The notes under the pieces are model-generated. The model saw only the letters and a list, made by a program, of their open reading frames with translations. It searched no databases and was not told the origin of the DNA. Shown one piece after another: positions 1 through 32,000 of a stretch of 32,000 bases of DNA (position 1 is its first letter; each line of letters opens with the position of its first letter). Both the position numbers and the translations under genes were made by a program. The stretch covers positions 300,001 to 332,000 of the forward strand of contig NC_006576.1 of assembly GCF_000010065.1 (NCBI RefSeq). Reading direction: 5' to 3'. This stretch comes from Synechococcus elongatus PCC 6301 (GTDB taxonomy: Bacteria; Cyanobacteriota; Cyanobacteriia; Synechococcales; Synechococcaceae).

Positions 1-1
1 C

Positions 2-430
2 GATCGCTGTCGTCGCATTGAACAGGCAGGCTGGGATCGCATCTATCGCGATGATTTAGATCAGCTTTCGCTAGTGGCGCGAGGGTTGGCCGACTGGAAT
101 GCTACGGAAGCCAGTATTCGCATGGGGCACATGAGGCTAGTAGAGCATTTTGCCGCCGTCTCAGGCTCCTACGTCCGCGAGAAACCGACGATTGATCGCT
201 ACGCAGAAGTGCTGACGATCATGGCGCGGGCAATCGCTTGGACTCAAGGTCGCAGTCCCCAGTCCGTCTCTAAACTCAGCCAACGGATTGCCAAGCTACA
301 AATCGGGCAGCCGATCAACGTCAGCGATCGCTATCTGGACTATCGCCAAAACCGGCGAAGTGCGATCGAGCAACTCACCTGTGACCTAACCAATCGTCTC
401 GAACAATCCATCCAAACCTCGACTCACTGA
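2..430 (+). CDS. Hypothetical protein, 5'-truncated by the window edge (C-terminal about 142 aa)
   Basis: The frame of the listed 74..430 ORF stays open back to nt 2 (DRCRRIEQAGWDRIYRDDLDQLSL...). The GTG at 74 is therefore probably internal. GC content and HIP1 sites are typical of the host. No motif recognised. Confidence 0.5.
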   Translation, partial: DRCRRIEQAGWDRIYRDDLDQLSLVARGLADWNATEASIRMGHMRLVEHFAAVSGSYVREKPTIDRYAEVLTIMARAIAWTQGRSPQSVSKLSQRIAKLQIGQPINVSDRYLDYRQNRRSAIEQLTCDLTNRLEQSIQTSTH

Positions 431-497
431 GTCCGTTCTGCAGTCCAGTCGAGTACGGAGATGGTCTCTCAGGCTGTCAGTCTTATTCGCTAGGGAA

Positions 498-2066
498 TTA
501 GAACAGTCGCCCTCGGCGGCCATCCGGCAGAATCGTCCACCAGTTCGTTTTCGCCATCTTTAGCTGCACCGGCGTCAGCTTGGCACCCCGCAAGTTAGCC
601 CCGCAAAGATTCGTGCCCCGCAGGTTGGCATTGCTCAAAATGGCATCGCTGAGATCTGCCTTCTGCAAATTGGCGAAACTGAGATCGGCGTTGCCAAAGT
701 AGGCCTGATGAAGATTGGCTCGTCGCAAATTGGCGCGGTGGAGATTGGCCTGACCAAAATCTGCACGCTCTAACTGAGCGGCAACAAAGAGCGATTCCTT
801 GAGTTGAGCCCCTTGAAAGTTGACGCTGGGCAACTGTGATTCACTCAGGTCAATCCGGTTGAGCGGTTGCTGACTAAAATCACGCCGTCCACGCTGGTAG
901 GTTGCCAGAATGTCACGGGCATTGAGGCTGAGTCGTCCAGCACTGTTATTGCCCGAGGTATTGCTCGTCCCACCTGTCCAAGCGGCGATTTGCTGTGCAT
1001 CTGCCAGTTGCTCAGGCCGATTGCCACTGCGATCGCGGCGTCGAGCGCGAATGGCCTCAGCTTGACGCTCTTGGGGTGAAGGATAGCCTGATCCGGTTCG
1101 TCCAGAGGAGGGTTTGATCGGCGGGGCACCTGGGGGCAAGGCACTGAGGCCCTGAATCAGACTGTCGTGGTAAGGCTGTAAATCCAGAGCCGTCATCACT
1201 TGCTCAGCTCGTTGGTAGCGATAGCGCACAGAAGCTGCCAACATCTTGCCGAGTACGGTTGCGAGGGCATCACTGACCTGCACCGAATTACGCCACAACA
1301 GCTCGCCAGTAACCGGGTTGTAATCCAGATCTTGAGGGCCTTTCCCGGTCATCAAGAACAGACAGGTCACTCCCAAGGAATAGAGATCGCTGCTGTAGAC
1401 AGGCCGCATGGCAAGTTGCTCGGGCGGCGCATAACCACGGGTGCCGACAGAGAAGGAGGTCAAGGCTGTCAGGCCACTGCCGCCCTGGATTTGACTGACT
1501 TGGTCTTTGACCGCGCCAAAGTCGATCAGGACAAGGCGGCGATCGATGTCGCGGCGGAGCAAATTCGCTGGCTTGATGTCCCGATGAATCACGCCTTGGT
1601 TATGCAAATACTGCAGGAGGGGCAGCAGTTCACTCAGGAATTGCTTGGTCGCTGTTTCGCTATAAACTCCCTGCTCCCGTACTTCCTGCTCAAGAGTTTT
1701 GCCCCGAATATATTCTTGAACTAGATAAAAGCCTTCGGGGGCTTCGAAATAATCCAACAGTGTCGGGACTTGGGGATGGCTGCCAATGCGGCCGAGGGTT
1801 TTGGCCTCCCGCCGGAATAGCTCCCGCGCCATCAGCATAATTTCAGGGTCTTGCACCTGGGGCAGCAGCTGCTTGATGACGCAGAGGGGTTCTCCTGGCA
1901 ACTGGAGGTCTTGCCCAAGATAGGTCGCTCCAAATCCACCCTGGCCGATCGCCTTGACCACGCGGTAGCGATCGCGCAGCAGGAGCGGTGAGCCGCAAGT
2001 GGCGCAGCTGCTGTTAGCGTCGTCGTTATTTGGCTGTCCGCAGTCTGGATTGAGACAGAGAGCCAT
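498..2066 (-). CDS. Ser/Thr protein kinase with an N-terminal 4-Cys motif and C-terminal pentapeptide repeats (SpkB-like architecture)
   Basis: Hanks kinase motifs are present: GQGGFGATY (G-loop), VIKQL (Lys), HRDIKPANLL (catalytic loop), DFG, GTRGYAPPE. The N-terminus reads CLNPDCGQPNN...CATCGSPL (Cys-x4-Cys ... Cys-x2-Cys). The C-terminal 130 aa or so is A(D/N)LxxA(N/D)L pentapeptide repeats. The ORF track starts at 2183, which leaves only 18 bp to divergent pheT. The ATG at 2066 (MALCLNPDC...) is the more plausible start. Confidence 0.9.
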   Translation of the reverse strand: MALCLNPDCGQPNNDDANSSCATCGSPLLLRDRYRVVKAIGQGGFGATYLGQDLQLPGEPLCVIKQLLPQVQDPEIMLMARELFRREAKTLGRIGSHPQVPTLLDYFEAPEGFYLVQEYIRGKTLEQEVREQGVYSETATKQFLSELLPLLQYLHNQGVIHRDIKPANLLRRDIDRRLVLIDFGAVKDQVSQIQGGSGLTALTSFSVGTRGYAPPEQLAMRPVYSSDLYSLGVTCLFLMTGKGPQDLDYNPVTGELLWRNSVQVSDALATVLGKMLAASVRYRYQRAEQVMTALDLQPYHDSLIQGLSALPPGAPPIKPSSGRTGSGYPSPQERQAEAIRARRRDRSGNRPEQLADAQQIAAWTGGTSNTSGNNSAGRLSLNARDILATYQRGRRDFSQQPLNRIDLSESQLPSVNFQGAQLKESLFVAAQLERADFGQANLHRANLRRANLHQAYFGNADLSFANLQKADLSDAILSNANLRGTNLCGANLRGAKLTPVQLKMAKTNWWTILPDGRRGRLF

Positions 2067-2201
2067 GAGCAGGGTGCAGGGAAGAACCAGATCTTCTACA
2101 GTTGCATCCACTTTAGCGGCGATCGCGGCTTCGCAAAGCCCTCCACCCTTTGCCGATAGAATGATTGAGCCGAAACGGGGCACTCAAGGAAGGCGGTTAG
2201 C

Positions 2202-4637
2202 ATGCGGATATCCCTGAACTGGTTGCGCGAGCTGGTCCAGGTTGACCTCGAGCCCGAGGTGCTCGCGGAAAAACTGACCCTAGCGGGTTTTGAAGTTGAA
2301 GAAATCGAAGACCGCCGCACTTGGGCCGCCGGGGTTGTCGTGGGTCGGGTCTTGGAACGCGAACAGCACCCAAATGCCGATCGCCTCAGTGTTTGTCAGG
2401 TGGAGATTGGCCAAGCAGAACCAGTCACGATCGTCTGTGGTGCCAGTAACGTCCGAGCAGATATCTGGGTCGCTGTCGCCACCTTGGGCAGCTATTTACC
2501 CTGCATTGACCTCAAGCTAAAGCCGACCAAACTGCGGGGTGTGCGATCGGAGGGCATGATTTGCTCTCTGTCTGAGCTAGGACTGACCAAAGAATCAGAA
2601 GGCATCCACATCTTCCCTGAGGATGCAGGCTTACAAGCGGGGCAGCCCGTTGGCCCCCTGCTGGGGCTGGATGATGTTGTCCTCGATTTAACCTCAACGG
2701 CGAATCGGGCTGATGCCCTGAGCCTGATCGGGATCGCGCGGGAGGTGCGGGCCTTAACTGCGGCTACCCTGACGCTACCTGAGGTGGGAACTGCAGACCT
2801 ATCCCGAACTACCCTGTCTTGGCGATCTCTCTACAAAGTGAAGCCTGGAAGCCACTACAGCGGCACGATCATCGAAGGGGTGACGATCGCGCCCTCGCCG
2901 GAGTGGTTGCAAAAGCGGCTGCAACTGGCCGGGATTCGCACGATTAATAATGTCGTCGACATTACCAACTACATCCTGTTGGAGTACGGTCAGCCGCTCC
3001 ACGCCTTCGACCGTCAGAAACTGCAAGCGATCGCGGGCAGTAGCGATCTTGCGATCGGGGTGCGATCGGCCCAAGCCGGTGAAACGCTGAAGACCCTAGA
3101 CGATCAGGAACGGACGCTAGCCGAAGCCGCTCTGGTAATTACGGCGGGTGATTGCCCAGTGGCCTTAGCAGGCGTCATGGGCGGTGCTGACAGCGAGGTT
3201 AGCCAAGAAACCACCCAACTCCTGTTGGAGGCCGCTTGGTTTGAACCGATCGCTGTGCGTCGGTCAGCTCGGAGCCAAGGGCTGCGCACCGAAGCCTCAG
3301 CTCGCTATGAGCGTGGGGTCAATGTGACAGAACTGCCGATCGCGACGCAACGGGCGATCGATCTGTTACTACAAATCGCTGGCGGTACTGTCATCAGCCA
3401 AACAGTGGCGACCACCACGCAAACTGAACCGGAGCACAGCATCACCCTGCGCCTCCAGCGGATTAATGAATTGCTTGGCCCTGTTCAAGCAGAAGACGAG
3501 GAACTGAAAGATCTCGGTGCCGATGATATTGAGCGGTTGCTAACCGCGATCGGCTGTCATCTAACCTTGGTGGATGATGCGGTTTGGCAAGTCCGCGTGC
3601 CACCCTATCGCTACCGCGATCTAGAGCGTGAGATCGACCTGATTGAGGAAGTGGCTCGCCTCTACGGGTACGACAACTTTGGCGAAACCCTACCACCACT
3701 GGGCAGTGACGAAGGAGCGCTTTCAATCGATGAAAGTCTGCGCCGCCAAATTCGGGCCGTCTGTCGGGGCGTCGGCCTGACGGAATTACAGCATTACTCC
3801 CTAGTCAAACCCGGTAGCGATCGCCAAGTCCATCTGGCTAATCCGCTACTGGCGGAATATTCCGCCCTGCGGCTCGATTTGCTCAGTGGTCTGATCGATG
3901 CCTTCCAGTACAACTGGGAGCAGGGTAATGGTCCACTCTGGGGCTTTGAAATCGGTCGCATTTTCTGGCGGGAAGAGGATGGCTTCTTCGAGGCCGATCG
4001 CATGGGCGGCATTCTTGGCGGTGATCCCAGCCGAGGCCGTTGGCAGCGCGGGGGCAAAGAGCAGGCGATCGACTGGTATGCCGCTAAAGGGGTCTTGGAA
4101 GAAATCTTTGAGCGCTTTGGCCTCACGATTGAGTTTCAGCCCGATCGCCAAGACGATCGCTTCCATCCAGGTCGCACTGCTTCGCTCTGGCTGCAGGGTG
4201 ATCGCCTCGGACGTTTTGGTCAGCTTCACCCATCACTCTGCGAGGGGCGGGGTCTGCCAGCAGAGGTCTACGCCTTTGAGCTGGATCTCGATGTCTGGCT
4301 CGACCACCTCGATCAACCAGAACGGCAAGTACCGCGCTTCCAGCCTTATAGCAGCTTCCCTGCCAGCGATCGCGATTTGGCTTTCTTCGTCGATCAGTCT
4401 GTGACTGTGGCGGAATTGGAGCGGATCATTCGCCGTCAGGGTGGAGCCCTCCTCAGCGAAGTCGAGCTATTCGACCAATATTGCGGTGAGCATGTGCCGG
4501 AGAACCAGCGCAGTTTGGCCTTCCGTCTCACCTATCGGGCGAGCGATCGCACCCTGACTGAGGCAGAAGTGGAGCCGGTGCACGATCAGGTGCGACAGTC
4601 CCTCGTCGAACGCTTCCGCGTCACCCTACGCAGCTAA
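2202..4637 (+). CDS. pheT: Phenylalanine--tRNA ligase beta subunit
   Basis: 811 aa. The N-terminus [12 protein letters not shown]... shows tRNA-binding domain signature, followed by B3/4 and B5 regions and a C-terminal FDX-ACB-like end (DLAFFVD..., [10 protein letters not shown]...SLAFRLTYR). Length and order are typical of PheT. Confidence 0.95.
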
Positions 4638-4779
4638 AACAGTCCTAAAGTGATCGCTATCAGCCTCTCTCCAGTAACGAGGGAGAGTCCTTGCTGGCGA
4701 TCGCCTTGCCAATTTTTGCGACCCCCCTGCGGGGATCAAAAGTCTCCCTCACAATAGGAGCAGGTTGCCCAAGGCGGCC

Positions 4780-6864
4780 ATGGATACTCCTCGGCTTCAT
4801 CCCGAAACGATCGCAGCAGTCAAAGAACGGGCCGATATCGTCGATATCGTCTCGGAACAAGTCGTGCTGAAAAAGCGCGGCAAGGATTTTGTCGGCCTCT
4901 GCCCGTTCCACGACGATAAATCGCCGAGCTTCACTGTCAGTCCGGCTAAGCAGTTCTACTACTGCTTTAGTTGCGGCGCCGGCGGCAATCCGATCAAGTT
5001 CCTGATGGAGCTAGGCAAGCAGTCCTTTAGCGAAGTTGTCCTCGATCTCGCGAAGCGCTACCAAGTTCCGGTTCGTACCCTCGAAGTTCAGCAACATCAA
5101 GAGCTGCAACGCCAGCTCAGCCGCCGCGAACGCCTCTACGAAGTTTTAGCTGTCGCGACCCAGTTTTACGAGCAGTCGCTGCGCCGACCAGAAGGTGCGG
5201 CAGCCTTGGATTACCTCAGGCGATCGCGGCAACTCCAAGAGTCCACCATTCAGAAATTTCAGCTCGGCTATGCGCCAGCCCAGTGGGCCAGTCTGGCAAC
5301 CCATTTGATTGAGCAGAAGCGCTTTCCTGCTGACTTGGTCGAAGAAGCCGGTTTAGTCGTGGCGCGGCGCAATGGCCAGGGCTACTACGATCGCTTCCGC
5401 GATCGCCTGATGATTCCCATCCATGACCTGCAGGGGCGGGTCGTGGGCTTCGGTGGCCGCACGCTGACCGGTGAAGAGCCGAAGTATCTCAACTCGCCCG
5501 AGACCACGCTCTTTGAGAAGGGCAAGCTACTCTTCGGGTTGGACAAAGCCCGCGCTGCGATCGCCAAGCAGGATCAAGCTGTCGTCGTTGAAGGCTACTT
5601 CGATGTGATCGCCCTGCATGCAGCAGGCATCGATCATGCGGTGGCTTCCCTCGGAACGGCCCTCAGTCGCCAGCAGGTCAAGCTGCTCTCGCGCTACAGC
5701 GAATCCAATCAGATCGTGCTCAATTTCGACGCCGATCGCGCTGGTGCTAAGGCGGCAGAACGGGCGATCGGGGAAGTTGAAGATCTGGCCTATCAAGGAC
5801 AGGTACAGCTGCGGGTCCTCAATCTGCCTGGCGGTAAGGATGCTGACGAATACCTACAGCGTCACAGTGTCGCCGACTATCGTGAGCTACTGGCGCGATC
5901 GCCCCTCTGGTTAGATTGGCAGATCGATCAACTGCTGCGCGATCGCAACCTCGATCAGGCCGATCAGTTTCAAGCCGTCGTTCAAGCGATCGTGCAACTG
6001 CTGGGCAAGCTGCCCAACACACCTCTACGCACCCACTACGTTCACCAAGTCGCCGAGCGCCTCAGTCAGGGTGAAGCCCGAACTGCTGTTCAGCTTGCCT
6101 CAGACCTGCGGGCACAAGTGCGGGGTCAACGTTGGCATGGTCAGGCTAGCCGCTGGGAGAAACCGGGCGATGACAGCATTCGGGAGCAAGCGGAAGCGCA
6201 GATTCTCAAGGTCTATCTCCATTGCCCACGCTTGCGCTTGGCTGTCCGCAAAACCCTCCACGATCGCGAAATTCAAGGTTTTAGCCTGCAGCCCCACCGT
6301 TTGCTCTGGCAGGCGATTGCTGAAATAGAAGAAGCGCACCTTGGCTTTGCAGCCATGTATCAAGTCGAGCGAGGGGAAGGCAACGGTGACGACTTAGCAG
6401 CGATCGACCTCGTGCCGATTCTGCGCGATCGCCTCGATCAACTCACAGGAGTTTCCCTCGGTGGCTTCTTGGAACTGAGTGAAAATGACCACGCCGATCT
6501 CACCCATCCACTGCCGTTGTTACGGGGTGCTGTGGCCTTGGTGGAACGACTGCGCTGCGAAAAACGTTGCCGCCATTTGCTTGACTCTTGGGCACGCCAG
6601 AGTATTCACACCTTTGAACATTGCATTGAGCAACTGCTGCAAGCAGGCATTGGGGAGGATGTTGATGCTGAGGCGCAGATTACCGCTCTGCACGAACAGC
6701 TCAACCAAGAGGCGCTTCACTTCCAAAAGCTTTACTACAACGAGCGCCGCTATCTACAGCAACTCGATCAAGAACGCTGCCTGAATCCCCAAGCATTCTT
6801 GGGCATGACAGAGCACGATGCTACTGCGATCGCCCCGACCACTCCCCAGCCGATTTCTGCCTAA
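4780..6864 (+). CDS. dnaG: DNA primase
   Basis: Zinc-ribbon CPFHDDKSPSFTVS...YYCFSCGAGGNPIKFL. TOPRIM segment VVVEGYFDVIALHAAG ... NFDADRAGAKAA. The track start at 4765 is TTG; the ATG at 4780 (MDTPRLHPETI) is preferred. The long C-terminal extension fits cyanobacterial DnaG. Confidence 0.93.
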   Translation: MDTPRLHPETIAAVKERADIVDIVSEQVVLKKRGKDFVGLCPFHDDKSPSFTVSPAKQFYYCFSCGAGGNPIKFLMELGKQSFSEVVLDLAKRYQVPVRTLEVQQHQELQRQLSRRERLYEVLAVATQFYEQSLRRPEGAAALDYLRRSRQLQESTIQKFQLGYAPAQWASLATHLIEQKRFPADLVEEAGLVVARRNGQGYYDRFRDRLMIPIHDLQGRVVGFGGRTLTGEEPKYLNSPETTLFEKGKLLFGLDKARAAIAKQDQAVVVEGYFDVIALHAAGIDHAVASLGTALSRQQVKLLSRYSESNQIVLNFDADRAGAKAAERAIGEVEDLAYQGQVQLRVLNLPGGKDADEYLQRHSVADYRELLARSPLWLDWQIDQLLRDRNLDQADQFQAVVQAIVQLLGKLPNTPLRTHYVHQVAERLSQGEARTAVQLASDLRAQVRGQRWHGQASRWEKPGDDSIREQAEAQILKVYLHCPRLRLAVRKTLHDREIQGFSLQPHRLLWQAIAEIEEAHLGFAAMYQVERGEGNGDDLAAIDLVPILRDRLDQLTGVSLGGFLELSENDHADLTHPLPLLRGAVALVERLRCEKRCRHLLDSWARQSIHTFEHCIEQLLQAGIGEDVDAEAQITALHEQLNQEALHFQKLYYNERRYLQQLDQERCLNPQAFLGMTEHDATAIAPTTPQPISA

Positions 6865-6873
6865 GGTGCATCT

Positions 6874-7242
6874 CTAGCGACACTCTTGTAAGTGATCGAG
6901 GGCGTTTTGATAAAGCGCCACAATGTGATGATCCTGTAGCTGGTAGTAGACATGCCGCCCTTGCTTGCGATAGCTCACCAGCCGCAGATTACGGAGCGAT
7001 CGCAATTGGTGAGACACCGCCGATTCGGAAACACCAATTGCCTGGGCCAAATCCCCAACACAGAGCTCCGATCGCGCTAACAGGGACAGCAACCGCAGTC
7101 GATTTGGATCGGCCAGCACTGCAAAAAATTCGGCTAGCGATTGGGCAACTTCGGGTGCGATCGCTTGAAGCTCCGAGGCGATCGCCGCATGAGTCCCTTG
7201 GCAGACTACCGTCTCTCCGTCCTGCAGCACTGGTTTTGTCAT
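6874..7242 (-). CDS. smtB: Zn-responsive ArsR/SmtB-family repressor SmtB
   Basis: 122 aa: [26 protein letters not shown]...[26 protein letters not shown] (wHTH) ...[19 protein letters not shown] (alpha5 metal-site residues). It matches my recollection of SmtB and lies divergent from smtA. Confidence 0.97.
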
Positions 7243-7273
7243 GAGCCAATCACGGTTTGTCCACCCACCATAC

Positions 7274-7326
7274 CTGAATCAAGATTCAGATGTTAGGCTA
7301 AACACATGAACAGTTATTCAGATATT
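7274..7326. promoter_or_regulatory. smt operator-promoter: SmtB-binding inverted repeats
   Basis: Perfect 7-2-7 inverted repeat CTGAATC-AA-GATTCAG at 7274..7289. A 6-2-6 core TGAACA-GT-TATTCA at 7307..7320 sits inside an imperfect 12-2-12 at about 7301..7326. Both follow the pattern TGAA-N6-TTCA and lie between divergent smtB (start 7242) and smtA (start 7343). Confidence 0.85.
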
Positions 7327-7342
7327 CAAAGGAGTTGCTGTC

Positions 7343-7513
7343 ATGACCTCAACAACCTTGGTCAAATGCGCTTGTGAGCCCTGTCTCTGCAACGTCGATC
7401 CCAGCAAAGCGATCGATCGCAACGGTCTGTACTACTGCAGCGAAGCCTGTGCCGATGGCCACACCGGTGGTAGCAAAGGCTGCGGCCACACCAGCTGTAA
7501 CTGCCACGGCTAA
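7343..7513 (+). CDS. smtA: Class II metallothionein SmtA (56 aa; below the ORF-track size cutoff)
   Basis: My own translation gives MTSTTLVKCACEPCLCNVDPSKAIDRNGLYYCSEACADGHTGGSKGCGHTSCNCHG*. AGGAG lies 8 nt upstream of the ATG. The Cys/His pattern is that of bacterial metallothionein. Confidence 0.97.
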   Translation: MTSTTLVKCACEPCLCNVDPSKAIDRNGLYYCSEACADGHTGGSKGCGHTSCNCHG

Positions 7514-7544
7514 TCAACTGTTTCCCTGCTAATCCCCCATCAAT

Positions 7545-7590
7545 CGAAAACCGCTGGCTCCTCAATCATGGGCCAGCGGTTGATTATTTA
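7545..7590. terminator. Bidirectional intrinsic terminator between convergent smtA and the pmbA-like gene
   Basis: Perfect 10-bp stem AACCGCTGGC (7549..7558) / GCCAGCGGTT (7572..7581) with a 13-nt loop. It is flanked by AAAA upstream and GATTATTTAT downstream, so each strand has a U-rich tail. Confidence 0.7.
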
Positions 7591-7621
7591 TAGGAGGTGC
7601 GATCGCGCAGCCTTACAACCC

Positions 7622-8968
7622 CTACTCGCCGGTGATCGAGAGACCTTCGACCCAAACAGCCGGCGAAATCCCACCGGGCGTGATCTGGGCGATCGCATCG
7701 ACTTGGACGATATTGCGCAACAGTTCCCGAAAATCGCCTGCAGCGGTTGCTGATTCGATGCTGACGCGATCGCCTTGATTGACCAACCAGCCATCAAAGG
7801 GCAGCGAGAACGAGCCTTGCAAGGACTGAACACCCGCATGGAGCGCTTGCAGATCATCGATCAAGATCACAGACTCGGCCGTATCGAGGCTCAGTTCCGA
7901 TCGTGCTTCCGCGGCTTCGACTACCCCAAAGTGGGGGCTAACGGTGACTTTAGCCCCAAGGTTGGCGTGACCGGTCGGGCTGGCACCCAGTCGCTTAGCC
8001 GTCCCCGCACTATGCAAGAAATTTTTGAGTACACCGGCTTCAATCAACGGGAGCCGGCGAGTCGGAGTCCCTTCACCGTCAAAAGCTGTCGCCCCCCCAT
8101 TAGATGGATGACGGGCATCGTCGTAGAGATTCAACAGCGGCGAGGCGATCGCCGTTCCCAAGGATTCTGGCGTCGAGAGGCTCTGGCGATCGAGCACACT
8201 CTGGGCATTGAACAAGTTGGAAAAGGCTCCTAGCAGTTGTAGAAACGCTTCTGGTGAGAAGCAGACCAAGTATTTCCCTGAAGTGATCGGGCGGTAGTCG
8301 AGGTGACTGATCGTTTTCTCTGCTGTCTCAGTAACGCAGCCACTGAAATCGAGATCGGCCAAGCGGTGCGCCATCCGAAACGCCCCCGCACTGCGCGGCT
8401 TGCGATCGGCCTGCTCGGTCTTGCTGTAGAGGTAGAGCGAAGCGTAGCTGCCTTTCTCCGATCGCAAGGCCCCAGCGCTATTCAGATAGAAACCCTCACT
8501 GCGTCGACGCGCCAAACCGTTGTAGGGCACTGCCGCAATCGCGGGATGACTGGCGAGCAACTGCTGCTCAGCCTCAGCCAAGGCAGCAATCAGCTCGGGC
8601 ACCGCTTCGATGTCGTAGTTGGGAATCTCCAGCGGCTCTAGCGGTACAGTCGCCTCGGGGCTGAAGTCCGGCGCGTGCTCACGAATCCCGAACTGGCTGG
8701 CTTCCAAAGCCGTTTGCAGCGCCAGCTCTAAGCCCGGCAGATCGCTCTCACTGGTGGACGTGACGCCAACCTGTCCTTGCTCATTCCAGACGCGAACTGT
8801 GACGCCCGATCGCTGGGAGGCTTTGACCTGTTTGGGGTCGCCCTTCTCGACCTGCACGCTGGTCTCTTCGACGGCAGAACCAGAGACATCGTATTGAGCA
8901 ATGCCCAAGCGTCGGGCACTTTCACTCACTTGTTCGGCAAGGCGATCGATGGCCAGGGGCATAGTCAC
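7622..8968 (-). CDS. pmbA: TldD/PmbA-family metalloprotease (PmbA/TldE-like)
   Basis: 448 aa, typical PmbA length. The N-terminus reads ...VSESARRLGIAQYDVSGSAVEETSVQVEKGDPKQV...GVTVRVW and the C-terminus reads GGISPAVWVEGLSITGE, resembling the PmbA_TldD family. Assignment is by recollection of family features only. Confidence 0.8.
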   Translation of the reverse strand: MTMPLAIDRLAEQVSESARRLGIAQYDVSGSAVEETSVQVEKGDPKQVKASQRSGVTVRVWNEQGQVGVTSTSESDLPGLELALQTALEASQFGIREHAPDFSPEATVPLEPLEIPNYDIEAVPELIAALAEAEQQLLASHPAIAAVPYNGLARRRSEGFYLNSAGALRSEKGSYASLYLYSKTEQADRKPRSAGAFRMAHRLADLDFSGCVTETAEKTISHLDYRPITSGKYLVCFSPEAFLQLLGAFSNLFNAQSVLDRQSLSTPESLGTAIASPLLNLYDDARHPSNGGATAFDGEGTPTRRLPLIEAGVLKNFLHSAGTAKRLGASPTGHANLGAKVTVSPHFGVVEAAEARSELSLDTAESVILIDDLQALHAGVQSLQGSFSLPFDGWLVNQGDRVSIESATAAGDFRELLRNIVQVDAIAQITPGGISPAVWVEGLSITGE

Positions 8969-9188
8969 ACAAGAAAAACGCTGAGAAGAGCCGCAGAAGC
9001 TCCTGCTCCTAGTGTATGGATTCTGGAGCGGCGGCGGGGTGCGAGTCGGCTTACCAGAGGGGTAATGACTGCAAACCTGAAATTATTTTGTGAATGTAGG
9101 GAAAGAGACAAATCTACATGAATCAATCGTTTTGAATAAAGCAACCGCAATGTGTCTGCGGCTATTCCACGTCTCTACCCAAGCTTTT

Positions 9189-9217
9189 CCCCGCTCAGCG
9201 ATGGCGGGGTTTTTCTT
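9189..9217 (+). terminator. Orphan plus-strand intrinsic terminator with no plus-strand gene upstream
   Basis: CCCCGC (9189..9194), loop tcagcgatg, GCGGGG (9204..9209), then TTTTTCTT. The U-tract exists only for a plus-strand transcript; on the minus strand the stem is followed by AAAAGC. Confidence 0.45.
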
Positions 9218-9268
9218 GGCCAAATCCATCAGCGCGATCGCCTATTTCTCTCCTCTCAGCCCGGAAGT

Positions 9269-9775
9269 TCAGTCTGAATCAGCCGCTTCCATCAATGCTG
9301 TGAGCCGAGGCAATAACTGCTCAAGTTCCTCTTCTTGCCATTCCTCACCGCTCGGTTGATTGGGATGCGGTTGCAATCGCGGTGGACTGAATCCTGCAGC
9401 GGCTTCTACCCCATCCGCCACGGCATACTGAAAGCCCTCGAAGAACCAAGCCTCTTCATCAAAGTCCGTGATATCGATCGCATCGGGATTGGCGATCGCC
9501 GTTTCGTAGGCTGCTTGCCCCCGTGAGATCAACGAAGCGCGAAAGACGCTAAATGCATCATCACTGCAGCCACCCTGCAGCAAATAGGCTGCGCCCCAAA
9601 GCGACCAATCGTAGGCTCGATCCATCAAGGCATCAAAGTGCTGACTAAAAGCGATCGCCTCTTCCGCACTCAGACTCGCAGGCTGTGTTTGCAAGCGATC
9701 GCACTTGGCCTCCATATCGCCATCACTGCGATCGTGCACGTCTTGAATGATGGCCCAGAAATCTTTGAGATCCAT
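9269..9775 (-). CDS. DUF4240-like hypothetical protein
   Basis: MDLKDFWAIIQDV...WGAAYLLQGGCSDDAFSVFRASLISRG resembles the DUF4240 signature. The track start at 9811 is TTG; the ATG at 9775 is preferred. Confidence 0.65.
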   Translation of the reverse strand: MDLKDFWAIIQDVHDRSDGDMEAKCDRLQTQPASLSAEEAIAFSQHFDALMDRAYDWSLWGAAYLLQGGCSDDAFSVFRASLISRGQAAYETAIANPDAIDITDFDEEAWFFEGFQYAVADGVEAAAGFSPPRLQPHPNQPSGEEWQEEELEQLLPRLTALMEAADSD

Positions 9776-9863
9776 TATTTCGCGCCTGAAAGCAGCACCT
9801 AGATTGCCCAAGTATTCCTAGAGCGATCGCATGATAATGAACAGAGCCCTCTAAAAGTTAGCG

Positions 9864-9895
9864 CAAGAAAAACTCCCGCTAATTTAGCAGGAGTT
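9864..9895 (-). terminator. Intrinsic terminator downstream of the RTX-like gene
   Basis: Minus-strand RNA reads AACUCCUGC-UAAAUUA-GCGGGAGUU (9-bp stem with one G.U pair) followed by UUUUCUUG. It lies about 45 nt after the stop at 9941. Confidence 0.6.
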
Positions 9896-9940
9896 CAGGT
9901 AAACCTTTGTGCAAAAAGGCAAAGAGTTGGGGACAATAAA

Positions 9941-11773
9941 TTAACAGCAGCTATATGGCTGAAGCATATCTAATGCTGAACCTCCAATAATTAATGTTTC
10001 TGGAGTTGTTGTGGCAGTAATAACATCACCCATCATTGCATTAGAAGCCTTAAACAGGAGAAGTTCAGTAAAAGAATCACCCATTCCTGGATCTCGCGAT
10101 TCAAAGGTAGTATCAGTTAGGACTCCAGCAATAGCAAAAATATCTGAGATCATTCCAACACTGACAATCACATAATTACCATCACCATCAATGAATGCAG
10201 TACCAACTGAAGATTGAATCGTAAAACCATCAGTTCCTACAATGATAGAGTCGATCGATTCAAAGTCAGTAATGTAATCAAATCCATTCCCGAAGGTGAC
10301 ACTACCATTTTCACCACTTGTCGCTGCGATACCGTCACCTGTTGCCGCAAAGCTAAAAGTGTCTGATCCAAGCCCACCAGTTAAGGTGTCAGCGCCAGTG
10401 CCACCGTTAATCGTATCGCTGTCTGTACCGCCTACGATTGAGTCATTATCATTATTACCTTCAATCAAGTTACTTCCGTTGATTGCGATAATAGTATCAT
10501 TCCCATTACTGCCACTAACTGTGTTGCCAGATCCAGAGATAGTAAAACTAGGATTAATGGCAATCTCGATAGAATCATTACCCATGCCACCATCAATAGT
10601 ATTATTTCCAAATTCAACATTAATGGTGTCACTGCCATCGCCGCCATTAATGGTAGAAGCGGAAAAGCCGAGGATTGAATCATTCCCTAGACCTCCGAGG
10701 AGAGTACTACCAAAACCAATCTCTGTGATGACATCATCATTTTCACCACCATCGATCGAGTTACTGCCAGCGATCGTTCCTTCAATCGTATCGTTACCGC
10801 TCCCACCTAAAATAGTATTACTGTCACCAAAACCTCGAATATTATCGTTACCTGAATCACCGAAGATTGAGTCATTTCCAAGACCACCATCGATCGTGTC
10901 AGCACCATCACCACCTAAAATAGTGTCAGCACCAGCGCCACCATTAATTCTATCGCTGTCTGTACCGCCTACAATTGAGTCATTATTATTATTACCTTCA
11001 ATCAAGTTGTTTCCGCTGATTTCGATAATAGTGTCATTCCCATCACCGCCCAGAATAGTATCGTCTTGATCAGCGCCAGTGAGTCTATCGTCACCTTCAA
11101 ATCCATAGAGCACTGCAGGATTAGTACCTATAGCAGTTAAGGTATCAGCACCGATCGTCCCGATTCCTACAAACAAACCGACACCAACAGAGTCTGTTCC
11201 ATCAAAGACGTTCAGTTCACCGAACAGAGCAGTATCTAGCGCTGTAATCGTTGAGGTTGTTGGCGATCCATTATTAACCGTTCCAGGCATGAGGTTAGTT
11301 GTACCAACCCGTGCGGTTAAAGTGTCACTATCAATATCCTCTGCAGTGAAAGTGATGCTGTTAGCGTCAACAACAGGCCCTGCAGTAATTGTTGGAGCAT
11401 CATTAGTGCCAGCAAGATTAATTGACAATGTCCTCGTCTGAGAGACTGCTCCACGTGAGTCTTTAACAACATAATCAATTGCAATTACTTGAGTATCACC
11501 AAGACCTAAGCTGTCATAGCTAGTATCGTCTTGGTCAAAGGAATAGCTACCATTAGAATTGAGAGTAAATCCTGCTGGAGCTACTTGATTAGGGGCAAGT
11601 AGGAAAGTGATTGGATCACCATTCGGATCACTGGCGATAAGCTGACCGTTAAAAAGACCCGCGTTTTCAGTAAGGTTTTGTGTTTGGCTTTGTGCGATCG
11701 GCTTGCTGTTGAAGTTGAACAGACGTGAAAAGAGCTTGACGAAAGTGAACGCACTGAAATTAAAGGGTGCCAT
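9941..11773 (-). CDS. Large secreted-type calcium-binding repeat protein: N-terminal VCBS/cadherin-like module plus about 20 degenerate RTX (GGxGxDxUx) nonapeptides
   Basis: 610 aa. The N-terminal part reads IASDPNGDPITF...GDTQVIAIDYVVKDSRG...GTNDAPTITAG. The central part reads GGDGNDTI / GGAGADTILGGDGADTIDGGLGNDSIFGDSGNDNI and so on. The C-terminal 150 aa or so is non-repeat (FDYITDFESIDSIIVG...) and ends in SCC. No Sec-type signal peptide is apparent. DNA is about 30-47% G+C in sampled lines, versus about 55-65% in the flanks. An in-frame stop lies 12 nt upstream of the ATG. Confidence 0.85.
   Translation of the reverse strand: MAPFNFSAFTFVKLFSRLFNFNSKPIAQSQTQNLTENAGLFNGQLIASDPNGDPITFLLAPNQVAPAGFTLNSNGSYSFDQDDTSYDSLGLGDTQVIAIDYVVKDSRGAVSQTRTLSINLAGTNDAPTITAGPVVDANSITFTAEDIDSDTLTARVGTTNLMPGTVNNGSPTTSTITALDTALFGELNVFDGTDSVGVGLFVGIGTIGADTLTAIGTNPAVLYGFEGDDRLTGADQDDTILGGDGNDTIIEISGNNLIEGNNNNDSIVGGTDSDRINGGAGADTILGGDGADTIDGGLGNDSIFGDSGNDNIRGFGDSNTILGGSGNDTIEGTIAGSNSIDGGENDDVITEIGFGSTLLGGLGNDSILGFSASTINGGDGSDTINVEFGNNTIDGGMGNDSIEIAINPSFTISGSGNTVSGSNGNDTIIAINGSNLIEGNNDNDSIVGGTDSDTINGGTGADTLTGGLGSDTFSFAATGDGIAATSGENGSVTFGNGFDYITDFESIDSIIVGTDGFTIQSSVGTAFIDGDGNYVIVSVGMISDIFAIAGVLTDTTFESRDPGMGDSFTELLLFKASNAMMGDVITATTTPETLIIGGSALDMLQPYSCC
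10386..10506. repeat. Copy A of a 121-bp intragenic direct repeat (RTX gene)
   Basis: By-eye alignment to 10923..11043 gives about 109/121 identical bases. The offset is 537 bp (179 codons, in frame). It encodes ...NLIEGNNDNDSIVGGTDSDTINGGTGADT... Confidence 0.8.
10923..11043. repeat. Copy B of the 121-bp intragenic direct repeat (RTX gene)
   Basis: Partner of 10386..10506. It encodes ...NLIEGNNNNDSIVGGTDSDRINGGAGADT... Confidence 0.8.
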
Positions 11774-11819
11774 GTCGGTAGAATTCTATGCCGTCGATGG
11801 ATAAACTTGCCAAAGCGAA

Positions 11820-11866
11820 AGTCAAAACTGAAAGTCCGGGTTTTGACTAAATTGTTTGGGATTATA
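11820..11866 (-). promoter_or_regulatory. Candidate -10 box and 5'-leader hairpin upstream of the RTX-like gene
   Basis: A perfect TATAAT on the minus strand (plus-strand ATTATA at 11861..11866) lies about 90 nt upstream of the ATG. A 9-bp perfect hairpin, AGTCAAAAC (11820..11828) / GTTTTGACT (11840..11848), would sit in the leader. No convincing -35 was found. Confidence 0.3.
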
Positions 11867-12075
11867 GCCCAGAATTTTCAAAGATGTTGGTAGTCGAGGC
11901 TTCCACAGATTTCCTGCTAACCACTAATCGAATCATCGTATTGAGGTTATGAAGAGCTAAAACTCGAGCCATGAACTGTACCAAACAATGATTACTCGGT
12001 CAGCAACTCAAGAGCGATCCGCACAAACCAGAGCCAAGAAAAGGTATTAACCTACTTCACCCTTCCCTAGTTTTT

Positions 12076-12107
12076 AAGAATTTTGGTTTCTCCAGAAGAA
12101 AATTCTT
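12076..12107. repeat. Perfect 9-bp inverted repeat in the AT-rich spacer
   Basis: AAGAATTTT (12076..12084), 14-nt spacer, AAAATTCTT (12099..12107). No U-tract in terminator orientation on either strand. Confidence 0.6.
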
Positions 12108-12287
12108 GTGACTCAGGATATCTGCCTTAGTCACTTCACCACAGTCTTCGTCATCTAGGTTTACTGGATTTATCGAGACTATGATTGTTTCCCATCAGAA
12201 AGTTAAGGCATTGACCTTTTCCTAGTGCAATGACTTTGCCAGCCTTGGCACTTGAGCCTGATAACTCAGACTCTAAAGGCATCAGAT

Positions 12288-13499
12288 CTACAGCGATCGC
12301 ACCTCAACGGGAGTTCCCGCCGCGAGGAAGTCCTGACCAGCCGGCAGAATTGCCCAATGGGTTGATTCAACCAGAGACTTGAGCGCTGCAGAGGACTGCT
12401 GAGGATCTACCCAGACCTTGCCCTCGGGAGTCAGCCGCGATCGCCAGAAGCACTGCAGTCCCTCTGGTTTGCGGACAGATTCTGCTAAAGGCAACCAAAG
12501 GGGCGATCGCACTTCGTTGCGGCAGGCCATCAGCAAGGGTTTCAGGAAAAACTCAGCCGTGACGGTTGTGGAAACAGGATTGCCCGGACAAGCCAAGACG
12601 AGGCCTTGGTGCTCCGGTGCGATCGCAAACAACAGCGGCTTTCCGGGTCGAATTGCGACTTTATGAAAAATCGTTTGGCAGCCCAAGCGTTCCAGGGCAG
12701 CGGGCACAAAGTCAGCAACGCCCATCGAGACAGCACCTGTGGTTAGTAATAAGCGCACGCCTTGCGACCAAAATTGCTGAGCGATCGCGGCAAACTGTTC
12801 GGGGTCATCCGGGACATGAGCGATCGCCCGTACCTCACAACCGAGTCGCTGCAACTGCTCAATCAAAAAAGGCTGACTGGAATTGCGGATCTGCCCAAGT
12901 TCCAACGTCGGTTGCGACCAAGGCACCACCTCAGTCCCTGTGGAAATCAAGCCCACAGGCAGTTTCGACCAGACTGGCAGTTCACCCATCCCCACAGCAG
13001 CGGCCAGCATCAATGCCATCGGCGTGAGTCGCTGACCTTTCGCCAGCAGGGGCGAGCCTTGGCGGAGATCTTCGCCCTGCCTTCGAATGAATTGACCGGC
13101 GGGAATCGGTGTCGAAACCGCGATCGCATTCTCTTCTTGCACCACATCCTCGACTTTGACGATCACATCAAAGCCAGCCGGAATTGGCGCACCCGTCATC
13201 ACCGCACAGGCAACGCCTGTGGGATTTGCAAGTAGCGGTGGTTGCTCACCTGCCATCACACGACCAACAACTGGCAACCGCACGGGGCGATCGGGGCTGG
13301 CTGCCGCAACATCCTGACTGCGCAGGGCAAAGCCATCCATGGCAGAGTTGTCCCAGTGCGGTAAGTCGCAGGGCGCGGCCAAATCCTTCGCCAACAGGCG
13401 ATCGCCCGTTTCCAGTAGCGGCACCCTTTCGATTGCCAACGGTAATTGCGCCACTTCAGCCAACAGCAACTCGATCGCTGCCGAATAGGACAAGATCAT
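12288..13499 (-). CDS. moeA: Molybdopterin molybdenumtransferase
   Basis: About 403 aa; MILSYSAAIELLL...PHWDNSAMDGFALRS...MTGAPIPAG...LLLTTGAVSMGVADF is typical of MoeA. The track start at 13523 is GTG; the ATG at 13499 is preferred. It lies divergent from the moa operon. Confidence 0.9.
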   Translation of the reverse strand: MILSYSAAIELLLAEVAQLPLAIERVPLLETGDRLLAKDLAAPCDLPHWDNSAMDGFALRSQDVAAASPDRPVRLPVVGRVMAGEQPPLLANPTGVACAVMTGAPIPAGFDVIVKVEDVVQEENAIAVSTPIPAGQFIRRQGEDLRQGSPLLAKGQRLTPMALMLAAAVGMGELPVWSKLPVGLISTGTEVVPWSQPTLELGQIRNSSQPFLIEQLQRLGCEVRAIAHVPDDPEQFAAIAQQFWSQGVRLLLTTGAVSMGVADFVPAALERLGCQTIFHKVAIRPGKPLLFAIAPEHQGLVLACPGNPVSTTVTAEFFLKPLLMACRNEVRSPLWLPLAESVRKPEGLQCFWRSRLTPEGKVWVDPQQSSAALKSLVESTHWAILPAGQDFLAAGTPVEVRSL

Positions 13500-13602
13500 C
13501 ACCGCTCCCTTGCGAACGCCCACTCATCTCTTCCCATCAAATCAGTTGGCAGCTCACTCGCTGGCACAATCGAGAGCGAAACAATCGGGCAGGGCAACAG
13601 CG

Positions 13603-14574
13603 ATGAGCATCCGCATGATCGATGTCGGTGATAAGGCGGTCACGGAACGAACAGCGCGGGCTGAAGGTTGGATTCGCCTTGCCCCCGAGGTCTATCAGCG
13701 CGTTACTCAAGGTCAACTCCCCAAGGGCGATGGCTTTTTGCTTGCCCAAGTCGCCGGCATTCAAGGAGCAAAACGCACGGCGGATCTGTTGCCGCTCTGC
13801 CATCCTCTGCCGATCGAAGGGGTGAAAATCGACTGCCAGCCCCTAGCGGATAGCCAAACGATTCGGGTCGAGGCGCGAGTCCGCACCACCGGTAAAACTG
13901 GCGTGGAGATGGAAGCCCTCGCCGCTGTTTCGGCAGCACTGCTCTGTCACTACGACTTAACTAAGATGTTCGACGCGACTGCTGAGATCGGCGGTATTGG
14001 CCTGCTCGAAAAAACGGGTGGCAAGTCGGGTCATTGGCAGCGGCCAGCGATCGCTCCTGATGTAGCCCCAACCGGCGCCTTAGCAGGCGTTTTCGCAACG
14101 GTGACCACGGTCAGCGATCGCGTAGCGGCGGATCAAGCGGAAGATCGCTCAGGGCCACTGATCCAAAACTGGTTAACCGATCAAGCAGCAACGATCGCGA
14201 CTGCAACCTGTGTTGCCGATGAACCGGCTTTGATTCAAGCGGCGATCCAAGCAGCGATTGCTCAAGGATCCGCATTGATTCTTCTGACCGGGGGAACGGG
14301 GCTAGGACCGCGCGATCGCACCCCCGAAGCGATCGCCGATCTAGGTGCCATTCCTGTACCTGGCATTGGTGAAGCGCTCCGCCAAGCCGGGCGATCGGAG
14401 ACGGTAATGACTTGGCTGCCCCGCAGTGGCGGCTGGATGCTTGAGGGCAGTTTCGTGATCGCTTTGCCCGGCAGTTCCCGCGCTGTTAGCAGCGGTTTGG
14501 CGATGTTGCAACCCTTGCTGCCCCACAGTTTGGCAATCTTGAAAGGCGCAGATCATGGAACAGTGAAGGGATGA
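13603..14574 (+). CDS. moaC: Fused cyclic pyranopterin monophosphate synthase MoaC plus MoaB/Mog-type molybdopterin-binding domain
   Basis: The N-terminal half reads MIDVGDKAVTERTARAEG...LLPLCHPLPIEGVKID...TGKTGVEMEAL (MoaC). After a linker (GHWQRPAIAPDVAPTGALAG), the C-terminal half reads TVSDRVAADQAEDRSGPLI...LILLTGGTGLGPRDRTPEA (MoaB/MogA fold). The ATG at 13603 is preferred over the upstream start at 13510. Confidence 0.9.
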   Translation: MSIRMIDVGDKAVTERTARAEGWIRLAPEVYQRVTQGQLPKGDGFLLAQVAGIQGAKRTADLLPLCHPLPIEGVKIDCQPLADSQTIRVEARVRTTGKTGVEMEALAAVSAALLCHYDLTKMFDATAEIGGIGLLEKTGGKSGHWQRPAIAPDVAPTGALAGVFATVTTVSDRVAADQAEDRSGPLIQNWLTDQAATIATATCVADEPALIQAAIQAAIAQGSALILLTGGTGLGPRDRTPEAIADLGAIPVPGIGEALRQAGRSETVMTWLPRSGGWMLEGSFVIALPGSSRAVSSGLAMLQPLLPHSLAILKGADHGTVKG

Positions 14575-14843
14575 CAACAACGATCACGCTGATCTGTTTT
14601 GGAGGGCTGGCAGCACTCAGTCCTGAGGGGCAGCCCATGCCGCTGGAGCTCGACCTACCGGCGACGGTTGCTGACCTTAAAGTGGCGATCGCCCGAGCCT
14701 GCGATCTGATGCCAGATTCAGCACTGGCGCAACTGCTGCAAAAGTCAGCGATCGGCAGCGAAACCCGCATCTATATAGATAGCGATTTAATCCCTGCCAG
14801 CCTCTCGCACCTGGCCTTGCTGCCCCCCGTGAGTGGAGGTTGA
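14571..14843 (+). CDS. moaD: Molybdopterin synthase sulfur-carrier subunit
   Basis: 90 aa of ThiS/MoaD size, ending in the diagnostic C-terminal ...PPVSGG. ATGA overlaps the moaCB stop. Confidence 0.85.
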   Translation: MTTTITLICFGGLAALSPEGQPMPLELDLPATVADLKVAIARACDLMPDSALAQLLQKSAIGSETRIYIDSDLIPASLSHLALLPPVSGG

Positions 14844-14845
14844 AC

Positions 14846-15343
14846 ATGCCAGACTTGCTGACCTGCGATCGCCATCAGATTGAACTGAGCCTAGCCCCCA
14901 TTCCCCTCTCAGCTGCTGCTGAATTTTGTCACGACGATCGCTACGGGGCCTTTGCCAGCTTTGTGGGCTGGGTGCGGCGCGTCAATGTCGGTCGCTTAGT
15001 GACGGGCATCACCTATCAAAGTTTTCAGCCGCTCTGCCGCACAGTTCAGACCGAAATTTGCCAAGAGGCTGAGCAGGTGTTCGGCCAAGAACTGCGCATC
15101 TACGTCCAACACCGCCTCGGTGAAACTCGTGTTGGTGACCCCACCGTGCTGATCGGCGTCGGTGCCATTCATCGCGATGAAGCCTGTGAAGCCTGCCGCT
15201 ACGTAATTGAGGAGCTAAAACATCGCGCCCCAATCTGGAAACTCGAACACTATGAAGATGGAGACTCGGGCTGGGTGCCTGGCAACTGTCTCTGCCAAGA
15301 GCGGCGATCGCGCGATCGCAGAGGATCCACAGGGCCGGAATGA
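14846..15343 (+). CDS. moaE: Molybdopterin synthase catalytic subunit
   Basis: [48 protein letters not shown] is the MoaE signature. GGAGG at 14835..14839 lies 6 nt before the ATG at 14846; the track start at 14840 is TTG. Confidence 0.9.
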
Positions 15344-16323
15344 TCGTTCTAGCAGACCATCACGATCGGCAATTTCGCTATCTGCGCCTGTCCTTAACAG
15401 ACGTTTGCAACTTCCGCTGCGGCTACTGCCTGCCCAAGGGGCAACAGCTGGATCCACAACGGCCCGCACTGCTCACCCTCCCAGAAATTCGGCATCTAAT
15501 TGAAGGGTTTGTGGCGCTGGGGATCGAAAAAGTCCGACTGACGGGCGGTGAACCAACGCTGCGATCGGATCTAGTTGATATCGTGCGTGCCGTGGCGGCT
15601 GTACCCGGCATTCGCCGTGTTGCCCTGACCAGCAATGGTTGGAATCTGCGCGATCGCTTGGCCGATCTTCAGGCTGCTGGGCTGACTCAGCTCAATCTCA
15701 GTCTCGATAGTTTGGACGCTGCCCGCTTTCAGGCTATTACTGGCAGCAGCCGTTTTGAAGCCGTGATGGCCGCCCTTGAACAAGCGATCGCGCTGCGCTT
15801 ACCGATCCTCAAGGTCAATGCCGTCCTGCTGAAGACGCTGAATTATCCGCAGCTCTCAGACTTTGTTGAATTTGTGCGCGATCGCCCCATTAGCATCCGT
15901 TTCATTGAGCTGATGCAAACCCTCGATAATCACGACTACTTTCAGCAGGAGTTTCTATCAGGCTCTGTCCTCACCGAACAGTGGCTAGCGCAGGGCTGGC
16001 AACCAATCAAACGCGATCGCACTGCAGGGCCAGCCCAAGAATATTGCCATCCCAATTACCAAGGGAAATTGGGCATAATCGCCCCCTACAGTCCTAACTT
16101 TTGCCAGAACTGCAATCGCCTGCGCGTCACCAGTCGCGGGGCGCTGCGACTCTGCCTGTTTGGCACGGGCGAATTTGACCTCCGCCCTTGGCTCCAACAT
16201 CCCGATCAGCGATCGCAGCTTCTTGAGCAAGTCCAGCAAACCCTCAACTTCAAAACCGCAGGACACCAACTAGCTGAAGCCAACAGCGGCGATACCCGCA
16301 ACCTAGCGACCTATGGCGGCTAG
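15340..16323 (+). CDS. moaA: GTP 3',8-cyclase (radical SAM)
   Basis: [18 protein letters not shown] (CxxxCxxC radical-SAM cluster), [10 protein letters not shown], and a C-terminal [20 protein letters not shown] second-cluster motif. ATGA overlaps the moaE stop. Confidence 0.93.
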
Positions 16324-16338
16324 CAGGTTATTTCTGCC

Positions 16339-16458
16339 TTAGCGGGAATGAGCAGCCAATTGGCGCAGTTTGCGGAGGCGACGTCTGGCCACTTTTGGAG
16401 CTTTAGGACTGTATTTGCGATCAATGAGGATCAAGAGATGGCGATCGATCAGCATCAT
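16339..16458 (-). CDS. Candidate small basic protein (39 aa), below the ORF-track cutoff
   Basis: My translation gives MMLIDRHLLILIDRKYSPKAPKVARRRLRKLRQLAAHSR*. An unusually strong SD (AGGAGGAAGC) lies directly upstream of tandem ATG ATG, 4 and 7 nt from GGAGG. It is convergent with moaA, with its stop 16 nt from the moaA stop. No homolog recognised. Confidence 0.3.
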   Translation of the reverse strand: MMLIDRHLLILIDRKYSPKAPKVARRRLRKLRQLAAHSR

Positions 16459-16589
16459 GGCTTCCTCCTAATCTCAACTCAGGAAAATTTTGCAACTTGA
16501 TTCAACAAACTATCGAGTTTCTGATTACAAGCTGGCCTGCACTTTTATTATGACTCTCTCAAGATATTCAAGAAGATGCCAATGGCAAT

Positions 16590-16649
16590 AATCAATTCAG
16601 CAGAGTAATTGATTTAAGGCAATCTAATTGCAGTTTGGTATTTAGATTG
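16590..16649. repeat. Two adjacent perfect 8-bp inverted repeats in the AT-rich non-coding gap
   Basis: AATCAATT (16590..16597), 9 nt, AATTGATT (16607..16614). Then CAATCTAA (16620..16627), 14 nt, TTAGATTG (16642..16649). The second is followed immediately by a perfect TTGACA at 16646..16651. Confidence 0.6.
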
Positions 16650-16966
16650 ACAATTAAATTTACTTGAGTTTTGCTTTTGCAGTTATCTTGGTTTTTGAGA
16701 TGAGCAAGAGAGGGAATAGTTGCTCGAGTGATCGCTGCTTCTGCCCTCAATTAGCTTGCCACGGGCCGCGACAGACGCTAAATGTCATCAAATCCCTACA
16801 CCCCGCTCGTTGACTTGAGAAAGCAAGCTGTTCAAGGGCTGGGGTACCCTAGTCTCGATTCACAAACCTTTTTTGACGGTGAGTTGTTCTAGTTTTAGGG
16901 CAAAAGTGGTGCTAAAAAACCAGCTGTGGTTCTCACTAATGATGCCAAGAGGAGGCAAATAGAGAA

Positions 16967-17659
16967 ATGCGCTTTCATTTGCGTAGCCGCTCTGGCGAAG
17001 AAATTGTTCTCTATCTGCGGCCTGGTAATCCCTCGGCACCGATTGAGATGGCGGGACCTGCCAATCTCTGTGGCACGGTTTCAACCCTGCTCAAGATGTC
17101 TCTGACTGGTTTGTCGGCCACGTCCGACGACTTACTGAGCCTCTGTGAGTACGATCCAGTCTTTCGCCATTGGTTCCGACTCGACGCTGTTGTCAAAGAT
17201 GGAGATCCAGAGCCAGCCCATCGCGAAGATGCCAAGTTCGCAGCCATGGAGCCGATCTATCCATCCCAAGTGGCGGCCATGCGGCTGGGTGAGCGGCTGA
17301 CTGCAGCGAGTCTGGTGACAAAGGAGCAGCTAGACGAAGCCCTGAAAGGCATTCAAGAGCAGATGCCACACCTACAAATTGGGGAAATTCTCTGCGGGCG
17401 GGGCTACCTCAGTCATAGAACCATGGAGTTTTTCCTCGACCCGATCACCAAGATGAACACGGCTTTTTTGACCCTGCGGCTGGGCGAGCGACTACAAGCA
17501 GCGGGTGTCGTCATCGATCGCGATGTCCATCGCGCCTTGCAATGTCAGCAATGGCTGCCGCTGTCTCTGGGGCGGCTACTGGTGCTGAACGGCGCGGTTT
17601 CGCAGGCCACAGCAGACTTTTTTGGTCGGTTGAGCATTGAGCCGTCCAGCCTGAGCTAA
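16967..17659 (+). CDS. Hypothetical protein with two tandem MshEN/T2SSE_N-like modules (candidate c-di-GMP-binding)
   Basis: GAGGAGG lies 11 nt upstream of the ATG. Residues 106-157 read RLGERLTAASLVTKEQLDEALKGIQ..QIGEILCGRGYLSHRTMEFFL. Residues 171-220 read RLGERLQAAGVVIDRDVHRALQCQ-QWLPL-SLGRLLVLNGAVSQATADFFG. The N-terminal 100 aa has no motif I recognise. Confidence 0.7.
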   Translation: MRFHLRSRSGEEIVLYLRPGNPSAPIEMAGPANLCGTVSTLLKMSLTGLSATSDDLLSLCEYDPVFRHWFRLDAVVKDGDPEPAHREDAKFAAMEPIYPSQVAAMRLGERLTAASLVTKEQLDEALKGIQEQMPHLQIGEILCGRGYLSHRTMEFFLDPITKMNTAFLTLRLGERLQAAGVVIDRDVHRALQCQQWLPLSLGRLLVLNGAVSQATADFFGRLSIEPSSLS

Positions 17660-17664
17660 CCCCC

Positions 17665-18759
17665 ATGAAGAGGCTACAGCTCACACTCACGCGAGGGCAA
17701 TGGCGTCACCTTTGCAAGAGTGCGCTGGGGGTCGTGGTGGCGATCGCGATCGGCAATCAGTTAGATCAGATTCAACCCGACATCTGGAGTTTAAGCGACA
17801 CAACCTGGAGCGCTGTCACCGTCCTCGTTGTCCTGCAGGCCAACTTGGGGGGCTTAGTCAAAGCAAGTACCAGTCGTCTTCAGGGCACCGTCATTGGAGG
17901 AAGCTGCAGCACCTTAGTCGGGTTGCTGCTGGGCTTTTCCCCTTTGAGCGCCGGGCTTTCTGTCTTTCTCTCCTTAGCCTGCTGCTTAACGGCTGGGTTG
18001 AATGATGCTTTGCGGCTAGCGGGTCTAACCAGCTTGATTGTCCAAAGCAGCTTTGCGCTAGGTGTCAGTCAGCCTTGGTTGGTTGGACTGGGACGCTTCA
18101 CCAGCGTCTTAGTGGGGGTCACGATCGCCTTTATCATCTCGCTGCTGCTCTGGCCTCAGCCAGCCTTGCGGCAGCTAGACCAAGAATTGCGATCGCTATT
18201 TGCTGATGCCGCCCAGCTCTACACTGCGTTGAATCTCAACGGCGACCAGGATGAGGCGATCGCAGCGCCGCAGCGCACAGCTGGTATTCAACGGCTCCGC
18301 CAGCATCTCCGACTCAATCGCCAGAGCCTCGATGAGATTCAGCATGAACCTTGGCTCGACCATGACCGTCGTAGCCAGCCCGATCTGCGAGCCCGCGAAG
18401 CCGACACGTTGGTTTTTGCCTTGTATGCCCTGGTGGAGCTCCGGCGCGAAGGTTCCATGCCGCCAGAACTGGAGAGCCCCGATCTCGATTGCTGCATTCA
18501 GCAAGGGCTGCAAAGCCTAGCTCAGAAGCTTTCCCTGCCTGCTGAGATTGGCCAGCAACTCGCTACAGTCCTAAAAGAGCAGGTTGAACATCTCCGCACT
18601 CTACGGCAACGCCGCGCCCTGCGATCGCTTGATGAGGCTGACTTACTGCGCGGCTTGGCATTCCTACAAGAGATCACGCTGATCGGTCGGCTGCTTCTCC
18701 GTTTGGAAGGCCGGCTGGACAATCATCGCTATTGGGATGTGACAGCTGCTAGTGAATGA
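17665..18759 (+). CDS. FUSC / aromatic-acid-exporter-like integral membrane protein
   Basis: 364 aa. The N-terminal half has about 5 hydrophobic helices with a FUSC-like LKSALGVVVAIAIGNQL...TVLVVLQ...RLQGTVIGG pattern. The C-terminal half is a soluble, helical, Leu/Arg/Gln-rich domain. It starts 5 nt after the preceding stop. Confidence 0.7.
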   Translation: MKRLQLTLTRGQWRHLCKSALGVVVAIAIGNQLDQIQPDIWSLSDTTWSAVTVLVVLQANLGGLVKASTSRLQGTVIGGSCSTLVGLLLGFSPLSAGLSVFLSLACCLTAGLNDALRLAGLTSLIVQSSFALGVSQPWLVGLGRFTSVLVGVTIAFIISLLLWPQPALRQLDQELRSLFADAAQLYTALNLNGDQDEAIAAPQRTAGIQRLRQHLRLNRQSLDEIQHEPWLDHDRRSQPDLRAREADTLVFALYALVELRREGSMPPELESPDLDCCIQQGLQSLAQKLSLPAEIGQQLATVLKEQVEHLRTLRQRRALRSLDEADLLRGLAFLQEITLIGRLLLRLEGRLDNHRYWDVTAASE

Positions 18760-19007
18760 GCGATCGCACCCTTACCCGCTTGTATAGCAGTCTGCAGGCA
18801 GGTGAGGACAATTTGATTTTGGCTTGGCTGGTGCGGATTGGACAGCCTCTGTCCTTTGGGGGAGTTGAGTCCCTCAACCCCCTCGCAAAAACGTCTTTTT
18901 TTGATAGAGATGATGTGGTGGCAGGGAAACAAGCTGCGTCAGAGTCGATCGCTTCAGACAAGGACAGTGATGTGGTTGCCCTAGACCAAGCTCTCACGCT
19001 ACGCTAG
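18756..19007 (+). CDS. Questionable 83-aa ORF (alternatively operon terminator plus rpmI promoter/leader)
   Basis: ATGA overlaps the FUSC-gene stop, which suggests coupling. However, the ORF contains a strong hairpin (18859..18882) followed by a T7 run (18896..18902), and no motif was recognised. Confidence 0.3.
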
Positions 19008-19033
19008 TTAACTGTTCGTTTCGCAGCAGAGCA

Positions 19034-19234
19034 ATGCCGAAACTCAAAACTCGCAAAGCAGCGGCGAAGCGGTTCCGCATCAGCGGTAACGGCAAAGCCA
19101 TCCGCCGTAAGGCTTTCAAAAACCACCTGCTCCAACACAAAAATGCCACCCGCAGACGCCGGCTTAGCCAGCCTGAGGTTGTGCATGAGACCGACCAAGA
19201 GCGGGTGAAGTTGATGCTGCCTTACTCCTTCTAG
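19034..19234 (+). CDS. rpmI: 50S ribosomal protein L35
   Basis: [33 protein letters not shown]... is the canonical L35 N-terminus; 66 aa. Confidence 0.95.
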
Positions 19235-19278
19235 GACGCGGCCACTTCCCCTCTTAGTAAACCGAAGGATTCCAGACC

Positions 19279-19629
19279 ATGGCTCGAGTGAAGCGCGGCA
19301 ATGTTGCCCGCAAACGTCGTAACAAAATCCTGAAGCTGGCGAAGGGCTTCCGGAGCGGTAACTCCAAACTCTTCCGCACTGCCAACCAACGTGTCATGAA
19401 GGCATTGACCAATGCCTATCGTGACCGTCGTCGTCGCAAGCGGGACTTTCGCCGTCTTTGGATTGCCCGGATCAACGCCGCAGCTCGTCTGCACGGTGTC
19501 AGCTACAGCCGCTTGATCGGTGCTCTCAAGAAGGCCGACATTCAAATCAACCGCAAGATGCTCGCTCAATTGGCTGTCTTGGACAGTGCGGGCTTCAAAG
19601 CGATCGTGGACCTAGCACTGAAGGCTTAG
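19279..19629 (+). CDS. rplT: 50S ribosomal protein L20
   Basis: [26 protein letters not shown]-type N-terminus and ...[17 protein letters not shown]; 116 aa. It follows rpmI directly. Confidence 0.95.
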
Positions 19630-19639
19630 GTTAATCGTT

Positions 19640-20422
19640 ATGAATAAAGCCAGCCGACCGACCCTGTTGCGACGCTGGCTCCTTCTTGGGACGTCAGTAT
19701 TGGCGTCCTTTTTTTATGGTGCGAACACCAGCGGTACGATCGCAGCTGATCTAGAAACAATTAAGCGCCGCGGCTACCTGATCGTTGGTGTGCAAGCTAA
19801 CGTTGCCCCGCTGTCTTGGCAAGATGCCCAAGGTCAATGGCAGGGCTTTGAAGTCGATCTGGCGCGATCGCTGGCGGCAGAGTTATTAGGAAATTCAGCT
19901 GCAGTCCGATTTGAAGGCTTACAGAGCCGCGATCGCCTACCCGCCCTCCTAGCGGATCGCGTTGATCTACTGATCGCCCAAATGACCGTGACTGATGCGC
20001 GGCAGCGGGTGGCGCAGTTTAGTCGGCCCTACTACCGCGATCGCATTGGACTGCTCACAAGACGAGGGATCACTCAACCGCAGCGGGTAGCTGTCCTGCA
20101 GGGATCCAGTGCGATTCCCTTATTGCGCTGGCAAGCGCCCGAGTTGGCACTTGTGGGCGTCAAGAGCTACGCGGCAGCCCAAACGGCCCTCGATCGCGGT
20201 CAAGTCGATGGGATCGCGGCCGACCGCTTGGTTTTACAACAATGGCAGCGCCAGAGCGATCGCTATCAGCTGTTGCCCCAGCAATGGGGCGATTTTCCAC
20301 TGGCGATCGCCCTGCCTCAAGGACTGCAGTACCGATCCCTTCAAATTGCCATCGATCGCCTGATCCAGAACTGGGATGCAGATGACAAGCTAAGAGACAT
20401 CCGAAAGCGCTGGGGCCTTTGA
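19640..20422 (+). CDS. Periplasmic solute-binding protein, family 3 (amino-acid ABC type); no permease or ATPase adjacent
   Basis: N-terminal signal-like segment (RRWLLLGTSVLASFF). GYLIVGVQANVAPLSW...GFEVDLARSLA...DLLIAQMTVT..R is typical of SBP_bac_3. Confidence 0.85.
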   Translation: MNKASRPTLLRRWLLLGTSVLASFFYGANTSGTIAADLETIKRRGYLIVGVQANVAPLSWQDAQGQWQGFEVDLARSLAAELLGNSAAVRFEGLQSRDRLPALLADRVDLLIAQMTVTDARQRVAQFSRPYYRDRIGLLTRRGITQPQRVAVLQGSSAIPLLRWQAPELALVGVKSYAAAQTALDRGQVDGIAADRLVLQQWQRQSDRYQLLPQQWGDFPLAIALPQGLQYRSLQIAIDRLIQNWDADDKLRDIRKRWGL

Positions 20423-20452
20423 GCCGCAGCCACCTGCTGGTCTTCTTTATCC

Positions 20453-21616
20453 ATGCCCAAGACATTATTGGCGTCGCCGCTCTCACCGAGTGAGCGCGAT
20501 CGCAAGTCCAGAGAGTTAGAGCGTACGATTCGCCGTGCCTCGGGGTTAACGCAGTCCTACTTATTTTTGGTCGTCACCTCAGCCCTTGTCGCAACCTTTG
20601 GGCTACTGGCTAACAGTGTGGCCGTAATCATCGGGGCGATGTTGATTGCTCCTGTGTTGCAACCGCTACGAGGTTTGGCGCTGGCTGGCGTCAATGGCAA
20701 TCCTCGCTTGCTCAAACGGGCCGGCATTAGCCTGTTGGTCGCCGTGCTATTGGCGATTGCCCTGTCTTGGTTTTTGGGGCGGGTCGTCGCCTTGCCCGAA
20801 TACGGCAGTGAGGTACTGGGTCGCACCAATCCCAACCTGATCGACCTCGGGATTGCTGTAGTGGCTGGTGCCGTCGCGGCCTATGCCAGCGTTGAGCACA
20901 ACCTCAGCGATGCGATTGCAGGGACCGGGATTGCAGTTGCTCTGATGCCGCCCTTAGCCACAGTCGGACTGACGTTAGCGCAGGGGGATTTGCGAGCCAG
21001 TGGCGGGGCAATGCTGCTCTTTTTGACGAACGTGGTGGGCATTATTCTGGCTGAAATTCTGACCTTCAAGTTGATGGGGGTCAGCCGCCACAAAACCTCA
21101 CGAGGCCTCTATCTCAGCCTAGTCCTCACCTCACTTTTGAGCATTCCCCTCGGCCTGAGTTTTTGGGAATCCCTACAGAATGCTCGTCTGCAACGTGACC
21201 TGCGGGAAATTCTGCTAACTGAAACGATTACGGTCGGGCGGCAAGTTCAGTTGCAGGGGGTCAATATCAACTGGAACCGCAAGCCGGTTGAAGTACAGCT
21301 GCAGGTGCGGGCGCTGCGCCCTGTTACACCGAGACAGGTCAAACTCGTTGAAACATTTCTTGAGAACAAATTGGGGCAACCCGTTCGCCTGATCTTCTTT
21401 GTCTCGAGTTCTGTGGAAGTGACCTCCGATGAGCCCCCAGAATTGGATATCCCCGAACCGGCCCCAACTAAACCGCCTGCTCCTGCTATAGAAACCAGCC
21501 CTGCAGGATCAGCTACAGACCCAGCGGCGGAAGCACAGCCAGCATCGGATACGGAAGCTGACTCCCCGACAGAACCAGCCACAGTGAAGCCACCGGCAGC
21601 TTCTGAGGTACCGTAA
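20453..21616 (+). CDS. DUF389-family membrane protein with a Pro/Ala/Glu-rich C-terminal tail
   Basis: Multiple TM helices (LFLVVTSALVATFGLLANSVAVIIGAMLIAPVL...), resembling DUF389/TIGR00341. The last 60 aa or so is low complexity (PEPAPTKPPAPAIETSPAGSATDPAAEAQ...). Confidence 0.75.
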   Translation: MPKTLLASPLSPSERDRKSRELERTIRRASGLTQSYLFLVVTSALVATFGLLANSVAVIIGAMLIAPVLQPLRGLALAGVNGNPRLLKRAGISLLVAVLLAIALSWFLGRVVALPEYGSEVLGRTNPNLIDLGIAVVAGAVAAYASVEHNLSDAIAGTGIAVALMPPLATVGLTLAQGDLRASGGAMLLFLTNVVGIILAEILTFKLMGVSRHKTSRGLYLSLVLTSLLSIPLGLSFWESLQNARLQRDLREILLTETITVGRQVQLQGVNINWNRKPVEVQLQVRALRPVTPRQVKLVETFLENKLGQPVRLIFFVSSSVEVTSDEPPELDIPEPAPTKPPAPAIETSPAGSATDPAAEAQPASDTEADSPTEPATVKPPAASEVP

Positions 21617-21645
21617 GGAACGGACCTACACTGCTGCGATCGCTC

Positions 21646-22173
21646 ATGGACGGGACCCCGACTCTCTACCTGTTTGCGTTGATTGGCCTGTTGGGGACAG
21701 CGGCATGGTTTGTGTTTCGCCAAGTCCTGAAAACTCGGCGCACCGAGGTAGATTTCAGCCGCCTCCAGCAGCAGTTGAGCCAAGGTCGCGGTGCTGCTGA
21801 GGATCACTACCGGTTGGGAAGCATCTTCCTTGAGAAAAAACTTTACGGCCCGGCGATCGCGCAGTTTCAACTGGCTCTCAAGGACAAAAATTTGACTGAT
21901 CCGGTAGGTTTAGCTCTGCTCTATAACGCCCTTGGCTATGCCTATGCAGCGCAGGAGCAGTTTGACCTCGCGATTCGGCAGTACAAAGAGGCGCTGGAGC
22001 AGCAGCCAGATTACGTGACCGCGCTGAATAACCTTGGCTTTGCCTACGAGAAGAAGCAGTTGCTCAGCCAAGCGATCGCCACCTACGAATCCGTCTTGGC
22101 TCTAGAGCCGAATAATCGCACCGCTCAACGGCGATCGCAGAGTTTGCAGCAGCGTGTCTCGCCCTCGACGTAA
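21646..22173 (+). CDS. TPR-repeat protein with an N-terminal TM helix (Ycf37-like)
   Basis: TM segment LYLFALIGLLGTAAWFVF, then three TPR units (YRLGSIFLEKKLYGPAIAQFQLAL; YNALGYAYAAQEQFDLAIRQYKEALEQQPDY; LNNLGFAYEKKQLLSQAIATYESVLALEPNN). Size and layout recall Ycf37. Confidence 0.8.
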   Translation: MDGTPTLYLFALIGLLGTAAWFVFRQVLKTRRTEVDFSRLQQQLSQGRGAAEDHYRLGSIFLEKKLYGPAIAQFQLALKDKNLTDPVGLALLYNALGYAYAAQEQFDLAIRQYKEALEQQPDYVTALNNLGFAYEKKQLLSQAIATYESVLALEPNNRTAQRRSQSLQQRVSPST

Positions 22174-22456
22174 GCCCAGCGATCGCCTGTAATGTCTGGC
22201 CGAGAGCAAGTTGTGGTGCTCTGCAAGTAGGTTAGGACATTTTGTCTGAAGGGTATTGGCTGGGGAGTCAACAGCCGCTGTCCGTGGGGGTGATTGCGCA
22301 CCCCCACACCCACGCATTGGGGGACTCGACTTCCCCAAGCCCCCCGCAACAAGATTTCGGGTGAGACTGATCGGTGGGGCCGCGATCGCTGCGGGTAAAA
22401 CTAGCCGGTGATGACCTTCGGTGTGAGGTCAATGGGATCACCCTAAAGCATCCTGT

Positions 22457-23992
22457 TTAACTTGCTAGATACTGTGCTATTTCCGACTGCAGCCGTTGCC
22501 CCAGCCAAGGTGTCAATTGGGCAGCAAGTTCCGTGGGTGTGACGCCCAAGGCTGTCTGCTTCTGCGCGATCGCCTGAGCGGTTCGGCTATGCCACCAAGT
22601 CGCGGCGATCGCGGCGGAGACGGCATCTGTTTGCGCCAAGAGTCCACCCAGCAATCCGGTCAGGACATCGCCTCTGCCGCCTCGGGCTAAGGCAGGTGTA
22701 CTGTCCACTAAGGCCCAACTCGCGCCAACGGGCGTCACCACCGTTGGAGAAGGCCCTTTGCGCACCAGAATGAGCGATCGCTCAGATGCGGCTGAAGAGA
22801 GGCTTGCGGGAGTGGGGGCAGACCCAAATAGCCGTTGAAATTCGCCCGCATGGGGTGTGATCACAGTCCTAGCCTCCGCCGGTCGTAAAGCCCAATCCTC
22901 AGGATGCTGAGCCAAGACGGTCAGCGCATCAGCATCGATCAAGAACGGTGTTGATTGCTGCAAAACCCTGTGCAGGATGGTGCGAATTGTTGGCCCGGTC
23001 CCAACCCCTGGTCCGATCGCAATGGCGTTGTAACGATCGCGGTCGATGGGCAGCTCAGCTATCTCGCCAGTCTCAGTTTCTGGACAAGCGACGACGAGAG
23101 CTTCTGGAACTTGAGCGATCGCGATCGCACTCAGACTGGCAGGCACCGCTAGGGTCATCATCCCGACGCCACTCGATCGGGCCGCCAAAGCCGCTAATAG
23201 CGCCGCACCCCGATAGCGCTGGGAACCCGCGATTAACAGTAGCTGGCCGCGCCGATACTTGTGAGCATCCGCCGCGATCGGGAGCGGTAAAGCCGCGATC
23301 GCCGCTTCATCGGTCAGGATCTGGCGATCGGGGACTGGTCCCAAAACGGCAACAATATCTGCTTCAGCAATGCCGAAATCAACCCGCTCCAACTCACCAT
23401 GCCAAGGAGCTGCCACCAGCTGAAGTAATCCTTGCTTCCAAAGCCCTAAGCAATACGTTCGTTCCGCTCGAATTGCTGCGCCGAGCGGCTCGCCAGAATC
23501 AGTATCTAAGCCAGAGGGCAGGTCGATGCTGAGGATTGGTTTGCCACTGTCATTGAGCTGGGCGATCGCGGTTTGTGTTGCTTCATTCAACGGGCGATTC
23601 AGCCCAAAACCAAAGCCCCCGTCCAGCCAGCGATCGCAATGCTCGGGATAGTCGCAGGCGATCGAAATCCCGAGGTGCTGGGCAAATTGCAGATGTGCCT
23701 CGGTCAGAGGCTTGCGGCGCTCAAACGGATGCCAGATTTGCACTGGATAGCCCTGCAGGTGTAATTCCCGCGCAACTACTAACGCATCACCGCCGTTGTG
23801 CCCTGGCCCCACCCAAATGCCCCAGCGTTGGGTGCGATCGGGGTATGCCATCTGCAAGCGTTGACTGAGCAGACCCGCGACTTTCTCCATCAGTGCGGCG
23901 ACGGGCATGCCAGCAGCAAACAAACGCGATTCGATCGCCTGCATCTGCTCCGCAGTCACCACCACGCGATCGGCCAAAGACAGTGCTGCCAT
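22457..23992 (-). CDS. nnr: Bifunctional NAD(P)H-hydrate repair enzyme (epimerase plus ADP-dependent dehydratase)
   Basis: YjeF_N motif GPGHNGGDALVVAREL. The C-terminal carbohydrate-kinase domain has ...GGRGDVLTGLLGGLLAQ. The ATG at 23992 is preceded by GGAGAACTG. The track start at 24076 would overlap the divergent gene. Confidence 0.9.
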   Translation of the reverse strand: MAALSLADRVVVTAEQMQAIESRLFAAGMPVAALMEKVAGLLSQRLQMAYPDRTQRWGIWVGPGHNGGDALVVARELHLQGYPVQIWHPFERRKPLTEAHLQFAQHLGISIACDYPEHCDRWLDGGFGFGLNRPLNEATQTAIAQLNDSGKPILSIDLPSGLDTDSGEPLGAAIRAERTYCLGLWKQGLLQLVAAPWHGELERVDFGIAEADIVAVLGPVPDRQILTDEAAIAALPLPIAADAHKYRRGQLLLIAGSQRYRGAALLAALAARSSGVGMMTLAVPASLSAIAIAQVPEALVVACPETETGEIAELPIDRDRYNAIAIGPGVGTGPTIRTILHRVLQQSTPFLIDADALTVLAQHPEDWALRPAEARTVITPHAGEFQRLFGSAPTPASLSSAASERSLILVRKGPSPTVVTPVGASWALVDSTPALARGGRGDVLTGLLGGLLAQTDAVSAAIAATWWHSRTAQAIAQKQTALGVTPTELAAQLTPWLGQRLQSEIAQYLAS

Positions 23993-24042
23993 CAGTTCTC
24001 CTGCCGCTATCCTCAAAACACAATAGGGCGGGTCAGACAAAG

Positions 24043-24570
24043 ATGGCTGAGCGGTGTTTTCAGCAAGCGATCGCATTTCAAGCCAGTTGCGCGGCGGTCG
24101 AAGCTTGCTTCCAGGATTTAGAGCTGATGCATCGCTGGCTCAACCCACTCCTGCGCTGTCGCCCTGAGGGGGACTGGAATCTCGATCGCGGTAGCCGCAA
24201 CCGATTTCAGATCCAAATTCCCTTGATCTATCCCAGTCTGGAGTGTGTTGTTTGCGATCGCGCCGAAGGACTGATTGTCTGGCAGTTTGAAGGATTTTTT
24301 CAGGGAACCGACACTTGGCGCTGGTGGCAGGAGGGTGAGCACACCCAACTCGACAATTGCTTCCGCTTCCGGATTGCCAAGCCCTGGGTTGCTTGGGGCT
24401 TCGATCGCGTCGCGGCCGGAGTCACACAACGAGATATGCAAGCCCAACTTCAGCGGCTTAAAGCGATCGCAGAAACATTACCCGTCGCCTCGACAGTGAC
24501 AGATAATCTGCCCAGTCCCAGCCCCGAGGCCGCCGCTAGTCCATCCACTCCAGCAGACCGTCCTCTCTAG
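24043..24570 (+). CDS. SRPBCC (START/polyketide-cyclase-like) family protein
   Basis: About 175 aa from the ATG at 24043 (MAERCFQQAIAFQASCAAVEACFQDLELMHRWLNP...). A Trp-rich beta-grip-like pattern is followed by a Pro/Ser-rich tail. The longer track ORF from 23893 would overlap nnr. Confidence 0.65.
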   Translation: MAERCFQQAIAFQASCAAVEACFQDLELMHRWLNPLLRCRPEGDWNLDRGSRNRFQIQIPLIYPSLECVVCDRAEGLIVWQFEGFFQGTDTWRWWQEGEHTQLDNCFRFRIAKPWVAWGFDRVAAGVTQRDMQAQLQRLKAIAETLPVASTVTDNLPSPSPEAAASPSTPADRPL

Positions 24571-24628
24571 AAGGTTTTGGTTCAAGTTCCCTTGATAAAA
24601 TCACCCCACGCGATCGCCGGAGTGATTC

Positions 24629-25366
24629 ATGGGCAGCGCTTCTTCTTGCCGCCGCATCTACATTGGCACTGAAGCCAACCAATACTTAGCGGAGCAGACG
24701 TTGATCTATTCGATCCGCAAGCACCTTTCGGATCCCAGCATTGAGATCATTCCGCTGACCCAAACTCAGCAGCGCGTTGGTGGCACCCGTTTTGGCTTTG
24801 TGCGTTTCACGCTACCGCAAGCAATGGGCTATCAGGGCAAAGCCCTCTACCTCGATGCCGACCAGCTAGCCCTCACTGATTTAGCGCCAATCTTTGACCT
24901 TTTGCCAGACGACAAGGCGATCGCCTGCGTCTACGAAGCAGAAGGGCTTTACAACGGCAAACCCCATGTCCAGACCTGGCATACCAGCGTCATGCTGCTG
25001 GACTGTGAGCAACTAGCCTGGCAACCAGATGAGCTGTTTGCCACAGTGGTGCCGAACAAGCAAGAACCTAAGCCTGGTCAGATTCGCTATCGCAACTTCA
25101 TGGAGCTGCAATGGTTCGAGCAGGAGCGCATTGCCAAGCTGCCGCCTTCTTGGAATCACTTCAACATCGTGACGCCCGAGACGAACATTGTGCACTTTTC
25201 CCATGTCCGTAGTCAGCCTTGGAAAAATCCTCGCCATGAGTTGACGGATTTTTGGCTGGGTTATCTCAAGGAAGCGATCGCAGCAGGTTATTTACGGCGA
25301 CGGGATGTAGTCGCAGCAGTTGCACGGGGACATGTTCACCCTTGGACGCTCAAAGCGATCGCCTAG
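24629..25366 (+). CDS. Nucleotide-diphospho-sugar transferase (GT8-like) family protein
   Basis: IYIGTEANQYLAEQTLIYSIRKH..., a DxD-type LYLDADQLAL, and later VMLLDCEQL recall the GT-A/GT8 fold. Assignment is tentative. Confidence 0.6.
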   Translation: MGSASSCRRIYIGTEANQYLAEQTLIYSIRKHLSDPSIEIIPLTQTQQRVGGTRFGFVRFTLPQAMGYQGKALYLDADQLALTDLAPIFDLLPDDKAIACVYEAEGLYNGKPHVQTWHTSVMLLDCEQLAWQPDELFATVVPNKQEPKPGQIRYRNFMELQWFEQERIAKLPPSWNHFNIVTPETNIVHFSHVRSQPWKNPRHELTDFWLGYLKEAIAAGYLRRRDVVAAVARGHVHPWTLKAIA

Positions 25367-25378
25367 GCGACCGAGAGT

Positions 25379-25585
25379 CTAGAAACCAAGGCGTTCCCAG
25401 TTGAGAATCAACACGGTTGCCAAAACGAGGGTGACGCCCAGCATGGCAAAGCGGCCATTCCAGATCTCAGCCTGTGGCGTAAAACCACGTTTCCAGGCAT
25501 TCAACTCTTCTCTAGGCACAAGAGGTGTGACGTCGGTTTCTGAAACGTCAGTGAGGTTGAGCACGCGGCTATCAATAGGGGCCAT
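25379..25585 (-). CDS. High-light-inducible protein (CAB/ELIP/HLIP family, single helix)
   Basis: The chlorophyll-binding helix motif AEIWNGRFAMLGVTLVLATVLI is present. A 68-aa product from the ATG at 25585 fits HLIP size. The 98-aa track version (start 25675) adds an atypical N-terminus. Confidence 0.8.
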   Translation of the reverse strand: MAPIDSRVLNLTDVSETDVTPLVPREELNAWKRGFTPQAEIWNGRFAMLGVTLVLATVLILNWERLGF

Positions 25586-25864
25586 AAGGGGGATCCGAGG
25601 ATTGCACTCCAACCTGGATTTAGGATCAGGTCTGATCCCTGCCAGATGATTAGTTGCTTTACATATTGACATCATTACAAAAATTGTGGGTGGCTGCCCT
25701 TACTGTTAGCGCTGCGCATCAGAAGAGTCATCTTTAGACCGGTTGAGAACCGGCTACCCTGATTAGCTCTCTATTAACTTTTGCAAGCTTTCTGAAATAG
25801 CTGAGCTGCAATCCGTTGAACGCCTCCATGAACCGGCGCCAAGGTATTGGTAGCGTCACACTGC

Positions 25865-27262
25865 TCAGTTCAATCCAAGGATGGCGCGGGCGAGCTGGAG
25901 ATAGACAAACACACCAGCGACGTCAACTACCGTAGTGATGAAGGGTGCAGACATCAACGCCGGATCGAGGCCAAGGCGTTTGAAGACCAGGGGTAGGACT
26001 GATCCAGCAGTGGAAGCCAAGATCGAAATCACCAGCAAGCTGAACCCCACCGCGATCGCGACTTGCCAGTTGCGTTCCAGCAGAAACGCCCAAACAGTGA
26101 CCACCGCAGCCAGCATGACTCCCAGTAAGGCTCCAGCAATCAACTCCCGCGACACAATCGTCATCGGGTTCATACTCCGCAGGCGATCGGTGTTCAAGCC
26201 TCGAATCACAACCGTGGAAGACTGCGCCCCCACATTGCCGCCGGTGCCAATCAATAGCGGAATAAAGGCAGCTAAGGCAACCACTTTAGACAGCACATCT
26301 TCTTGACTGCTAATCACTGCACTCGTGCCAGTATTCGTAATCAACAAGACAAATAGCCAAACCACTCGGCGGCGGGCTACCGTCAGCAAATTGGTCTGGA
26401 AGTAGTCATCTTCACCCGACTGCACGCCGCCCAGGGTGTAGATATCTTCGGTTGCTTCCTCTTCCAAAATGTCGATCACATCATCGACGGTGACGATCCC
26501 GACTAGCCGTTCTTCGCGATCAACGACTGGCACTGCCAGCAAGTCATAACGCTGGATCACCCGGGCGACTTCTTCTTGATCTGTGTCGGTATGCACACTG
26601 ATCACATCGCGGGTCATCAGTGCACCAATACTGTCCTCCGGGGGGGCTACCAACAGCTCCCGCAGCGATAAAATTCCAGTCAGCCGACGACTGACATCCG
26701 TAACGTAAAGGGTATAGATCGTTTCGGTGCGGGGCGCCATCAAGCGCACGCGAGCCAGCGCCTGATCACCCGTCATTCCCTCTTTCAAGGCAACGTATTC
26801 CGGGGTCATCAACCGGCCTGCTGTGCCCGTTCCACAGCCGAGCAGCAGTGATGTAATCTCGCGTTCCGCGGGACTGAGTTGCTGCAGTAGCCGCCGGACA
26901 ATTTTGGCAGGGAGCTCATCAAACAAGCGCACGCGATCGTCGGGCGACATCTGCTCGACGAGGTCGAGGACATCCTGACTGCGCAATTCATCAATCAGTG
27001 CTTGCTGCACCGTGCTGTCGAGGTACTCGTACACCTCGATCGCTTCATCTTTGGGTAGAAGACGGAAAGCAAGAGCCTGTAGCGTTTCAGGTAACCCTTC
27101 GATCGCCTCAGCAATGTCGGGATATTGCACCGGCTGGAGCAGGACTTTAGCTCCTTGATAGTCGTTGATTTCCAACAACCCCTGTAGTTGCTGTCGAACG
27201 ATATCGCGAAGCTCTTGGCTGGCGATCGTCCCTTGACCTTGCTCTCGGTTGCTGTCGACCAC
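25865..27262 (-). CDS. mgtE: Magnesium transporter MgtE
   Basis: The MgtE N-domain is followed by a CBS pair (VMTRDVISV..., VPVVDREERLVGIVTVDDVIDIL) and a TM domain with IGTGGNVGAQSSTVVIRGL. The GTG start at 27262 is preceded by GGAGAAGGC. Confidence 0.93.
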   Translation of the reverse strand: MVDSNREQGQGTIASQELRDIVRQQLQGLLEINDYQGAKVLLQPVQYPDIAEAIEGLPETLQALAFRLLPKDEAIEVYEYLDSTVQQALIDELRSQDVLDLVEQMSPDDRVRLFDELPAKIVRRLLQQLSPAEREITSLLLGCGTGTAGRLMTPEYVALKEGMTGDQALARVRLMAPRTETIYTLYVTDVSRRLTGILSLRELLVAPPEDSIGALMTRDVISVHTDTDQEEVARVIQRYDLLAVPVVDREERLVGIVTVDDVIDILEEEATEDIYTLGGVQSGEDDYFQTNLLTVARRRVVWLFVLLITNTGTSAVISSQEDVLSKVVALAAFIPLLIGTGGNVGAQSSTVVIRGLNTDRLRSMNPMTIVSRELIAGALLGVMLAAVVTVWAFLLERNWQVAIAVGFSLLVISILASTAGSVLPLVFKRLGLDPALMSAPFITTVVDVAGVFVYLQLARAILGLN

Positions 27263-27572
27263 GCCTTCTCCCTCGCGGCTCCCGAGAGTCTATCAAGAAT
27301 GCTCCCTATCGGATCAGGACGATCGCGGAAGTTGCGGCAGACAGCGGGGATGACCGCAGGAGGAACAGAATTCTCTCTCATCCTCCTCTCGTCGAGGTTC
27401 TGGCAAATGACTATTGAGAAGCAGAAGCAAGCGTGAGTAAAAGTGCGGAGATTCCCTGAGAGGCACCCCAGAGCCCTCACAGCGCCTTGGGCCGCATCCG
27501 CCGAAGAGCAACGCCCTGGCTTGCTCAGGCCGATGGCTCGGTAGACTCGTAAGCAACGCTGGTTCCTCTGTC

Positions 27573-29027
27573 ATGTCTGCTGTGCATCTCACTGTCACCC
27601 CTCCGGGCCCGATTCGTTTTGGTACTGATGGCTGGCGGGGCGTGATCGCAGCTGATTTCACCTTTGAACGGCTCTTTCGTGCAGCTGGAGCAGCAGCCAA
27701 AGTCTTAGCTAGGACTTACGGTGATAACGGGTCTCGCCGCATTTTGGTCGGCTACGATCGCCGTTTTTTGTCAGAAGAATTTGCCAGCATTACCGCCCAA
27801 GCGATTCAAGCGGTCGGCCTCGAAGCCCAACTCGCCTCGAACTACGCCACAACTCCTGCCCTCAGTTGGGCAGTTCACGAGCAAGCCGCCCTGGGTGCCC
27901 TGGTCATTACGGCTAGCCACAACCCAGGACAATATTCCGGGCTGAAGATTAAAGGCGCTTTTGGCGGCTCAGTGCCCGGCAGTGTCACTGCTGAAGTCGA
28001 GGCGCTTTTAGATCAGGGCTTCACACCAGATCTGCCGGATTCCTCAAGTGCGATCGCCCGCTTCGATCCCTGGCAATCCTATCGGCAGATGCTGCGCCAG
28101 AAGGTTGATCTGGCTGCCATTCAAGCCGCGATCGCCGGCGGGCGACTGAGTGTGTTTGTCGATGTCATGCACGGCGCTGCTGCGGGTGCTTTGGCTCAGA
28201 TCCTAGAGGCGCCAGTCACAGAACTGCGCAGCGATCGCGATCCACTCTTTGGCGGCGGTGCACCGGAACCCTTAGCTGCCAATGTAGTTGGGCTCTGCCA
28301 GCGACTGAGTGATGGCGTCACTACACCTTTGGCAGTCGGCTTTGTCTTTGATGGCGACGGCGATCGCATTGCAGCGGTCGATCGCTCCGGTGAGTTTCTG
28401 AGCTCCCAGGTCTTAATTCCAGTACTGATTGAGCATCTAGCGGCCCGCCGCAGTTGTCCCGGCGAGCTAGTCAAAACCGTCAGTGGCTCGGACTTGATGC
28501 CCAAAGTTGCGGCACTCTTCAACATTCCTGTCACGGAACTTCCGGTTGGCTATAAATACATTGCCGATCGCATGCTGAGCCAAACCGTTCTATTAGGTGG
28601 CGAGGAGTCTGGCGGCATTGGCTACGGCAGTCATATCCCCGAGCGCGATGGTCTACTCTCAGCCCTCTACCTACTGGAAGCGATTGTCCAGAGCGATCGC
28701 AACCTCGGCGATCTCTATGCCGATCTGCAGGCTCGCACACAATTCCAATCGACCTACGATCGCATCGACCTGCCCCTAGCCGATATGAGTGCCCGCGATC
28801 GCGTTTTGCAAGCACTGCAGACCCAGACCCCCCAAGCGATCGCCGGTTTAGAAGTCATTAGTTACCAAACCATCGATGGTTTTAAGTTTCGGCTCAGCGA
28901 TGGTCGCTGGCTAATGGTGCGCTTTAGTGGCACCGAACCCCTGCTGCGGCTCTACTGCGAGGCATCCAGCCCAGAGGCCGTTCAGGAAACCCTCAACTGG
29001 GCTAAGGATTGGGCGCAGCGCTGCTGA
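27573..29027 (+). CDS. Alpha-D-phosphohexomutase family enzyme (phosphoglucomutase/phosphomannomutase)
   Basis: Active-site loop TASHNPGQYSGLKIKG, metal loop FDGDGDR, sugar loop GGEESGG, and C-terminal RFSGTEPLLRLY. Confidence 0.9.
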   Translation: MSAVHLTVTPPGPIRFGTDGWRGVIAADFTFERLFRAAGAAAKVLARTYGDNGSRRILVGYDRRFLSEEFASITAQAIQAVGLEAQLASNYATTPALSWAVHEQAALGALVITASHNPGQYSGLKIKGAFGGSVPGSVTAEVEALLDQGFTPDLPDSSSAIARFDPWQSYRQMLRQKVDLAAIQAAIAGGRLSVFVDVMHGAAAGALAQILEAPVTELRSDRDPLFGGGAPEPLAANVVGLCQRLSDGVTTPLAVGFVFDGDGDRIAAVDRSGEFLSSQVLIPVLIEHLAARRSCPGELVKTVSGSDLMPKVAALFNIPVTELPVGYKYIADRMLSQTVLLGGEESGGIGYGSHIPERDGLLSALYLLEAIVQSDRNLGDLYADLQARTQFQSTYDRIDLPLADMSARDRVLQALQTQTPQAIAGLEVISYQTIDGFKFRLSDGRWLMVRFSGTEPLLRLYCEASSPEAVQETLNWAKDWAQRC

Positions 29028-29074
29028 AAGCCGTCGCTTTGGCAGTACGCTAACGGCAGTCGACCTCTGGCACC

Positions 29075-29854
29075 ATGACTGACGGTTTGCGCACCCCTCC
29101 CACCTTTGTTGCCTTTTGTCTGCGTCTGAGCGGGCTATTGATTGTGGTGGCAGGCATCCTCGGACTGCTGCTCCGCCTTCTGGCCGCTTCCTGGAGTGAG
29201 CTGACCTGGCGAGCCAGTTTTCTGGCGGAATTTGCCGATCGCGGGGTTATTCCGCTGATTGGTTTAGCCCCGTTTATTTTCGGCTGGGGCCTCGATGGTT
29301 TGTCGGGCCGCAGTGGGGGGCGCTGGCAACAGGTTCGCTTGCCGCTGTTTGCAGTGATCGCCTTACTGGGAGCGCTCTATTTGGCGGTCGTTCCGCTCTA
29401 TTGGAACGACAGCAGTGCGGCAGGTCGTGAGGCACGGCAGAACCTCAATAATCAAGTCGCTCAAACCGAAGCAGAAATCAATAACCGCTATCAAACCCAA
29501 GAGTCTGTTCTTGCGCAGCTGTTGGCCAGTCCTGACCAGATCGCGGAATTAGAACGGGCGATCGCGGCCAACCCCAATGCAACGATTCCCGACTTTCTGA
29601 AGAAGAATGCCGCTGATTTGCGCAACAACCCCGAGAAAGTGCGGCAGGCCCTGCGCAATGAGCAAAAACAAGAGCTCGATCGCGTCCAAGCTGAGCAGCA
29701 ACGCCAAGAGCGTCAGCTCAGTAGTGAATTGACCCGTAGCCAAGTGCGTATTGCCTTGAACGCCCTGCTGTTGGCGATCGCCTACCTCTGGCTGGGCAAT
29801 GCGGGCCTACGCTTGCCCCAACGCTCCACGGCGCAACCGGAAGCAGACGCATGA
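29075..29854 (+). CDS. Membrane protein with a central coiled-coil (possibly HpsJ-like)
   Basis: Three N-terminal TM helices and one C-terminal TM helix flank a Gln/Glu/Arg-rich helical segment (QNLNNQVAQTEAEINNRYQTQE...QELDRVQAEQQRQERQL). The family name is only a weak recollection. Confidence 0.65.
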   Translation: MTDGLRTPPTFVAFCLRLSGLLIVVAGILGLLLRLLAASWSELTWRASFLAEFADRGVIPLIGLAPFIFGWGLDGLSGRSGGRWQQVRLPLFAVIALLGALYLAVVPLYWNDSSAAGREARQNLNNQVAQTEAEINNRYQTQESVLAQLLASPDQIAELERAIAANPNATIPDFLKKNAADLRNNPEKVRQALRNEQKQELDRVQAEQQRQERQLSSELTRSQVRIALNALLLAIAYLWLGNAGLRLPQRSTAQPEADA

Positions 29855-30428
29855 AGCCATTAGTCGTCGCAACAGGGAATCCGGGCAAACTGCAGGAGCT
29901 GCAAGCTTACTTGGCTGAGAGTGGCTGGACCTTGCAGCTGAAGCCAGCCGATTTAGAAATTGAGGAAACTGGCCAGACCTTCGCGGAGAATGCCGCCCTG
30001 AAAGCGCAACAAACCGCGATCGCGACGGGAGAATGGGCGATCGCTGATGACTCGGGACTGAGTGTCGATGCGTTAAACGGTGCCCCCGGACTGTTTTCCG
30101 CTCGCTGGGGCCATAGCGATCGCGATCGCATCGATCGCTTGCTGCGCGAACTTACAGGACATGAGCAGCGAACCGCAGCGTTCATCTGTGCGATCGCTGT
30201 TGCCTCACCCCAAGGCAACATTGTTCTGGCGGTCGAGGGCCATTGTCCCGGCGAAATCCTGACAGCCCCGCAGGGGGCGGGTGGCTTTGGATACGACCCT
30301 ATCTTCTGGGTGCCCGAGCTGTGCTCAGCTTTGCTGAGTTAGCGCCTGAGCAAAAACGCCAGGTCAGTCATCGCGGGCGAGCCCTTGCTCAGCTTTTGCC
30401 CCAACTGCGATCGGTGGCGACCCAGTAG
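29851..30428 (+). pseudogene. rdgB: dITP/XTP pyrophosphatase (RdgB/HAM1) interrupted by an apparent 1-nt deletion near 30319-30324
   Basis: Frame 1 gives KPLVVATGNPGKLQEL...GGFGYDPIFWVPEL and then runs into CSALLS*. The conserved continuation (V)LSFAELAPEQKRQVSHRGRALAQLL is in the -1 frame (track ORF 30243..30428). Restoring one base after CTG (30319-30321) gives VPELxLSFAEL. This has the same spacing as E. coli FFVPSEGKTAAEL...SHRG. Confidence 0.8.
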
Positions 30429-30544
30429 ACGGCGCAGCCCTAGTCTCTATGCTCGCTGGGCCAAGAGCGAAGCAACGGAGAGAACTTGAACGAGAAGGCC
30501 AGTCGGCGATTGTTAAAATTCAGGCGGCAGGGCGAGGGCACTGA

Positions 30545-31258
30545 ATGTATGTACTGATTGGCGGCGCCGGCTTAATTGGACAACAGCTAGCTCGACAAGT
30601 GCTGGATCAGGGGCACACGGTCGCCGTGATCGATCAGGATCCCCAAGTCTGCAAGATGGTGCGCGATCGCCTTGGTGCTATGGCCTTTGAGGGCAGCGCC
30701 GTCAACACGGATATTTTGCTCGAAGCTGGGATCTGTCGCGCCGATGCCGTGGCAGCAGTCCTGCGCCAAGACGCACTCAATCTGGCATTGGTGACTCTGG
30801 CGTGTCACTACGGCGTCTCGCGGATTATCAGCCGCATCAGCCAGCAAGACTTCATTGAGCCGATGCGGTTGGCAGGAGCTCATCACATCATCAGCACGGT
30901 CGATCTGGTCGTCTCGACGATGGTCAACGCGATCGAATGCCCGCAGGTGGAATCGATGCTCCACTTCGAACAGGGGCAGATCGAGGTCTTCAAGTTGACC
31001 CTCGACAGTCAGTCACCGGTGATTGGCCGCAGTGTCGCAGCGATCGCGCAGGATCGGAACTTCCCCAGTTCGTCGCTGATCATTGGCTACCAGTCCCATC
31101 CCCAGGCAGATCTAGTGATTCCCAGTGGTAACACGGTGCTAGAGGCCAATGCGACGGTTCTGCTGGCAACCAAACCCGGACTGGTGCAATCCTTGGTCAA
31201 CTTTCTGATGCCCAGTCTCTTTAGTCCGCTTCAGCCCGCAGGAGTTCTGCATCAATAA
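30545..31258 (+). CDS. TrkA/KtrA-type RCK-domain (NAD-binding) K+ transport regulatory protein
   Basis: N-terminal Rossmann MYVLIGGAGLIGQQLARQVLDQGHTVAVIDQD (GxGxxG...D), followed by a TrkA_C-like segment (FKLTLDSQSPVIGRSVAAI...VLEANATVLLA). Confidence 0.85.
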   Translation: MYVLIGGAGLIGQQLARQVLDQGHTVAVIDQDPQVCKMVRDRLGAMAFEGSAVNTDILLEAGICRADAVAAVLRQDALNLALVTLACHYGVSRIISRISQQDFIEPMRLAGAHHIISTVDLVVSTMVNAIECPQVESMLHFEQGQIEVFKLTLDSQSPVIGRSVAAIAQDRNFPSSSLIIGYQSHPQADLVIPSGNTVLEANATVLLATKPGLVQSLVNFLMPSLFSPLQPAGVLHQ

Positions 31259-32000
31259 CCTGCAGGCGATCGGCGATCGCTTCCTCGGTCAGAATGCCTT
31301 TGCGCGCCGAATCGAGTAGGGCATTTTTTTCCACCAGCAGTAAGCGACGCTGCAGGCTCGAAAAAGCGGGAGCTGCGCTGTTGCGGAGATTGGTCGATCG
31401 CCGGTTGTAGAGGCCGCGCAGCGATTGCTCTGCTCCTGCGATCGCCAGTTGGTAGCGCGCCCGTAGTTCTTCATGGACTGCCTTGGGCAAGACCCCTGCA
31501 TCGTAGAGGTTCAGCAATTCCGATTGCACCGCTTTACCGGCAATCAGCTGCGCTTGCAGTTGTTCTGCTTCCTGCGATCGCGTCGAGCGGGTCGCCACCT
31601 TCAAGCGTTTGACAAACCAGGGCAAGCTCAACCCCTGCACCACCAGAGACAGCAACACCACCCCAAATACGAGGTTGACTAGTTCACTGCGGTTCCCGAG
31701 GGTAGCGGGCAAACTCAGCGCCAGAACCATCGAGAGCGAACCCTTGATATTGCCCAAAAACAACACATGCTGCCAGCGGAAGGGGATGGGGCGATCGAAA
31801 CGGTTGACCAGCGCCATCAGGGGATAGACCGTGACGAGGCGAGCAAGCTGGTAGGCCACGATCGCCAGCAGGACAGCCGGCAGCGTTTGCAGCAGCGATC
31901 GCGGATCGACTTCTACACCGATGAACAGAAAGATGAAAGTGTTGACGCAGAAGGCTGCGTACTCCCAAAAGTTGATCAGCGTCAGCCGACTTGAGGGGGA
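31221..32000 (-). CDS. CPA1-family Na+/H+ antiporter, 5' end beyond the window (C-terminal about 259 aa present)
   Basis: The listed start at 31859 is an internal GTG. I extended the frame by hand to nt 32000 without a stop (...SPSSRLTLINFWEYAAFCVNTFIFLFIGVEVDPRSLLQTLPAVLLAIVAYQLARL...). These are TM helices typical of Na+/H+ exchangers, followed by a cytoplasmic helical tail. Confidence 0.85.
   Translation of the reverse strand, partial: SPSSRLTLINFWEYAAFCVNTFIFLFIGVEVDPRSLLQTLPAVLLAIVAYQLARLVTVYPLMALVNRFDRPIPFRWQHVLFLGNIKGSLSMVLALSLPATLGNRSELVNLVFGVVLLSLVVQGLSLPWFVKRLKVATRSTRSQEAEQLQAQLIAGKAVQSELLNLYDAGVLPKAVHEELRARYQLAIAGAEQSLRGLYNRRSTNLRNSAAPAFSSLQRRLLLVEKNALLDSARKGILTEEAIADRLQVIDAELLRAEAD

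Follow-up and report, generated by a model that had tools for sequence, protein, structure and literature searches.

The site between moeA and a DUF4240 gene in Synechococcus elongatus is best explained, with a probability of roughly 0.7 on the strength of sequence comparison, as a replacement-type hypervariable slot for one or two paralogs of a putative Ca2+-binding VCBS/RTX exoprotein of the kind exported by type I secretion systems (T1SS). We compared this slot in three S. elongatus lineages: the window, i.e., the whole 32-kb stretch analyzed here (PCC 6301/7942 type); L001 (CP168031.1), whose product falls in a 90%-identity cluster with the PCC 11801 protein; and L083 (CP033061.1), probably UTEX 3055. 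The slot was occupied in three of three lineages by related, strongly divergent genes. High identity between the window and L083 is lost over a variable cassette at 9812..12292, which is limited by the moeA stop and the region upstream of DUF4240. The L083 flanks are 95.8% identical over window coordinates 16269-12292 and 98.7% identical over 9764-4624 (a laxer alignment extends the latter to 9812), whereas identity in the interior drops to 66-75%. In L001, flank identity to the window is only 82%, yet the slot is low in G+C there too. Conserved flanks around a far more divergent interior, together with unlike gene content among the three lineages, constitute the pattern of a replacement island. 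The same slot appears among the strain-unique gene sets that distinguish UTEX 3055 from PCC 7942 (PMC9239245 Data Set S3), and a metagenome scan returned no close allele.

The slot content is built from two paralog types. The window carries type B only, a gene for a 610-aa protein; the PCC 11801-type strain (L001) carries type A only, a 763-aa paralog with a middle unlike that of the 610-aa protein; and L083 carries a 763-aa-type A gene plus a frameshifted counterpart of the window gene. The paralogs are alike in the promoter-proximal region, the 24-aa leader and an N-terminal ~240-aa module; beyond this module, a non-RTX middle of ~300 aa follows in type A and a long RTX array in type B. Whole-gene G+C is 40.5-43.1% in the three intact genes and 43.4-47.5% in the two ORFs into which L083 B is split, and GC3 is 0.29-0.34 in the intact genes. 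The presence/absence comparison across these lineages thus returned a slot that was always filled, in divergent versions, and the syntenic relatives that occupy it are not of native composition, so that the refuting case named in the first-pass annotation (native-composition orthologs in synteny) did not arise. That annotation had placed the stretch between core genes, a loose description: moeA is essential, and DUF4240 is non-essential and unconserved across cyanobacteria (PMC9260433 Table S3).

In the comparison of the window with L083, flank dS lies at 0.04-0.20, whereas slot dS exceeds 1.7 (saturated), with dN at 0.19-0.27; because slot dS is saturated, dN/dS is uninformative and positive selection is not demonstrable. 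On the replacement-slot reading, the slot alleles are far older than the genome around them. S. elongatus is naturally transformable, and from the jump in divergence we infer that alleles are exchanged through homologous recombination in the conserved flanks; they may be further reshuffled through recombination between paralogs A and B. On the same reading, the AT-rich composition, poor in the HIP1 octamer, is a long-standing property of the locus and not a sign of recent arrival.

A single ancient acquisition from a low-G+C donor in the S. elongatus common ancestor, followed by vertical descent with fast evolution, slow amelioration and no allele exchange, would also account for the slot, leader, N-terminal module and promoter box being common to all lineages, and for a foreign-like composition in every one of them. 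We consider it unlikely. With slot sites saturated between flanks at dS 0.04-0.20, vertical descent would need an extreme local mutation rate, and GC3 has remained near 0.3 despite saturated synonymous sites, which speaks against a neutral approach to the genome's 0.6.

Among the slot genes, just one copy is disrupted, the frameshifted L083 B. Its GC3 (0.42-0.45) exceeds that of every other copy, and it contains two HIP1 sites against none in the intact genes. Judging from these figures, it looks as if L083 B were drifting to the genome norm after selection was relaxed, which hints that the AT-rich state is under maintenance. A tentative extension of the replacement-slot reading, to which we give a low but not negligible probability, is that the AT-rich, HIP1-free state is actively maintained and not a remnant of acquisition. 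The slot would then be an old two-paralog system whose cassettes strains retain, lose or swap as phages, grazers or surfaces exert pressure.

That a foreign gene cassette was recently inserted into a core region by strain-specific horizontal transfer is quite improbable, and the comparison largely refutes it. Such an insertion would suit the strongly atypical G+C and GC3, the absence of HIP1 and a whole-protein search that gave no full-length relative outside S. elongatus, and a 14-nt direct repeat containing HIP1 stands at both ends of the island (9818-9831 and 12288-12301). However, related AT-rich genes fill the slot where flanks are 82% and 96-99% identical, and neither L001 nor L083 showed an empty moeA-DUF4240 site. 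Both of these lineages lack the end repeat, which is likely a chance match, because ~1% of all pairs of HIP1 copies in the window agree equally well. The 32-kb window contains no tRNA, integrase or transposase genes and no T1SS ABC/MFP genes. A mobile genomic island was rejected on these grounds (no mobility genes or tRNA, an end repeat at chance level, no empty site). Of the earlier description of a horizontally acquired or fast-evolving exoprotein cassette, fast evolution is supported, and recent strain-specific acquisition is not, the slot being filled everywhere compared.

The compositional anomaly itself is real. The HIP1 octamer GCGATCGC occurs in 102 copies across the 32 kb against 1.4 expected, with a mean gap of 313 bp, and the largest gap (9823->12293, 2470 bp) runs from a copy at 9823..9830 on the DUF4240 side to one at 12293..12300 within the final moeA codons. 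Under an exponential model, a gap of this length has P = 4e-4 per gap and ~0.04 for any of the 102, so that taken alone it is only modestly significant; just 3 one-mismatch sites lie inside it. G+C of 9831-12292 is 42.5% against 56.8% for the remaining window, the lowest of any 2.46-kb stretch in it (median 56.7%). GC3 of the ORF at 9941-11773(-) is 0.319 against 0.541-0.681 in the 26 other window ORFs, ~9 SD under their mean. The existence of an AT-rich, HIP1-free stretch, proposed from the letters alone, is thus confirmed.

Amino-acid content contributes to this signal. Recoding the 610-aa protein with the window's normal codon usage gives GC3 0.575 and G+C 0.517, so that about one third of the deficit comes from amino-acid content and the remainder from codon choice, and since the protein has just 2 HIP1-compatible tripeptides (~8 would be expected at this length), the lack of HIP1 in the coding sequence is less striking than raw density implies. 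That the odd composition reflects nothing but a Gly/Asp/Asn/Thr/Ile-rich repeat protein at an otherwise ordinary locus is nevertheless scarcely credible: native codons would indeed yield only 51.7% G+C, but observed GC3 (0.319) lies far below the 0.575 expected from them, rare codons including AGA, TTA and CTT are in use, and the non-coding DNA on the two sides of the gene is as AT-rich as the gene (41.6% and 41.9% G+C).

The sole gene of the AT-rich stretch (9941..11773, minus strand) encodes a product identical to BAD78456.1 of S. elongatus PCC 6301, and its PCC 7942 counterpart, Synpcc7942_1287 (ABB57317.1), differs by 2 residues. The gene has its own intrinsic terminator, as had been claimed for 9864..9895: the centroid structure places a 12-bp hairpin followed by UUUUUCUU at 9862..9896 on the minus strand, with the hairpin at 9870-9896(-) and the U-tract at 9862-9869 (z = -2.2 for a 96-nt piece). 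Alignment of upstream regions revealed a TATAAT -10 box inside GGGCTATAATCCC (11861..11866, minus strand), 88 nt upstream of the ATG and conserved before four of four gene copies, which is likely the promoter. The earlier mention of 514 bp of gene-less AT-rich DNA proved accurate: the intergenic region 11774..12287 (41.6% G+C) lacks ORFs longer than 50 aa and matches nothing in Rfam. Within it, 11774-11905 is common to the other gene copies, 12185-12287 is common to L083 DNA downstream of moeA, and the middle ~280 bp is lineage-specific. Inside the gene, a 155-nt direct repeat in two copies (10359..10513 and 10896-11050, 83% identical) records a duplication within the RTX array.

In published data, Synpcc7942_1287 is non-essential (PMC9260433), and RNA-seq counts are ~900-1700 for this gene, ~100 for moeA and ~50 for DUF4240 (PMC9260433 supplements). 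Biofilm RNA-seq recorded a drop in day-4 biofilm cells, which is just modest and so offers no strong biofilm link.

Domain by domain, the protein joins an adhesin-like N-terminus to an RTX block. The leader (aa 1-24; 11702..11773, minus strand), defined by a four-copy alignment, carries an FxFxxLFxRLFNFNS motif, with columns F9 to A27 invariant across four gene copies; the AlphaFold model places a low-confidence helix at aa 8-19 (pLDDT 43-53), and no protein family matched. The leader does not appear to be a classical signal peptide; SignalP and Phobius were negative for the protein and SSPRED returned Sec (PMC9260433 Table S3), and SecretomeP was positive (PMC9260433 supplements). A VCBS-type Ig-like beta-sandwich domain follows at aa 25-125 (11399..11701, minus strand; pLDDT ~88), carrying the VCBS signature ...DGSYxF...D..G......I.V.G.ND.P over ~100 aa. 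Its Pfam match to Cadherin_4 (E = 3.5e-5, 24.7 bits) is slightly under the 25.1 cutoff, and the L083 counterpart has precomputed matches to PF17963 and, more weakly, PF17803. Phmmer found 2390 proteins at E <= 1e-3 with best identities of 35-45%, mostly giants with tandem arrays of the same kind of domain, and Foldseek matched cadherins and an Aeromonas RTX-adhesin extender, so the cadherin/VCBS-like N-terminal module that had been suspected in the 610-aa ORF is borne out. A second beta-rich segment (aa 126-205; 11159..11398, minus strand) is conserved among S. elongatus copies and modeled at low confidence (pLDDT 39-61).

Pfam (HemolysinCabind, E = 1.2e-31, 7 stretches), motif counts and the model define the RTX region at aa 206-477 (10343..11158, minus strand). 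The ~20 degenerate Ca-binding nonapeptides read from the translation exist as motifs: there are ~20 degenerate units with an xDx[ILVF] core, and 10 units are strict GGxGxDxUx. In the AlphaFold model, strands recur at period 9 over aa 201-477 for ~30 periods at pLDDT mostly >90, and phmmer and Foldseek matched the block in PDB to CyaA, T1SS lipases, protease C and AlgE6 R-modules, consistent with a predicted Ca2+-binding parallel beta-roll. Some 130 non-repeat residues follow. Alignment and model define a beta cap at aa 478-540 (10154..10342, minus strand) with strands at aa 499-538 and a DxIxDF motif that is in the consensus of a 52-sequence alignment and is common after RTX blocks; the protease C and AlgE6 matches extend into this cap. 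The C-terminal tail (aa 541-610; 9944..10153, minus strand) is predicted to be disordered (pLDDT 29-45) and is a candidate type I secretion signal; homology searches with the C-terminal 70 aa found no relatives and no recognizable secretion signal. The label "orphan" fits the whole protein, whose close relatives are only in S. elongatus, and not its Ig-like domain, with its 2390 matches, or its RTX block, which matches thousands more proteins.

RTX proteins are exported by an uncleaved C-terminal signal through a dedicated ABC transporter, a membrane fusion protein and a TolC-like channel. With T1SS substrates such as CyaA, serralysin/protease C and AlgE R-modules, the 610-aa protein shares tandem GGxGxDxUx repeats with a predicted parallel beta-roll, a DxIxDF cap, a C-terminus free of repeats and the lack of a Sec signal peptide according to SignalP/Phobius. 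It differs from them in having no enzyme, toxin or acylation module, a tail without detectable relatives and no exporter genes in the 32-kb window. By sequence it comes closest to RTX-family substrates without a catalytic or pore-forming domain. Its order of Ig-like extender, RTX beta-roll and candidate C-terminal signal resembles the large RTX adhesins (LapA of Pseudomonas, MpIBP of Marinomonas and those of Aeromonas/Vibrio), where the same Ig-like kind builds long arrays in giant proteins; its Foldseek matches include MpAFP region IV and Aeromonas extender repeats. Those adhesins are very large, bear many tandem extenders and block the outer-membrane channel with an N-terminal retention module. 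The present protein, at only 610 aa, has one confident and one doubtful Ig-like domain and no recognized module of that kind at its N-terminus, just a short conserved leader, with no adjoining LapG/LapD-type or T1SS genes.

We propose that the protein lacks a Sec signal and would leave the cell C-terminus first through a type I secretion system whose genes lie elsewhere in the genome; its RTX block would fold into the beta-roll upon binding external Ca2+. The Ig-like domain and conserved leader may stay at or near the cell surface, with a role in adhesion or as a surface coat. The domain types thus suggest that the product is probably a secreted surface protein.

Surface loci that vary between strains are well known, and the slot is of that kind. 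Replacement-type flexible islands include O-antigen and S-layer loci and the hypervariable surface-protein islands of marine picocyanobacteria, among them the swmA/swmB regions. Like these, the slot is a fixed site between conserved genes whose content is very divergent among close strains, is low in G+C, lacks mobility genes and encodes a probably exposed product; it differs in being very small (one or two genes) and in holding paralogs of one family instead of unrelated gene sets. Delaye et al. 2011 (PMC3025956) describe HIP1-poor genes with atypical codons in S. elongatus PCC 7942 as "putative alien", a profile that matches this gene (few HIP1 for its length, unusual codons, unusual G+C); that analysis had no divergent strains and could not see that the slot is filled in every strain compared here. 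Low G+C and HIP1 scarcity persist here across lineages with saturated synonymous sites, so such signals do not date an event, a caution for horizontal-transfer calls based on them. S. elongatus PCC 7942 ranks among the main cyanobacterial models, with legacy strains that are seen as domesticated. Wild and laboratory lineages differ strongly in surface-type proteins at few places, of which this slot is one, and its clearly transcribed gene offers a cheap, well-defined target for the roles that RTX exoproteins may play in a unicellular freshwater cyanobacterium, such as adhesion, sedimentation and resistance to phages or grazers.

The stretch between moeA and the DUF4240 gene, at window positions 9831-12292, stands apart by its base composition: its G+C is 42.5% against 56.8% in the rest of the window, the lowest of any 2.46-kb stretch there, and the GC3 of its ORF (9941-11773, minus strand) is 0.319, compared with 0.541-0.681 in 26 other ORFs. 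It coincides with the longest HIP1-free gap in the window, 2470 bp from 9823 to 12293, where the 102 copies of this octamer (about 1.4 expected by chance) leave a mean gap of 313 bp. The AT-rich, HIP1-free island delimited in the first-pass annotation was therefore real and well placed. The HIP1 gap by itself is only modestly unusual, since a simple exponential model gives a probability of about 0.04 that any one of 102 gaps would be 2470 bp or longer, and the lack of HIP1 within the gene is less telling than it appears, because its 610-aa product holds only 2 HIP1-compatible tripeptides against about 8 expected for its length. Nor is HIP1 scarcity alone a marker of foreign DNA here, since the second-largest gap (1998 bp, window 26052-28050), covering mgtE and its upstream region, has normal G+C (0.54-0.58). 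It is composition, rather than the HIP1 gap, that carries the case for the island's distinctness. When the 610-aa protein was recoded in silico using the codons normal for the window, GC3 came to 0.575 and G+C to 51.7%, so about one third of the G+C deficit is due to the richness of the sequence in Gly, Asp, Asn, Thr and Ile and the remainder to the choice of codons; the non-coding DNA flanking the gene on either side is AT-rich to an equal degree. Putative alien genes in PCC 7942 have been called by HIP1, codons and G+C (Delaye et al. 2011, PMC3025956), and the criteria used there, namely few HIP1 sites, odd codon usage and odd G+C, exactly match those of the first-pass annotation. A second AT-rich, HIP1-free stretch lies downstream of moaA (window 16324-16966, 500-bp G+C down to 0.426), inside a HIP1 gap of 1531 bp (16209-17740), and adjoins a 230-aa ORF (16967-17659) without a Pfam match or a HIP1 site; it may be another variable junction, because similarity to the PCC 11801-type locus (CP168031.1) stops at about 16476.

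The 610-aa product matches BAD78456.1 of PCC 6301 at every residue and ABB57317.1 of PCC 7942 (Synpcc7942_1287) at all but 2. Upstream of its gene lie moeA, then moaCB, moaE and moaA, and downstream the DUF4240 gene, pmbA/tldD, an ArsR-type regulator, dnaG and pheT; the exact MoeA product of the window has no database record, probably because its start codon was called differently. The claim that no type I secretion component, integrase or tRNA flanks the gene held across the 32-kb window, which also has no transposase. The gene has its own terminator, a clean hairpin with a U-tract at 9862-9896, and the 514 bp of AT-rich DNA upstream are indeed gene-less, containing no ORF longer than 50 aa. 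Rfam matched nothing there, in the rest of the island or anywhere else in the window. A published Rockhopper table places the transcript start at the start codon of Synpcc7942_1287, and transcription from a TAGAAT box 9 nt ahead of the ATG, yielding a leaderless mRNA, was considered. This reading was dropped: the TAGAAT box lacks conservation, whereas a perfectly placed GCTATAAT box 88 nt upstream of the ATG is kept in 4/4 aligned gene copies (TATAAT at -88 nt).

Text searches of the literature returned no match to the locus tag or to CP033061, and the published data come from the supplements of Simkovsky et al. 2022 (PMC9260433). There, Synpcc7942_1287 is non-essential and not conserved among cyanobacteria, and its product scores negative with both SignalP and Phobius but positive with SecretomeP. 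The gene has read counts of about 900-1700, where moeA has about 100 and the DUF4240 gene about 50, which indicates that it is transcribed and not silenced, and it is modestly down in day-4 biofilm cells. A 49-nt antisense RNA is listed at PCC 7942 1310652-1310603, equivalent to plus-strand positions 10151-10200 of the window. It faces the 3' portion of the gene, and no convincing promoter for it was found.

The protein has the architecture of an RTX exoprotein. Pfam assigned HemolysinCabind (E = 1.2e-31), with Cadherin_4 slightly below its cutoff, and residues 206-477 contain 10 strict GGxGxDxUx units, with about 20 units that show the core motif. The AlphaFold model (mean pLDDT 72) shows a confident beta-sandwich at residues 25-125 and, with very high confidence, a beta-roll at 201-477 that has one strand per nine residues; residues 126-200 between them are poorly modelled, and the roll is followed by a small beta cap at 499-538 and a disordered tail at 540-610. 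The protein matches solved structures of the RTX blocks of CyaA, T1SS lipases, protease C and AlgE6 R-modules, of the RTX region of the Marinomonas antifreeze protein and of extender repeats from an Aeromonas RTX adhesin. Rearrangement affects the repeats too, as the window's array contains a 155-nt duplication. In a full HMMER search, residues 1-206 matched 2390 proteins, most of them giant proteins carrying up to 47 copies each of a VCBS-type domain of about 100 aa. The first part of what had been described as a non-repeat C-terminus holds the DxIxDF motif usual after RTX blocks, and no relatives were detected for the last 70 residues. Word-index searches gave one match for the N-terminal 206 aa and none for the C-terminal 137 aa; these negatives are weak because neither query recovered the parent protein. 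No close allele turned up when metagenomes were scanned with the alignment of the N-terminal module. The leader at residues 1-24 (window 11702-11773), MAxxxxSxFxFxxLFxRLFNFNS[KR], exceeds the following domain in conservation among four gene copies and matches no known signal; it may serve in retention or sorting. A function as an RTX cytolysin or enzyme was considered and rejected, as there is no pore-forming, acylation or catalytic domain, and an S-layer protein has no support except an old PCC 6301 product name.

Because a genome-contig search with MoeA returned distant cyanobacteria only (identity of 39% or less) and no S. elongatus, synteny was read from exact-protein look-ups, and three versions of the slot were compared. 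In the PCC 11801-type locus, whose flanks share about 82% (moa/moeA side) and 78% (DUF4240) identity with the window, a 763-aa gene occupies the equivalent place. Its product, which falls into one 90%-identity cluster with PCC 11801 and IITB7 proteins, is 67% identical to the window's protein over the first 240 residues and unrelated beyond them except for a few RTX units near the end. The close relative CP033061.1, with flanks at 95.8% and 98.7% identity, holds two genes in the slot: a type A paralog with a non-RTX middle (767 aa, 74% identical to the 763-aa protein), and a type B paralog with a long RTX array, the counterpart of the window's gene, at 61-64% identity and with a C-terminus that differs again. 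A frameshift near position 7350, from reading frame 2 to 3, breaks this type B copy (7001-8924, numbered within the compared locus) into ORFs of 122 and 425 aa; the split copy is a pseudogene in decay or else an artefact of assembly. We think that CP033061.1 is UTEX 3055, because the strain-unique gene sets of Adomako et al. (PMC9239245) place UTEX3055_pg1421-1423 (hypothetical, VCBS repeat, hemolysin-type Ca-binding) opposite the VCBS repeat protein PCC7942_pg1348, and the average identity of UTEX 3055 and PCC 7942 given there is 98.5%. The slot also adjoins a synteny break between two clades, since the DUF4240 gene is followed in the PCC 11801-type locus (8937-14292 in its own numbering) by Usp, a DEAD-box helicase and others, against pmbA, an smtB-like gene and dnaG in the window. 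Across the 4385 bp of window 9069-13453, a Logan contig (SRR13787040) differs at 14 positions. The 1166 bp of moeA have none of these, the island has 9 (3 protein-changing) and the DUF4240 gene 5 (3 protein-changing). Small-scale variation among near-identical strains also clusters here, with errors in either sequence possible.

Divergence between the window and CP033061.1 is concentrated in the slot, where dS is saturated (>1.7), compared with 0.04 in the DUF4240 gene (0.039; window 9269-9775) and 0.20 in moeA (0.197; window 12288-13523), and dN is 0.19-0.27 in the slot compared with 0.02 in the flanks. By these measures the slot alleles far predate the DNA around them, which is the hallmark of a replacement-type locus, in which recombination through conserved flanks swaps alleles or old polymorphisms are kept. 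The two flanks are five-fold apart in dS, a difference that a recombination tract ending at the slot would produce. Recombination between paralogs could also delete or regenerate cassettes, since both types have about 130 bp of upstream sequence and the 24-aa leader in common, and would account for B in one lineage, A in another and both in a third. The interpretation in the first-pass annotation was half right: the reading as a fast-evolving exoprotein cassette stands, its site being a fixed hypervariable slot, and the one as a recent acquisition by the window's strain does not, because the slot is filled in every lineage compared. A 14-nt direct repeat with HIP1, CTA[G/C]AGCGATCGCA, exactly brackets the island (9818-9831 and 12288-12301) and was rejected as an insertion scar, being probably chance, since about 1% of the window's HIP1 pairs match equally well and it is missing at the corresponding junctions of both other loci.

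Beyond the architecture, transcription and population pattern documented here, we propose, by analogy with established RTX proteins, that an ABC/MFP/TolC system encoded elsewhere would export the protein C-terminus first, unfolded at low cytoplasmic Ca2+, and that the beta-roll would form outside the cell. More speculatively, the Ig-like domain and conserved leader would emerge last and hold the protein at the cell surface, its role there might be adhesion or a surface coat, and exposure to phages, grazers or substrates might drive its diversity.

The locus is thus a fast-diverging exoprotein cassette in a fixed hypervariable slot; RTX exoproteins and replacement-type surface loci are both known kinds, and the strain variability of this one is already present, without discussion, in a published supplement. 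The one point worth following is its persistent foreign-looking composition. A neutral foreign gene with saturated synonymous sites would have shifted to the genome's GC3 of about 0.6, and the intact copies have not: all are AT-rich and HIP1-free, with whole-gene G+C of 40.5-43.1% and GC3 of 0.29-0.34. Only the disrupted type B copy has a raised GC3 (0.42-0.45, the highest of all copies) and two HIP1 sites (7521 and 8542 in the numbering of its locus), a single case which hints that the composition may be maintained in working copies.

Follow-up and report, generated by a model that had tools for sequence, protein, structure and literature searches.

A small Synechococcus elongatus protein with two tandem MshEN_N modules and a lineage-specific N-terminal domain is a candidate c-di-GMP receptor of an already catalogued cyanobacterial family

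Does the small protein encoded at positions 16967..17659 (+) of the stretch of Synechococcus elongatus PCC 6301 chromosome analysed here (32,000 nucleotides, referred to below as the window) bind c-di-GMP, and through which part of the molecule might it pass such a signal on? Research on the cyanobacterial circadian clock, and on biofilm control in cyanobacteria, has S. elongatus as its main model organism. c-di-GMP was recently shown to shift the circadian clock of S. elongatus; the organism carries 20 genes for c-di-GMP turnover, a cellular level of ~120 µM has been reported, and no receptor has been characterised in it (PMC13001216). Predictions of MshEN-type proteins in cyanobacteria go back to 2016 (PMC5013675). 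In reviews and papers up to 2026, the cyanobacterial MshEN proteins appear without any experimental test, and none of those from Synechocystis has a fully conserved tandem motif. The gene described here, annotated as encoding a 'hypothetical protein', offers a concrete candidate for a c-di-GMP receptor that is small and soluble, and that would be quick and cheap to assay.

The open reading frame is intact, and its translation, with the stop codon included in the coordinates, gives the same 230-residue protein that had been quoted in an earlier note on this DNA. A Shine-Dalgarno-like AGGAGG can be read from the sequence at 16950..16955 (+), 11 nt 5' of the ATG. The orthologue in S. elongatus PCC 7942, ABB57311.1, is one substitution apart, and the 90% cluster to which both belong contains S. 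elongatus proteins only, including those of PCC 7942 and PCC 11801/11802, with all named members annotated as 'hypothetical protein'. Nothing was found in the literature under the presumed tags Synpcc7942_1281 and Synpcc7942_1280, which were inferred from the accession numbering.

Selection was analysed by comparing the gene with that of P0001, an 86–87% identical protein from a different, metagenomic organism. For the gene as a whole dN/dS is ~0.05, with a pN of 0.09 and a pS of 0.70, at which synonymous sites are saturated. Taken by part, pN is 0.05 for residues 1–78, 0.09 for the first module (module A) and 0.05 for the second (module B), whereas it rises to 0.24 in a fast-evolving linker at residues 79–104 (17201..17278 (+)), as against about 0.05–0.09 elsewhere. 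The low values in three parts and the high value in the linker indicate three folded, selected parts and one free linker, and all three folded parts are under strong purifying selection. The linker is also modelled with low confidence by AlphaFold2 (AF2), its residues 84–92 having pLDDT below 50. The architecture is that of a soluble, three-part protein, in which an N-terminal α/β domain and a variable linker are followed by two tandem MshEN_N four-helix bundles (residues 106–160 and 171–223).

Module A (residues 106–160, 17282..17446 (+)) and module B (residues 171–223, 17477..17635 (+)) were recognised as MshEN_N-like four-helix units with the NCBIfam model NF053729 ('cyclic di-GMP-binding domain-containing protein, MshE-related'; c-di-GMP_motif), which spans 53 positions and has a cut-off of 38 bits. 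The whole protein matches this model in two stretches with 58.6 bits (E = 3.9e-16), above the cut-off. Scanned singly, module A reaches 37.1 bits (E = 2e-9) and module B 28.1 bits (E = 1.3e-6); both values are significant, yet each lies below 38 bits. The modules also match each other by BLASTP (E = 5e-10, 40% identity). That the protein carries two tandem MshEN-type modules, as the earlier note had proposed, is supported by the two NF053729 stretches together with the family-profile and fold matches to MshE and PilF described below, and its statement that the modules stand apart from any secretion ATPase was borne out as well, there being neither an ATPase nor any other recognisable output domain. 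The label T2SSE_N, on the other hand, has to be dropped. The Pfam check with PF05157 that had been suggested gave no match, and no other Pfam family matched the 230-residue protein even at E ≤ 10; it is the shorter NF053729 that matches instead. PF05157 goes unmatched because the four-helix N subdomain alone is present. There is no MshEN_C (T2SSE_N1) subdomain, as module B comes directly after module A and the protein ends 7 residues past module B. Profile and predicted fold support membership of the MshEN_N domain family; membership of the full T2SSE_N/MshEN domain is not supported, with no Pfam match, MshEN_C subdomain or ATPase.

The modules are composed of paired half-motifs that differ in how closely they follow the consensus. 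In module A, half-motif I occupies residues 106–130 (RLGERLTAASLVTKEQLDEALKGIQ), opening with RLG and reaching its Gln after a one-residue insertion, and half-motif II occupies residues 137–160 (QIGEILCGRGYLSHRTMEFFL at 137–157), opening with QIG and having neither the Arg nor the final Gln. In module B, half-motif I (residues 171–194, RLGERLQAAGVVIDRDVHRALQCQ) runs from RLG to Gln and is followed by the spacer QWLPL, after which half-motif II (residues 200–223, SLGRLLVLNGAVSQATADFFG at 200–220) opens with SLG, has no final Gln and carries Ala and Gly (A216 and G220) at both Leu positions, 17 and 21. Scored over the 11 constrained positions of the strict half-motif, the four give 8/11 and 5/11 in module A and 9/11 and 6/11 in module B. 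The best tandem motif score, 15/22, was equalled by none of 2000 shuffles, the highest of which reached 13, so that the resemblance to MshEN is beyond chance. Wang et al. 2016 also used a relaxed pattern, and none of the four half-motifs passes it; nor does any of them match the strict consensus.

The half-motif spacing is 24-5-24 in module B and 25-6-24 in module A, or 24-7-24 if the insertion is not counted; a 7-residue spacer is also seen in the alignment for G. metallidurans PilB. Module B had been described in the earlier note as fitting the signature with the exact 24-5-24 spacing and module A as a slightly looser copy. The residues, nucleotides and 24-5-24 spacing given for module B are correct, but at 9/11 and 6/11 it fails even the relaxed pattern; the coordinates of module A likewise hold, but the profile ranks A over B. 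Position 3 is Gly in all four half-motifs, and position 2 is Leu or Ile in all four. The ligand-contact set R1/L2/G3/L17/L21/Q24 is incomplete, with R1 and Q24 found in the first half-motifs only. In the second half-motifs of modules A and B, position 1 is Q137 and S200 and position 24 is I160 and S223, respectively.

The predicted fold agrees with the profile assignment. AF2 models residues 100–230 with pLDDT of about 90 or more (above 90 for module A, 86–96 for module B). When a profile of the family alignment was compared with the PDB, it matched PilF (2e-18), residues 6–62 of MshE in 5HTL (1.7e-7) and PilB (~1e-6), and these matches were always confined to the four-helix N subdomain. The top Foldseek matches, 8PKZ, 5HTL and 8PFA, are c-di-GMP-bound structures of PilF GSPII-B and MshE, superimposed with 0.8–1.8 Å rmsd over 46 columns and a probability of 0.89–0.96; the E-values exceed 1 because the matched unit is so short. 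On V. cholerae MshE (5HTL) in particular, the modelled module superimposes with 0.8–0.9 Å rmsd over 46 columns, and MshE likewise forms its four-helix bundle from two 24-residue half-motifs. MshE has a single bundle, followed by the MshEN_C (T2SSE_N1) α/β subdomain and the ATPase, whereas the S. elongatus protein has two bundles and neither of these additions, and the MshE half-motifs score 11/11 and 10/11 as against 8, 5, 9 and 6 of 11.

PilF, the top match by both profile and fold, resembles the S. elongatus protein in having tandem MshEN-type units with graded motif conservation. Its units differ from the S. elongatus modules in retaining the C subdomain and in being carried on a traffic ATPase. 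[quoted passage not shown] A regulatory input of the MshEN_N type away from secretion ATPases is also found at the C-terminus of E. coli NfrB, a c-di-GMP-activated glycosyltransferase, and weak NCBIfam matches to the NfrB and PRK15489 models fall exactly on the module region. NfrB has a single unit fused to an enzyme, whereas no enzymatic output domain is present here.

A HMMER pass over 1.84 billion representatives returned 413 matches at E ≤ 1e-3. In most of the best 150 of these 413 matches, residues 105–220 are aligned as one block, and the matched proteins are small, with 150–230 residues. NF053729 is matched by all 61 of the relatives that were aligned, whose Pfam matches at E ≤ 0.01 do not include PF05157. 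Weak DUF4388 matches in 29 of these relatives were judged to reflect a shared helix-turn-helix-like 'LGE.L...G.I' motif. In the 61-sequence alignment the family pattern is P/R-L-G-x-x-L-x-x-A-G-L ... Q ... G-E-I-L-x-L-R-G-W ... T-x-D-F-F for module A and L-G-x-Y-L-x-x-A-G-L-L ... E-Q ... F-G ... T-x-D-F-F for module B. The columns of T152, F155, F156, T215 and F218-F219 are near-invariant, and each unit ends in T-x-[DE]-F-F. The terminal Gln of the second half-motif, equivalent to MshE Gln61, is not conserved across the family. Position 1 of the second half-motif is Arg or Lys in 40/60 relatives for module A and 51/60 for module B, where the S. elongatus protein has Q137 and S200.

These relatives belong to a group that has been on record for some time. 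Wang et al. 2016 defined the MshEN motif, and their Supplementary Table 4 contains, under 'MshEN_N only, no T2SSE_N1 domain', the architecture '(MshEN_N)2' with Cyanothece cce_1044 (Cyanobacteria), while Synechocystis Sll0547 and Sll1921 appear as predicted binders in their alignments and Table 3 (PMC5013675). Because the cyanobacterial (MshEN_N)2 architecture is already in those tables, the stand-alone tandem arrangement is not new, and the S. elongatus protein is a divergent, domain-extended member of this catalogued family. With domain and architecture both described before, the gain is incremental and will not surprise a specialist. Like the protein studied here, cce_1044, Sll0547 and Sll1921 are small and soluble, consist of two tandem 53-residue MshEN_N units, have no ATPase and carry the common signature G-E-I-L...R-G-W/Y...T-x-[DE]-F-F. 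The S. elongatus protein differs from these three in possessing a structured, conserved N-terminal domain of ~78 residues and no W-[IL]-G tail, and from the cyanobacterial (MshEN_N)2 proteins in opening both first half-motifs with Arg instead of Pro (position 1) and in having lost the position-1 Arg/Lys from both second half-motifs.

The tail in question is present in many cyanobacterial (MshEN_N)2 proteins (P0022, P0043, P0056, P0078, P0084 and P0089 among them), in which a long low-complexity C-terminal extension ends in a conserved D-I-x-W-[IL]-G that could be a short docking peptide; the S. elongatus protein has the N-terminal domain instead. In eight others (P0012, P0013, P0018, P0037, P0044, P0061, P0079 and P0105) the double MshEN_N is fused to TPR arrays, Hpt or a GT28/Alg14-type glycosyltransferase. 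These fusions widen the list of outputs of the double MshEN_N, as would be expected of a regulatory input module.

Our best explanation for the S. elongatus protein, put forward tentatively as something approaching an even chance, is a small second-messenger adaptor in which one or both bundles bind c-di-GMP and relay this to a partner. Binding would take place in the manner of MshE, with contacts from the backbone amides of the RLG glycine to guanine and from the half-motif I Gln to ribose-phosphate, and with hydrophobic residues stacked against the bases. Once occupied by ligand, the bundles would change their orientation with respect to the N-terminal domain, altering its contact with a putative partner. 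A relay by protein–protein contact has also been proposed for CdgR/ComFB, the one family of c-di-GMP receptors that has been characterised in cyanobacteria, whose members are again small and soluble; their fold and sequence family are unrelated, and binding by CdgR is experimental whereas that by the S. elongatus protein is predicted.

Residue comparison and published experiments point both ways on ligand binding, for which reason we regard c-di-GMP binding by at least one module as plausible, though a little short of probable, and the protein as a receptor candidate on that footing. Arg and Gln are still in place in each of the two first half-motifs, the Gln of module A following the one-residue insertion, and the position-3 Gly, whose replacement in MshE abolishes binding, is retained throughout. 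On the other side, Q137 and S200 stand where most relatives have Arg or Lys, the sites of MshE Leu54 and Leu58 are occupied by Ala and Gly in module B, and the terminal Gln is missing from both second half-motifs. The tandem units of PilF provide experimental precedents for the changes at position 1. GSPII-B binds with a KD of 6 nM despite K167 and L196 at the position-1 sites, and GSPII-C binds at about 0.3–0.5 µM with Pro (P335) at position 1 (PMC11731258), so the position-1 Arg is dispensable in those domains. GSPII-A, by comparison, is a natural non-binder with Ser (S39) at position 1 of half-motif II and motif ends that are not Gln (H33 and R62); reversion of Arg to Ser in a resurrected GSPII-A construct abolished binding, the Arg and Gln positions both had to be restored before binding was seen, and in the full-length domain even a perfect consensus did not suffice (PMC12002112). 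Module B shares with GSPII-A the Ser at position 1 of half-motif II, and GSPII-A is in addition devoid of the Gln residues.

If the protein does bind, the degeneracy of both second half-motifs makes a low affinity, in the micromolar range, probable. With cellular c-di-GMP at ~120 µM, low-affinity sites could still be occupied. The degenerate second half-motifs would also make the protein a natural test of which motif positions truly matter.

The same degeneracy may instead mean that the MshEN_N bundles bind no nucleotide at all, as with PilF GSPII-A and Xanthomonas XpsE, and that the protein is a pure protein–protein scaffold with the bundles as structural or docking elements. This is a serious possibility, although we lean towards doubting it. 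It would account for Q137 and S200 in place of Arg/Lys, for second half-motifs without a terminal Gln and for A216 and G220 at Leu positions, and it is in keeping with the score of each module below the NF053729 cut-off. It also draws on GSPII-A, non-binding with S39, H33 and R62 and not rescued by restoration of the consensus alone (PMC12002112), on the observation of Wang et al. that binding has been lost in many MshEN domains (PMC5013675), and on the relative P0008, which keeps the N-terminal domain though one half-motif is entirely lost. What speaks against a scaffold without ligand is that the most critical residues, namely Gly3 in 4/4 half-motifs, Leu2, and the Arg and Gln of the first half-motifs, are under strong selection, and that PilF GSPII-B and GSPII-C tolerate changes at position 1 (PMC11731258).

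The family pattern also bears on the identity of the ligand. Where half-motif II would end in L...L..Q, the family has an invariant T-x-[DE]-F-F, and it deviates from the MshE consensus exactly at the contacts to the second guanine and the ribose-phosphate (T152/T215 and F155-F156/F218-F219). Cyanobacterial (MshEN_N)2 proteins might accordingly recognise something other than c-di-GMP, such as c-di-AMP, cGAMP, (p)ppGpp or a non-nucleotide, and a cyanobacterial receptor that binds both c-di-GMP and c-di-AMP is known in CdgR. We consider this improbable, since no MshEN-type domain is known to favour another ligand, the first half-motifs are canonical and the present data indicate no specific alternative.

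Under the adaptor reading preferred here, the part that would meet the partner is the N-terminal domain, comprising residues 1 to ~78 (16967..17200 (+)) and predicted to consist of three strands, three helices and one further strand. AF2 models it with pLDDT of 77–91 from a shallow alignment of 8 orthologues. Searches against Pfam and NCBIfam gave no family match for the domain, in agreement with the earlier note, which had placed an unknown domain of 100 residues ahead of the modules. No structure in the PDB covers it in Foldseek searches with two AF2 models, and word-index searches with the N-terminal region returned solely a fragment of the same protein. Among the matches listed, it recurs only in four other clusters, P0001, P0002, P0008 and P0090. 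It is this constrained, lineage-specific orphan α/β domain of ~78 residues that constitutes the new element here. Since it is the most conserved part of the protein (pN 0.05), the N-terminal domain is likely the output or partner-binding end.

In P0008 (199 residues; loci L006 613-1212 and L007 239-838), the N-terminal domain is kept while half-motif II of module A is gone, and in its module B a Cys replaces the key Gly. P0008 and P0001 come from the same sequencing run, SRR36496971, so P0008 may be a degenerate paralogue within one organism.

A stronger version of the adaptor reading would make the N-terminal domain a new output domain and the whole protein a low-affinity, two-site c-di-GMP sensor of the S. 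elongatus lineage, tuned to the unusually high cellular c-di-GMP level of ~120 µM and relaying to a partner. As a complete proposal this seems unlikely to us. The partner of such a dedicated sensor might be involved, for example, in the effect of c-di-GMP on the circadian clock, or might be the adjacent FUSC-type membrane protein.

The gene for that membrane protein, of the FUSC/ArAE family (Pfam FUSC, E = 4e-19), lies at 17665..18759 (+) and starts 5 nt past the stop codon of the gene studied here. The 5-nt gap between stop codon and ATG (17657-17667) makes co-transcription of the two genes in S. elongatus probable and suggests translational coupling there. The protein could on this basis be a dedicated regulator of its neighbour, the two forming an operon pair for c-di-GMP-controlled export. 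The close spacing on the same strand is consistent with such a pair, and the adjacency is also present in PCC 7942, where the accessions ABB57310 and ABB57311 are consecutive. The pairing is found within one species only, however, as the orthologues in four other lineages adjoin unrelated genes, and we therefore hold a dedicated FUSC regulator to be very improbable. Because the adjacency is not conserved in other lineages, we leave the FUSC gene out of the system.

The neighbours of the orthologues are a HEAT-repeat gene and a SIS-domain (KpsF-like) gene for P0001, UPF0047 for both P0002 and the MAG locus L004, an ABC/HlyD-type exporter and FolP for P0090, and IspH for P0008. No conserved operon context was found in the five lineages examined, and as the neighbours differ, no output can be inferred from the neighbourhood. 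A scan of genome contigs with the single protein gave no match, and one with a three-sequence alignment gave one MAG locus.

The surroundings in S. elongatus are ordinary chromosome. Upstream are moeA, a moaC-mog fusion, moaD, moaE and moaA; downstream follow the FUSC-family membrane protein, rpmI, rplT, a solute-binding protein and a DUF389 protein. Genes for c-di-GMP turnover are absent from the 32-kb window.

The gap between moaA and the gene studied here (16324-16966) is unusually long at 640 nt, AT-rich (~48% GC) and non-coding, with only short ORFs of ~50 codons on either strand. No c-di-GMP riboswitch or other Rfam match and no terminator-like site was found in it, and promoter-like sites occur at chance level. 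Elsewhere in the window, GC content falls from ~57% to 42–44% between 9900 and 12000, over a gene at 9941..11773 (-) for a 610-residue protein with RTX calcium-binding repeats and a cadherin-like domain; the surroundings are otherwise uniform, and this low-GC stretch resembles an island gained by horizontal transfer. The molybdenum-cofactor cluster includes, at 13510-14574, a 354-residue ORF in which MoaC is fused to MoCF_biosynth (MoaB/Mog-type), and the product of 498-2183 (-) joins a Ser/Thr protein kinase domain to pentapeptide repeats at its C-terminus.
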